Part shown: positions 1 to 64,000 of the stretch, piece by piece
Numbering within the stretch: the stretch's first letter is position 1
Layout: each line of letters begins with the position of its first letter
Source: Pavona decussata
Taxonomy: Eukaryota
Direction of reading: 5' to 3'
Assembly: GCA_977016875.1 (NCBI GenBank)
Contig: CDRNST010000027.1
Location: 1,426,001 to 1,490,000, forward strand
DNA: 64,000 nt
The notes under the pieces: generated by a model
Told to the model about the DNA's origin: nothing
The model's input: the letters and a program-made list of their open reading frames with translations, nothing else
Databases searched by the model: none
Made by a program: the position numbers and the translations under genes

Positions 1-759
1 TTTATGGTCTTGATTATATGCGGTCTACAATATATTCTGTAAGCATAAACGGTAAGATATTCTTTAATATTCTCTTAAAAATAATCACAAATTGTTGATT
101 TGGAGCCAATCTGATGGAACTCCGTAGCCAAACCAAAACATATGTCGCTTTATGCACCTTTATTCTAGTGATGAACATAACTCACTATTTATCTTCCTTA
201 TTCTTTCTTCTCCTCTTCAATAACCTCAGAGTATTGTCCACCATCGGACTCTTTGTGATTCATAGCACTCGTAAGAGATAAATAAACACCGAGTTTAGAT
301 GCTACTACAGCGAAAGCTGGCTTCCGGTCCATCACAGATGGCCACCATATTTAAATCCATCAATACTTCGCCAGACAAATTGCACGTGAAGCTAGATATA
401 ATTTTGCAGGAAAATGTAATTTCTTTTGGTCAAATTCGGGATTTCAATTGTCAGCATTTTTTCTTGCTCGGTAATTTTCTCCGCAAACAAATCTAAGTGC
501 TATACTTTGTAGTACAGGCTACACGTCCGAAATAGGTTCCTTTTGGTACATCAAAAATTCATCAGTCATGACAGCGAGGCTTAGAGCGGATACAAAAAGA
601 GTTGAAATGTTCAACTCTTCTGTCGTATCTCATTTAGCCGGCTTACTGCCAGTTTCAAGCTGAACTTTAGTGTATCTAAAGAAGCCCCTTCTTTTGCAAA
701 TATGTGAAACAATATTGAATTCAAAATTGCATATATTTGCGCGAACTGGCTTTCCAATG

Positions 760-930
760 CAAAATACGTCAGCAGAGAATGGCATAGTGATCCGTGGGGG
801 ACTGTCTAATGGCGCATGGCTTACATGACTTACGTCTGGAGGATGCTGAAAGCTGCTGATAGTCGAGTCGATGAGCTTTTCAGGATATTTTAATTTCAAA
901 AATATCCACTTCAAGCTCTTACATTCTTGC
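760..930 (-). mobile_element. Penelope-like retroelement remnant (post-RT region)
   Basis: Translation CKSLKWIFLKLKYPEKLIDSTIS...PPRITMPF resembles the PLE RT-to-GIY-YIG linker; truncated. Confidence 0.5.
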
Positions 931-1130
931 ATTCTTCTTTTTTGTAATGGTTTCTTGTCGTTCGCAGACAACTTTGCAACCTTGGGAGAAAGATCGATCA
1001 CGATTTGTAGCCAATTTTTACAAGCAAAAAGATCATTGACGACTTGAGATATAAGGAATCTGCCGTTAATTTGCCTCCATCAAAAATGATGATTCTTGCA
1101 AATCGGTCAGCGGTAATGAACCAATAAACA

Positions 1131-1131
1131 A

Positions 1132-1162
<31 letters not shown>

Positions 1163-1175
1163 ATAGATAGATAAA
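1131..1175 (+). repeat. (TAAA)n/(TAGA)n microsatellite
   Basis: Directly visible tandem ataa/atag repeats. Confidence 0.9.
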
Positions 1176-1199
1176 AACATATAAGTAAAAACCATCAAT

Positions 1200-1575
1200 T
1201 TAAAGGCAGTTTACAAATACCGTGTGGGAAGGGGCATTAACCTCTTCAGATGATAAGACATTCCACTCTCTTACTGTTCTAGGGGAATATGAAAATTTGT
1301 ATTAGCTAGTCTGTATGTGCAAAGGGGACCTCGTAAGCTTTCTCATCTATATGGCGACTAATATACGCACCAGGGGGGTTAGATATTTTATGGTGTTAAT
1401 CCCGGTTTGTCCATTGTGGATTTTGTAAAAAATGGACAGCCTGTTCCTTTTCCTTCTCTCTTCGAGGGTGTCCCACTGTAAATTCTTGGAGCATTTCGCT
1501 GACTCTGGATGGAGTGTGATATCGGTTTAACAAATATCTGGCTGCACGTCTCTGCACCATTTCCATTTCCAACAG
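1200..1575 (-). mobile_element. LINE (CR1/L2-like) 3' ORF2 remnant
   Basis: LEMEMVQRRAARYLLNRYHTPSRVSEMLQE matches the typical C-terminal RT motif (LE.VQRRAAR); frameshifted downstream. Confidence 0.65.
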
Positions 1576-1925
1576 AGTGTTTTGCACGAATTTACATGTG
1601 ATTTGTGCGATGCAAATTATATCGGTTACACGTGCCGCCACCTCCATCAACGTGCAGAGGAACATAAGCATTCCGTGATCGGTAAACACTTCAAGGACAA
1701 ATACGGTTTGAGACCGACGGACCTGCCTGAGAATTTCAAAACACTTAAGAAATGCCGGAGCAAGTTTGGATGCTTGATTTTTGAAATGCTCTTGATCAGG
1801 AAGAAAAGACCAAAACTTAACACTCAAAGTGACTCTATTCGCGCCAAACTCTTTGTATAAACATTTGAATGCTCTTGTTTTACTATAATTGCATTTTTGT
1901 AATTCACACACATCTATTTCTGTAT
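1576..1925 (+). mobile_element. Penelope-like element 3' end: GIY-YIG endonuclease domain
   Basis: ORF 1582-1860 reads FTCDLCDANYIGYTCRHLHQRAEEHK...EMLLI...LNTQSDSIRAKLFV*, containing the YIG motif, the R..EH motif, and the conserved E and N. Confidence 0.85.
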
Positions 1926-2342
1926 ATATATTTATTATATGGCTGACTCCGCGAGCAGGCAAGATGAGTCAAATCCTGCGCTGTGATTGGCTACCCGAGG
2001 GGGCAAGATGGAGCTATCTTGCCCGCTCGGGATTACCCGTTGACCGTCCGCTTGTCATCGAAAGTTTAGTTCAGAGTAACAAAGCAATCTTTTCTTCGAT
2101 TTTCTCGTTGTTCTGGGAGAAAACGCTCACTAAAATGTTCGGTAAACTCTCAACTTTTACCTAAAGGAAAGGAAAGAGAATGGAATCGTCCTAGTGTGGT
2201 GAAAAGTTTGTTTCAGCCACAATGAATGTGAGTTGAATCGTTGAGTTGCTCTGTGTGTAGTATCTTACATAGGTTGATTTTGTAAAGCGTATTGTCTCAA
2301 GTCGAGTACTAGATTGATTAGTTCTCTAGGTACGGTTTACAA

Positions 2343-2671
2343 CATTCTCGTCCCCAGAGCCCCAACGTTTTTTTTTTTAAATTGTTGAACGAGTGGCTCT
2401 GGGTCCATCCAAAAATATCTTTTTTTTCATTGGCTGTCGAAAACCTGATGCGCTATAAGGTGAAAAATGCTACGCTTCTGCGCATTTGTCTTTACTTCCT
2501 AATACTGAGGAGTACTGAGCAATAATAATACTGAGCAAGCGCAATGGTTATTTATCACACTGAGCTTGCGCTACCGGATGTCGTGAAATTCACGACATCC
2601 GGTAATGGCTGTTACCAGGGCCTACGATCCAACCGCTGACCAAAAGATCGTAGGCTCTGGGAACGAGGATG
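2343..2671. mobile_element. MITE with 19-bp TIRs and 9-bp TSD
   Basis: TIRs cattctcgtccccagagcc / ggctctgggaacgaggatg; TSD ggtttacaa at 2334-2342 and 2672-2680; internal hairpin taccggatgtcgtgaa-a-ttcacgacatccggta. Confidence 0.85.
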
Positions 2672-4233
2672 GGTTTACAATGACTTTATTCAGTTAAATC
2701 AAAGCGTAATGAAAGTTGCGTTAAGTGTTTAGAGAAGTGCAGAAAAGTGTTTTCTCAAGTTCGCCGAAGAAGCTCACGTCTTGCCTTTTGGAAACAACTA
2801 TTATCAAAGTTTCGCCAAGTTTTCTGATTCTTAACCGCTCTATTTTTGGGCTTATGTTTGCATATAATTCAAAATGTATTGTTTCATTCAAGAATTGTTG
2901 ATTGGAGGCAAGAGACCTCTCTTGTTGGAGGCCGAAAACTGTGTAAAAGTAAATCTTACACCGGCCGGCTATGAAGAATTTCTTTCCGTGCTGTTTTGTT
3001 TTGTTTTGTTGTTGAATTGTAACTTGAAGATACTCAAGCTATATAATAAATCCTTTATTGACCAAGCTTGTTTGGTCAAGATGACTGGATTTTGGCCTCG
3101 TTCTTCTTCTTTTTTTCTTTTTTTTTTTTCGCCTCGGTCCATAAAAACGCGAAAAAAGAACTTGGCAAATACCCAGCCATATGGCTTTCTTCTTTTTTTT
3201 TTTTTTTTTTTTTGGTGAAACGAGAACAAGTTGCAATCCTACACTTTTTTGAAATTGCATAAAAAAAGAATAGAAAACGTGAGAGAGGCCATGTGTGTGT
3301 TGTCGCAATTTCCGGTATAACGATAAGTAGCGTAACACAAGAGAAAACGGAGATCACGCTATCTTTGTGACTCAAACTATTCCATCAGCTAGTTTTGTTA
3401 GATAGTTTTAAGAATCTGCGAGGCATACAATGGGAATAAATGAGACCACATTAAGCATCCAGCGAAAATGCCATTAAGGGCATCTCGTTCACTTCAAATT
3501 CACAATCAAACCTGTAATTTTTTGGCTGCTGAATTCCCAGAAGTACTCGAAAATTTCGCACAAAGTCCGTGGCCTTAATTATGATTTGTGATGTCCGCTC
3601 GCTCGTCGCCTGGATAAAACATCAATTTGTACTCGAAGCACAATTTCTTCGCTGTTATTTCTCTGATTTCCGCTGTCGAAACTGTTGAGTATTCCTTAGA
3701 AGTTCTTCTTTCGATTTACCATTTTGAAAAGGTGTGTTTTCCTTCGAAAAACGCGAAAATCGGCGACTAAAAATTTAGCGGTCCGGCCGCGTGGGCCAAC
3801 AAAAACTGAAATTTGAGATCGGCTAGGTAAAAAAAAAATTTTTTTGATCTAGGCAACCCTAAGACCTATAAATATATTTTAAGCGAAATTAAATAGCATA
3901 ATAGTGTGGAATATTGAGCATAATATGGACACCCGCAATATTGTACCTGTACTTCAACCGCTTAGGAAGGACTTCAGTCTGTTACCATAACAGTCTAATC
4001 ATTTCGGTGAGCGTCAAGATAGAAACGCGTTAGCGAATAATTGCGAATTCAATAGCCATTAACGAGTCGACAAAATCGTATTAAAATAGCAGTTGCACAG
4101 CTACGTCAGTATGTTGCGGATTATTCATGGTCATCGGTAGATTGAGCGAGATATGATTAGTTGCAAACACCCTTACAAGCAAATTAACACTCCATCATTT
4201 CGCTCTCCGTTAACGACTTTGGACGTACACATT

Positions 4234-5559
4234 TTAATAACCCTCTCTCGATTGGCCTTTCAAGCCAATAATGCCTATGATGTTTTCAATCCTTTGCTGT
4301 AATTTTTTACCATATCTCTCCATAGTTTTGTCCACTTCCAGCTCTCCGGCGTTACATGGTTGTGGGCATTCTCTGTAGTGAAAACTTCGGCCTACATCCC
4401 ACTCCACGTTATCAACAACGTAAAAGTCCTCGAGTGGATTCATTATGAGGTGTACCCCTTGCTCAAAAACACTTTGTGGATCAACCACACATTTATTATG
4501 AGTTTTGTCTTCCTTTCGCTTGCGATTGAAAATGTTTTGAGTAAGCACAGCTGGCCACGAAGATTCAGCATCGCTTCTTGAATGCGGAAATCTAGCGCTC
4601 TTAAAACAATGACCACAGTGCTCCTCTCTATGAATGCTATGAAGTAAAGAGGTCATATTCTCATACTGAAGAGGCACAATAAATTCATCTAAGTCGTTGA
4701 AAGCTAAAAACTTGAGGTCATTCATTCTTCGAAACAGACATTCCTGCATGGCCAAAATTTGCCCGTGATAGTGAACATCTTCTTGAAAGATATACGGGGG
4801 TAACTTCCATGGCAAAACTTCTGCCAGCCCTTTGTCGACGTAATAACTTAGCACCTTTTGGATGTTATCAGAGGTCTGAAAATCATAAAACGTGAAGTAC
4901 GACGCTCCTATTACTTGTGAAAGTTCCAAAAATTCGATCAACGAAATCACCGATATCTTACCAAACAAAGGAGCAATACAAATTCCGTATTCTCTTCGCC
5001 AAGTACTTGTATTAGTGGAACCTCGCTGCCTTTTTATGCACGTATTCCCAACAGATAAAACAACAATGTCGCTTGGTTTTTCAGGGCTCAGTTTTATCGA
5101 GATTTCCACAAAACCGGGTGGCGTGGTGATCAACTTATCCGAGAGAACACAGGAAACTACGAAAAGACCGTAGTGAAGTTTGTGCCCTTTGTTGATTTCG
5201 TAATATGTCGAAGCGATATTCGCTGAAGTATTTGAATTCGATCCGCTGTAGAAACGGCAAGACAGAGGTGGGGGGTTATCTCTACGCCAAGTCATCAGCA
5301 AAATCCGAACAAACTTTGGGTCTTGGCGGTCATCAAACCAGGCAGAATAAAAAAGCGTCCCTTTCTCAACTTCGACGAAATGTGGTGTTTCTGCAGCTGG
5401 GTTACGACATGAGGGTTTCGTTTGGAATATCGTCTGGCGTCGGTTGATCGCTTCTCTTATAGCTTTTCGCTGTAATTCTCGCCGGTAATATAAAAGAATA
5501 AATATTCCTGTTAAAGTTAAGAAACATACCACTAATTTGCGCTTGTTCCTCGAACGCAT
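4234..5559 (-). CDS. Glycosyltransferase family 92 protein (beta-1,4-galactosyltransferase galt-1-like), type II membrane, 441 aa, single coding exon
   Basis: Basic N-terminus plus one TM helix (LVVCFLTLTGIFILLYY); GICIAPLFG, GASYFTFY, GQILAMQECL, AFNDLDEFIVP (DxD motif), KCVVDP and HYR motifs typical of GT92/GT-A enzymes. Confidence 0.88.
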   Translation of the reverse strand: MRSRNKRKLVVCFLTLTGIFILLYYRRELQRKAIREAINRRQTIFQTKPSCRNPAAETPHFVEVEKGTLFYSAWFDDRQDPKFVRILLMTWRRDNPPPLSCRFYSGSNSNTSANIASTYYEINKGHKLHYGLFVVSCVLSDKLITTPPGFVEISIKLSPEKPSDIVVLSVGNTCIKRQRGSTNTSTWRREYGICIAPLFGKISVISLIEFLELSQVIGASYFTFYDFQTSDNIQKVLSYYVDKGLAEVLPWKLPPYIFQEDVHYHGQILAMQECLFRRMNDLKFLAFNDLDEFIVPLQYENMTSLLHSIHREEHCGHCFKSARFPHSRSDAESSWPAVLTQNIFNRKRKEDKTHNKCVVDPQSVFEQGVHLIMNPLEDFYVVDNVEWDVGRSFHYRECPQPCNAGELEVDKTMERYGKKLQQRIENIIGIIGLKGQSREGY

Positions 5560-5636
5560 CCTAATTTCCTTTTGGTCTCTGTGTACACATCGCCCAGAAT
5601 GTTATTGCCTTTCGTGACATTTACTTACAGTGCCAT

Positions 5637-5898
5637 TTAACAAATCGACGGCAGTTTTCTCAGTATGGTCTATTTAACAAATAGATCCCAAGCTGCCGTG
5701 CGTCTGTTCAGTAATAGATCACAGATGACGTCAAAATGTGGTAAGAACAAAAAAGTGGCACACGAGCCGCAGGCGAGTGTGTCACTGATGTTCTTACCAC
5801 ATTTTGACGTCTTCTGTGATCTATTACTGAACAGACGCACGGCAGCTTGGGATCTATTTGTTAAATAGACCATAGAAAACTGCCGTCGATTTGTTAAT
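5637..5898. mobile_element. Palindromic non-autonomous element(s), ~260-bp near-perfect hairpin
   Basis: Arms tttaacaaatcgacggcagttttct...tagatcccaagctgccgtgcgtctg... and their reverse complement surround a cacgagccgcaggcgagtg core. Confidence 0.8.
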
Positions 5899-6203
5899 TT
5901 TACAATAACTGTCCAAATTCCCGCGCGCTGGAAGTGGAACCACTCGCCTGCGGCTTGTGGTTCCACTTGAGATTTGAACATTTTATGGCGTCATTTTATG
6001 GTCTATGAGAGTATAGACCATAGAAAACTGCCGTCGATTTGTTTTTTACGATAACATGGAAAAAGGACATGTGGAATTGGCTATTTTTTTTTCGTTGAGA
6101 AAGCGCGCGCGTTACATCTGACGTCATTTTTATTGTCTGTACTCTTATAGACAATAGCTACGAGCCAATCAGCGCGCAGGAATTTGGACAGTTATTGTAA
6201 AAA
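5898..6203. mobile_element. TIR element related to the adjacent palindrome
   Basis: TIRs ttttacaataactgtccaaattcccgcgcgctg / cagcgcgcaggaatttggacagttattgtaaaa; it contains the same core in reverse (cactcgcctgcggcttgtg) and tagaccatagaaaactgccgtcgatttg. Confidence 0.7.
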
Positions 6204-6869
6204 ATCTGATAGACGCGGCATAATTACACTTGCCGGAATAGTTCTTTTGTCAGTTTGCGAAAATAATAATTAAAATCACCACTTTAGTTACACACACACA
6301 CGCGCAGGTAGAAATTCAGTCTATATTGTCTAATTTACGCAAGGTGTCCTGGTCACGTCCGCATAGATTTATTCAAATACTTTAACAGAAAACTAAGAAA
6401 ATCTAATTGAGAACTTTCAGGCTCAAATTGCCAAAAATAATAAGAACGTTCAGCCTCAGCCCCAAAATTAGACGTTCTTATAAAAAAGAGTGTACCTGAT
6501 ATTCTTTTGAATGTGCGCGAAAGCTTTATGTAGATTTAGATCCGCGGTAAATTCAAAACAAGTCCATTCTATTGTTTCCGTGAAGAGAGGAGCCAAAAAA
6601 GCAGGCAGAAATGTTAGAAACTTAGATTTTGTGACCACTTCTAACCACTATTTTTCATTGAAAATGGGCATAAAGCTTCTTTACACACCAAGTAATCAAA
6701 GCCATATGCTAACTCATTAGCGGAACAATACGTCAGCCAAAATACAGCCTCGGGGCAATTTGCAGTCTTCACACGACGAAATCTCAAAATTTCCTGGCTC
6801 ATTGCCCAGATGTTGCGACACATCCGGAACTTTTATGCGCTGTCCGCGGGAAAAATGCAAGATCAAATG

Positions 6870-7948
6870 GAAGACTCTGGCTCAACAACACCAACGGGAA
6901 CTTCACTGTTACATACATATAATGTCACCTAAGGAAAAATGACAAATCTACAAATCGGAAGTACTTTGATTGCACCCTACAGAGTAAAGATGATACTGTT
7001 AGAGCAGCACGTTTCTCACCGGAAAAGTATCAAGATCTGAATACCCTACAAAAAACATAGAGTACTGAAAAAAATTGACAAATTACAATACATCTGCCAC
7101 CAATGAAAAAGGTGACATCATCATCCTCAGCAAGAAACGAATATCTCCTGTTACAAGTAATGACATTGACTTCCCCTACTCATGTGAATTGACAGCAATA
7201 GGGATTCTTGCAAAGCTTTTGGCTCTTGAAAAACTTGCAGCAAACAAGTTGTTACCATCAAAGCACAGGTTGCACTAATCTCTGCATTGTGAAAACACTG
7301 CATACGCGATATCGGGGTGTTCTCAGAAAGCAAGAGATCAGAGATACACTCCACTTCAGTGAAACTGCTTCTCTTGTAAAATACTGTAGAAATGTTAGAG
7401 CTGAACAAAACATATAATCTTCTGAATATTAAGGTCAAAAATACCAATAAAGAGATGTATCTAAATACCACCAAAGCTGACAAATTCACCTTCACGGAGA
7501 CATCTGCATTCATAGCTCCATTTACATTACACATTAGAGTAGAGGATAATGTCAAAACAACATCAACGATAACTACAAGAATACTTGGAATTCGTCAAGC
7601 TTTTCAAACACTCGCTTGTATTTGATGTCACGAAAAGGCCATTATGATGAGTGAAGAATGCAGATTAATGCATGCCATCCATTCATCTGAAGCGAAGTGG
7701 TATATACGAATCCTTGTGCAAAATGCAGCTGCCACAAATGTAACATTTCGTTTAGGATTCAACAAGAGAGGATGAGCTCATCCTCTCTTCGATTCAACTT
7801 CGAGCATGTTGTCAAACTGATGAAAATTCTCCAACCCAAAAGAAAAAGATATCCTCAATCCAATTCTAACCAATCCTAACAAACTTTTTTTTTTGCACTT
7901 ACATATGACACAGTGGATTACAATGTAACAGACCTCGAAATGAAGTAG
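6870..7948 (+). pseudogene. Decayed RPA70-like OB-fold ssDNA-binding protein gene (likely transposon cargo)
   Basis: Frame-broken pieces: LHCYIHIMSP..KYFDCTLQSKDDTVRA.FSPEK; LRKQEIRD..; LELNKTYNLLNIKVK; LACI*CHEKAIMMSEEC..KWYIRILVQ (Zn-ribbon-like OB fold). Many stops and frameshifts. Confidence 0.45.
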
Positions 7949-8147
7949 ACTATTTTAGTTCATTTTGATATAGTTATGTACACCTTTTAATAGTTCCACG
8001 ATCGTGTTCTTATTACACGTAAACATTGTTCCTTAACTTGGTTATTATTTGGCTGCACAAATACAACCATAACATACCTTTGAAATCGATAGGACTAGCA
8101 GATTGTTCTAGCGTAACAACTGTATCAAAACCTGGCTTTGGCCTTGC

Positions 8148-8503
8148 CCCAGGGGGGATACTCGGGCATAAACGTGACGGGGCTGTCCGACGTATTTTTT
8201 TGGGTCTAAAATTTTCAACTCCTGTATTTTTTTGGGTTGAAGATTTAACCGTGCATTTTTTGGGGTCTAAAAAATCTGCGCGTATTTTTTTGGGTTTGAA
8301 TTTCCGCCAGGCTAATAGTTCTTACACAATTCAAGCCAAAGTTCTCGCATGATCCGAAAGCATGAGTTGAATATTATATTATCTTGTATTTTTTTGGGTG
8401 CAAAATATAAGATCCATGTATTTTTTGGGTGTAAAATATTAGGCTCCGTCTGACGCCCCCCCCCCCCCCCCGCGTCACATTTATACCCGAGTACCCCCCT
8501 GGT
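8148..8503. mobile_element. MITE with G/C-rich TIRs, internal ~30-bp subrepeats and 8-9-bp TSD
   Basis: TIRs cccaggggggatactcgggcataaacgtgacg / cgtcacatttatacccgagtaccccctgg; TSD ggccttgc at 8140-8147 and 8504-8511; repeated tatttttttgggt. Confidence 0.85.
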
Positions 8504-8699
8504 GGCCTTGCATGCTACTAAACAAAGCACTCTACTACACCTGTTTTAAAACCTTTTACACCTAGATATGACGCAATTAATTACAACTTTACAGACCTGG
8601 AAATCAAGTAGACTATTTGACTTAATTTTGATATAGGCTTGTAAAGGTTTTCTTGTCATGACTTTCACTGTTGTGGTCCTGTTACATGTAAAGATTGTT

Positions 8700-9205
8700 T
8701 ATAAACGTCGTTTTTGTTTCCAGAAATACAACTACATTATCTCTATAGCACTCTTTCCAAGCTGTCCCGTTGTTCGCCTGTCAATGTATTACTATTCACC
8801 TTACCGAGGAAAGATTTATCGCGTTTTCATACAAATAATCATCTTACAATAAGTGCCGTTCTTTTCTCAAGAGTTCTAATCCCCCGAGCATTAAATGATA
8901 AAATTCTGAACGTCATTAGTTCCACCCTGCTTATAATTAGTGTGAGAAAAGGAAAAGGTATGAATGCTTACCTTAACATGTATGAAAGGATAACCCCTTC
9001 GAATAGAAAAGAAATAACAAAAAATAATTGACAAAGCGTTAATGAAACACTTACAAAACAAATTGTCCAATGACATACACAGGCAAATAAAAAAGGTAAA
9101 CAGCTTAAGCTGTTAACAATTAAGCTACCTATATGGACGGAGTCTTGCAAAACTGGAGCTTTAACCAGTTTCCCATCAATGAATAGTTTATCCGGTTCAG
9201 GTCGA
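8700..9205 (-). mobile_element. L1/Tx1-type LINE: inverted 5' segment (ORF1 end, ORF2 APE start, pre-RT region)
   Basis: FSRPEPDKLFIDGKLV (ORF1-like end), MTFRILSFNARGIRTLEKR (APE endonuclease start), FLGKVNSNTLTGEQRDSLE (pre-RT-like). Confidence 0.65.
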
Positions 9206-9214
9206 CTAAAATTA

Positions 9215-10975
9215 GTATTACAATTAGTAATTAGAATTTGCAAAGAGGAGTAATAGAAGCGGTATCTTGGTTGCAATCGACTTTGAGAAAGCTTTTGATT
9301 CTTAAAACCGTAAATTCCTTCTAAAAACATCAGAGACATTTAATTTTGATGCGCACTTTATACAATGGATTCGGACTGACTACACAAATTTATCAAGCTG
9401 CGTATTGAAAAACGGCTCTACTACTGACCTCTTTCCCGTGAATCGAGGGGTTCGACAGGGTGATCCTCTTTCTCCACTATTATTTATTCTTTCCTTGGAA
9501 ATTCTTACTAATTACATCAGGCAAGACGAAAATATTCAAGGAATGAAAATTAATAGCAAGGAGACAAAGCTAACTTTTTTTTCAGATGATTTGACATGTT
9601 TGTGAAAGATAAAATTTCCTACTTTTTCTTTTTTGCGTCTCTAAAGATCTTTTCCTATAATTCTGGCCTTCATGTAAATGACGAGAAAACTGAATTATTC
9701 GCCGATCGGCTCTCAGAGACTGGTGAGAGAAGAATTCCAACATAAGATATGCACATCAATCAAATACTAGGGATTTATCTTGACTACCACGCCTTAAGAC
9801 TCAAAAATTTAAATTTTGATTCCATTTTTAAGTCTATTAAAAAACTCTTAATATGTGGAAATTTTATAGGGGTCTTACACTACTCGGCAGAATTCAAATT
9901 GTAAAGAAATTTGCAATTTCAAAATTTATGTCCAAGGCTTCTTTAATTTTGGTCTCAGACGACCTTATAAATAAGTTAACACACTGCTCTGTAGTTTTAT
10001 CTGGAAAGGCAATGGCAACTGAAGATCAAGCGTTCTGCTCTTATTAACGACATTGATAATGGTGGACATCCAGTCCATGATCACCTCACAAACAATTGTT
10101 ACTCTGAAAAAGTATAGCGACGACTATATTAGCCCATGGAAAAGTATTCTTGACACATTTTTAGGTGAAGTGGGTGTTAAACATTCATCTTACACTGTGA
10201 TTTCGACACTCGTAAGCTCCCTATCAATCTGCCGGATTTTTACAAAGAATGTCTAGATGCATGGTCGGAGTTAAAGACTACAAGAGGTACTTCGTATGAA
10301 GATATTGTAAACCAAATAATATGGAATAATAAGCGGATTCTCATCAAAAAACGAAGTCATGTTATATTAAACATTTCGTCAACTATGAAATCGTTAAAAT
10401 AGGCGACTTAATTTCCGATAATGGCAGATTTCTTGAAGGTGTCAAAATCTCACAAATACAATATTTCAATTCAATGAACATCGTTAATTCTATCCCAAAC
10501 GCGTGAGACCGAGTGGAGACTTGTAATTAAACAAAATCAACAACATATTCACCCTCCTTTGAATGATTTTATTCAAATCGAAATAGACAGCACTGGAGTC
10601 AACGTTTCAAAAATTGCACAAAAAATGATCTACAAGGAATTTGCGAGAAAAAAGCAAACCGTTCCGTCTACTCAAAAGAAAAAAGATATCAAGTACTCCG
10701 GGCGTTTGGAAGAATGGCAAAAAATATACTCTCAAGCGAGGATGAATCATCTCTTAATACTCTATACCATTTAAAACTACTCTTAACACAAAACTTAGGG
10801 AATTTCAATACAAATTGTTAAATATTATTGTTTTCACAAATGAAAACTATTTAGATTTAAAATGATTGAATCGCCTTCGGTGTGCCTTTTGTAACAAAGA
10901 AATAAATGTTCAGGGGATTCGATGATCGAATCCCCTGAACATTTATTTTTTTATTGCAATACGACAAAAGTCATG
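9215..10975 (+). mobile_element. L1/Tx1-type LINE ORF2 remnant (RT + zf-RVT), degenerate
   Basis: ILVAIDFEKAFDS, RGVRQGDPLSPLLFILSLEIL, FSDDLT, GLTLLGRIQIVK, TKLREFQYKLL, CAFC...ESPEHLFFYC; many frameshifts. Confidence 0.9.
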
Positions 10976-10979
10976 CAAT

Positions 10980-11850
10980 AGGTTCATTCCTTTCTGCTCT
11001 CAACTTCGTTAAAAGAGCCAAAAATCGAGCTTAAAATTCACTCATGTCAGGTCTTAAATTCGTGAAAATAGTCAAAAATCGAGCAATAAGCTCATTTTTT
11101 CCGAACCCAAATTTGTCGAATTGGCCAAAAATCTAGAAATATGTTCATTCCTTTTTGGTCTTAAATTCCGCGTAAAATAACCAAAAATAGAGGAATAAGT
11201 TCATTGCTTTCTCTCAAATTCGTGAAAATAGTCTAAAATCGAGCAATAACTTCATTTTTTTACTGGTTTAACTTTCGTGACAATGGTAAAAAAATCAAGC
11301 TTTAAATCACACCTTTCTGGTCTCAAATTCGAGAGAATAGCTAAAAAGGGAGCCATCAGTTCATTCCTTTCTAGTCTTTTCATATTCGTAAAAATAGCAA
11401 AATGCTCATAGATACGTTCATTCCTTTCTGGTTTCAAATTAGCGATGCCAGCCAAAACTTGAGAGTAAAGATGATTACTTTCTGGTCACAAATTCGTGAG
11501 AATAGTTAAAAATCGAGCAATAAGTTCATTCCTTTCTGGACTAAAATCCGTGAAATTTTGACCAAAAGTCGTGAAAAGAGAGCAACAAGTTCACTGCTTT
11601 CTGGTCTCAAATTCGTGAAAATGGCCAAAAATGGGGCAAAAAATGTTCACTCCGGTGTGGTGTCAAAACCGTGAAAATGGCCAAAATTTTAGCAAATAAG
11701 TTTATTCCTTTCCGGTCTTCAATTCCTGAAAATAGCCAAAAATCGAGCAATAAATTCGTACCATTATATGGTCTCAAATTCGCGGAAAAAGCTAAAAGTC
11801 GAGCAATAACTTCATTGCTTTCTGGTCTCGAATTCGTGAAGAGGAAATAT
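10980..11850 (+). repeat. Degenerate minisatellite, ~52-54-bp unit, roughly 16 copies
   Basis: Consensus is approximately aagttcattcctttctggtctcaaattcgtgaaaatagccaaaaatcgagcaat. Confidence 0.9.
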
Positions 11851-11949
11851 TTCTTTTCGAAACAGATTTGTTGCGAGGAAACAAAAATTGTTTCGAAATT
11901 TCTAAGAAACATTTAATATTTAATAGCGCATTTAAAATTGAGTATGGCT

Positions 11950-12250
11950 TCGCATCGCACCGTATCGTATCGTATCGTATCGTATCGTGCTGTGTCTCAT
12001 CTTGTCTTCTATTGTATTGTAGTGTATTGAATTGTATTTCCCTGGTGTTGTGTAGTGTTTTGTTAAGTAAGTATGTTTGCTTTGTTTTGTGCTTGTTTAG
12101 TTGTGTTGAGTACGTATGTTTTGTCATTTCATTGTGCTTGCGTTGTGTCCTATTGTGTTGTCCTGGTCTAGTGTGTTGTCTTGTGTTTTCTTTTGTTGAA
12201 GGGTGATTGGATGGAAAGATAATTGTATTTCTTATTGAATTGCAGTGAAT
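11950..12250 (+). repeat. Degenerate pentanucleotide microsatellite ((CGTAT)n grading into TGTRT-like units)
   Basis: Direct inspection. Confidence 0.8.
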
Positions 12251-12584
12251 TATGGAACTCATTGGCTTCTATGAATAACAACAGAGGAGGGTTCATTCCG
12301 TATAATGTGCGTTAAGTTTACAGATTCCGCCCAAACCATCCGGGTGGTGTCGCACTTATATAGGAAAATAACAATAGCTTGATGGCAAACCAATCAGAAC
12401 CCAGTGGCGTCATCACGTATTAACCAACAGGAAAAGAGGCAATAGAATAATTAATGCAAAGAACTTGACACAATTAAACTGGATTAACATAAGTGACTAA
12501 CACAAGGAAAGAGAATGTGAACAGACCAGCACTAACGTCGTAATATTTGCGTTTGGTAAACTCTGTGCTAGAAAAGAATAGCAA

Positions 12585-15150
12585 GAGATTCGCGTAAGAT
12601 ATTTCTGATGTATTGAGCTATTGGAATACAAGTATTCAATCTGCACGGATTCTTCGGAAAATCGACCTGAAACAACCTTTGCTTCAGTCTTCGTAAGCTG
12701 TTTTCTTGACGAATTCGCGGGTTCGCCGGTGTGTTGACGTAATTGCAAATCAGCTGTGTTCGTTTGCTGTAAAGTCATTTTGTTTGGAGTAGACCTCAAC
12801 TACCTTCCAGCTGATCCCTTCAAAAGTACAAAATTTTCCATCCGATTCCCGTGCGAAGCTTTAAAAGTTAAGTTAAATGATAGTTCGCTTGGGCCGATCT
12901 GCAAGAGAAAACAGATTCGAACAATTTCCAATCTCGCACTTGACGATATTGACGATGCTTTCGACTCACGTTATGGATATCTGGGAGCAATTCTGGGGTA
13001 TAGGTTTATTTATGGCAAGGAGGAATATCAACTTGCAATATAATGAAGCCAGCAATCAGCATCGGAAGCTGTAGATATTGTGGTAGAAAACAAAGGGTTT
13101 GCATCTGCTGCTTGCTTAGCTTTTACTCCAGAGCTCGAGGTCAAGCAGAAATAAGAGTCTGCCACGAGAGTTCCTGACTGGGTAGAGCTGTAAGTGAAAG
13201 TTGATACCAAATTACCTGACGAAGGCTGGCAAACAGTTCTGAACTTTAACCTTGGAAAGAGTAGGGTACGCTCTCATTCATGAAGCTTGGATTAATGAAA
13301 TGCATGGTTGAATTCTTGAGTACATTTTTGATTGATGTCCAGGCACACCTAAATTAAAGATCTGGTCAAACGACACATGAAAACCAATGATTAAGTTGAT
13401 GATTGTCAATGATAGTTAAAACTTTCTCGCTCATTTAACTTCCAACAATCATGTGCTAGCATTGACTATCATCAACTATCGTTCACTTTGAACAATTCTT
13501 CATGGTTGACAACGTCCATGATAGTCCATAATAGTTTTTCGGGCTCTTCTCTCCTTTTGGTCCACTCCCTTGTCCTTCCCCTCCTCCACCAGCGCTCTCT
13601 AGATTCTTCTTCCACTAGTTCCTTCAACAACTAAAGGAAAATGAAGCAGGCTCGCCACAAGATTCCACCCATGCAAAGTTAACTTAATGTAGTGCTATGC
13701 CATGTTAAGACTCGACAGATCCCTGACTCAAGAGGCTCGATCACAGTAAACTAGCGTTGGCTATCACGAGTTAATTTGAGCCGTTTGACCACCCACTTGA
13801 TACATGTAGGTGATAATATTATGGTTGAGTATTTTTTTTCTTATTTTGTTTTTCAGTCAAAGAGAAATGGTGAATAAAAGTGTCTTCTAACAAAGAACAT
13901 GGTTAAGGCCGGCAAATCAATGGTGTTTTCCGCGACCCAGCCCCTCATATTGGAGTTGCACCAGTGAATTTTAAGCATTTAATGGCGGAAAGTTGTTGAA
14001 TAGCTCGGTGAATCCTTTAGCAAGTGAAAACTGCAAAAGGACCAGGTAAAACGGATCGAAATACATTCGAAAGACTCGGTCTTAAAATTGGATTTGTTAG
14101 ACACAAATAAAAAATACAACAGGGCGTGAAAGACTCGCACCAAAAAACGAAGGTTTACTAAGTGGTTAAGAAAAGCAAAAAGAACTGGTTGAGCAGATAA
14201 ATCACACGTTATTGCTGTATTTTCAGAGTGCTTGATCCTAGTATCAATCCAAAAGACTTTTTTGAAAGAACCGGATCAAATGATTTCATACATGGAGGAT
14301 AAAGGCTAAATTTTATTGAAAATGTTAATGCTTGACTTGAAAATATGGACATTGGGGGCAGATTTCGTGAGAACTATTACTAGTTAAAAACAAGATACTG
14401 TCTTTGTACAGACATTGATTTCACTTACAATTTAGGTAACAAGTAATAGCGGTGCACACTGATTTGACTGACTGTGATCAGGGTCATGAATGATGGAATG
14501 AAAACCTACTGCAATGCATGATATTTGTGCCTTTATCGTACAACCAGCTCAAAGAAACTTTCACCTTTAAGTGTAGTCTTCCTAGTACCAATTTTAACTC
14601 TAGTAAATTTCAACCAGCGAGTTTATTTAACTTGTTAATGTTTAACGCATGAGGGGTGGTGGACATAGGGCCTTTTTATTGGAAAAAAGTTGATCGAAAT
14701 CCCTTTCCTAGAGCCAAAAATAGACTAATTTATGCCAAATCCACTCACTAGATCTGATCTGAATGAGGTATCCCTTGGTTGTTTTAAAATGGATAAAAAA
14801 GGATTTGAAAAATGCTTCCCTGGCATGAAACCCTTCCGAGGAAGTTTTGCATTGAGAAACATGAAACAGATCGGGCGCCTACTACGATAGCGCGTGTTCC
14901 CGGCTGAAGAACACTGAAACGCTCGATAATATAAGCGCTTTGTGGCCTGAAACAAGCGCACGGTGTGGCCTCCGATAGGAGAATCATTGCTGATGCCATT
15001 GCTGACATTTTACCTCATCATGAACATATATGAAACAACGAGCTACGAAAAAATGGACTAGCCAATGTAAAATAGAAACGATAGCTTTCAAAATGATGTA
15101 TGGCTGGGTGGCAAGAGTTGCATCGAACATCTTGACACTTTTAACGTTCT
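12585..15150 (+). pseudogene. Decayed multi-exon gene, possibly transposase-derived
   Basis: A long frame with sparse stops at 12585-13265 ends ...ATRVPDWVEL*VKVDTKLPDEGWQTVLNF. Candidate downstream exons follow ttttcag acceptors at ~13857 (LLTKNMVKAGKSMVF) and ~14228. Family not securely identified. Confidence 0.3.
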
Positions 15151-15236
15151 CTTCTCAGAAACTATTTAAGATACCGCACTCACATTTTCAAAAAATGATA
15201 CATTTTCCAAGCTAATCAACAATGTTTTAGATAAAC

Positions 15237-15506
15237 ATATACAGGCAAAAACTAACAAAAGAAAAGTTCTACGTCTCAGCGACATCTTGGCGCCATAGTC
15301 AAGGGAAACTAAAATTAAATATGCGATTTCAAGAGTAAAATAGAGTTCAGTTTGCGCTAAGGTCTTTTTCTAACTCATGCAAATTAGTGACCCTGAACTC
15401 TATTTTACTCTTGAAATCGCATATTTAATTTTAGTTTCCGTTGACAATGGTGCCAAGATGTCGCCGAAACGTAGGACTTTTCTTTCGTTAGTTTTTGCAG
15501 GTATAT
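15237..15506. mobile_element. Fold-back PLE 3' tail with variant hammerhead motif
   Basis: Arms of ~114 bp (15237-15350 / 15393-15506). The spacer encodes CAKVFF* (compare IRAKLFV* at the end of the PLE ORF 1582-1860). Motif tcc-g-TTGACAA-t-stem II-GAAAC-GTA-gga at 15437-15476. Confidence 0.7.
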
Positions 15507-16475
15507 ATTTTCCAAGCTCTTCACGGCAATTAATGGAGACCATTTATTCGCAACTTATTCTGTTGTTTTAACTAATGTATGGTAGTAAGGCTAAAAATGT
15601 CATCAATAACCCACCGATATACATTTCGTTTCACTCTTGTCAGATACAAGGTAAATGCAACTGCAAGTAACTTAAAGAATCGTTTATTTCTAGTTTTTTA
15701 TTCTACAAATTACATTTTGTCCTTTGTCTTACTCGAATCAATTGATCGGTTTCTTTTTCTGAAGTCCCTACAACTGCAATTGCATCCCATCCCCCTCTAT
15801 GGAGCCTGGTGGTCCCTTCTCAAAACTCCCCAAAACATTCTGAAAAACTAGTTGGCTTTAACAATGTTGACCAATAGAAATTCGGGTCCATTTTGAAGGC
15901 TAAAGCGTTTGAAACTTTACAAAAGTGAAAAACTCATCGAGCAACTCTGCTCTAAAGACTAGCACAAATTGCAAAAAAGGCTTCTTGGGTCCAATCTTCT
16001 GTGAGAGTTTTTCGTTTTTTCGTGTGGTGTTCTCGCTCTATCATCTCTGAGAGGAAAGATAGACTACTTTTTATTGTTTTATCATTTTTTTTTTTGTTTG
16101 TTTGTTCGTTTGTTTCTTTCTTTCACTGCCAAATTAAAAAAGTTAATCATGTATTACTTCGCACAAATTGTACTTTTAACGTTAATGCTTGTAAGGAACG
16201 AAAATCTTGCTTCACCCTTGGAAATTTTGGCTCTAAACTGGGTGCGAGGCTAAATCAGGCTTGAGTATGAATTTTTGAAGTGATAGACCTGTTACCTTCA
16301 ATGACCATTCCAGTGGCTTCAAGTTACCATCGCACGCATGCGCGATGCTCGTGAAATGAAAGTTGGCTCAATTTTTAACCAAAATTTCCAAAAGATGAAC
16401 ATTTCTGCAGTTAAAGTCACGATTACATCAATAAAACAAAGTCTTCCCTTTGTCTGGTGAGCGAAGGGTGAAGAG

Positions 16476-19400
16476 TTACGGTTCTTCTTCATCGCTTGAA
16501 GCGCCGCTTGCGCCGCTCTCGCTAGTCGCACCTCCATCGGTTTCGTCTCCTAAAATACGCCAAAATAAAACATGAAAAATAGGCATAAGTCACTGTTTGC
16601 AGGAAACGCTTTCTAATGTCACTCCTTTCAAATATACAGATATTCGTATTAAAAAACGTGAGATGAAAAGATACAGCGTACAAACTACAGCTTTCCTTTT
16701 TAAATTTTTTTAAACAGTAAGATAAATAGCTTCGAATTAAAGTTTCTTTAATTCGGATTGCAAAAAAAATATGTATTCATGGTGGTATGCCGATAGCTCC
16801 TCGACAATACTGAATCTAGTTTACAGTAGTGATTTTAATTCCCCGGCCTAGTTTGAAGGAGAGGAGGCAAAAATTGTTTTTGTTTTAAAACATCTTAGAC
16901 ATGTTATGGGAAGGGAAAGGCTTGGATAGGAGAGGCTAACGATTTTTATTGCACACTTTCGTCCTTAAATTGTTTGCTCTCTACAAAATGACAGATAAAA
17001 ATTAATAGAATTTTCACCTTGCTGAGAGACATCTGCAAGAAATCCAGTCGCACTTCCGGCGGCGTTGGTTGTGAAAACAACTCTGACCTGTTGATCGTCC
17101 CCATTGATAGTTACAGTGAACAAGACCATCTGCCTCTTGCGTCGTTGGTGGAAGTAGTGCTCTTTCTTTCGTCTTCCATCATAGTAATAATAATCCTTTT
17201 TGTCACTATCGTCGTAATAATCGCCTGCATCTTCGTCTCTATCTGATGGTTCATCACTAAAAGAGCGTTTACGAGCCGCACCAGCAAAACGTCTGACGCT
17301 CCGCCCTCCGCTGAAAAACTCGAGGACATCCCTGCAAAAACACAAGAATTGAAGAAATAAGGTGAAATCTTAAAAGACAATGAATTGAATTAACATATTG
17401 TGTATGTACTTATCTGACGAAAGCTGTTGGAATCGCCGACTTACCCAGCGTCGGCGAGTGCAAAGCTCCTAAACCCAAATCGTAGGATTGAGTCTTCTGG
17501 AAGATTGGCCAGTGTCCACACACAGCTCAAATTGGCAGGATAGTTACCTGGAAACCCTGGAGACATTATACTTCCAGGAACCATAAGGTTACCACCGCAC
17601 ATTACTGGCAATGAAGAAGAAAACTGTATTAAAACGAGCTTATTAGAACAGCTAACACCTAATACAAAATCTCGCATCAGTTTCGTGGTGTCAAGACCGT
17701 TCCCATTTTTGAGATGAGCGAGATCAGAATTGCCGAATTAAAAAGTTGAGAAATGGCCATTCTTTTTCTTCTTTTCTTCTTTATACCAAAATTTCTCGCA
17801 TTGATGGTAGTTACCAAATTTTCTCACCCATGGAGCTCCGCTATGAAGACGGAAGTATGCTGAGAGATGCTGTCTATTTTTCAGTCTGGCGGCTTAACTA
17901 ATCGATTGAGGGACCGACCATTTTGTTTTTTGAGGAAGGATGAAAAAACCCAAAAAAATTCCGGCGAAGCTATAGTGGAGGAAAGATATAGCAAAGACAA
18001 TTATACGGTAGAGCGTAAAATGGCAAAAGAAAATATCTGGAAATTTGAAAATTAATCAGAGCTTTTAGAACCTGAGGAGTCATCAAGGGAATTCTTGAAG
18101 AATGAATGAGCCATATACATTTTGGAACCTTTTTTTTTTTTTTTTTTTTTTTAATTTCGGCTTTTCAGGAAAATAGACAATCTGTAAACGATCGTCCAAC
18201 TCGGCTTTTGCTTATAATCCTTTTAATCCTCCTCCATTCTCGCCACCCTAATCCCAACAGCTTATTCCTTACAAGTGTTGTAATTATAACCACATACATT
18301 TACATTTTGCCTTTTCAAATTGACACATTAAGAGAGCTGGGTAAAATTCTGTAAAACCAGGTACTTCAAGCCTGTTCTTCAATTACCTAGGATTTGCAAA
18401 GATTAAGTCATGAAGTCTGCAATTGGTGCGCGGAAAATTGTTCACAGCGGGGGCCGACCCGGTTAAATGGTAATCCATCCTTCTCATCCTCTTAATAGCC
18501 CTTAGTGTGCAATCAAATATAACGTCACTCGTTGGAGGCCATTTGGAAGATGCACCCGTGCGTCATCGTGTTCAGCCCCCAAGCCCCCAGACAGAGCTCA
18601 GCTAACTATGTAAGCTCTTTAGGCCTGGGAATGAGGCTGGTGGCAATCAATTTAGAGCTCTCATATGGAAAAAAAAAACTGACTGTTTCTCACTCTGTTC
18701 TTGGTGTACTAAGTAGTCTTTAATTTCGTCGAGCTCCCTCTCCAGTTTAAAAGGATCAAGAGGCGCCGATTCAGCGACCACAATGCACGTCAACACCTGT
18801 CAAAAGGAAGTGTGAAGCTTCAGACGATAGTGGAGAAAAACATAAAGGGACAGCGAATGTTCAAAACATAACTATCTATTGTGAGGCATGAAATCAAGAA
18901 TCCAAAGCAAGTTTTTTATAACGCAGAACATAACCTGATGTTTAGTGACTGCATCATGACTAACGATTATTTTAAGTTAAGTCAAGTCTTTTTTATTTAG
19001 GCCGAGGGTGGCCCTTTCAGCACTAGGATGGTATCAATAGAGGCCTTGCCCAATCTATGACTTCTACAAACCAAAAATCTTAAATATGTTCAATAAAAGT
19101 AAAAACAAAATAGAAATAGTTAAACCTCACACATGATTAAAAACAATCTCGTAATTACTAAAATATTGATTTAAAAACAAGGAAATGAGTGACAATTAAA
19201 ACTAACGAACCTGAATATCTACCGAATGTATTACATCCAAGACCATTGAACTGAATCTTAAATATAGTCCATTCAAAATAATATTGAATCGATATTGGGA
19301 ATACTTTGAGCTTGGCAAAAAATACTATAATACAAATAAACCAACTTAATAAATAAATGATAAAATTCTGTCAACACGAGACTTTATTTGACAATAAAGT

Positions 19401-19817
19401 GATGCAGTTATTGTGTCTTTAACTTAAAGTTAAAGAACTTTGCATTCAATCAGACTAACACCCATCATCGTTTGACTACAAGAGCAAAATGATTCCGTTG
19501 GAAGAATCTGCCTGCCACACCCATCTTTGACTATTAAGGTCACCCGAAACGTCATCCCGCAATTGTTGAAATTTAAGAAACAAAAATGTTAACGGGCTTT
19601 TTATCAAAAAGCAAAGAAATTACATCTAGTCAGTTACGTATTTGTCCAACTTTCCTTAGCGGAAAAGAAAAGGAACAGTTAAAGTTCGCATGAATAGTAA
19701 AGTTGCTCTCAAACGACTTCAGCGTGTTTGGCTATTACGTCAACATTGCATTTGAAGTCAATCTTGAAGGGAAAAAATCTTGAATCTTACCGTCAAAAAA
19801 AGGAGAAATGTCTTCAT
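16476..19817 (-). CDS. Secreted CUB-domain protein (225 aa) with an acidic/Tyr-rich loop flanked by basic clusters and an acidic C-tail; coral skeletal organic matrix CUB-protein-like
   Basis: Exons 19817-19791, 18796-18694, 17604-17445, 17331-17018 and 16549-16476 total 678 nt, all GT-AG, with consistent phases 0,1,2,1. Signal peptide MKTFLLFLTVLTCIVVAESA; CUB CGGNLMVPGSIMSPGFPGNYPANLSCVW...DVLEFF...VRVVFTTNAAGSATGF; tail GDETDGGATSESGASGASSDEEEP*. Confidence 0.85.
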
Positions 19818-22471
19818 CTTCGCTTGGCACGGTTGTAGTTCTGCAGACTTTCTTGTTCCGTCCAACTGGGCCTTCAGTCTTCTAGTGTAATCCGTGTTTT
19901 CATAACCACAATATATATCATTGACTAGCCAATAAAATGCCTTCACAGTCAGATAACTTACTAAGGATGCCACCAGCTCTCCACTTAGACTTATGCTTTT
20001 TCCGCTAATTGATATTAGAAGTCAAAAACAAAGTATCACGTTCAGTTTGTCACGTTGTTATTACAAAACTTTTTTGTTTTTAAATGTTCAGCAGTTTCAG
20101 TACTTTAAGTCGAGAACGTAAACAGATTGGCTTTCAGTGGTTTGGAAAGAAAGAAACAAACACAGGGATGAATCAACAACAACCTTTGCTTAGAGTCAAG
20201 AAATATTTCCCACCGCAATATTGCCCTTTTGAGATCAAGTCTGTAACATTGTTGATATTTCTCACCAGTAGCTATTCAAGACAGATGCCGACACAGCATA
20301 TTACAAACAAGTCTTAATATTAAACGTCAAAAACAAGGCAGCGATCACGATCATTTTGTCTTGAATTTTTTGTGAGTTTCCGTACTTGAGATGATTGCGA
20401 AAACAGGTCGGCTCTGCTTTTTGAAATGAAATAAATCAAGATAAATTAGCTGATAAATCAACAGGAAATTCAATTATATTAGTCTAGAGGAATATTCCAT
20501 ACTACGCCATTGCGCTTAAAATTTTCAGATTGTTGATATAACTAGAAGTGATTTCAGAGTTCTCGAAGTAATTACATATACAAACAGAATATGAAACGTG
20601 GTCCGTTAGAATCTGTTGAACTTCTATATCTGCCCTAATAATAATGTCCGTATATAAGTGACAAAATGTGATTGAATTTACTGCAGACTTCTGTTGTCCA
20701 CCTCTTTATTGGCTAAACTGATGCGAGCAAAAGTTCATGGAAATTTCGCGGGGCAGAAAATAAAACCCAGCATGCACCAAGAGGGAAGAGTGAACTGGTC
20801 GGCGACAAAACAACAGACCGAGATGACTGAAGACGACATATGTTGTGTAGTCATACGGCAGCAAAGTGACTCGTGTCATTGCTTCTAGTCAATTCGTTCT
20901 TTATTTCGCAATCAACAAAGTATATTAAGAGTACAGTGCTTGTTATCAGTAACACTACTTTGTACTTGGAACAGCATAATTATTGTGTAACAGGAAAAGT
21001 TCATTCATGATGAGAATATTACGCAATACAGTACAACATACAAGCGAATTATATGGAATCATAGGGTAGGAGTTAAATATGGGCGCAAAGGCTTGTTCTT
21101 GGAGTCCTTAAGCTCCGCCCTAAGGAAGCATGCAGTGAATGAACGCTAGCCGTTCCCTAGGCCAAACTTGCCTTTTGTCGCATCCCCAAATTACAATGAG
21201 AGTTCTTATCATATATGTTAACGAACAGTCCAACTTTTTCTTCTGAAGGCAGCAGGAGGTTGCCGAGAATTCAGTCGAGTATTGGGCGTTTTCAAAATAA
21301 AAAAGTTTTATTACATCAGATTTTAAAGTGTTCTGCACAAATTTTATCATGAACTGTGATCGCCGAAACAGTAACTACCTGTAAAATATTATTGAGTAAT
21401 TGGAGTTTTACTTGAGCTGAGCACTTTCGGTAAATTTATTGTGCTGTTAATTTAATTAATATAAAATGTTTTCTCTTGTCTTTTTGTATAAACCCAATCA
21501 TAAAGTATCCAATAATTAAATTAATGTCGTGTCAATAAATATACTGGACGCCGGTTATGATAGAATTATAATCGAATTATAACTCGAGACCGTTCGCACG
21601 AGAGTCCTAATTAAGTAATTAAGGGTTAATAAAAGACGGATTATTTTGGCAAAACTCTAGGGGATATTCAAGGGTATTATTCCAGGGATACGGGATTGGA
21701 GATTAAAGAGAATCCCTGGGATATCGAGCATCAGATTTGGAGTACAAAAGATCTAAAATTGAAGGAATACGAGGCATAGTTAATGGAATACGATTGGCAA
21801 AATACCTCTGCCCCTTCCCTCCCCCCCCCCCCCCCCCTCCGCTTTATGACGCCTCACACCGGCCGATTTAGATTTAATCCTCCATCCTGATCTGATCATA
21901 TAATTACTTCAAACAACCTTTCTATTTGAGTTAGGTTGATTGATGTGATTTATACATTGTATAATTCAAACAAATAACGGCAATTGTAATTAACACAACC
22001 GTACTTGAGGCCGCGATATCGGGATCTGGCATGTGAACGAGGATTACGGGATTTGTTCCTTAATGGCCCCTGGGAATGAGGTTGGTTATCCGCAATAGTG
22101 GTCATGAAGGAATTCAATTGATCTTGAAGACAAGAATCGATTTCTAAGAAGTACATCAGGAAAACAACTCTGAAAAACATCTTGGAGTTGTTTTCTTGTT
22201 CTCTACTTCTTGCATTTGTCGGCGGGAAAAGGTTTATTGATTTCTAATGCAGACAATTTCCGTTCCGTGCTTGTTTCAAGTTTTAATTCAATATTTTTGA
22301 TTCAATAAAACTAGACATGCATTTACACGACGACTGAATTTTGTAATACACCAGTTCTTCTTTGCCAATATCAATGTAGGTAAAAAACCACACACTTCAA
22401 CGGAAGTGGTAAAATATATTTGGCATGTCATATCGAATAACAACCACGAGAAAAACAAGTTAAAATAACCT

Positions 22472-22620
22472 TATTTAATGATCTTGGCTCTCACGAGTAT
22501 CCTATAGCTAGCTCAGTGGTAGAGCGAATTAGTGATCGGAAGGTCTTAGGTTCGACGCCTGATAGGAGCACTTAATTTTTTTTTTTTTTTTTTTTTTTGA
22601 GTTCCGAATTTGCCTGTCTC
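22472..22620 (+). mobile_element. tRNA-derived repeat fragment (same family as 27185-27658)
   Basis: tagctcagtggtagagc...tcggaaggtcttaggttcgacgcctgataggagcac followed by an expanded T-run. Confidence 0.75.
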
Positions 22621-24177
22621 ACGGCATTGTCATTCTCAAGTTAAAATAAGTTACAAAAATGCTTGTTAATTTTTATATCTCTTGTTGGGTCATTTTTCGG
22701 TCCACCATAGGTAAACGCAATGTTAGTATTTGTCACAAATAGCATAGATGAGACTAATATAACTAGTAGGACAAATAGAAGTTGTTTTTAATAAGAAATG
22801 TTTTTGTGGTATTTAAAAAATAATCTGAATTAGCTGAATAACGCTGCACTGCTTTACAGTCACGCCACTTGATTCTTCAATTCTTTTGCACAGTTAAAAT
22901 GCATCTTCCATGCTAACTTTGTTTTCATAAGCGCAATATTGTACAGCTTAGTGAAGGTACCAATATTGACTTCCGGCCCTTTAATTAATAGTAACTGAGT
23001 TATACGTATCCTCTGCCTTGAACCTCTAATTAATCAAAAACGTGTTTAGCCTTTTTCGTATGCTCAATGAAATGCACCTATCGCCATTCGAGATCTTTGG
23101 TTAGGGTGGGGATCGGGGCTTGAAATGTGAACGAGACACATAGGTAAAAAATGTGGACAATCTTAGAAATTTGATCATAGTGACCTGCTGTAATATCTTT
23201 ACTGCTCAGATTTCTTTATTGTGTTCAGTTAAGTTAAGTAGTGCACTTAAAGTTGAAGTTCCCGCTATGCACTTGCACAAACCAATTTTCAAGCTCATTG
23301 TATCTGGAGTGGCCGATACGAGATAATGTATTTCCGTTATCTTATTTCTCCAGTCGACGGTAGCTGAATTCAGAGGCCTGACAAACGTGAATGTTCAAAA
23401 TACACATTATATTGAAACGTTTAGCAATCAGTTCAAAAACATTTTAGTTAAGTACTTCATTTGCTGAAATTAAACGGAAAGCAAATTACATACCCACTAT
23501 GTCGAAAAGAAAAGTAATTTTGTGCTGGAACTTTATTGTACAAACATCGAAACCTTTTGCATACCTTGAATGTGATTTGACAATCAGTTCGATTTCATTA
23601 AAAGTAAAGCATTATTTCCTCCAATATGAACTTTATCTCTGCTTAATCTTTTACTCAGACGCTCTATACACAAATGGAATGTCTGCCCAGGAAAGCGCCT
23701 TTAATCAATTCTGTCCATCGACAGGCGAGTACAAGATTGGATGGTTTGCCTCCGTTTACTCAAGCAGCAAGATTGTAACGTCGTTTTCTAAGTCATTTAA
23801 AGGTAACTGATATCTTTGATAAACCAAAAGAGACAAAACTCTGAAATTTTGAACGCTAATCATAAGAGCTTAGCAATGCTTTTTTGTTACATAACCTTAT
23901 TTATTCGTTAGATTCTGTCATTTCTTTCCAAAGTGCTTTGTCTAACTCTATGAGCCAGTGAGGCAATCAATATGGCCACGTCTACAAATAGCATGTGAAA
24001 TTCTGAAGTCGCGTGTGTTTAATGCTATTCATTCTGGCAAAATAAACGAGAGAAAGCGAGGACAAAAGGACTGACCCCTGTTAATATTATAACAAAGATT
24101 CTTAACTGAGCAATTCTACCAGATAACGAAATATTTAGAATCAAGGCCAGAAGGTCATAGCTTTTTTACCAAAAATA

Positions 24178-24351
24178 CAGTCGACTCCCGATAACTCGAA
24201 CCTTCAAGGGAAATTGAAAAGGTTCGAGTTATCGAGGTTCGAGTTATCGAGGGTAAAATTATATAGAAAATGACCTGAAAGGAAAGCAAAATTGGTTCGA
24301 GTTAGCGCAAGGTTCGTGTTAGCGAGGGTTCGAGTTATCGGGAGTCGACTG
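24178..24351. mobile_element. Tc1/pogo(Tigger)-type MITE
   Basis: Perfect 25-bp TIR cagtcgactcccgataactcgaacc; TA on both sides; internal ggttcgagttatcgag subrepeats. Confidence 0.9.
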
Positions 24352-24759
24352 TATTACAAAGTAGCAAAAAAAAAAAAAAAAAACAAACAAACTGATAATA
24401 ATTTATTAACCAGGAATTTATTAGGTATGTACGTTCATGAAATTAAATAAGAGCAGAGTGAAACACACGTAAAAGTAAGTAAAATAATTGTTATTGCAAG
24501 TTTAATTTCAGTTGTCTTGATCTATTGAATCTCCGGCCATCCAAGGTAAACTCAAAAAAAGGTAAGCTAAAAGTCTTACTACTCTACAGTCACGCCAGTT
24601 GCATTTGTTGTCTTACTGGCCGACTTTCCATCTTCTATCTTAACCTTGGATTCATGACTAAAATATTGCTAAATTGTTTGGTGACAGCACAAACGTCGTT
24701 GAATTCCCGCGGCCCTGAAAGGAAGCTGGATAGCTAAATTAACTAAATTGAGTGAGGAG

Positions 24760-25000
24760 TAAATGAATAAATGAACATTTCACAGTATAATACTGTGTAA
24801 TATGACTGTCGACACACACCTCACATAATAACAAAAACATCTTGTTCCGAGCAGGAATCGAACCTTCGTCTTCCCGGATGCTGGTCGGGCGTGATGACCG
24901 CTAGACCCTCGAGGCAACAATGCTGAACGTGGCAACTAATCGAAGTAAACACTGAGAATCGTCCATAGACCATTCCACAGGACGTTTTGTTTTCGAGGTA
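24760..25000 (-). mobile_element. Diverged tRNA-derived repeat
   Basis: Reverse strand has ggtctagcggtcatcacgcccgaccagcatccgggaagacgaaggttcgattcctgctcgg (A-box-like and B-box GGTTCGATTCC). Confidence 0.55.
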
Positions 25001-26492
25001 TACATTCGTTTCATGAAATGTTCGTTTATTCACCATTGTAATGAGGCTCTCCTGGCTTCGATATATACCTCTGTTACTGATGAGTGACAATTATTCCCTG
25101 CCCTGAGCCTCCCATTCACCCAAAACTTGCGGACCGTTTTTCGAATGCTAAAACGGCCATACACCCTTTCAGATCAGGGTAAGTTATCCGGTTTCAGAAT
25201 CTTAAAACATTTTCCCCTGGCGAGCTACTCAGGTAATATTGTGACTGCTGGATTCCATATTGTATTTTGAGTTTTAGTGTCGGTACCGTGATAATGTGCA
25301 TCTGTCATCACAGTTTTCCAGTCAACGCTGGCCAACTATATTTTGAGTTAAACGTTAATGTGCAGAATTATTTCGAGAAAATAACCGTAACTTGTTCACT
25401 AATGATTAGGAATTTGTTTGATACCACTATTATTTTAACAACTGAAAAGGGGTAGTAGTATTGATCAGTAAGCTTATAAGTGCTGGAAATCGGTGGCAGC
25501 CACCTTAAAGGCAACTAATCTTTTAAATCAGGCGAATATTAGACAATTTTGAAAAAGATCCGAGTCATTTTTCAACACCGTTTTAAAGGCCGTTTTATAA
25601 ACGATCACACAGCAAATATTTTGATCGATATAGCCCGCATACCAACAACGTATGAATCTTTTTTTTCGGTAAAGTATTCATTGTAGTAAACTACCTGCTG
25701 TAATTTTGAGGCTGGTTTCCACACTGTGTTCTGGTTTTAATGTGTCATAAGTGAGGGACTCATATAGCTGAAGTGCGGTAATGTGCTAGGGCAGGCAAAA
25801 GTCTTCTTTCGCCGTCACTGTATCTGGAGTAGTCGATATGTAACAATAAGTTTCCGTTATCATGTTTTGTCAATCGCTGCCCTTCTATCTCGTGCCACAG
25901 TTTATAGACTGAATTGAAAGACCTATAACAGAATTACTACTGATTGAATTGAAAGTCAAGACCTATAACAGAATGACTACTGACAGGATTTACTCTCAGC
26001 ATTCAGCATCAAAATGACTTCAATAAAATCAGAAGAAAAAGTAGCCAAGATCAGCTATCTCGAACAAAAACTTGACCCGCGGCTTGGATATTATTGTACA
26101 ATGATCTAATTAGCTTTACTCTGCAAACAACTGGTATGTTAAGTTTCCTTCAGATACTTTAGTTTACTCATATCATCCGTTTGCGGTATTCGGTTTGCTG
26201 TATTGTATTGTTTGTTATTTTAGCTGATTTTCGTATCCTAGATATGATCTAACAATCAGTTCGATATAAAAAGTAACGGAAAATAGACAAGCCTGAACGC
26301 TGAAGGGTTTCGGCAACAATGTTTGAAAGGCCGTTTTATAAACAACCACATTTGTTCGTTGTTTTCTTTAAATATGTTTCTATCAAACTAAATAGCCAAT
26401 ATTTCAATAAGTAGAGCCCACATGTCCGAGCCAAATCAACAAGAGAAAGCGTGAGCAAAGCGATTTGGCACGAGCTCTGGGTTAATATAATA

Positions 26493-26825
26493 TTAAGGAC
26501 GGTGCCTACTAATACAAAGGTATTGTTGGGCGGTTTATGCGTACGCTGAAAAAGCAGATATCAGCAAGTTATTGGAATCCAAACCAAAACTTGGGCAGCA
26601 GTTGTTCACAGACAATGAAGTGGTATACTTTCTAAAAAGATTCAAAGTACACAACAATAAAACATTTCTTCCAGAATAAACTGAAATTGTGTGGTTACGC
26701 ACAATTTTCACATTGGATTTCAATAGACTTTGTCAAGTTGTTTGCTTTATTGTTGCTATAGTTTTATTGTTTGTGTTTTTGCATAGCCATAAACACAAAA
26801 ACGCCTTCGTATTAAGAGGCACCGG
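26493..26825. mobile_element. TTAA-type (Kolobok-like) MITE remnant
   Basis: Left end ttaa-ggacggtgcctactaat; degenerate right end attaagaggcaccg. Confidence 0.5.
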
Positions 26826-26985
26826 AGTTTCTTGGTCATCCAGTGATGCGTAGAAAACATTTTCACTAACGAGAGCAGAAACCTCCCTTAAAGCAGAGTG
26901 TACAATTGACACAAACATTTTTTTCTTTCCTTTTTTTGCAGTTTTATATATAAAAACAACGATACTTGTGAATTGTTCGTGGCTA

Positions 26986-27029
26986 GTCTGACGCGGCGTT
27001 TCGTCTCGGCCATGAGACTCTTCAGAGAC
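26986..27029 (-). ncRNA. Type I hammerhead ribozyme (minimal, near-palindromic stem III)
   Basis: Minus strand: GUCU-CUGAAGA-GUCUC(AUGGCC)GAGAC-GAAAC-GCCGC-GUC/AGAC. All core nucleotides are present; stem I is GUCU:AGAC; predicted cleavage is between 26990 and 26989. Confidence 0.85.
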
Positions 27030-27184
27030 CTTTAGAATTTGTAGCCAAACTAGTTGAGTATCACGGTCAAAGTCCCGTTCGCAAATTCAAGATGTTTGCA
27101 GTCTGGCCCTCTATCGCAGAGACGAAACGCCCCGTCAGACTAGCCACGAACAATTCACAAGTATTTGACAATTTTTCAATTCTT

Positions 27185-27658
27185 GAGAGAAATGTGATGG
27201 TATATTTCCAGCCTGGTGAATGAATGAGAATGATGATTATTCAAGAAAGTGACGCAGGCATACTCGGAAAAAAGAAATCCGAGTGCTCCTATCAGGAGTC
27301 GAACCTAAGACCTTCCGATTACTAGTTCGGATGCTCTACCAAGAAATTTCTTTTTTCCGAGTATGCCTGCGTCACTTTCTTGAATAATCATCATTCTCAT
27401 TCATTCACCAGGCTGGAAATATACCATCACATTTCTCTCATATACCACACGTTCGACATTCAAATCCTAGCAGTATGCAGGATGTTTGTCCCATGAACCT
27501 AGTTTAATGACCTTAGCACCCACGAGTCTCCTGTAGCTCAGTGGTAGAGCATCCGAACTAGTAATCGGAAGGTCTTAGGTTCGACTCCTGATAGGAGCAC
27601 TCGGATTTCTTTTTTCCGAGTATGCCTGCGTCACTTTCTTGAATAATCATCATTCTCA
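27185..27658 (+). mobile_element. tRNA(Thr-AGT-like)-containing element: inverted segment plus ~1.2 tandem copies of a 259-bp unit, with 14-16-bp TSD
   Basis: TSD caatttttcaattctt at 27169-27184 and 27657-27672. 27185-27341 is the reverse complement of unit sequence; direct repeat 27346-27399 / 27605-27658; tRNA-like cloverleaf at 27527-27599 with A and B boxes. Confidence 0.85.
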
Positions 27659-27675
27659 ATTTTTCAATTCTTTAT

Positions 27676-27901
27676 TGTATAAAAACAACGATACTTAAAT
27701 TAAAACTTGTATAAAGTTTCCCAAACGCCGATATTTCCCGTTCGAAACAGCTCTAGATATTTCGACTCCAAAAATGTCTTTCCTTTTTTGCAGTTTTGTA
27801 TATAAAAACAACGATACTTAAATTAAAACTTGTATAAAGCTTCCCAAAGGCCGATATTTCCCGTTCGAAACAGCTCTGGATATTTTGACTCAAAAAATGT
27901 C
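27676..27901 (+). repeat. ~123-bp tandem duplication; the second copy retains the empty insertion site
   Basis: 27777-27901 repeats 26924-26967 + 27697-27779 without the inserted elements. Confidence 0.85.
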
Positions 27902-28371
27902 GCTGTCGCGCACAGGCAAAACGTTACCTGCAAGCCGTACGTGACGTCACTTAACTTTGCAACAAAACCAAAATGGCGGTGGAGTAAAGCTATTTCGCAA
28001 AACATGCAGTCGTTTCTTTTGAGCTGGAGTGCCTAATAAATAATTTCTTACAAAGACATGGAGGAATTATAAAACTGCTTAAGCTTCTTCATACTCAGAT
28101 GATTTTGGGACAATAGCGTTACGCCCTGAGAAAACGATCAAACACTTTCGTTCAGCATTGTGTTTGTCTCACAAAACTGACATGGGGTTTTTTAACGAGC
28201 AAACAATGTTTGTTCTTTCTGAAGCTCTCGGAGAAACTGCTCTCTAAGCATGGTCTACTTTCGCACGATATCATATTTTTCCATGCCCATCTCTTTCTTA
28301 ATTTCCGAAATTGCCTGACTTCGTTTCTGCCTGTTGTGGTAGTCTTCGTGTTGCACGTAGAAGAAAGAAAG

Positions 28372-28682
28372 ATTTTTTTCAGGCTTTCTTTTCGCAACTG
28401 CTCAAGTTGCGTACTATAACTGCGAGGATCTTTCTTCTATTTGATCTTTCATCCGCAGTTCAAAATATATGTTTCATATTTCTACATTCATTTATTCATC
28501 CTTCACGGGTATGTTACGAACTCACAATATGACCAGCTCCCAGATGGCTTGATAGCTCAGTTGGTGGAGCACTGCACCGGGATCGCGGAGGTCATGGGTT
28601 CGAATCCCGTTTCAAGCTTTCTTTTCGCAACCGCTTAAGTTGCGTACTAACTGCGTACTACTGAGGATCTTTCTTCTATTTA
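28372..28682 (+). mobile_element. Second tRNA-containing permuted tandem unit (~233-bp period)
   Basis: gctttcttttcgcaac at 28383 and 28616; tRNA-like module at 28546-28617 (tagctcagttgg, ggttcgaatccc, acceptor stem gcttga/tcaagc). A diverged minus-strand fragment lies at ~52985-53105. Confidence 0.75.
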
Positions 28683-28840
28683 ATTCCGAGGTCAGCGAGA
28701 TTCTGTAATCAATCCTACAAATATATAAACGGCTATAATGACGGTCTTCATTTATGTACTTCCTAGACTTAAATTAAAAGGAAGATACGATATTGAAATT
28801 TCGTCAGACTATTTCTAAACTCGACTAGCATTATAACCAG

Positions 28841-29079
28841 GCCCCAGTTGTTCAAAGGCCGGATAACTTTATCCAGCGGATAAGTCACTATCCGACAGTT
28901 TCAATCTGTGCAAAGATTTCAGTATTTCCTCTTGAACAAGCGAATATACACACTCTAACCACAGTTAAGTTTGGGAGTGTACGAAAACCTTGGACAACGT
29001 TTAATGTGAAATATATTTTAGACACTGAAGAGTGCCTAATCCAGCGGGTAAAGTTATCCAGCCTTTGAACAACTGGGGC
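28841..29079. mobile_element. PIF/Harbinger-like MITE
   Basis: TIRs gccccagttgttcaaaggccggataacttt / aaagttatccagcctttgaacaactggggc; flanks cag/cgg. A related element lies at 61784-62027. Confidence 0.8.
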
Positions 29080-29611
29080 CGGATAACGTTAGATGAAGGA
29101 GATCGAGGTTGACGTCAATAAACGTGTTACATCGTGTTTAACAAAACATTTTAGTTGATTAGTCAGTAGCTGTATTAAATACATCATCCGGCATTGCCTG
29201 TGCCTCGAAGACTAAAATTGAATCATTTCGTGACTAAAGAACCAATTTCTTTCTCATTTTGTAGTAAGCCAAACCATATTTTTGTTTATTCGGGGACTCT
29301 AAGATATATTTTCATCAATGTACGTAACTGATACAACATTCTTTATAACAATTATTTTCTTCCATAATATTAATTTAAGAGACTTTGATAATTTCAGTCA
29401 GAACACGAAATCTGATTATAATTTTGTTTGCTAGTACGAGAAAGGCTCACGCCATCAACAGAATATAATTATATGTATTACTAAACTTAACACTTTTGTT
29501 TTTCAGTTCAGCTCAAGCGAATAATAAGCGAATTAAAGAACCTTTTTCCCGTACCAAATTTATCTCAGCTTTTAACAGGTGTTTATCACTTAAAGCCGGT
29601 TATTGACTTAA

Positions 29612-31824
29612 AGTGCCCCTAACCCTTCAATTTGTTTTCTTTTGGTAGATTTCCATATCTTTGAAGAACTCATTTTCGAAAAAAAATTTTGAGAAATATT
29701 GAATCCTTTTTGTTTTACAGTGCAACGCGCCTTACCGTAGCCACCCAACAAACTATTTTACAAGTTAACCAATCAGAGAGCGCGAAAGTATTTCACAAAC
29801 ACCGCCTCCTTGTAAACATATCGTCTGTAGTCTGCGTGTGACTGTAGTCAAGTGAAGATGAGCGAATTACACAACTGGCTCAAAAGTCTACCACGTGGAT
29901 TACACCTGGAGATTTGCAGCAAAGAATTTGAAATCCGTGGATTCAAAACTTTAAGTTCTGTGAGATACCTTCAAACCGGAGATATCGATGCGTTCTTCCC
30001 GGCTTCACTAGAGAAATTGCTTTTGGCCGAGAAACGTATACTGGAATGCGAAATCAAGGCCAACATTGACACAGAAAACAAAAGATTGCCGCTGAAACCA
30101 GTGGAACTTTCGCAGAGGTTCCAAAGTAATAGTGGTACGACTACGAGTGCGAACTCCATTTACTCTGCTTTTCCCAGCCGCTTACCGGCGACGCTCCGAA
30201 CCGCGATGAATCAACTCCCGCCGGTTTTATCGAAAACAACAACAGCCGCTCAACGAATAACAACGAGCATTGAAGAACTGAGATACCGAAATGGTCACCT
30301 GAAGAAGGGAACTGGCAGTTGCCCATGATAATTGAACAATATCACCGCGCTAACGTTGCCGCGTATTTGCCTCCAGCCCAAGCATGGATACTTTGTTAGT
30401 ATTAAACCTTTCGCATGAAGCAGCCCAGCCAAGTTCAGCTGGAGCTCATGGTTTTCACTGAATTATAATGCCATTAGTGACATTGTTTGTTGATTCTTGT
30501 TGAGTTTATGAAACCTTCAGTCGAACTTGAAGTGAATTTATTTCAACATCAGTGATGAAAATGATTACAGAAACTTGCTTGACCTTTTGGCCGCGGTCTT
30601 GCATGGAACTGTTGTGTCTGAAGTGAAGTTCTCACGGCCGCCGGCGCAAAGGAATTCAGTTGCCATTCATTATATCCGAGACATGTTTGAGTTTTAGACT
30701 TGTTATAATTTAATATTTGTTGAGATGTTTGGCTTTTGTGAGAACTGTTCATCTTTGTACTTTATTGTGTCAGTTCAAAACAAACTGAACTGATGTGTTT
30801 ATATTTATTGCAGTTTTCTCTGTACTTCGCGTTTTATTTTCGTAATTCGATAGGTTGTTGGTTCTTTAGTGCCTAGCGAAACTAAGAATTGAAAACATTG
30901 TCTTCATTTAATGTTTCTTCCGTGAAAACAAAGAAAATTGCGAATACAACATTTTTGCACTGAGATATATATAACTTCGGATATGTGTAAAGCAGTGAAG
31001 TCGAATCCAAACTTTTGTCAGACAAAGATAGCAATCGCCGCGAGTGTTTCGACGATTTCGCAGGCTAATTCGAATAAAAGTTATTTCCATAACTGCGGAT
31101 ATGTGTAAAGCAATAAAGTCGAATCCAAACTATTGTCACAAATAGTATACAGTATAACTTTTATTTGTTTTAAATACAAATACGATGCGACAAATTATCA
31201 TTTGATTGTGTTTATGTCGCACAAAGCCTTTGCAAGGAGGCGGTGTTTGTCAAACACTTTCGCGCTCTCTGATTGGTTAACTTGTAAAAAAGTTTGTTGG
31301 GTGGCTACGGTAAGGCGCGTCGCACTGTAAGAGCGCTAGAAGTGAAGGCAGTCTTGTCGATATTTTCACCTATCGTTCGCATTAGTCCCCCACTCGGCCA
31401 AATGTGGAGCGTGACGTAAGAAAAGGACATCGTGCAAAAATATCCGAAAATTCGCGGTAATGCTTCAATTGTAAACAGAGAAAATGGTTGAAAAATGTGT
31501 GGTTTTTGGATGTAGCAACTCTCGAAATGTAGAGAAAGGAATCACATGCATAAGATTCCTTCTGAATCCTTCTGGTGTCCTTTTCTTACGTCACAGCTAA
31601 GAAAGTTCAAATATCAGACGCTTCTCATTGGCTCGTTCCTAATGAGCCCACGAGACAAAAATTTCTCCAGCGGCGCTTGAAGAGCGCAAAAATTTAAACA
31701 TTTCAGTAACTTTTAGCGCTCGTAAAAAAAAGGATTCAATATTTCTAAAAAATTTTTCGAAAATGAGTTCTTCACAGATATGGAAATCTATCAAAAGAAA
31801 ACAAATTGAAGGGTTAGGGGCACT
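29612..31824 (+). mobile_element. Kolobok-type non-autonomous DNA transposon with THAP remnant
   Basis: TTAA TSD at 29608-29611 and 31825-31828; AG...CT termini; ~100-bp TIRs; THAP N-terminus MVEKCVVFGCSNSRNVEKGI..HKIP from 31484. Confidence 0.85.
29718..31327 (+). mobile_element. Nested TA-TSD DNA transposon (~100-bp TIRs) carrying a SAM-like ORF
   Basis: TIRs cagtgcaacgcgccttaccgtagccacccaacaaac... / ...gtttgttgggtggctacggtaaggcgcgtcgcactg; TA duplicated; ORF ~29858-30328. Confidence 0.85.
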
Positions 31825-33696
31825 TTAAAGGTAGGGAGATAAGATGGATAAGAAGATAGTTTCTACGATGCAGACACTAATACATATTCAAACTGTAGAA
31901 TAAAGATAAATTGAGGCCGTGATATGCAGGTTTACTGAGAGCGAGTGAAAGTTGGAGAACCACTAAGAGAACGATCGCGAGTCTGACAAGCCGAGAAAGA
32001 GCGACTCAACTTAAGGAAAGGTATGAAAGGCTTTTATGATTCAATTACCTATAAAGTATCTGTCGGCTAAGTTCGCTTTCGTCGTCAAAGGACTGTTTAT
32101 CTTCCGACGAGCAAAATCGTCTATCGTGTGAGTATAATTCAAAACGCTTTCTCACAAGTAACTGCCGTGATAGCTTGCAATATTAGAGGTCGGTTGATCT
32201 CATGCCCATCACTGAAGTTCAGTGATGTAACCTACGCCGGATTAAAGCTAACTCTTCATCGCTTTGAGAACCAAACCAAAACTGAATCTCTATTGTCTCA
32301 AGTTACCCTTGACGCAAGACATCTAAACCCTGGCTGGAATTAGAGCCTCGCGGAGTCACTGAAACAATTTATTGCTGCGCTCGTCTCGTCTCAGATCAAA
32401 TTTGTGCGAATGCTGTACTTTAGATGACACCCGCTGCTTACAAAATTAATTTTGCAATGTGATTATAATCCTCCTTCTGTCATCAACGCATTTGCCGACA
32501 AGCGTCTATTCCTTAGCACGCTTGGGATTCAACTTTCCCATTCTTTCGCTTCTTTCCCACACTTTCACTTTCTCAAGGGAAACTCTGTTGTTCAGTCTTC
32601 ACATATCCAAGCTCCAGACCAGTTATTTTAAAGTCCCATTTCATCGAATAATCGAAACACCGTGGATTTTATGAATATCGATGAGCTGATATCTGTGAAA
32701 AGTCTAGAAGTGTCACTACCCATTAAGTTTCGGCTCGGTTGGTTATAGATGTAGCTAGATAAAGCGTGCAAAAATTATTCATTGAAAGCGATACAACGAA
32801 ATTTTGGAGTCGCGCCAGAATGCAGCAAAACGGTTAAAACACATTCTAAAACCATCGGGGATATTCTAAAACGGCGATATTCTGGCAATATTAAGCAGTT
32901 TTAGTCATGTTCGTGCCATTTCCTCTCCAAATAGAATTAAGGTGACAATATTAAACAAAAATTGTTTATTATTCAAAAATGTTTATAGCTCATTTTATCA
33001 TTTTCTTTAAAATTAAATACAGTAAATCAAAATTTGTTTCAAAGTACTTAACTTTCGCCGGTTCTATTCCAGGTTATAAAATTAAAGGTGGGTTGCATAG
33101 TTACGGTTCAAGAATGCAAAGGTACACGGAAATTTCCATGTACCTTTCGACAACTTTTGCTAAAGGTAAACGGAAAATTCCATGTATCTTTGCATTCTAG
33201 AACCGTACCTTGAAGCAAAAGATTTTGATGGATACACTCTGTTGCTGGAGGAACATTGACTACAGTTTTTTATATGTATTTTGCCATTTTTTTAAACTTG
33301 GCAAATATATCATCTTAATAAAATCTACATCTTAATATTTTTTTGGAGTTTTTGAACAATAATGGCGAAACATTGTGAATTTTTGCCCTGTTTTCACTGC
33401 TTATGGCAGAAAACAACAACTTCAGTTCAATTTGTGCCACTTGCTCGTCGGTAAAATTTGCACTTTTTTTAATTTGTTTACCCCCACATAATACATCACG
33501 GACATCGATTACTGTGAGAAAAGATCAAAATTCACTTATTTTTGAAATGCTGAAATTTTGTAATAGTTGTCAATTATACATACAAAAAGCTGTTTTCTTA
33601 CCCTCCGTCCTTGTAAACAGGCCCTAAACTGGACAAAAATAAAATGTATATCATAGATGAACCTTTCAGTCACTGACACAGGCATGTTGGAAAAAA

Positions 33697-33882
33697 GAGA
33701 ATCCGAGTTCACTCAGCAGCAGTCAAACCTATGACTTCAAAAGGTCCAGAGGCTCATTGTCTAACAAATGAAAATATTATCAATGTCGATGCAGTTATTT
33801 TCTCATTTTCAATTTTTTAGACAACGGGCGTCTGGAGCCAAGGTATTCATAGGTTTAACTCCAGTAGGGAGAACTCGGATTC
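33697..33882. repeat. Degenerate fold-back derived from the tRNA-unit family
   Basis: Outer arms gaatccgagttcac...aaacctatga / tcataggtttaactcc...aactcggattc; inner arms tccagaggctcattgtctaa / ttagacaacgggcgtctgga. Confidence 0.5.
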
Positions 33883-35722
33883 CCTTTATTTGTCGACTTC
33901 GTAGGTTGCCATAGCAACAATATAACTAACCCGTTAAAACAGCCCTAGTTTAGCTTTAAGTGATTAGGGGCGACTTGCACCGTTTGCAACGCTTCAAGTT
34001 ACTGTTCGAGAGGACAAAAGAACGAGGAACAAAACATAAAAACAATGACGCTGCAGATTATCAGGGTCCAGTGAAAATACTTTTACTAGAATATTCATGT
34101 AAAGTCCCTCCGGGCCTCGTTACCAGTTCAAAGCAACTTGAATACGAATACATTAAATCTGCGTTTTGCCATGCTGATTACAATTTCAGAGCGGAAAAAC
34201 GTTCTGCGCAATTTTTCTGCGCATATCCGTTCGCGGGCGCAAGTAAACTGAAAACGCTGCCGTTCCGATGCCGTTCCTGGATTCTGTTGTATTGTTGAGC
34301 AGTGGCTTTTGTGGTAAAAATACATTTTACCATCTATGTTTTGTCCAATTTCATCAAATATGCTATAAAATCGGACCGGACATTTTACCAACACCGTGTA
34401 AGGACAAGAACGAAAACTGGACTTGCGGTCCAGGTTCCGGTACATGACTATAAACACAGCAAAAGGACACTTCTTTCGTAACTATGCTACCCAAGCTTCA
34501 TCTCTATTTTATTCTCTATGTTTCTCATTACAAGAAAATTCATCAGTTTGGTGTCATCACAACCGAAATTGAAATAAAATTCTATTAAAGTTGCAGCTGG
34601 TCAACCTCTGCTCACTGGATGCATTTACTTAAATTTTTTCGTTTCTAAAACAAAATTGCGCGACGAGTGAATGATGGCAAGAGTGCGACCACGGAAGGCT
34701 TTGTGAAACAAATTCAAAATCCCCTCTAAGCACAGTGACAAAAGGGATTATTTGCGAAGTTTCCGTAACTAAAGATATTTTTCCTGCCTTCAGTTGACCT
34801 GTGCAGATAAATATTGTTACACATCAATTGTGTAATTGACCTGAGCCTACTAGATAGATGCACAAACACCGTGTCAAAAACAAACTTTTTTATTGTGTTT
34901 ATCATGATCAACTTTTAGCTAATTATACTGGACCACAAGTAGCGAAAGCTAATCGAGGCGGGCAGTGAAAGACAAAAAGAAATATACAATACATTAAAGA
35001 GACATAAACTAAACTAAAGGAAATGAAACAGTTCAATATACTAAGAGATCGAAAGTATTAGACGCATCGCATGAAATTCATAATTGTTCCCTCGACACCG
35101 ATAATTAGATCCTTGCGAAAAAATTAAAAATCCACTCTGGCAAACAATTATATACTTTGGCAAACTCAGGAATTAACGATTAACTATTTTTCTACTCAGG
35201 GTTGAGCTCTCGACCTTAAATGTTCAGGGGTTTGCTTATATAGTCGCTTTTTGTAAAAAGGTTCATGAGAATAACAGACCCGTAGAGGCGATTTGATTAC
35301 ACGCCGAGGGAACAATGAAGGTTTGAAAATCTTTCTTTAAGTCTAAGAAGCCCTATGAAAATTGAACCACAGCAAGGTTACATCTACAGCTATCTTCTTG
35401 TGTGGGATAATTATCGCTACCTACCGAGATATCTGCGGTAGTATAGTAAATTGTTGAAAATAAGAAAATTAAAATTGCCGCCATTTTTGAAACTTTTGGT
35501 GCCCAGCCCTCACCCAGAGTTCGCGCATGCTTTTTGCGTTTTTCCGCTCTGAAGATTACAATCCGATGGTAAAACATGGGGATTACCGCGCTCGTTTTTA
35601 GTTAAGCTAAATCTAGGGTGGTTTTTACAGGTTATATTGTTGCTTTAGTATTGAACCTATGAAGTAAAATATTGATGACCATCCCTTGTTTACCAATGTG
35701 AAGGCATTTGTTTGATACTGCA

Positions 35723-36370
35723 GTATTAATCCTCCCGAAGGGAGGGCCGAAGGCCCGAGCGTAGCGAGGTTAATAAATTTGTCGGGCCGAGCCAGCCCGA
35801 GCGGAGCTAAGCCGCGCGAATTCGAGCGAAAAATATATTTATATATATGTATGTATGTTTATATATTTCGTTGAAGATGTCCGCACTGTTGCCTAGGAAC
35901 AGTGAAAAACAAAGTATAAATGACGTCAGACTGTCTGGCGTCGTCTGGAACAAAATTTGCATACATCGGGAAAGTTTGCGTGCCGGACCAAGTTCAACTG
36001 CAATGTTCATCAATATTCACTGGATACAGAACTATCTCTCCAGAATCTTTTCCCTTTCTTCCAGAAATCTTTTTTGTGAAAGATTGCATTGAAGAAATTA
36101 CACGTTTTGTGGCCGCGGTAAGATAATTTTCCGTGGGAAATAAATTCATCGAACACGACAGCGCTTCACGCACGTTGTACATTTCGTCGGGTCAGAAATA
36201 GATTTTCAACCGCAAACTAGCCTGTGGAACCTCGAAAATACCATGCTCATCAAAATAGTTGCCATGTTCAGAAACCTTTTAATCTCCTCATTTGATGCTA
36301 CAATACGAGTAAAGAGGGCTTTCCACCCAGCCCCAGCTTCGCGAGGTTTTGCGAGTCATGTATTTCTAGT
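35723..36370 (+). mobile_element. Helitron/Helentron-associated (HINE/DINE-like) non-autonomous element inserted in an older MITE
   Basis: 5' GC hairpins cctcccgaagggagg and gggccgaaggccc; (GTAT)n microsatellite; 3' imperfect hairpin tcgcga-ggtt-ttgcga followed by CTAG(T); no TSD seen. Confidence 0.55.
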
Positions 36371-39300
36371 AGTTGTATCCAAAAGTGGTAGTATTGATCG
36401 ATCAAATTATAACTGAAAGGAGGTGCTGGAAACCGTTGTGAGCCGCCTTAAGTGACAAGACTAATAAGAGTTTAAAAATTTTAGGAGAAATTCGCCGCAG
36501 GGTAACAAGACTGGAATATTTACCAAAATCTTTTATTATTAATGAGCCGCCTTTCAGAGCAAGTCCGGCCTGGATGAATCTTAAAAGGACTGAAAGTGAA
36601 AGTTGATAATGAGCAAGATATTACGTCCGACTTTAAAATGGGCGGACGGGAGAATGTTCTCGTTCGCGAAAAGTGAATTTGGATGAGCTTCACTTCACTT
36701 AATTATATGTAAATGCTACTGACGCCTCAGTTCATAATTAAAATCCCTCTGTGCCTCATTACCAATTCAAAGCGATTTTAAATATCAGAATATAAACTGA
36801 GGGAGTTCCCCGACGAGAACTAACCATATTTCCCTCACGTAATACAGGTGTTCAACTCTTCAAGAAGGTTTCAGGGAAGGTGAATACCAACGGCGCTCAC
36901 AAGTCTATCATATCGCTCAGTAAAACTACATCTCTACTCAGTTTTCACACGAAGTAAGTATAACTAATCAGATTTGACAGGTTTGGCAATAATTCTGCAA
37001 CACATCGTTCGTGTGAATGCATTTTTTTAACCGCATTCTGCGCTATTTGTGATGTTTCCATTGACATAATGTTTAGCTTGAAGGATAATTCTCGTAACGT
37101 AAGTCCGTTGTCGAATTAATCGTCAGGTCTAAAGTTGACTGGCTTAAGGCTCAGGCAAAGTCCAAACATTTGTTACTTCATGTATTTGAAACGTAACCAA
37201 ACATCCGTCAAGAAAACGTGTTGTATCTGTTGGCGAGGAAAAAGCTTTGTATGGCGAACTGAGATTAAACCGTAGTAAAGAACCAAATTCACTATGGAAA
37301 TCTGTGATCGAAACAGTGATCGAATTCCACACTAGGCTAAAATTGGTTATTGTCAAAACTGTTTCAAACGTTTTGTACTTATCTATCACCATCGTCAATT
37401 GATCTGCAACCTTTTCAACCTGTTGATCATCTGAAATGACTTTGCCTAGACCTGCTAGTCAGTACATTCCGTGTCCTGTGAAAGATCACTTTTGCGAGAA
37501 ATAATTTTAAAAATCCTTTAATAATTTTAAAAACACCTTGTTTTTTTTTTTTTAAGCACATTTACATAAATAAAGCTAGTCGCATATTTAACATCAGTCA
37601 GTCGCCATATGAGATTATAATTTCAAATCAACAGTTGATCTTACGATTTTCACGAGACACGAGAACCTGCTCAGTACAAGCCAATACAAATCTTGTCTAC
37701 CGTGACTACAGATTGCAAGCATCTAAATTTCTTAAATTTCTTTTGTCAACAAGATTAACTGTAAACACGATTCGTTTTCACTTTACGTGCTTAACTCTCA
37801 ACTGCCTGAGGCTAATAGGACAAACAAACAGCGCGGCTGCAGGCATCCTTTAAACTGAACAGTTGTCAGGTGAGCAGTAGCTTTGAGTAAGAAAAAATAA
37901 GGTGCACGTGTCTTAATTTACATTCTAACTTATAAACCGCAGAGGTCCCGAGATATTCCTCGGTCGATAACTACTTCGGGACGACAAAATCGTTGCGAGA
38001 CAAGTTGCAGAGAGTAGATTCCAGTTTGCACGTCCATGTTGATAAGATAAAATTGTCAGGCAAAAGATTGGTCTCGCAACTTATTTATTCATTGAGACGA
38101 GTAGCACGAAAAAATTAGACGTCGTAAAATCACCTTTAGATTGCTTTCAAGCTCTTTATTTTAACACTCACATCACGTTTGAATACGAGCTACAATCACA
38201 TTTCAAAGAAGGTAGAAAATTTTACCAGAGTCTGCAGGTGTTTATTACCTCCATGTTACATTTTAGTTGCGTGCAATCAAAATCGTGTGCTGTGTTACGA
38301 TACAAATCTTACGAGTCAATCTTATTCTCAATCATTTACTCCCACTTGTTATTATTAGCGATTGCTAAAGCCTACGACCACAGGTCACCAAAGCGTGATA
38401 TAAGAGTTTGTATGGCGTTGAAATTTATTCGAAATGACACAACAATATTCCCACAGAAACTCATGAAACGGCACTTAGCCGGGAGGGGATGTGTGTAGTT
38501 TGTTACGGGCCAACGGTTTAGCGTGGATTCCCCCTGACGGGCGCATTTTAGTACTCGTTCCTAGGTTTGACCGTGAGTTTGTCATGACATTCCAGGGACA
38601 CGGCTCGGTCCGGGGCAGAAATGGCGCCCGATTTGACATCAACTTTCTTTTCAACGAGGATCTCTGTCTCAACAAATTAACTTTCCCGAGAAATAGTTGC
38701 TCTGAAAGGACCGCACATCATCCTTCTTGGCATATGGAGAGGCACGTAAGTTAAAGCCAATTGTAGCGAGGTTTTTGAAGTGCCCTCCTCAAATGACAGG
38801 TCAAATATGATTTAAATTCGACTTCAAGTTTGCGACCTTGTCATCAACATAATAAGGTGATGTACGTGGACAAGCCGCTGAGCGGTACACGGCTCAAAAC
38901 GGCGTTTGAAAGCACTGGGAAGCCTTGAAAACACGGCAAAACACACCAGGTAAGTTTTTTCAGACTTGATTATAATTCTTGTGGGTTTTGTGGGAATATT
39001 GTTGTCTAATTTTTTTCGATTTAATTTTAACGCCGTACAAACTCTTAAATCAATTGCTTTGGTGACCTATGCTACGACAAACAGACAGCAGTAATGTTAG
39101 GCCACAATTGCAACACAAAATTGCTGTGTCGTACCGTTCTTAATATACTCCTCTGCATTCTTACGAAAATCCGGGCGAATTGAAGCCTTCTATTTTTCAA
39201 CCCTGCGTTATTTGTAGTTACGTTTCGGCACTCATTGATTTGCCGCTTTCTAAATGAAAGGGTGGTATTTCTCTCGAAATATATTTTCAACGAAATATTT

Positions 39301-41516
39301 CGTTGACTAGGGTTTTATGTTGCTGGTATAATTCAAGGTACATTCGTGTTGACTTCATATCAACAACTTTCTAACTTCGCGACCCTTCAATTATTCGATG
39401 TTCTTGTTTTTGGAATAAAATGTTTTGTTCGTTTTCTTTATTCGAATTTATTTCAATTCATGCAGCGGTAAGGCTGTGTGAAATGGACAGTTTAACAGCC
39501 GATCTTGCGAGGTGTTGATTCGAATACATGTGAATCACTAAAAAGCAATTGAAGGTAACAGAAAACCGAAAGAAGATAAAGGAAATTGCCAATTCAGTTT
39601 AATTTGATCCCGTCTATCAGCTGCTATTTCGGTTAATTGGCTATTACTTTCCCATACTGTACTGTAACAACTCATATATTTTCAACTCAATTCGAAGAAA
39701 AATATATAAAGAAGAAAATAAACATGGTGGTTTCATTGATCAGCTTGGCGCCTTTTTTTAATTCTTTTTTTTTTAAATCCCTTTTCGACTTCACGAAAAT
39801 GCCGTTTTATGTGAAAGATGTTCTTTTATTTCCAAGATTTTTTTAAACAATAGCTTGTATTCACCTTTTGATAGATACCAGCCCATTGTTTCAATATTAT
39901 TACAGCTAACATACGCGCTTTTAAGGTATATTGCAAAACTGAGGAACTTAATATCTTATGCTCTTAACAGACAACATCAACATGTCAATTAATGTGTATA
40001 TAGCGTCCCTCATGCATTTTCTGCACGAAAACCGCGAACAGTTAGAAAAACTGTTTTCTTTTGTGCGTTCTATCTTCTAAAGCATCTAGCAAAGGGTTTA
40101 TAATTCAACTGCTTCTAAAATTTGGCCTGAAGATCTCGTAATTTGCCGGTACATCAGTTCAGAATCGGGACAGCTTGACTATTTTCATTATATTCCAAAT
40201 AACAGATACCGTTCATGTGATGTTTTCATGGTAACCACACTTGACAGGTTTTCCGACAATGCAATATTATTTTCTTCCGTTACAAATAGTGTGTCATCCC
40301 TGTTTTCGTATTATTTGTTTTTTATTTTTTACATTATATTACCAAAAGGTCTTGCTAGCAGCAGGCTTCTAATAAGTTAAAGAAGAAGTTAAGTTTTGTA
40401 AACACCTTTCGACAGAACCGTCATCGTCAGTTACAATGTGAGAGTGAATTTAAATATTTAAGTTAATATACAAGGTATAAACAATAGATGTTACATCGAA
40501 TAAAATCTATAACATGAATAAATGTATAAGTAGACATGAAAAAAGCACGTACAGACAACCAAAATTTAAGGAAAAGGACAAATTAAGATTACTAGTTGTG
40601 TTAGTTTTTCTCTATTGAATGTGGTTACCGGTGTTTGAGTTAGTTTTCGGCGGAAGTTTTGAAGAAATCCAGAAATCCAAGATGGCGGCCTTAAATAAAT
40701 CATGACTTAATCGGGAATTTCAATTCTGCTGTCCCTGTTGATGTAATTCAGGTGCAGTCTTTTGTGGATAGCTTCCTTGACATTACGGGTATACCAGTGA
40801 GAGTCTCGATCAATAAACTTTACCTCGTTCCAATATTAAATGACAATAGAGAGATTTAAAATTACGTCTACGGCAAAACGGCAGAAATGACCACGTGACC
40901 ATGTTTACTCTGCTTTTGCCGGTGGCTTCCTTTTTCAGTTTCTCGTGTTCAGTAAAATTGAGTAGTTTTGCATTAGCATCAAAGGCCAGAATTATTTTGC
41001 AGTTTTCTTATCTATGTACTCCCTTTTTCAAGACAACATTAATGCTAATCTCCCGTTTGCCGTTTGCCGTAAAAATCTCCCTAATGATAAGTAACAGGAA
41101 GATTGATTAAGTTCAGGAAATGAAGTGGCTCAGTTTTTACAGCATTTCTTTCTTTCATTTTTGTTTGTTTTAATTGCTTGTCTGTTTGTTTGTTTTTTCT
41201 TTGTCTTGTCTTTTAAACTGCTCCCCTGAGTTTAAGTGAAAATAATTCCAAGGCTACTCTCTATGGGTAGAACAATCACTTCATCGGAAAGTGCAATTAC
41301 GAGAAAAATGGCGGAAAATCACACTTAATAGCTTAACCGCAAAGGAAGCATCTGCCCGCTGATTGAAAATAGCTCCTTTTCCATCCGCAGGTGCTTATGA
41401 TTGTCTTAAAGGCAACTTTATCAACCAAAACAGACTCTAGGTGCGAGGTTGCAAGAGGATATAATAAAAAAACTGCCGATAACCAACCCGCCTTTGTTTT
41501 GCAGGAGGAATTAGCT

Positions 41517-42512
41517 ATGGCGGCTATGAACAACACATCATTGATGTCACTCAAACCAAGCGAGACTCCAAAACTTGGAAATAGCAAGGAAGGATATTTC
41601 TGGTGTTCGTTATTTGTAACTGAAGCTCTCATCATCATCATACTCAATATCATAACCATTACCGTCTTTATTAAGAAGCCCTGTTTGCGCAAGCGCAGTG
41701 CATATTTGCTCATCAATCTTTCACTGACTGATGTGTGTGTAGGAGCGATCGTGATACCCATTTCCATCTTTCGTCGTGGAAACACTTATGGACTGTGGAA
41801 CGTTCAAATGACTCAAGCACTGTTCATTTCCACATACGGAGTTGATACGTTCTTCTTTGGTTGTTCCCTTGCGTTTCTTGTATCCTTATCAATCGAGAGA
41901 TTACACGCTACAAGGCATCCAATGCGACATCGGTTGATATCAAGTTCATCGTACAAGATATGGATATTTAGCGTCTGGGTGGCATCAGTTATCTACACGT
42001 CTATCACGGTGTCGTTCTTGCATTTCAACATTCTCGGCCTGTACTTCTGGTACATCGTGGCTGGATGCGTCCTCATTTGTCTTTTGCTTTTAACCTGCTG
42101 TTATATGGCGATATTTTTCACGGTACGATGTAGCAAACGACCTGAACTCACTAATCGTCACGCTAGAACAGAACGCAAACTTACTGTGACACTGTTCATT
42201 GTCACGCTGGTTTCTTTATCAGTGTGGCTCCCATATGTGTTGTTCACGTTCTTTGAATTTAAGCTGTTAACTTTGTTATCTGTGGGAGCACTATTACGCC
42301 TGCGAAGTGTCTGTGAGGTGCTGTTCTTTGCTAACTCTTTCGTGAATCCAGTACTCTATACAATCAGGATGCGCGAGTTTCGAAAAGCAATTAAATCTTA
42401 TATATTAACCGCTTTTCCCTTCCTATCTAGAATTGGCTCGAATAACAAATCAATGCGATCCAAAAGAAGGAAACGGGACTCTTTAAACCATACAGAAACT
42501 GCCTTGTCTTAA
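41517..42512 (+). CDS. Class A (rhodopsin-like) orphan GPCR, 331 aa
   Basis: Seven hydrophobic segments; TM1 LN, TM2 NLSLTD, ERL at the DRY position, TM6 VWLPY, TM7 NSFVNPVLY; N-glycosylation site NTS. A splice acceptor tttgttttgcag ends at 41504 just before the ATG, so the ORF-track N-extension is probably intronic. Confidence 0.9.
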   Translation: MAAMNNTSLMSLKPSETPKLGNSKEGYFWCSLFVTEALIIIILNIITITVFIKKPCLRKRSAYLLINLSLTDVCVGAIVIPISIFRRGNTYGLWNVQMTQALFISTYGVDTFFFGCSLAFLVSLSIERLHATRHPMRHRLISSSSYKIWIFSVWVASVIYTSITVSFLHFNILGLYFWYIVAGCVLICLLLLTCCYMAIFFTVRCSKRPELTNRHARTERKLTVTLFIVTLVSLSVWLPYVLFTFFEFKLLTLLSVGALLRLRSVCEVLFFANSFVNPVLYTIRMREFRKAIKSYILTAFPFLSRIGSNNKSMRSKRRKRDSLNHTETALS

Positions 42513-42699
42513 GGGAAATCTGAGGTTCCGAGGTTCATTTTAAAAGCTTTAAATAATGAACAAGACTCGAAGAGAAACTGAAGAGATTGCATAGTCAGAT
42601 CATGTTATTTACTGAAATCATTTAACAGCAGGCTGGAAGAGCTGAAACTGTAAATCATTCCCTTTTGAACTTGTCACGTAGAGCTAACATTGGGTTAAA

Positions 42700-42843
42700 C
42701 AATAATGATGATGAGGATGATGATGATGATGATAATGATGATGATCATTATTATTATGGCGATAGCAATGTTGATGGTAAAGGTGGTTGTGATCGTGATC
42801 GCAATGGCAATGGCGGTGGTGATGGTGATGGCGATGGTGACGG

Positions 42844-42878
<35 letters not shown>

Positions 42879-44150
42879 GCGATGGCGACGGTGATACTGA
42901 TGATGATGGCGATGGTGATGGAGATACTAATGATGATAGCGATGGTGATGGAGATACTGATGGTGATGGTGATTGTGATAGTGATACTTATGGCAATGGT
43001 GATAGCCATGGAGATACTGATGGCGGTAATGATGGTGATACTGATGGTGATAACCATGGTGATGTAGATGGTGATTGTGATAGTGCTACTGATGGCGGTG
43101 TGATGGTTATACTGATGGCGATAGCCAAGATGATACTTATGGCGATGGTGATCGATGGTGATGGTGATGGTGATGATGATACTGATGGCGATGTTGATGT
43201 TGTTGGTGATAATGATGGTGATGGCGAGTGGTGGTGGTGATACTGATGGTGATGTTGATGTTATTGGTGATACTGATGGCGATGGGAGTGGTGGTGGTGA
43301 TACTGATTGTGATGGTGATACTGATGGTGATGTTGATACTGATGGCAACGGCCATGTTGATAGTGATAGTGATGGGATGGCGAGTGGTGGTGGTGATGCT
43401 AATGGTGATTGTGACACTGATGGTGATGGTGATACTGATGGCAATGGCGATGTTAATAGTGATAGTGATGGGATGGCGAGTGGTGGTGGTGATACTGATG
43501 GTGATGTTGATGTTATTGGTGATACTGATGGCGATGGGAGTGGTGGTGGTGATACTGATTGTGATGGTGATACTGATGGTGATGTTGATACTGATGGCAA
43601 CGGCCATGTTGATAGTGATAGTGATGGGATGGCGAGTGGTGGTGGTGATGCTAATGGTGATTGTGACACTGATGGTGATGGTGATACTGATGGCAATGGC
43701 GATGTTAATAGTGATAGTGATGGGAGGGCGAGTGGTGGTGGTGATACTGATGGTGATGGTGACACTGATGGTGATGGCAATGACGATGTTGATAGTGATA
43801 GTGATGGCCATGGCGATAGCGATGGTGAGTGGTGGTGGTGTTGGTGATGGCGATGCTGATGTTGTTGGTGATATTGATGGTGATGACGATGGTGATGGTG
43901 ATCTGATGGTGATGGTGATATTGATGGCAATGGCAATGTTGATGGTGATAGTGATGGCGATGGCGATAGCGATGGTGAGTGATGGTAGTGACGGTGATGG
44001 CGATGTTGATGTTGTTGGTGATATTGATGGCGATGGTGATGGTGATTGTGATACTTGGCGATGTTGATGGTGATACCAATGGTGATGACAATATTGATGG
44101 TGATAATGATGGCGATGGTGATGGCAATGGTGATGGTTGCGCTGACGATG
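42700..44150 (+). repeat. Cryptic (GAT/GGT)n trinucleotide satellite with an internal 252-bp higher-order duplication
   Basis: The unit starting tggcgagtggtggtggtgatactgatgg recurs at 43222, 43474 and ~43726. Confidence 0.9.
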
Positions 44151-44499
44151 GTCTTACGAATTTTAGAATATACAACTAATGAAGAACGCCTGGCTGTCAC
44201 ATCTGGTGTTATCTTTAGGTCGTGTTTGACGAAATATTAAACAAATATACAGTATGCCACGACATGTGTATAGCCAGCCCTTCTTCATTCAGTAGTTGTT
44301 GCCCTGTTGGGGGCTTCTACGATTAAGGGATAACTCACAAAATAATTCCAAGTACTGGATCATTGGATAACACAATTTTAGACTTTTCGTTGGCTTGGCT
44401 GCAATGGGAAATCCCTAGTTTTCACTGAACAAAACACGTCATGTGGTACAAAATCGGACGGCTGTTATCAGACGATCAAAGTCGTAAAAATATAATAAA

Positions 44500-44745
44500 T
44501 CATTTTATTTCAGTACCAATTTATTTAGCGCAGAGCACTAATTGGGGACACTATTGAGATCGAATTGGAGTTTAGAAGTGTTGGTTTTGATAAGAGGGGA
44601 AAACCGGAGTACCCGGAGAAAAACTTCTCGGAGAAAGGATAAGAACAAACAACAAACTCAACCCACATATGAAGCCGAATCCGGGAATCGAACCCGGGCC
44701 ACAATGGTGGGAGAGGAATGCTCTAACCACTGCTCCATCCCTCCT
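44500..44745 (-). mobile_element. tRNA-derived SINE
   Basis: Minus strand: gggatggagcagtggttagagc...ccgggttcgattcccgga (A/B boxes), central ttctccgggtactccggttttccc (V-domain-like), AT-rich tail. Confidence 0.85.
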
Positions 44746-45321
44746 CCTGATTTGATAAACGTTCCCCGATTCCTTTCGACGAGAAAAATAAACAAAGAAC
44801 ATTACAGTTTTGATTCTTAGTTGTTGTAACGTAATCACATTTTAATAAAATGTAGTTAACTTGATAGCTTGCATTTATTTGGCTGCAATTAGGTCGTGGC
44901 CATCACTGACTTTTTTGCCTTTTCCACTGGAAAAAGCGTTTCAGAAATTAGTCGGAGAGTTATAAAATAAATAAGCCCTTTTCCGGCTTGCTGGTATACC
45001 GGATGATAATTCCCTTAGCTTAAAGATTATCCTAAAATTTAACAGTTTCTCTCGAAGCTTAAATCGTATTTTGGTCTTTTTTGCAAAATTCTGTGTTTCT
45101 TTATAATCAAATAATTATTCCACTCGCGCTTGTTGGATATTATACTCATTATTAAAAACTAGATCATTGTATCATCTCATATCCAAAGCGCGCTCGTGGA
45201 ATAACCTTTAAGAATTGTTTCAAGGACAAAGGATAACCAAGCTCTCAAAGACAATACTTGCAGGGATAATACAAGCTTGGTGAGTAAAATTTTGAAAACA
45301 ATTATGATAGCAATAGTAAAA

Positions 45322-45710
45322 TCAGTAAATCTTTAATGGGGAAGCTGCTATTGAACAAACAGTAAAACGAGTGTATAACAAGGTTATCAACAGATTTTTA
45401 AGGAAAAATAGCGAGATGCTCAGCCCTTCGCCGTTGTAACGCTTCCAGCGGAGCGTCGCAAGTGCGTCGCTTGCAGAAGCGCGCCGGGGAAGATCTAAAA
45501 TGAGTCGCGCAGTCTTATTGTGTAGAACTTGTAGCTCGGCCATAAGAGTAGTATTGCGTTGGTCTCCCGAAAATAATATTGTCGTAGTCAAAAAGAGGTA
45601 TACTACAAAGGAGTTATAAAAAAAGTAATCCTAGCACTTAATGGTAGGCAGTATTTGATGCGCTGCAGAAGACCTAATTTCTTGTTTATGTTATGGCGCA
45701 TGTAATCATG
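45322..45710 (-). mobile_element. CR1/L2-like LINE 3' remnant
   Basis: LQVLHNKTARLILDLPRRASASDALATLRWK motif; broken frame. Confidence 0.7.
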
Positions 45711-47260
45711 TAAGGTTCTTATTAATAACTAATTCTATGCTATTCTAAGTATGGAAAAGATTGGGCTTCTTCAAGATGTTTACTGTTAGCGGAAATAAAA
45801 ATTATATCGATTCCACTTAGCCTCGCATTACTCCCAAATTGTAAATTGTAACTTACCCGTAAAGTCATTTATTGGCTGCTTACTTAGGGAATTATTAATG
45901 AGTTTGGAAAGTATTTTTCTTAAATGTTCTCGTTGTGTGTCCCTGAGCGTAATGCGTGAATAATAAAATTAACCAGACGGCAGTTTGTCGTCTCACAAAG
46001 TAATACAACTAAAGAATAAGGGGTGAAGTCCCAAGCGTGGTAAGTGTACGTTAAACCAAATTTGAGGGATTCTGGAAAAAGTGTGCATGGCAATAAATCC
46101 CCAATGTACACCTTTCGCATATATTTCTACTTAAAATTCGGCTGCCATTTGTAGTCAACCTTGACACTCTAATTTACATAAGACTTAACTACTTGTTCAA
46201 TAATTTTGACTTTAAGTTTTAGATTTATATATAATAACAAATCATACGCTCTTTTTCGAGGTAAAATTGTCAACATTGTTTTTATTAAAGTGGCTCTTAA
46301 TTTGAGTTGTTTTAATAATTATGAGGAGTTATGTTGCTGGTAATTACTTCAGGATATTGCGGTTGAAATAATAAATTATGAGTTGTGTGCTAGTGTTTTC
46401 ATTATGCTTTGCATTTTATTAAGAGAACTGAGACTTCCTGAAACGGTATAGATTAACTTTCCAAATATATTTTACAAGTTTTGCAGTCGACGCTGAGTTA
46501 GTTGATATCTCTCAATGTAATAGTTTCTCGTAGATTTAATTTTAGTTTACTTTATGCTGATCAAAAGTTGTTTTCTCCTGGTACGAATTCAGTGTGAAGC
46601 AAATTCCAGCTGTTTTGGACTGTTTCCTCGGAAAAATATCACAGATTAAAATATGGCCAAATTGGTTTTCAGAAATAACAATGGATTGCTAATGTCCGAT
46701 TAACCTCTTGCCAGGGCTTGCCTGGAAATAACTTGTTCACCCGTTTTTTTATAGTTTTTGGTGTAATTCCGCCGTGTTTCAAGCCGAATTTGTACTAGTT
46801 GATTTTTACCTTTAATTACTTTAACTTTCTATCATTTAGATAACTAAGTAGTGTTAAGACTTTTAATCTAAAGATGATTATTGAAAGGAAACACCTATTG
46901 TACCAGATCTGTTGTACTTACATGAACAGTACTTTTAATTACGACTCCGATCTTGTAAACACGTGCTTTGGAAAAAGGTGGAACCAAGATTTGGAGAAGA
47001 AGGTTGGGTTCTTTCTTTAGCTTTCGTTGTAGTATCAATGTATGAAAATAGTGTTCATTTGTAAAAGATAGAATTAAACATTCCTTGTAATTTTTATATT
47101 GCTCTCCTTACTTTGTTCCGTCCAGATCGTTTGGGAATCACGTTGAAAATTTAATAACAAGAGAATCATTTCGACTACTGTAGCTCTGTCGAAGGAAAAT
47201 ATGTTAATTATTCGCGTGCTCAAGCGTACTATCGAGTAAGAATTACTGCGAAAGGCATTA

Positions 47261-47794
47261 CCGTATTTACTCGAATAAGCGCCGCCCCCGAACAAGCGCC
47301 GCCCTCGATTAAGCGCCGCACATGAAGCGGAATGGTTAATAAGCGCCGCCCTCGAATAAGCGCCGCAGCACCGGTGCGGCGATTATTTGAGTATTTCCAT
47401 AAGATGATAAAAATACACTGTAATCGCTGCGATGCGGTTCTAAGCCAACAATGGGAATTTATTTTCATCAATAGTGATGTTTTCAGTTGGAAGTGAGTAT
47501 GTCTTGATGCTCTTTCATTTAGTTCTCTCTTCAAAGTGTTCGCGTTCTTCAGTTCTTGCGTGAAGGCTGTAAACTTTGCCGGTAAGAGAAGCCCAACCTC
47601 CCTCTTTCTCTTCCCTGTAACTGTTGCAGTAAGGAGATTGTCAGCGTTTGCTTGTACAATCAAAATGTTTTGGCTTTGTGGTATGAGCCTTTTAATAAGC
47701 GCCGCCCTCAAATAAGCGCCGCCCTCGAATAAGCGCCGCACAGGAGACACGAAAAATTAAATAAGCGCCGCGGCGCTTATTCGAGTAAATACGG
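47261..47794. mobile_element. pogo/Tc1-type MITE with captured coding fragment
   Basis: Perfect 25-bp TIR ccgtatttactcgaataagcgccgc; TA TSD; aataagcgccgc subrepeats; internal minus-strand VTGKRKREVGLLLPAKF (HIRAN-like, tentative). Confidence 0.85.
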
Positions 47795-48439
47795 TACGTT
47801 AGCCTAAAATTACGGTTGATGAGATTTTGACTGTTGATTGACAGTTCCCGCCAGGACGTTGTAAAAGTAGCGAGAAATCCTTCGTTGCCATCCTAACATG
47901 GTGTGAACAAACAAAAAGTTCAAAAAAAGAAGGACAACTAAACGTTCCTTTCTTCTCTGTGTTATACCCTAACAAATTTAGCATAACTCAAATACTTTAG
48001 CGGACCAAGATTAACTGGAAGGTTCTGAGTGTCAGCTGAAAAATACGCCGGACAGCACATTCGGCAATAACATGTTCAATAATTTTGACTTTAATTTTTA
48101 AATTCATCAGTATTTATTAATGTTAGTCCGTTGTCAACACCTTATTACAAAAAATTTTGGCGACACTTTAATTTAGCGATTTTGAAAAATCCTTATTTAG
48201 CGGCACTTTAATTTAGCGATTTTTCGTAAATTTTGGAACATAATGCACTTATCATTGGCTTTCCCGGGGGTTGACCCCCGGGACACACCCGGGAAACCCC
48301 CGGGAACATGCGGGGAATTGTACATTTTTGACAATATTTTGGGCCCGCGGGGTGGGGATATTGTTTAGTTTTGAAAACGAACGCTGCAGACCCCAGGGAT
48401 GAACCCCCGGGATTCGGTCATCATTGGTCAACGGCACAT

Positions 48440-48790
48440 GGCATGTTAAAATGGGGTTGACAGAGCTGCGCGACTCCCACTGTGTGTCCGTTGTGTTGAT
48501 AAAAGCCTTTTCAGTTTTGCTTTTACAAGTATGTCTTTCAGCGATTTTCCTTTTGTATAAGAGATTCTTCCCCAGATCAAAATGTGATGCGACTGCGCTG
48601 CTTCATGGTGTTTGTCTTGATCATGAGGGGGAATTCTCAAATATACTGAATGGAGGGTTTTTTACTGATCATTCTGAGCCATAAGGATTAGTTTTTGATA
48701 TGCCATTGTGTATGCTAGCTCTGTGGCATTTGGTCAGTCAATCCAAGGCTTATCGGCTTGGATTGACTGCAAGATTTCAGGTAGCACTAA
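48440..48790 (-). mobile_element. PLE remnant inside a ccccggg-rich TIR element (~48256-49398)
   Basis: ISYTKGKSLKDILVKAKL is a typical PLE linker end; flanking inverted repeats ggctttcccgggggttga / tcaacccccgggaaagcc. Confidence 0.55.
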
Positions 48791-48881
48791 ATAAATGTTA
48801 TCTGTGAAGATACAGGATCCCTGGATTTCTTAACTCGTGAATTTATGCTTATGCTATTGTATCTCGCTGCGGGAAGATTGT

Positions 48882-48985
48882 TAGCCTCCCACGCAGACGT
48901 CCTTAGGGGCTCGTCACGCGTTTCCTTCCCCACGAACGGAAGGAAACACGTGACGAACCCCAAAGGACGTCCGCGTGGGAGGCTA
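48882..48985. mobile_element. 104-bp palindromic MITE
   Basis: TIRs tagcctcccacgcagacgtcc / ggacgtccgcgtgggaggcta; TSD gaagattg(t/c). Confidence 0.85.
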
Positions 48986-49974
48986 GAAGATTGCAGGAAG
49001 TTTGTAATCACGGATATGAGTGTCTAACAAATCCTCGTCTTTACAAAGCTCGCTTTCGAGAGCTATAATGCTATAGCTTGTTGCGCTGTCTTTTAGTTCT
49101 CTGAGTTGCTTTTTATCTGAAAAACAGCTATTGTGTTCTTAGAGCTGACATGTACCTCCATTATTTTGTGGCTTAGCTTGCATCCGCAGCAGATATTTAA
49201 AGCTTAGACATGCAACTGTCTTGTGAGTCTCTAGGATGCTAGCGAAAAATGAAGGTATTCTGGCTCCTAAGCCCCTGGGGAGGGGGATTTGGCGTGACTT
49301 TTATGCCCTATTCCCCGGGGATTTAGAAGGTGTTTGTTTGATCGTTTTAAAAAACAAATCCCCGGGGGTATCCCAGGGATCAACCCCCGGGAAAGCCCGC
49401 TTCTCAACACATTCCACTAAAAAACCGTGTCTCCGATTTTTGACAAGTGCGTTTGTTTCTCTTTTATTAGCAAATGAAGCTGGGGAAGGCAATTAGTCAA
49501 CACTCCCTGTGGAAAAAAAGCTCTAGCTTTAAAATCAAAAGGAGTATTAAAATTCGCAGGTTATGGCATCACTATGGCCAAATTTTAGCGAAATTGATTG
49601 AAAGGCTGCCAACTTGGAGTTCAAAATGTACGAGCCGATCGGCAAAATTTGCGTTCGGAGATAAAATGGAAAATACATTTTTGGCGGCATCTTATTCAGA
49701 TTGATATCAGAGAGGGATCAATTTTCTCTAACAATAGGACTTTGACAGGTAACATGTAACAGGAACAAACTTTCGCGGAAGGCAGCGGGAAATATAAATT
49801 ATTTTGCTTCCAGTCAGTTCAGTGTTACCGCGTGTGGACAAAAGACAAAATTTGTTGAGGTGAGTGAACGTACAAGCATAGTAATCGTTTAATTTACAAA
49901 CAACAATACAGTTTTCATGTAGCGATAAATAGGTTGGTAAAGATGCCGAAAACCAGTGCGAAATCAACACGAGC

Positions 49975-50530
49975 GAAAGCGAAGCCGCCGATTGCTCGAA
50001 GGCCAAGAACTGAGGCCCATCTATTTCAAACGCTCTGCTCTTCTCGGAAGAATTAAAAACAGATATTTGTCTTGTGCGACGGACAGCTTTTATTCTCGCA
50101 CTGGATTCTCTAGATAGAACCAAGTCCATGCTTAGTCGCTGCATCTTCCATGACTTGGACTCTTCCCTGGCAAATCGACAAGATACAGACTCGTCCAGTT
50201 TCTCAAGCAGCTTTTCGCTCGATGCGATAGCTCGACCGCTTATTGTTTTCCATGTTCCATCAGCAGATGGGGTCGTGGAGCTTAATTGGCTTTCTTCTTC
50301 TGGGTCTTCTAGCTGGATTTTGGAGCGGCTTGCACTCGCAGCAACTGTAGCATTTTCGCTTTTCTGAATATCCAACTCCTCGAGCCACTTCTCTTGCCAA
50401 AAAACTGAGCCTTTGTCGCTCTCTGCCAATTTTGCGGCCCATTGTTTGTCAAACTCGCTCTTCGGTTTCTTTTTCGCTCTCGGTTTCGATGACGAAAACG
50501 GACACGACCTTTTCTTTTTTTGGCGGCATT
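49975..50530 (-). pseudogene. Decayed Kolobok/Mutator-like transposase N-terminal region
   Basis: MPPKKRKGR... start; VSCRF(C)QGRVQVMEDAATKHGLGSI*RIQCENKSC...SSEKSRAFEI..SVLGLRAIG, frameshifted. Confidence 0.6.
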
Positions 50531-53500
50531 TTCACCGAAGCAAACGCTAAATATCCACGGAGAATACTAAAGGATATGAACAACACGAAAACAATTCGCA
50601 CGTGTTGTGTCGAAGCACGCACTCGGTATCACGTTACTAGTTCACAGACAAGTTAATTGATATGTGACACGGGTAAGACAAATGTTGTCAACGATCAATT
50701 AATATGATTAACGAGAAAAAATCTTTTACCCTCGATATCTTTCGACAGAAATAATATTTTCTTCTCATTTTCTTTTTAAAAGAAAGCTCTAAAGCATATC
50801 TATTTGAAAACGTTGAAACCTCAAATATGGCAACGATCCGCGCGCGGACTGTCCTGAAGGGTGGCTGATACCTTAACTTGCAGAAAGTCAGTTTTACGGG
50901 ATCTTTTCCCCGAATTTGGAAGCTGTTGCTGGCTGTACGAAAATTCTAGCTCACCTTTTCTTCGCCGGCATTTTTAACGAGCTATTTGCCCACCCGAAAA
51001 CGAAAGGAATTAGTTTTTCAGTGTAACGAAATTTGGCCGAAGAAAGCTTTGGACTCTTTCCAAAACCACATCCGCATTTCTGAGGTGATTAAATAAGCCT
51101 TCCGAACAGCTTTCCACCGAAATGAAGTTGGGTGCCTCTCAAATACCCTAGACCTTTTGAGCGTCAGCTGAATAATTCGTGAAAGGCGACAGCACGAATT
51201 CACGAATTGCACGTTGTTCATGATGAGAAAGCAGCCGAAAAACGAAATCGTGGTCCAAAAAAAAAAAGCAGTTGTGAATAGAATAATCGATTAACACTGG
51301 TGCAGTTCCATACGATCAAAGAACCATACCTCGCTAGAAAAATGGTTATTACCATTATCCCAATGCTTTATAAATTCAGTATATATTTTTTATAAACATA
51401 AACCTATTTTCCCAGGCAATCAACCCCATATTCGACGCACCCTTTTCAACTCGTCGATTAAACTTCAGAAATCAATCAGTTTGCTGAAAGCTGTTAGTCA
51501 GTAATAGATAAGTGACTTTCCTTTTATTGTGACAAATAGGTTTCACGATTTATGAGCAGCGGATCACCTATACGAATGCACGACTTTTACTTTAGTCAGT
51601 ATAAACGTTGTCTAATACAAAGGCATTTATTTCTTGAAATGCTTACTTGAAGTTCTTCGGTTGACATATGTATAATACCCTCTTAAACTAATAGCGCCGC
51701 AAGCGGAAAACTCAAGCGGTCACAAATTAGATGAATTTCTAAAAAACATATAGTTTCAGTGAGCACGGAAAGTTGCTGATCAGGCATCATTGTTAGCTCT
51801 CACAAGGAGTTACAAAAAAGGTGTGAGCAAATTCTCCAAATTATATAAATTAAATATATTTCAAGGCCATTGACCCCCACTTTTAACACAACCCTGTCAA
51901 CTAGGTAGATAATCCGTGGGCTGAGGAAACAATTTGCTGAGAGCTGCCTGAATAAATAAGTGAATTTCCCTTTATGTTAGCAAATGGATCTTGTGACGAA
52001 TGGGTGGATCACATACTTAAGGGTTTTAATATAAGCAGCACCTGCTTCTAAGTCGCTATGAATGTTGCTTGTAGTTATCACCCCCAAAGACGTTCGCAAA
52101 TTCATTACTAAAAGCGCATTTGAAATTCAGCGTGTCAGAGCTTCATCGTGCATCTTTGTTAGCTTGCAGAAGGAGGTAAGACTTCTAATTTACTTCCCTA
52201 AAACCATACGTGCAATGTTTCTTGCAATTTGGCTCGCAACGCCTTATAGAAACTTTCTACATAACTTGCGAATGACAAAATCGCCGTGAGACATGCAAGT
52301 TTCTTCAAAAAGCAGAATCGATTTCTACTTTTTGCAATTCAGAGCCGGTCGCAGAAAGTTTTTGCAAGTTGTTGCATTATTATTTCTGGCCGGCGCCTTG
52401 CCTTGCAACTTACAACGGCGTTTTAAAGTAAGTCGCACGGAAAGCTGCACAGTACAAAACACCTTTAGATCGTTTTAATGTTACTTTGATACTAGTTTTT
52501 TGTTAAACGTAATTAACTTTCGCGTTCTACCGACCTGACTCATGTTTTGACTGAGTATAACTTTTCGTGGAAGCCAGTGACCATATATATTCCCATCCTT
52601 GTACGATTTTAGCTGACGAGCTCCGCGTATCTTAATTTTACTAATAGGGAGTTTTAACAACGCAACGGTGACGGCAACGAAAATGTCAAAAAAGCAATAG
52701 GTTTTGTAATCAAAAAAACAACTCTGCAAGTGCATTACACTTTTTTGTACATTTCTTTGCCGTCATTGCACGACTAGGACGTGAAATTTCCTGATTGCAC
52801 GTTTTATGGAGGATGCAATTACACGACGAAGAATTTTTCTTTCTCCTTCTAAACTTGGTCGCGGTCTCCAAGAATTCATCTCCAGAAAACCTCACCTTCT
52901 TTTGAGATTTGAAGAAAAATTTGGAATAATTAATTGCGACGACGTTCGTAGTATGCCCGCAGAAGTTACGAGATGGAAAAAATATTTGATCGTATGATAC
53001 ATATAATTGAACTGCGGATGAAAGAATTAATAAATGAGGGATCATTGTAGTTAGATCTTGTTATGCATGCAACTCAAGCAGTTTGGAAGAGAAAGCCTGA
53101 AAACAAGTTACAGCTGCTTATGTTATGAACATAACTTCGATGGTTCCTCATTCATCAACTGGTATTTATTTTATCGTTCAGTTACAACAAACTGCAGTAG
53201 CAATCTCGTCAAAACACAATTAAAGCCCGAAAATTCTGCAAAGGTGTCGTTTTTAATTTTCATCTTAAATTATTCATAACAGACATCTCGAACTTTCAAT
53301 GAAAGAATAAAGGGGATCGATGTTTTCATTAAGAATGTTGTTTCCAATTTACCTGTATTCCACTGATAACATAGAAGCCCTCCATGAACTTTATCAACTA
53401 AATAATATCTCGTACCTGAAAGTATGTTTTCTTTTTTCTCGTTAAAAATTTATGAAGAAAAAACAAAGGAATTCACTAGTACCGTGAGGTTTGGAAAAGT

Positions 53501-54698
53501 GATTTTCATTAACATAAAATTTGGTGAGCTTTAGCCTTGAATTTCTCCAATTATCAATTAATGGCGGGTTTGAGGAGCTATATATCAAACACTCGAAAGA
53601 GCGTTTCATCCAATTTCCAAACACCTCTAAGTTGAAAAAACTCACCAGTGCACTTCTGGTTGTTCGGAAATCTGATGAAACACTGATATATTGCTTCTTA
53701 TTGACCTAGCGAGAGGGCCGCAATGGGGAACATTGGCCTTATTCCGTTATTCCCTTTTGGTAAACAGTTTTAAAGTACGAATCAAATGAATTTCGTCGGT
53801 GGAAACAATAAGGCCATTATTTATTAATCCTAATAGCCTAAGTGAGAACTATCTCTGAAGGCGTTCACAAATTTATTACTTCTAAAGACACGTTTGTCAT
53901 TCCGGTGGAGCGCAAAGTGCTTCATCGTCGGAGCATCGTGTAGCTTTGTTAACTTGCAGAAGGAGGTAAGAAAAAGGAATTTTAGCATACTAACTGGGCT
54001 TCGAAGGATTATCAAGGAAATTCCCTAACCGTGTACGGTGGGGAGGGGGTTAATCCTGCCCCTATGTAAGCTTTTTAGGTATATTCGGTACTAAACGGTA
54101 TGGTTTTGAGCCAATTTGGTCTGAAAGTGTAAAATCTAGAAACAAGGCCTGAAAAAGGATATGAATTTCAGAGGCCAGGTTTGAACTGAAAAGGGGATCA
54201 AATTACATATTTTGGTCTGAAATAGGGTCAGATTTTGGAGGCGTTCTCTCTATTTCTATCTCTAAGCTTTACACGATTTTAGCTGGTATGTTAACTGCCG
54301 TGATTCTAATAACGTCATGACCGCTTGTAATATTCCCTTTCGTGAATTGATGTGCGACCGAAATCCGGTTTTAAAGAATCGAATCAATTTCGTTCGGAAA
54401 TATACAAATCTCATGTTTCTTTCATATTCTCGCTTTTTCTTAAATTATCGTTCACGACAACTTTGCAGCAATCTCGTCAAAACACAATTAAAGGGCAAAA
54501 GTACCGCAAAGGTGTCTGTCGTACTTAAATTTTTCTTTAATATATTTTTTTCATTTGCCTTTTAATTTACGACAAAGGTTGTTGAACTCCTTCCTTTAAA
54601 GTGCTGTTCTAATTTACCTATATTCCACCAATAGCATAGAAGCCTTCCACGATCTTTCTCGAACTACTGATTAATAATTCACATTTGACAGAGATATT

Positions 54699-55000
54699 CA
54701 GCTATCTCACGCAATTAACGTTGTCGAATTCTACAGCCTCGCCGGAACCTACGCGCAAGACCAAAAGGGAGTATGACTTGCTGTAAAAGCTTCAATTCGA
54801 TCGGTTATAATTTCACGGTTTTAAGTGCTAAAGAACGGAACAAAACACGATGAACATCTGCCTCTGTGATTTATTTTCTCCTCCGGGAGGGCTGAGGCAT
54901 AGCTAAGTTAAATAAATTTATCAATTAATTACACATATAACCTTGCTGTATTACCGCGTAGGCTTCCATTAAACGGTCTTGTACGTAAGTGAAATAGCTG
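54699..55000. mobile_element. MITE, cagctat...atagctg family (second copy at 63018-63199)
   Basis: Termini cagctatctcac / gtgaaatagctg; shares caattaacgttgtcg with the 63018 copy. Confidence 0.6.
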
Positions 55001-55074
55001 TATACAGTTAAAATGTACTACTTAATTAACTTAATTATGCACATTAGTGTTATTCGCAAGCATTAATTGTCATT

Positions 55075-55489
55075 TACACTTTTAGAAGAACGTCGAGACT
55101 GAGATTAACCAAAATTTTAAGAACGTATTAAGAACATTCCTCAGGCTGAGAGTCGATTAAGAACGTTTTTGTTTTGTTAATCTGTATAAAAAATCAAGGT
55201 AACAAATGTAAATTAACCAAAATACTTAAGGGCACGTTTTGTATGGCATTAAAAATGGTGACACACATCTCGGTTTGTCATAATCAGCAGTTCTTGATAC
55301 CATATCTCAGCTGGCAATGTACTTTGATAAGTTTCCTGGTCACGTCCTCATTGATTTACTGAAATACATGTAGTGTATACCATGTAATTTTAAGAACGTT
55401 TTCAGCCTCAAATCGCAAAAAAATATAAGAACGTTCAGCCTCATCCAGCTACAAAATAAGACGTTCTTATATAAAAAAAACAGAGTGTA
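55075..55489. mobile_element. TA-flanked MITE (related copy ~6226-6495)
   Basis: tacact...agtgta ends; shared aagaacgttcagcctca...gttcttata...gagtgta. Confidence 0.65.
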
Positions 55490-56290
55490 AGTGGTGTCAT
55501 TGCACACAGAACATTTAGAGTAAATTAACGTCTGGGAAGTCTTTTAGAGAGTGCTAACTGATTCTTTGAAAAGTGAAATAAATAGTATACATTTCTAACT
55601 GTCACTCACTAGTGCTGTAACTGCCAATTTTAAAACGTTGAAACGTGTTATTCCCTTCTGTATAATGAGCTTGATTCCTGCTACCAAAATTAACGACCGC
55701 CACTTTTACTTTTGCCTTCGGGACAATCATGATCCAGTAGTGTGACATTAATTGCTTCCTAGAAGCCTCTTGGACGTGACTCGAACGAGAATTGAAAGTA
55801 AAAGAGATTGGTTTGCCGCGCCCCGCCACCAACAAGGCGCAAACAACGTTCCTTGTTAAGCTCCATAAAGTGTACGAGGCACAGAGTCGTGAAATAAGGT
55901 GAAGAGTTTTATTGGCACCTTTTCTCGTTGAAACAAATTTATGGCTCTATCGTTCTTAGACAACAAAATTCTTTTTCCGTATTGCTTTCCATTTTTGCGC
56001 TTATTGAGAAGCCCGGTATATTCAATACTTCCTTCACGGCTTGCTTTTCTTAAAAAAAAAATCCCAAATTTTGCGGTTTGTTCCGAAAACTTAATTATTC
56101 ACGGTTTATTATCGCTACTTTGTGGCTTCTCTGAATCAAGTATCATTATTTTCAGGTTCTTTTTCCTCCACTTGAAAAATTCTGAACGTTTCAAAAGACC
56201 CAAGCTCTTCTGATTCCCATGTGACGTGCATGTGAATTCTTCTGGCCACCTAATGATAGCCGACAAAATCGTTCCAGGTCAGGAATAAGA

Positions 56291-56430
56291 TAGCCTGCGA
56301 ACGCAGACGTATTTCCGGCTGTCGCTTCACTCCGCCGAGTGGAGCGACAGCCGAAAATACGTCTGCGTTCGCAGATGGCTCGTCACGAAAGATTGCGTGA
56401 CGAGCCAAAAGAGCGTCCGCGAGGGAGGCA
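56291..56430. mobile_element. Chimeric palindromic MITE with 9-10-bp TSD
   Basis: aggaataaga at 56281-56290 and 56431-56440; two different hairpin MITE halves are joined. Confidence 0.75.
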
Positions 56431-57419
56431 AGGAATAAGAGAGACCGTGAGAAATATACTGCCATATTTTATTATTTCATATCAGTTTTTGGCACTCCCA
56501 TTTTCTACAAATGCCGTCGTTTTAGTATTGTATAGAATAAATGTATAGTTTTAAGTGCTGATCAATTATATGCAAAAACGATCAAATGAACTTTTGAAGT
56601 TCCTTAGTTGAAATTAAAATTAAAATAATGGATCAGGTTGTATTCAGAAAGACCATTTAAATTAAGAACAGAATTTTAGAAAAATACAGGAATTTAATCG
56701 ACTGAGAAGGAATGAAAAAGGATAAAAACAACCTTCATGAAGCCACTGTCGTTATCCTCTCCTTGTATATTTTTCTTTGGATCGCGTAGAAAAGAAATGA
56801 ATTATCACACCCCATGGGAAAGTCACGACCCATTAACCAAAATACCAGCTGACAGACAGCAATTTAAGTTTTTTTTTTTATCGTCCCTCGTTAGTTTTCA
56901 TATTGGAAGTCTTTAATTAAGAAATTTGCAGAGGTATGGTTAAAACTGCACAGAATATTTTCGAAGTAAGGTTAAACTTTTCCTCGAATACTGATGAAGG
57001 TGGTCTTAAAGGACAGCGAAGAAGACGAAATATCCTGTAAGTAAATTTCTTGATTGAAGAACAAACTGGCTTTTTGCAATTTTTCAATGCAAGTTCGACG
57101 AACTTGACTGAACCTTTCCAAATTTTAGCGATTCGCTTTCAGTGAATATCTCTAAGATCAACACGTAAAACTGGTTTCACTTATCTGTACCGTGAACACT
57201 TAAACAAAAAAAAAGAAAGTCAACTAGGCCTTTTGTCATGAAAATAACTCACCCAAGGGTACGAAGCTATAAAAAGCGGTAGTATACCTTGAGCTATACT
57301 AGCAAGCGATATTTAAACATCGCCAGATAATTAAGAAAACAAGAATGTGATCAAGCTTCAAACTTGCTGATTCCTTGCTTCAAGACAAAAAAATCAAATG
57401 TACATAAAATTGGAATATT

Positions 57420-58030
57420 TACCTGCAAAAGCTCAAACTGGACAATCTTCATAATTGCAGCACAGAGCAAGGTGTAGGCACCATATTTCGCACTGTGTCC
57501 CATACCACATCTCTTGTCGTCTTGAGCTGGTGCAAAATGACTTGGAACAGAAACGTTTTCTGGTGCACAAAGTAGCAGTGGATGGTATATGCAGACAGTC
57601 CCATAATTATAATAATTAATGCGTCAAACAAACATTTGAATATATATTTACAAACTTTGGTCCACACTAGAAAGGGAAAAAACATAAGCTTCCTTTACAA
57701 CAAATTATGTGAGCAATCACCCGTACATGAACTTATGGTAGTGTTTGTCATGAAACAAGAGACTGATAACCGCTTTCACTGGTTTCTGCTATCTCACTGT
57801 ACTTTCTTTGTCGTCCTCTATCTCACAGTTGGAATTGCCGGGAATCCTCCTCTATCGAGGCCCAGTTGGAAATCAGCTTCATCCCGGCGTCTCGTCTTCT
57901 GTCTCAGTTGAGAACAATACCTCTTCACTGCATTGCTGATTTTCGTGTGCATTCCTTTTTTCAGAGATTTCATCCTCCTCGTCACCTTCTTGATCAGAAC
58001 TCTCAGTACTATCACTCACAGTGTTAGCCT
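57420..58030 (-). pseudogene. Decayed spliced DDE transposase fragment (Kolobok-type)
   Basis: RCGMGHSAKYGAYTLLCAAIMKIVQFELLQ followed by a GT donor; upstream acidic exon-like stretch at 57880-58029. Confidence 0.55.
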
Positions 58031-59208
58031 ACATTAAATAAAATGAATGAGAGAATTAGATAGCCACTATAAAACTCGACAAAAATGCTCCATATATTAA
58101 ACTACAAGCTACAAACAAATGAATATCATAAAGTTAACTAAACGAACACAACATTCTTGGTAATCAGTGTAAATATTAGTGTGATATCGTGAATGTTGTC
58201 AGAGAAATTAGCTTTCAAAAACTGTAAAATTCACGTGGCTGTAAGGCAAGAGAATTCCTTGTAAAATCGTGACACTGAAATGTTTTTTTTTTTAAAAAAC
58301 TATTGAACCCACAACGCTCCAATTTTTAGAACATGCTTAGTTTGACTAGCTCTTTCAATTTATGAAGACCATTTTATTTACAGCTAGTTTTGTTATTTAT
58401 GCTAATGCGCGAAAAATGTAAACAAAGGTTCCGTAGGCTCTCAAACGACGAAGAGTTATTAGATACAGGAACAGTTACATCTTGAGTCTTATTAAAACGA
58501 AAATTAACAACTCTAGGTAGACAAATTTCAGAGATTATAACGTAGAGGGCAAAATTACTTAATGTTGATTGGCCGAAACAGAGGGCATTTTTTTTCTTAA
58601 TTTTTCTTTCACCGATGTCAAAATTACTCACTCATGATTGGTCAAGCGGCGAAAATACTTGCTCCTGATTGGCTGAGCACGCCACTTCTATATTTAGTTG
58701 GTTTTCGCTATTTTGTGCACAACTGCTACGAGTTCCGTTCAGGTTCTTTGGAGTTGGACTTTTTAAGCCGGATTGTTTGTGCCAAAAATACTTGGAAATC
58801 AAGTGCTACAGTTTATAGAGGAAATTCCTCTAAGGTAAACTTTCATTTCTTACAAGAAACAGCAAAAGATTATTTCTGTCAAAAACTAAAAACTTGATCG
58901 GTTTTGTTTGGTTGAAAAACTGAAATTATTCTTGGCGACCAAGTGCTTTCACCAGCTGGCTACGGCTTCTTCCAACGAACGATAACTGAACAATAACAAC
59001 GGTGCACTTTTAACAGCAGGAAGGAGCAGGTCAAATTTAGTGGAAGAAATTACCCTGAAAATTGCAAGTTCCAATCTTTGGATCCATCGTTTGCCATTTT
59101 TATGGATCTGTGTTCGTGTGCTTTTCAAGCGGTGGAAAGCGTCATAGCGCAGGTGATTCAATTAATTGATGCCTAACATTTGCTTTGGCTTTGTTATTTT
59201 GGTCATGA

Positions 59209-59829
59209 ATTAAACTTGTATTTTCCCTTAATTACATGTATATAACAATCAACTTTTCTTGTTTTGTCTGTTTTGCCCGCTATGAAAAAGGTGAATTGTT
59301 TGTTTGTCAGTTTGCTTATGGGTGAATTGTTTTACTCCGAGACGGGATTTGACTGTTTTACGAAGTGCCTCGATAGTTTAAAGAAAATTTTCTTCTCTAT
59401 ATTATAAACACGTAATCGTAATGAATTCTCGCAGAATTAAGGATTAATTTTCACTTGTATTTTCAAAGTTTTCACAAATTGGGAAACTTTGAAAATACGC
59501 CTGAAAATTAATCCTTAATTTTACTCGGCCTCATGGCGATTACATATACATGTATACATATTACATATACATGTATATAACAATCAACCTTTCTCGTTTT
59601 GTCTATTTAGACACTATGAAACAGGCGAATTGTTTGTTTGTTGTACTTACGAGTGAGTGTTTTTACTCTGTTTTACCCTGGGCTGGGATTTGACTGTTTT
59701 TCGAAGCGCCTCGATAATTTAAAGAAAAATTTGTGAAAACTTACAATTCACCTGTTTCAGCAGACACTGAACGAGAAGAGTTGATTGTTAGATACATGTA
59801 ATTACTTTAGGAGAAAATACAAGTTTAAT
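59209..59829. repeat. Composite direct/inverted repeat block
   Basis: 59233-59390 is repeated at 59568-59730, with an inverted copy at 59743-59829; a palindromic MITE at ~59400-59550 lies between the direct copies. Confidence 0.7.
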
Positions 59830-60170
59830 CAGAGGTTCTATCTTGAAACTGCCCTTTCAAGATAGTTGGAACCCTTCACTGATGAGACACGAAACTCGAT
59901 ATTTGCGTGAACAGCAAGTGATGAAACTATTAATAACGTGGGACACAATGCACTACAATTTCTAAAGACTGAGCTGTATGCTAGGGAAAAAGAGAAAGAC
60001 TCATCACTTTCGATTTGCCCCCATAAGCTGAAATGAAAATAATTTAATGCGTGCTGTTTTGAATGGTACAACAGTGCCTTCATGGGAAGAACGCACTAAA
60101 TCTATCATGACTATAAAGGTTTTGATCAATAATGATTTCTTGAAACATAAGCAAGCGAAAATTAAAGTTA

Positions 60171-60488
60171 ATAGCCGACGTTTCGGCGTCATCGTGACAC
60201 CACTCTCAAGGCGGGATAAATTCATGCGAAGATTTGATTTCTATACTTTACAGTCTCTACAAATTAGCATATTAACGATGAATCACAAGTTCTTCAGGTG
60301 AATACCTTTGCGCGCATCGAGTCTGTTCAAATCGAGACTCAATTCGCGCAAAGGTATTCACCTGAAGAACTTGTGATTCATCGTTAATATGCTAATTTGT
60401 AGAGACTGTAAAGTATAGAAATCAAATCTTCGCATGAATTTATCCCGCCTTGAGAGTGGTGTCACGATGACGCCGAAACGTCGGCTAT
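60171..60488. mobile_element. Perfect 144-bp-arm fold-back of a PLE 3' tail with hammerhead-like motifs at both outer ends
   Basis: 60171-60314 is the exact reverse complement of 60345-60488; the centre encodes DSIRAKVFT* / DSMRAKVFT*; motif gcc-TTGAGAG-t-ggtgtca(cga)tgacgcc-GAAAC-GTC-ggc. Confidence 0.8.
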
Positions 60489-60717
60489 CAACTATAAAAG
60501 TTGCTGGTTTAAATGAAGTGCGAAGATAGTGGAGCAAAAACTGCATCTGTTCGGTTAACAAGGAAGCATCTGTGTGCTGGATGGAAACAGTACGTGGTTT
60601 TTCAATTAGCAACCGCTAACCAAACTCTTGTAGACACAAGGTTCAAGAATGTCCAAGAGTAGGACACTAACGCCTTTTTTGTCATGTTTTGCTTGATTTG
60701 TTTAGGTGGAGTTAACT

Positions 60718-61731
60718 ATGGCAACAGTAAACACCACAGTCCAAGCAAACGAGACTGCAAAGCTCGGCAATAGCAAGGAAGGATATATCTGGTGTTCGTT
60801 ATTTGTAACTGAAGGTCTTGTTATTGTTATACTCAACATCTTAACCATTACCGTCTTCATTAAGAAGCCCTGTCTGCGCAGGCGCAGTACATATTTGCTC
60901 ATCAACCTATCACTGACTGATATGTGCATCGGAGCAGTCGTGATACCGATTTCCATCTTTCGTCGTGGAAAAATTTATGGACTGTGGAACGTTCAAATGA
61001 CTCAAGCATTGTTCATTTCCACATACGGAGTTGATACGTTCTTCTTTGGTTGTTCCCTTGCGTTTCTTGTATCCATATCAATCGAGAGATTACACGCTAC
61101 GAGGCATCCAATGCGACATCGGTTGATATCAAGTTCATCGTACAAGACATGGATATCGAGCGTCTGGGTGGCATCAGTTATCTACACGTCTATTACGGTG
61201 TCGTTCTTGCATTTCAACATTCTCGGCCTGTACTTCTGGTACATCTTGGCTGGATGCGTCCTCTTTTGTCTTTTGCTTTTAGCCTGCTGTTATATGGCGA
61301 TATTTGTTACGGTTCGATGTAACAAACGACCTGAACTCACTAATCGTCACGCTAGAACAGAACGCAAACTAACCGTGACACTGTTCATTGTCACGCTAGT
61401 GTCTTTATCAGTGTGGCTCCCGTATGTGTTGTTCACGTTCCTAGAATTTAAACTGTTAACTTTGTTATCTGAGGGAGCACTCTTACGCCTGCGAAGTGTC
61501 TGTGAGACGCTGTTCTTTGCTAACTCTTTTGTGAATCCAGTTCTTTACACAATAAGGATGCCTGAGTTTAAAAAAACAATGAGGATTTCCTCGCATTACA
61601 AGATTAGTCGATTCAAAACTGGGAAAGGATACTCTTTGGACCAGACAGAAAATGTTTCGAGGGAAGTTTGCGGCTCTGAGAGTAACTTATCAAGTTTAAG
61701 CTTGCGTTCAATCGGCCCTATTCCGGAATAA
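60718..61731 (+). CDS. Class A (rhodopsin-like) orphan GPCR, 337 aa, paralog of 41517-42512
   Basis: Same 7TM motifs (NLSLTD, ERL, VWLPY, NPVLY); splice acceptor tttgtttag ends at 60705; divergent C-tail. Confidence 0.9.
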   Translation: MATVNTTVQANETAKLGNSKEGYIWCSLFVTEGLVIVILNILTITVFIKKPCLRRRSTYLLINLSLTDMCIGAVVIPISIFRRGKIYGLWNVQMTQALFISTYGVDTFFFGCSLAFLVSISIERLHATRHPMRHRLISSSSYKTWISSVWVASVIYTSITVSFLHFNILGLYFWYILAGCVLFCLLLLACCYMAIFVTVRCNKRPELTNRHARTERKLTVTLFIVTLVSLSVWLPYVLFTFLEFKLLTLLSEGALLRLRSVCETLFFANSFVNPVLYTIRMPEFKKTMRISSHYKISRFKTGKGYSLDQTENVSREVCGSESNLSSLSLRSIGPIPE

Positions 61732-61783
61732 GAATAAATTGAATGGCCTCAAACTCAGTACATAACGTTGATCGGCTTGCCTG

Positions 61784-62027
61784 GGCCCAGTTGTTCAGAG
61801 CTCGATTAAGCTAATCCCTGGTTAACGTGAACTTTGATTCGAATTTAATTGCTAATCAGTAAAAGGTTCTCCCAAAACAGTTTAGTCCCTGAAATTTGAC
61901 TTAGACGTCCCTTTACCATGAGCTTAAAATTAGCGTTTGAAAAGCATTTTGAACAAGAGAGTTGAAACCCTCGCCGGTTAAGTTTTAATTGGGGAGTAGG
62001 GTTAATCGGCTTTCGAACAACCGGGCC
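61784..62027. mobile_element. PIF/Harbinger-like MITE
   Basis: TIRs ggcccagttgttc / gaacaaccgggcc; CTG TSD on both sides. Confidence 0.75.
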
Positions 62028-62577
62028 CTGAATGTTAAATCAGCGAGTCTTTCTAATTCTTCCTTATAAGCCCACAGGGCAGCTAAATTGGTAAAGGCCA
62101 TATTACCACAACTTAATTATTAATAGAAATTGAAATAGTTTCAAATAAATAACTAGTCATTAAAGTTTTTATTCTACGTGAAATGCTGTCTTGGTTTGTT
62201 TGTTATGTTTTTAAGTCGATCCTCGGGCAGTTTAGCTTAGTTAATGAGGTTAAATAACTTTAAAACGCAGGAGTCTTGGACACGAGCTAAGCACATTCCT
62301 TTGTCTCTCTCCCCCAGTCCCCCCTCGTTTTTGTTCCTCTCACCCTTCTCCTTCGCTCTCTCGCGGAGCCTGGGACCGGCTAATTGTACAGAAGACAACA
62401 GGCTCTTTAACGGCATTAAATTCAGTAAGGAGACGAAAAACTTAAGAACTTTTATCTTTTGCAGTTGTTTAAACCCAGTAAGTTTAAAGAATGGAACTTA
62501 CTTTTCTTTTCTTTTTAATCTTTTTCTTTCATGATATGAACGATTATACCAACATCAGCTACCTACGGGTTAGTGTA

Positions 62578-63279
62578 CCGTAAAATTCAGAAAAAAAAAA
62601 AGCCCCTCCGAATATAAGCCCCCAGAAATCGAAACGCATAAGGACTTCTATAATAAGCCCGTCCAAATATAAGCCCCAGGGGCTAATACACGGAAATTGC
62701 CCTGAAATACAAAATAAATCAAAGTAAATTACACATCACATTATGATCAAGCCTTTTCTATGTATAAAAGAACGATTCCGTACACTGAACTTTGAGCTAC
62801 CGTATGAACTAAAAACTACGGTATGAACGGTGTTATATTTTCAATAAAGTTTATTGCTGTTGCGTTTGAAGTTGGATAATGTTCACACGGATTACCCTGT
62901 CGTGAATTTCTGTAACGCCCCAGTATTATCATTTGCACATTGAAAAATTGCAGACGCAAATTTCCCTTCAATTATAAGCCCATTCGATTCTTAAACGCGA
63001 ATTTCCCTCCTATTTTTCAGCTATTTCAATTAACGTTGTCGGATCAAATAAAGTATAAAGCTATAAGACAAGACCTCAAGATTCTCTGGATTTTTTTGTG
63101 AATAAGTTCATTAAAATCAGCTATGCCTCGTCCGTCCAGTCAGGATATCAAATGGATGAGGTGGCAGCTTTGTTCCGACAACGTTAATTGAAATAGCTGT
63201 ATACCCCCTCCGAATATAAGCCCCTCAAAAGAGTCCTCAGGAAAATGTACACCCCGGGGCTTATTTTCGGAATTTATGG
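62578..63279. mobile_element. TA-TSD MITE with a nested 182-bp MITE (63018-63199)
   Basis: ccgtaaaattc / gaatttatgg ends; ataagccc subrepeats; nested perfect 26-bp TIR cagctatttcaattaacgttgtcgga. Confidence 0.75.
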
Positions 63280-64000
63280 TATTTGATTCCTTATATCTCC
63301 AATAAATTTTCTTCAGTTGTTGCCGATGTTGTTATTGTTGTTATCACGACTACCATTTTTGAATTACAGAAAATGTTTACGCCAACGCGAGCAAACCTGC
63401 GAAATTCACACCCATGCCTTGAGTGCTAAAGTTATTTAATTCGATGCTTTTCAAAAGTTTTGCTGCGTCACAAAATTTTGTGAACACAGCATTCCCTATT
63501 CGAAAACCTTCCCAAAGGCACGCCATTCCTTCTACTCTGAATAAACCGTATTCCGTTTATTCTGTTATCGGAGGCAGAATGAAAGGAATACAATTCTGTT
63601 CAAAAGCAATCGCGTCTTGCTCGCACGCGTTTCCTGCAATTCGTTGATGTATTTGCTTCGAGTTTTGATTGGTTCATTGCGCTGTTCACGTTTGATGTGA
63701 TTGGCCAGAGAAATTTCAAAACTTCAAAAGCCCATATCTCGTTAACCCATAATGTAACCTCAAATTTGGATTTTACTCCACGCACAGGCGGCGTCCCTTT
63801 GACTGCGAAAAAAAAACACTTTGGAATTTAGACTAAAGACTTCATTTTTGGCAAAAAAAGGTTCCTTTTAAAAGTACTCTCAACTTGAGTGTTTAGCTTG
63901 AAAGCTTCTCATGTCCCCGTGATTAATTTCTTTATCAGTTCTGTTCTTCCTGTTAACGTAAGAAGTTTGATCATCATAAAATCAAAAATAGTCGAGTAAC

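Follow-up and report, generated by a model that had tools for sequence, protein, structure and literature searches.

What kind of element leaves behind a complete hammerhead ribozyme facing an inverted copy of its own 3' half? This question is raised by a locus in the window, the 64,000-nt stretch of a Pavona decussata contig that was analysed here and to which all coordinates below refer. A first-pass annotation of the sequence had described a minimal insertion of a Penelope-like element (PLE), in which the end of a GIY-YIG-like protein is followed by a type I hammerhead on the minus strand and by an inverted arm able to silence it. Our analysis leads to another reading: with a probability of roughly 85%, the region from 26962 to 27683 derives from a single old insertion of a retrozyme, a non-coding repeat with a hammerhead in its 218/222-nt unit, mobilised in the life cycle proposed below by the enzyme of a PLE.

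The hammerhead itself was found where the first-pass annotation had placed it. The minus strand from 27030 to 26986 reads GGUCU-CUGAAGA-GUCUC-AUGGCC-GAGAC-GAA-ACGCCGCGU-C-AGAC, and the Rfam model Hammerhead_1 (RF00163) matches 27029-26986 of that strand over its full length (model positions 1-45 of 45; 28.9 bits; E = 4e-5 in a 501-nt search of 26800-27300), though at a score below the curated gathering cut-off of 34 bits. Every core base is present (the CUGAAGA box, GAAA and the GUC cleavage triplet) and the topology is type I. Helix I pairs GUCU with AGAC through four Watson-Crick pairs plus one G.U, while helix II consists of 5 bp closed by the 6-nt loop AUGGCC. In both the Rfam alignment and the sequence the GUC triplet ends at 26990, which puts the predicted self-cleavage site between C17 (26990) and A1.1 (26989) on the minus strand, in agreement with the cut expected beforehand. 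As judged from its bases, the motif is an intact type I hammerhead with predicted catalytic activity. A scan of the whole window with Rfam at the gathering threshold returned two tRNA-like matches only and no hammerhead, since the 28.9 bits of the window copy fall short of the cut-off. The score deficit is mainly due to the short helix I, in which two pairs are missing relative to the six of the model.

Helix III deserves a closer look. The first-pass annotation had drawn it as ACGC-C-GCGU; the near-palindrome is there, but a 4-bp stem closed by a 1-nt loop is sterically impossible. Within one molecule helix III can form only 3 bp (ACG/CGU) around a CCG triloop, at +0.6 kcal/mol, whereas between two ribozymes it can form an 8-bp duplex with one C.C mismatch, at -11.8 kcal/mol. 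Such a helix III, far more stable intermolecularly, is shared with the dimer-acting hammerheads of newt, axolotl and PLE repeats, and it is indeed of the short self-complementary kind known from PLE and newt-type ribozymes, as had been suggested. Together with the short helix I it resembles the 'minimal' PLE-type ribozymes, and by analogy with these the window ribozyme may act as a dimer. The published ribozyme from a coral has a helix III of comparable shortness and is cleaved efficiently in monomeric form (PMC7229834).

The ribozyme belongs to a repeat family. When 27118-26962 was used as a 157-nt query against the same 602-Mb genome, 110 of 327 candidates were scored as matches, at 90-100% identity, and many of them are spaced 218 or 222 nt apart in head-to-tail order. 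Tandem Repeats Finder delimited arrays of 7.7 and 3.4 units with 99% identity inside the array. Cut between consecutive cleavage sites, the units are 218 or 222 nt long; unit positions are counted here from the base directly 3' of the cleavage site, taken as position 1. Each unit carries one hammerhead, which is identical in nearly all copies and differs from that of the window by a single loop-2 base, at 27013. An exact 41-nt family motif occurs 156 times genome-wide and a reversed control pattern does not occur at all; the hammerhead motif is far above chance expectation. Like the window copy, the family units stay below the 34-bit cut-off of Hammerhead_1, at 27.7 bits.

The unit, with a GC content of 44%, is made up of the ribozyme and about 170 nt, and it has no LTR, primer-binding site or polypurine tract. 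It is non-coding, with at least two stops per unit in each of three frames, and an open reading frame for a reverse transcriptase or a GIY-YIG protein is absent from both the unit and the window copy. When family copies were compared, the scattered variants broke pairs and none was compensatory; covariation is uninformative for this family because the copies are too alike, the family being too young.

The absence of coding capacity bears directly on the protein end reported in the window. The peptide AIEGQTANILNLRTGL* does exist as a translation, but the label 'GIY-YIG-like' given to it does not hold, as a Pfam search of the peptide yielded no GIY-YIG match and the frame is closed by stops. 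The string is part of a stop-bounded open stretch of 28 codons found in every 218/222-nt unit, and the frame in the window looks longer because there the open stretch is prolonged by the inverted arm and by a nested repeat. A GIY-YIG C-terminus is ruled out by the translation, by the Pfam result and by the stops in the three unit frames.

It could still be argued that the locus is a 5'-truncated autonomous PLE, in which the last GIY-YIG codons are followed by a 3' terminal-repeat hammerhead and the inverted arm is an antisense switch. The peptide string with its stop 37 nt upstream of the ribozyme would suit such a fragment, and so would the abundance of PLEs in the same genome, with at least 933 GIY-YIG candidates and with several families that carry a minimal hammerhead about 200 nt past the GIY-YIG domain. 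We consider this extremely improbable. Besides the recurrence of the 'peptide' in every unit, stop-bounded after 28 codons and without a Pfam match, there is a blastn comparison (word size 7) of the unit with the 3' regions of 50 PLE copies drawn from about 10 score classes, in which nothing significant was found; the copies were 30 loci from the GIY-YIG search plus 20 from other score classes, out of at least 933 candidates, a sample in which a partner could be missed. The first-pass annotation had expected the segment 27030-27118 to be homologous to PLE 3' ends, and no such homology was seen to the 50 sampled copies, which for these copies refutes that reading on its own terms. Among the exact-hammerhead sites listed, none adjoins a listed GIY-YIG match. 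What had been called a minimal PLE insertion is a copy of a non-coding, tandemly repeated retrozyme family.

The family compares closely in its architecture with a retrozyme already described from a stony coral. The retrozymes of Acropora millepora have self-cleaving units of 220-245 nt and circular RNA in vivo, and metazoan non-LTR retrozymes in general are defined as tandem repeats of 170-400 bp with a type I hammerhead per unit, a GC content below 50% and target duplications longer than 4 bp (PMC7229834). The window family shares with the A. millepora retrozyme a non-coding unit of about 220 nt, an organisation in head-to-tail dimers to multimers, one type I hammerhead in each unit, a GC content below 50%, target duplications of more than 4 bp and a coral host. 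They also have in common a short helix III that is self-complementary, with the sequence ACAGUACUGU in A. millepora and ACGCCGCGU in the window family.

In other respects the two differ. The hammerhead of the window family is a different one, with a helix I of 4-5 bp and no evident loop 1, nearer to the 'minimal' PLE-type hammerheads, and blastn finds no sequence similarity between the units. The published retrozyme circles are 'highly self-paired', whereas no circular fold of unusual stability is predicted for the window family, which is known here from the genome and from contigs of RNA runs; the circular unit folds at -47 kcal/mol, no lower than shuffled sequences (z = +0.3). The primer of the published coral retrozyme is absent from the genome of the window, and the hammerhead core of the published type, nearly identical to the A. 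millepora construct, is present in about 7 copies. Given the absent primer, a core found only 7 times and the blastn result, identity with the published coral retrozyme is ruled out and the window family is distinct from it. The family is a metazoan non-LTR retrozyme, the second family from a coral and unrelated in sequence to the published one.

Mapped onto the unit, the window copy consists of two arms that lie head-to-head. The minus arm (26962-27120, minus strand) amounts to 0.72 unit, running from unit position 92 to 222 and then from 1 to 28; it holds the whole hammerhead (26986-27029), is 96.2% identical to the 222-nt unit and terminates at the 'short' 3' end, ...CACAAGTAT. Six substitutions private to this copy lie within its 159 nt (27097, 27066, 27059, 27052, 27045 and 27013), so the window copy is older than the arrays with 99% identity. 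The plus arm, 0.43 unit in full from unit position 204 to 59, is split in two. Its first part (27119-27184, plus strand; unit 204-222, then 1-48) is 97% identical to the unit, and its second part (27657-27683, plus strand; unit 33-59) is 100% identical over 27 nt; its outer terminus, ...TTGTATAAA, is the 'long' (tail) 3' end. The inner junction between the arms has a 2-nt microhomology (GA). The inverted 3' half of the ribozyme, comprising the 3' strand of helix II, GAAA, helix III and GUC, occupies 27119-27137 of the plus arm, with a substitution at 27132. The arms of the inverted repeat as a whole (26962-27013 and 27113-27164) are 94% complementary and their truly homologous portion is 46 nt, which bears out the earlier description of an inverted half-ribozyme at 27119-27164, this segment pairing with 26962-27007 over 46 nt with one mismatch.

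The plus arm is split by a nested tRNA-like repeat of 472 bp (27185-27656), which is flanked by a 16-bp duplication, CAATTTTTCAATTCTT, at 27169-27184 and 27657-27672 and contains a tRNA-like gene at 27527-27599/27600. Other copies of the family, in which the nested repeat is absent, are continuous from the base corresponding to 27184 to that corresponding to 27673, and the RNA-run contigs of other copies bypass the repeat, with 27171 joined to 27661. The tRNA-like repeat inserted after the retrozyme insertion.

The retrozyme insertion has its own target-site duplication of 13-19 bp, the left copy of which, TATAAAAACAACGATACTT, lies at 26949-26967 and the right copy at 27678-27696, both on the plus strand. 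The minimum duplication is the 13-nt sequence AACAACGATACTT; the last 6 nt of the left copy (ATACTT) are attributable to the element too, and the first 6 nt of the right copy (TATAAA) overlap the element end. When the left flank (to 26967) is joined to the right flank (from 27697), the product aligns without a gap across the junction with a neighbouring paralogous 123-nt repeat unit, which is, going by this alignment, the preserved empty site of the window insertion.

These structures also speak to the possibility that the family is a hammerhead-bearing satellite DNA, spread at the DNA level by unequal crossing-over, segmental duplication and palindrome formation with no RNA intermediate. Tandem units that are 99% identical inside an array would fit a satellite, and the hammerheads of newt, Schistosoma and cricket were first described as satellite DNAs. 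A spread of this kind is nevertheless highly unlikely in view of the well over 100 dispersed short insertions, found on many contigs and each with separate flanks, and of the target duplications of 11-14 bp at 10 or more of 19 family loci. The discrete 3' ends and variable 5' ends across the family insertions likewise count against it, as does the empty site of the window insertion kept in the paralogous repeat unit.

Under the retrozyme reading, the arrangement of the arms provides the connection to PLEs. We mapped 20 independent family loci and the window copy onto the unit and obtained 17 two-armed insertions, the one in the window included. In all 17 the arms are head-to-head, a minus arm followed by a plus arm, with the 3' ends outward. 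In every one of them the outer ends are of two kinds, one between unit positions 53 and 66 (median 62) and the other between 15 and 39 (median 27); the median offset between the two is 34 nt and the longer end may be on either side (9 versus 8). If the ends were independent with equal odds, long-short pairings in 17 of 17 insertions would have p = 7.6e-6. The inner junctions are scattered over unit positions 12-221, and several loci have a complete ribozyme on each arm. The inverted half-ribozyme of the window is a stereotyped head-to-head integration scar.

Head-to-head insertions with target duplications are also produced by twin priming of L1, and an alternative to be considered is that the retrozyme owes its copies to a LINE-type reverse transcriptase and its inversions to twin priming, with no PLE involved. 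Cervera and de la Pena left both 'LINEs or PLEs' open as candidates (PMC7229834). From twin priming one would expect a 3' end that is fixed and an internal end that varies, whereas in the family both outer ends are fixed, at internal positions separated by 34 nt, and every two-armed insertion combines the two kinds. In addition, the insertions have no poly(A) or simple-repeat tail, and the autonomous PLEs of the same genome follow the same rule of heterotypic ends. A LINE-type enzyme therefore appears very improbable as the agent of these insertions.

A PLE enzyme, on the other hand, would account for the retrozyme scars. Hallmarks of PLE insertions are partial tandems, a neighbouring inverted copy truncated at its 5' end, and a tail of 30-40 bp confined to one end (PMC8557442), and in vitro both DNA strands are cleaved and extended, with reverse transcription from two adjacent internal RNA sites (PMC11167929). 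The family resembles these elements in its head-to-head inverted 5'-truncated copy, its partial tandems, a hammerhead that precedes the 3' end, a one-sided extension (34 nt in the family versus 30-40 bp in the published cases) and a target duplication of variable length. It differs from them in the size of the unit, about 220 nt versus 3-4 kb, and in the lack of similarity to the sampled PLE tails of the genome.

The PLEs of the same genome are alike in their geometry. Nearby GIY-YIG matches on opposite strands run from minus to plus in every pair noted, and in the best-sampled PLE family the 3' ends lie either about 86-96 or about 173-185 nt past the family's own hammerhead, with both kinds of end combined in 8 of 8 head-to-head pairs. 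The retrozyme family thus bears an unusually clean Penelope signature, which combines target duplications and head-to-head arms with a 34-nt spacing of the heterotypic ends. The link to PLEs made in the first-pass annotation is real in this sense, as an insertion geometry of PLE type without shared sequence; it is the geometry alone that joins retrozyme and PLE, because none of the 50 PLE copies sampled proved to have sequence in common with the unit. The insertion scars provide direct genomic support for the still inferential claim that PLEs mobilise animal retrozymes. In the retrozyme descriptions that we compared, PMC7229834 among them, neither inverted arms nor a tail at the insertions are mentioned.

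A life cycle can be proposed for the family from these scars and from what is known of other retrozymes. By analogy with published retrozymes, an array would be transcribed and its RNA would cut itself at every hammerhead into unit-length RNAs, which tRNA ligase could circularise, and a multimeric or circular RNA would then serve as the template of a borrowed reverse transcriptase. For the family of the window, cleavage and circularisation are steps that we infer from the published coral family. The analogy is weakened by the likeness of the short helix I and self-complementary helix III to 'minimal' PLE-type ribozymes and by a predicted circular fold that shuffled sequences equal in stability. 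The insertion scars suggest that the enzyme would be that of a PLE. It would cut both DNA strands 11-19 bp apart, and each DNA 3' end would prime a cDNA on the retrozyme RNA, at fixed sites about 27 and about 62 nt past the hammerhead cut. The two cDNAs would meet at a variable point and be joined head-to-head. For the window copy this would give just the structure observed, one arm with a whole ribozyme and an opposing arm with its 3' half alone, with heterotypic outer ends and a 13-19-bp target duplication. As there are multi-unit insertions although the cDNA starts would be only 27-62 nt past the cut, the template would have to be either uncleaved or circular.

The positions of the cDNA starts raise a further possibility. 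In the retrozyme the first start is about 70 nt from the start of the hammerhead and the second 34 nt beyond it, while in the sampled PLE family the first is about 86 nt from the hammerhead start and the second about 87 nt beyond. It is conceivable, if rather doubtful, that the PLE reverse transcriptase is positioned on its template through a cis-signal to which the fold of the hammerhead, as opposed to its cleavage, contributes. If true, retrozymes would hijack PLEs via structural mimicry and not via sequence homology, and the scars in the genome would document, in vivo, a priming on both strands and from two sites that has so far been observed in vitro only.

The scar also has a consequence for the ribozyme in the window. 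The first-pass annotation had proposed that a transcript spanning both arms would be silenced, and in thermodynamic terms this is borne out by the predicted folds. For the RNA from 27164 to 26962, which includes the inverted arm, the predicted fold is a hairpin of about 46 bp at a minimum free energy of -115.8 kcal/mol, in which the helix II 3' strand, the GAAA box, helix III and the cleavage site are all buried; with the inverted arm removed, the value is -32.4 kcal/mol and helix II is formed. According to this model, any transcript spanning both arms would have its ribozyme inhibited. The idea of a designed switch does not survive, as the antisense half-ribozyme is a by-product of integration. 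Since the inner junction is variable, the antisense portion differs from copy to copy, which counts against a regulatory role, as do the several loci with a complete ribozyme on each arm and the RNA data given below. The thermodynamic dominance of the hairpin would otherwise be in keeping with a truncated autonomous PLE that carries an antisense switch; an inner junction of the inverted arm that is different in every copy speaks against that explanation, as do the RNA data.

Four coral metatranscriptome runs hold 52% of the sampled words of the family. These runs are available as assembled contigs, which retain no ends, strand or circular junction and from which rare variants have possibly been dropped. 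In two coral metatranscriptome runs, the contigs have a depth of thousands on the element and of zero on most unique flanks of the locus, figures for assembled contigs in which DNA carry-over is possible. At five of the six private positions, 27097 not being listed, the contigs that overlap carry the letter of the family, and not that of the window copy, in 96-100% of their depth. By its unique flanks and private substitutions, the window copy gives no sign of transcription in the RNA-run contigs. In a DNA-like run, the flank depth is about 41-58 and the left junction is spanned.

Despite its intact ribozyme motif, the window locus is most likely an inert relic. With only one complete ribozyme it is unable to release unit-length RNA, and it could cut a host transcript once at most. 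The locus itself is of small import, a dead copy of a mobile repeat whose scars are of interest at the level of the family. Compared with the retrozyme arrays, the window copy is solo, truncated and about 4% diverged from the family.

The retrozyme copy in the window, a member of the non-coding 218/222-nt hammerhead repeat family (26962-27683), was inserted into a 123-nt tandem repeat whose units are 93% alike (27671-27901, also 26908-26967), and its empty target site is preserved in the adjoining repeat unit. The plus arm of this copy is itself interrupted by a nested tRNA-like repeat that, together with its duplications, occupies 27169-27672 and is marked by the 16-bp duplication CAATTTTTCAATTCTT. 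Within the nested repeat, a perfect 95-nt palindrome (27184-27278 versus 27346-27440) encloses a reversed partial tRNA, and a full tRNA-like gene lies at 27527-27600, for which ARAGORN could assign no amino acid. In a DNA-like run, the summed contig depth of the nested repeat was about 30,000 times as high as on the unique flanks, and it was also very high in RNA runs.

Of the six substitutions private to the window copy, four (27045, 27052, 27059 and 27066) follow one another at intervals of exactly 7 nt. None of the four has a compensatory role in any predicted helix, and their spacing is probably due to chance. Retrozyme circles have been described in published work as 'highly self-paired'. 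In contrast, the circular 218/222 unit, folded as the 222-nt unit L009:1408-1629 and the 218-nt unit L020:1630-1847, has a predicted folding energy of -47 kcal/mol, a value that does not fall below the level of shuffled sequences (z = +0.3).

The hammerhead of the published Acropora-type retrozyme (CUGAUGAGGCC..AAAGGCCGAAACAGUACUGUC) has only about 7 copies in the P. decussata genome when up to 2 mismatches are allowed, including at G000:C214:5484307-5484557 and at loci L081-L083, with one pair of copies 226 nt apart. Therefore, the published coral retrozyme family is rare in this genome, unlike the 218/222 family, which is common.

The commonest autonomous Penelope-like element (PLE) family sampled in the same genome has its own minimal hammerhead, CCUGAAGAAGGCUGG...GCCAGCCGAAAUA. 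At the loci used (L037, L048, L049, L050, L039/L044, L041/L042, L052/L053 and L057/L058), the 3' ends of the family fall at two discrete places, one about 86-96 nt and the other about 173-185 nt beyond the point where the hammerhead begins, and all eight head-to-head pairs carry one end of each kind. Accordingly, the PLE 'tail', the extension found at one outer end only of an insertion, is about 87 nt here, whereas it is 30-40 bp in published PLEs (PMC8557442).

Further along the window, a tRNA-Pro(GGG)-like gene (28546-28619) lies amid direct repeats in the region 28377-28684. These repeats (28377-28416 with 28610-28649, and 28424-28445 with 28663-28684) are spaced 233-239 nt apart, and the whole arrangement suggests another tRNA-related repeat family.

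Follow-up and report, generated by a model that had tools for sequence, protein, structure and literature searches.

A 259-bp repeat family with an internal tRNA-like module, met in a 64,000-nucleotide stretch of the Pavona decussata genome (hereafter, the window), appears to be a young, ribozyme-free, non-autonomous, SINE-like retroelement that is mobilised in trans by the reverse transcriptase/GIY-YIG endonuclease of a resident Penelope-like element (PLE). A probability of roughly 0.85 is given to this reading, which is drawn from comparisons at the sequence level. PLE-dependent mobilisation had been proposed in an earlier note on the window, and this part of the note is upheld by the consistent pairing of one short with one long end in two-armed copies, by the length of their target site duplications (TSDs), by their AT-rich targets, and by the agreement of all these with an autonomous PLE family of the same genome (family A). 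The polymerase III (Pol III) origin that the same note envisaged for the template fared less well.

Structure of the insertion in the window

The insert at window positions 27185-27656 (472 bp) is bracketed by an exact 16-bp direct repeat, CAATTTTTCAATTCTT (Table 1). A single base at the left boundary and two (CA) at the right one could equally be element sequence, which places the true duplication at 13-16 bp, in line with the 14-16 bp first described. When the unit (259 bp) is numbered so that position 1 is window 27346, the insert resolves into two head-to-head arms. The inverted arm has as its outer (left) end the long start site, L (unit 94-95), and contains a partial inverted tRNA-like module at about 27284-27341; an inverted segment had been noted here before and is present, although it measures 158 nt and not 157. 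The direct arm amounts to about 1.2 copies of the unit, as had also been claimed, and on its outer side (right) it ends with the short start site, S, which reads ...CATTCTCA (unit 52-54). It stops at unit 54, as do 19 other two-armed copies, and it terminates in this sequence with neither an A-tail nor a LINE-derived 3' end. Within the true limits of the insert there are zero mismatches between the repeated copies, and those reported by the repeat search fall outside the true ends. Together with the 97-100% identity of copies across the genome, this agrees with the recent insertion suggested in the note.

The geometry of the window insert is far beyond chance, and it recurs at 40 examined loci of the same genome. 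Additionally, one contig assembled from a public run joins 27171 to 27661 and so represents the uninterrupted target; this contig may be a paralogue, the flank being itself a repeat.

Table 1. Features of the window insertion and of the sequence that it interrupts (window coordinates; S and L, short and long start sites).
Feature	Position	Strand	Evidence
Host: two-armed mini-insertion of a hammerhead-bearing, 218-bp PLE-type family	26968..27168	.	inverted repeat I3; arrays of the 218-bp-period family
Type I hammerhead motif of the host mini-insertion	26986..27029	-	Rfam RF00163, 28.9 bits, E 0.0013, below the 34-bit cut-off
Left TSD copy (CAATTTTTCAATTCTT)	27169..27184	.	exact 16-bp repeat of 27657-27672
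Inverted arm, reverse complement of unit 197-259 + 1-95	27185..27341 (start 27184/5)	-	inverted repeats I1 and I2, 98-100% complementary; blastn phase 95 to 197 (L011)
Filler AGAA (4 nt) at the head-to-head arm junction	27342..27345	.	read from the sequence
Direct arm, unit 1-259 + 1-54	27346..27658	+	direct repeat D3, 259-bp spacing; 100% match to genomic units
Internal copy of the tail interval, S (unit 54 = 27399) to L (unit 94-99 = 27439-27444)	27399..27444	+	end positions of 40 copies
tRNA-like module, Thr(AGU)-like	27527..27599	+	Rfam RF00005, 49.6 bits, E 3e-8, cut-off 29
Hairpin ACTCGG / CCGAGT, loop with TTTCTTTTTT, T6 at 27610-27615	27599..27621	+	read from the sequence; predicted in folds
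Right TSD copy	27657..27672	.	pairs with 27169-27184

The interrupted sequence is itself an insertion, of a PLE-type family with a 218-bp period and a hammerhead motif, and it resumes to about 27683 once the tRNA element is removed. Ends in this 218-bp family fall into two classes, at reference positions of about 191-196 and 228-230 (about 37 nt apart), and the target of the tRNA element is the roughly 37-nt terminal extension, or tail, of the host mini-insertion. The proposed insertion into a Penelope tail therefore holds, the tail being that of a hammerhead-bearing PLE-type mini-insertion. The same one-short, one-long end rule applies to the 218-bp family as to the tRNA family, and its window copy has a 13-19 bp duplication. 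In the assembly (G000), the 218-bp family also forms retrozyme-like tandem and fold-back arrays, for instance at C177:538498-540244.

Several other repeats were observed in the window. A 123-bp tandem repeat lies directly to the right of the insert (27671-27916, two copies 93% identical), with a partial third copy to the left of the hammerhead mini-insertion (26927-26967). At 33104-33205, a near-perfect long hairpin matches miRNA-precursor models on both strands, well below their cut-offs, and looks like a fold-back or MITE-type repeat. Finally, a long perfect fold-back at 60171-60488 carries the GAAACGTC hammerhead-like half-motif in its arms.

Ends, arms and targets across the genome

In the genome searched (602 Mb, 1,180 contigs), about 1,490 first-look candidates were flagged, at least 170 sequences match the unit with 97-100% identity, and 40 loci were fetched and analysed. 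Tabulation of phase, TSD and inversion over these 40 copies gave a PLE-type geometry. Two arms are present at 28 loci (70%), always in the order (-)(+), with the left arm reverse-complemented and the right arm direct, such that they stand head-to-head with both 3' ends facing outward. The outer ends lie at two fixed places, S as described above and L, which reads ...TTTCTCTCA(TAT) (unit 94-99). One S and one L end were found in 27/27 complete two-armed copies, and the interval between the two sites (41-45 nt) thus forms a tail that extends the insertion at one end only. The single-armed copies (n=12) end at S in eight cases and at L in three, and one is a fragment. The inner breakpoints, in contrast, are arbitrary, with 1-7 nt of overlap or 1-12 nt of filler at the arm junctions. 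Arms measure from 42 to >1,100 nt, or 0.2-4.4 units, and cross unit boundaries seamlessly.

The TSDs of two-armed copies are 11-16 bp long, with a mode of 13. On the strand that is cut, in the 5' to 3' direction, the bases before each nick are T-rich, (A/T)T(T/G), and the S-side primer mostly ends in TG or T, which is complementary to the template CA at 53-54 and gives 1-2 nt of microhomology. The AT content of the targets is 73%, compared with 62-64% in adjoining sequence. For one insertion (L032), a paralogous empty site was found that has a single copy of its duplicated sequence. The right flank of another locus, L012, and the flanks of L032 are paralogous repeats, and L012 holds the L032 empty site beside an expanded (ACAT)n microsatellite. 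Homing into PLE tails was considered and rejected, in that only the window copy (1/40) lies in a PLE-type repeat and the other flanks are mostly unique. At a further locus (L056; G000 C144:4519322-4523780), the tRNA unit forms a 17-unit array with one L end. This array behaves as a satellite would, its variant patterns recurring in neighbouring or spaced units in the way that subsequent unequal crossing-over would produce.

Duplications of 11-16 bp and T-rich nicks are also typical of L1-type target-primed reverse transcription, and a tRNA-like module with A and B boxes is what an ordinary tRNA-derived SINE would carry. The family could accordingly be read as such a SINE that depends on a LINE and owes its inverted 5' part to L1-style twin priming. 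However, no A-tail, microsatellite tail or LINE-like 3' end was found among the 40 copies, and a head-first SINE structure was not met in any of them, the tRNA-like module being internal in every copy and the phases at which arms start being arbitrary. Mostly head-first copies with LINE-like tails, which the earlier note had named as the finding that would speak against it, were therefore not seen. Multi-unit tandems and the predominance of two-armed copies also argue against LINE mobilisation. Moreover, the inverted arm starts at a fixed template site, whereas twin priming predicts a random internal position beside the 5' end of the direct arm, and the one-short, one-long rule is a PLE trait. 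Mobilisation by a LINE is regarded as very improbable.

An origin at the DNA level is extremely improbable, whether as a fold-back or MITE-type DNA transposon or as a satellite re-inserted from extrachromosomal circles. Inverted arms within a flanking duplication would fit the first of these possibilities, and the C144 array, with its higher-order variant patterns, is satellite-like. Nevertheless, the outer ends are fixed but unequal and the inner breakpoints variable, unlike terminal inverted repeats of fixed length; the duplication is of no constant length (11-16 bp); each outer end is a 3' end of one and the same strand, that of tRNA sense; and re-integration of circles would not yield two fixed ends.

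Resident Penelope-like elements and the search for a partner

PLEs are abundant in this genome, with 933 GIY-YIG and 5,362 ORF candidates in at least four identity groups (family A and groups at 69, 65 and 57% identity). Many of the ORFs are open, up to 1,139 aa, and copies are 97-98% identical. In the autonomous family A (L057-L068), the stop codon is closely followed by a hammerhead motif. The copies fall into two end classes about 85 nt apart, one terminating about 175-180 nt and the other about 260 nt past the stop. The two-armed copies of family A (n=3) have one short and one long end each and duplications of 9-11 bp. Since the tRNA family follows the same rules as these two resident PLE-type families, family A and the 218-bp hammerhead family, mobilisation by a PLE is well supported. 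A separate PLE family was observed as a tandem array at C36:2795091-2863445, with a period of about 3.78 kb and open frames of 1,100 aa.

An autonomous PLE sharing the 3' module of the unit (unit 19-99) was not found in a comparison that covered, among the autonomous resident PLEs, the 3' ends of family A. The unit has no similarity to the 3' parts of the 12 family A loci, except for one more inserted copy of the unit itself (L057), and tblastn of the PLE ORF against the analysed loci and the window returned no matches beyond these 12 loci. A pattern search for a hammerhead followed by TCATTCTCA recovered a hammerhead family of at least 608 copies carrying ...CAGTCCTTCTCA. As observed in G000, this family carries ...GAAACGTCAGTCAAAGTCACCACAAACAGTCCTTCTCA, often in close (-)(+) pairs (e.g. 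C10:760188-760330 and C20:343382-343437). It has only ...CTTCTCA in common with site S, and the downstream sequence differs. It is no more than a lead to the partner, having no continuation into the tail of the unit and being absent from the fetched sequence.

The tRNA-like module and the T-run hairpin

The Thr-like tRNA module that the earlier note placed in the middle of the insert is confirmed by the Rfam match (Table 1), and ARAGORN detects it too. ARAGORN assigns no anticodon because the loop has eight bases (A+CUAGUAA); the anticodon is AGU if the loop is read as one of seven bases. Where a functional tRNA has a 7-nt anticodon loop and a paired acceptor stem, the module has the 8-nt loop and a U-C mismatch at acceptor pair 1-72, and it is on these grounds best described as a decayed, Thr(AGU)-like pseudo-tRNA. 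Both its A box TAGCTCAGTGG and its B box GGTTCGACTCC are intact, the latter without change in 121/122 units. Eleven nt after the module, a Pol III-terminator-like T6 run sits in the loop of a 6-bp hairpin, as the note had pointed out. A T run of at least five was kept in 125/125 examined units, and it is T6 or longer in 124/125.

Upstream of the module, the leader at unit 149-168 (window 27494-27513) includes a stretch that is partly antisense to the variable/T-arm region of the module and that competes with its cloverleaf in the predicted fold. This stretch may be the fossil of an old fold-back junction. An older, single-armed relative is present at window 22467-22640, with about 82% identity to unit 151-256. 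Its anticodon arm is decayed (module at 22467-22572), its T run has grown to about 29 T, and it ends in ...GTCATTCTCA between flanks that form an 11-12 bp duplication (AGTTAAAATAA). Two further tRNA-like modules, at 28546-28619(+) and 24842-24915(-), are unrelated to the unit; one of them, Pro(GGG)-like with 41.7 bits, has a short T-rich stretch (TTTCTTTT) after it.

The template RNA

Because both outer ends of two-armed copies are 3' ends in the tRNA sense, the copied RNA would have been of tRNA sense. Units within one insertion differ by 0-0.5%, through private singletons, compared with 1.3% between loci. Judging from this near-identity, each insertion appears to have been born from a homogeneous multi-unit template, which could be a circle, repeated jumps on one monomer, or a young array. 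The arms, which reach 4.4 units, agree with the multi-unit template of the earlier note.

In that note, a PLE reverse transcriptase was proposed to copy a circular or multimeric Pol III RNA, with tRNA processing in place of a ribozyme as in a retrozyme. In full, such a model would have the tRNA-like module as promoter, and RNase P and RNase Z would do the work of the hammerhead. The intact A and B boxes and the nearly invariant B box are consistent with this, as are arms longer than one unit, and the low divergence within insertions fits multiplication from a single monomer. Template jumping or young source arrays, however, explain homogeneous arms equally. The T run speaks against the model. 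Eukaryotic Pol III terminates at T runs such as T6, and yet the start sites are found past the run, S by 43 nt and L by 84 nt, and as many as four runs are traversed by an arm. With such a run in every unit, upstream of both start sites, Pol III is an unlikely source of the template. Starting at the tRNA promoter, it would produce an RNA of about 95 nt, unable to serve as template, although Pol III may still make a small RNA from the module.

The note also put forward tRNA processing as a substitute for a ribozyme. Ribozymes are not apparent in the unit, in that the tRNA is all that Rfam detects in the tandem array at E up to 10, and the same result was obtained for the window unit. The tRNA-like module is placed 59 nt upstream of S, a location roughly comparable to that of the hammerhead in the two resident families (about 50 nt from the short end in family A and about 20 nt in the 218-bp family), and this positional analogy is real. 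Functional replacement is nonetheless unsupported, for three reasons: the arms contain whole tRNA modules, such that the copied RNA would have been unprocessed; RNase P and RNase Z leave 5'-phosphate and 3'-OH ends, which are not RtcB substrates; and a published PLE does not need hammerhead cleavage in vitro (PMC11167929). Overall, copying of a circular or multimeric Pol III RNA, with tRNA processing in the role of the hammerhead, is considered unlikely, and PLE mobilisation of a transcript from another source is preferred.

The 3' module of the unit folds better than shuffled sequence (z of -3.4) and is predicted to form three hairpins. The first is the T-run hairpin, the second encloses S, and the third, with an AC-rich loop, immediately precedes L. 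This third hairpin, a predicted stem-loop GGAAAU / AUUUCU within the tail interval, recalls the AC-rich stem-loop at the start sites of an Anolis PLE, as far as a prediction can be compared with it. In contigs from public runs of unknown library type, depth over unit 100-259 exceeds that over unit 19-99 by a factor of 5-50, and loose contig ends converge on CATATACCAC, which begins at the L site. These observations suggest a superfamily in which a conserved leader-plus-tRNA core is combined with variable 3' modules. They also suggest a linear element that runs from about unit 95-100 round to L, in which a short CAUAU overlap could guide jumps. A broader proposal can be offered only tentatively and is rather improbable: PLEs may have SINE-like dependants that are built on a tRNA-like gene in place of a hammerhead and that carry variable 3' modules matched to different PLE partners. 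Such dependants would amplify one monomer, either through rolling-circle reverse transcription of a small circular RNA or through CAUAU-guided template jumping between the L site and the core start.

Proposed mechanism

Three steps can be read from the ends and junctions of the copies. An AT-rich target is nicked on both strands about 13 bp apart; the insertion consists of two head-to-head arms, each begun at S or L, with one of each; and the arms are joined through short microhomology or filler. Both nicked strands would act as primers for cDNA synthesis on a multi-unit RNA of tRNA sense, with the PLE protein probably recognising a structured 3' module. From the position of the T6 run upstream of S and L, the template would probably be made by a polymerase other than Pol III. 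The unit comprises a leader of ~80 nt, the tRNA-like module, the T-run hairpin, and a 3' module of ~80 nt. The tRNA-like module sits where the hammerhead lies in PLE 3' regions, and its candidate roles are TFIIIC/Pol III binding, a processing signal, or a fossil.

Much of this corresponds to published work on PLEs. Purified Anolis PLE protein cuts and extends both DNA strands in vitro (Frangieh 2024, PMC11167929), reverse transcription begins internally at two adjacent sites with 30-40 bp between them (the 'tail'), and AT-rich ATT sites are preferred (PMC11167929). PLE insertions typically show partial tandems, a neighbouring inverted copy truncated at its 5' end, and a tail of 30-40 bp, in many cases at one end only (Craig 2021, PMC8557442). 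Additionally, Penelope terminal repeats suffice to move foreign sequence in trans (Arkhipova 2013, PMC3846280). Two differences were noted. The tail of the tRNA family is 41-45 nt, slightly more than the published 30-40 nt (family A has about 85 nt), and the 1-2 nt of primer-template microhomology at S stands against the in vitro study, in which no such homology was seen (PMC11167929).

Relation to known elements

Endonuclease-positive PLEs of the Penelope/Poseidon type share with the tRNA family partial tandems, an inverted 5'-truncated copy, a one-end tail, AT-rich targets, and variable duplications, which are about 10-15 bp in PLEs and similar here. Use of two internal reverse transcription start sites from both nicked strands is also common to both, and the resident family A is alike in this respect. 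The tRNA family differs from PLEs in having no ORF, no hammerhead, and a 259-bp unit with a tRNA-like module, and its unit has no sequence similarity to family A, the one PLE family whose 3' end was read.

Metazoan non-LTR retrozymes are hammerhead tandem repeats of about 170-400 bp that have been proposed to be non-autonomous PLE derivatives (PMC7229834; bioRxiv 10.64898/2026.07.22.740005). They resemble the tRNA family in their short, low-GC tandem units, dispersed copies, duplications of >4 bp, and proposed PLE dependence, and a retrozyme-type example with the same two end classes (218-bp period, hammerhead) directly adjoins the tRNA insert. The tRNA unit differs from them in containing neither a hammerhead nor any other Rfam ribozyme, with the tRNA-like module in the corresponding position. 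With tRNA-derived SINEs, the family shares a decayed tRNA-like module with conserved A and B boxes, non-autonomy, high copy number, and a more conserved core with a more variable 3' module, the last being suggested by contig depth only. In contrast to SINEs, about 80 nt separate the tRNA from any inferred 5' end, the T6 run lies inside the element, there is no LINE-type or A-rich tail, and insertions are multi-unit and two-armed.

Non-autonomous dependants of PLEs are already known, in the form of hammerhead retrozymes, MRC1 and genes mobilised in trans. MRC1 of the Chlamys PLEs (Chlamydomonas, PMC8557442) and the Adineta vaga genes moved by Penelope terminal repeats (PMC3846280) are precedents for ORF-less or foreign cargo, often in head-to-tail multicopies. 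These cases share 3' ends with identified autonomous families, whereas the cargo of the tRNA family is a small-RNA-gene-like module and its partner is putative. No published tRNA-bearing PLE dependant was found in a search of the full-text literature (Repbase, Dfam and most subscription journals lay outside its scope).

Implications

Integration of PLEs is the least understood mechanism of retrotransposition, and the first in vitro study dates from 2024. In the tRNA family, natural insertions that are very young, short and easy to align are available by the dozen, and they show in vivo the features seen with a PLE in vitro. The strict one-short, one-long rule constrains models of integration, for example that of a dimeric complex engaging two sites. 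If the proposed reading is correct, a hammerhead would be dispensable in a PLE dependant, with positional replacement by a tRNA-like module, and the parasitism known from SINEs and LINEs would extend to PLEs. For annotation, it would account for a 'satellite' with a tRNA inside, to which standard pipelines would wrongly give the label of SINE, satellite or fold-back element.
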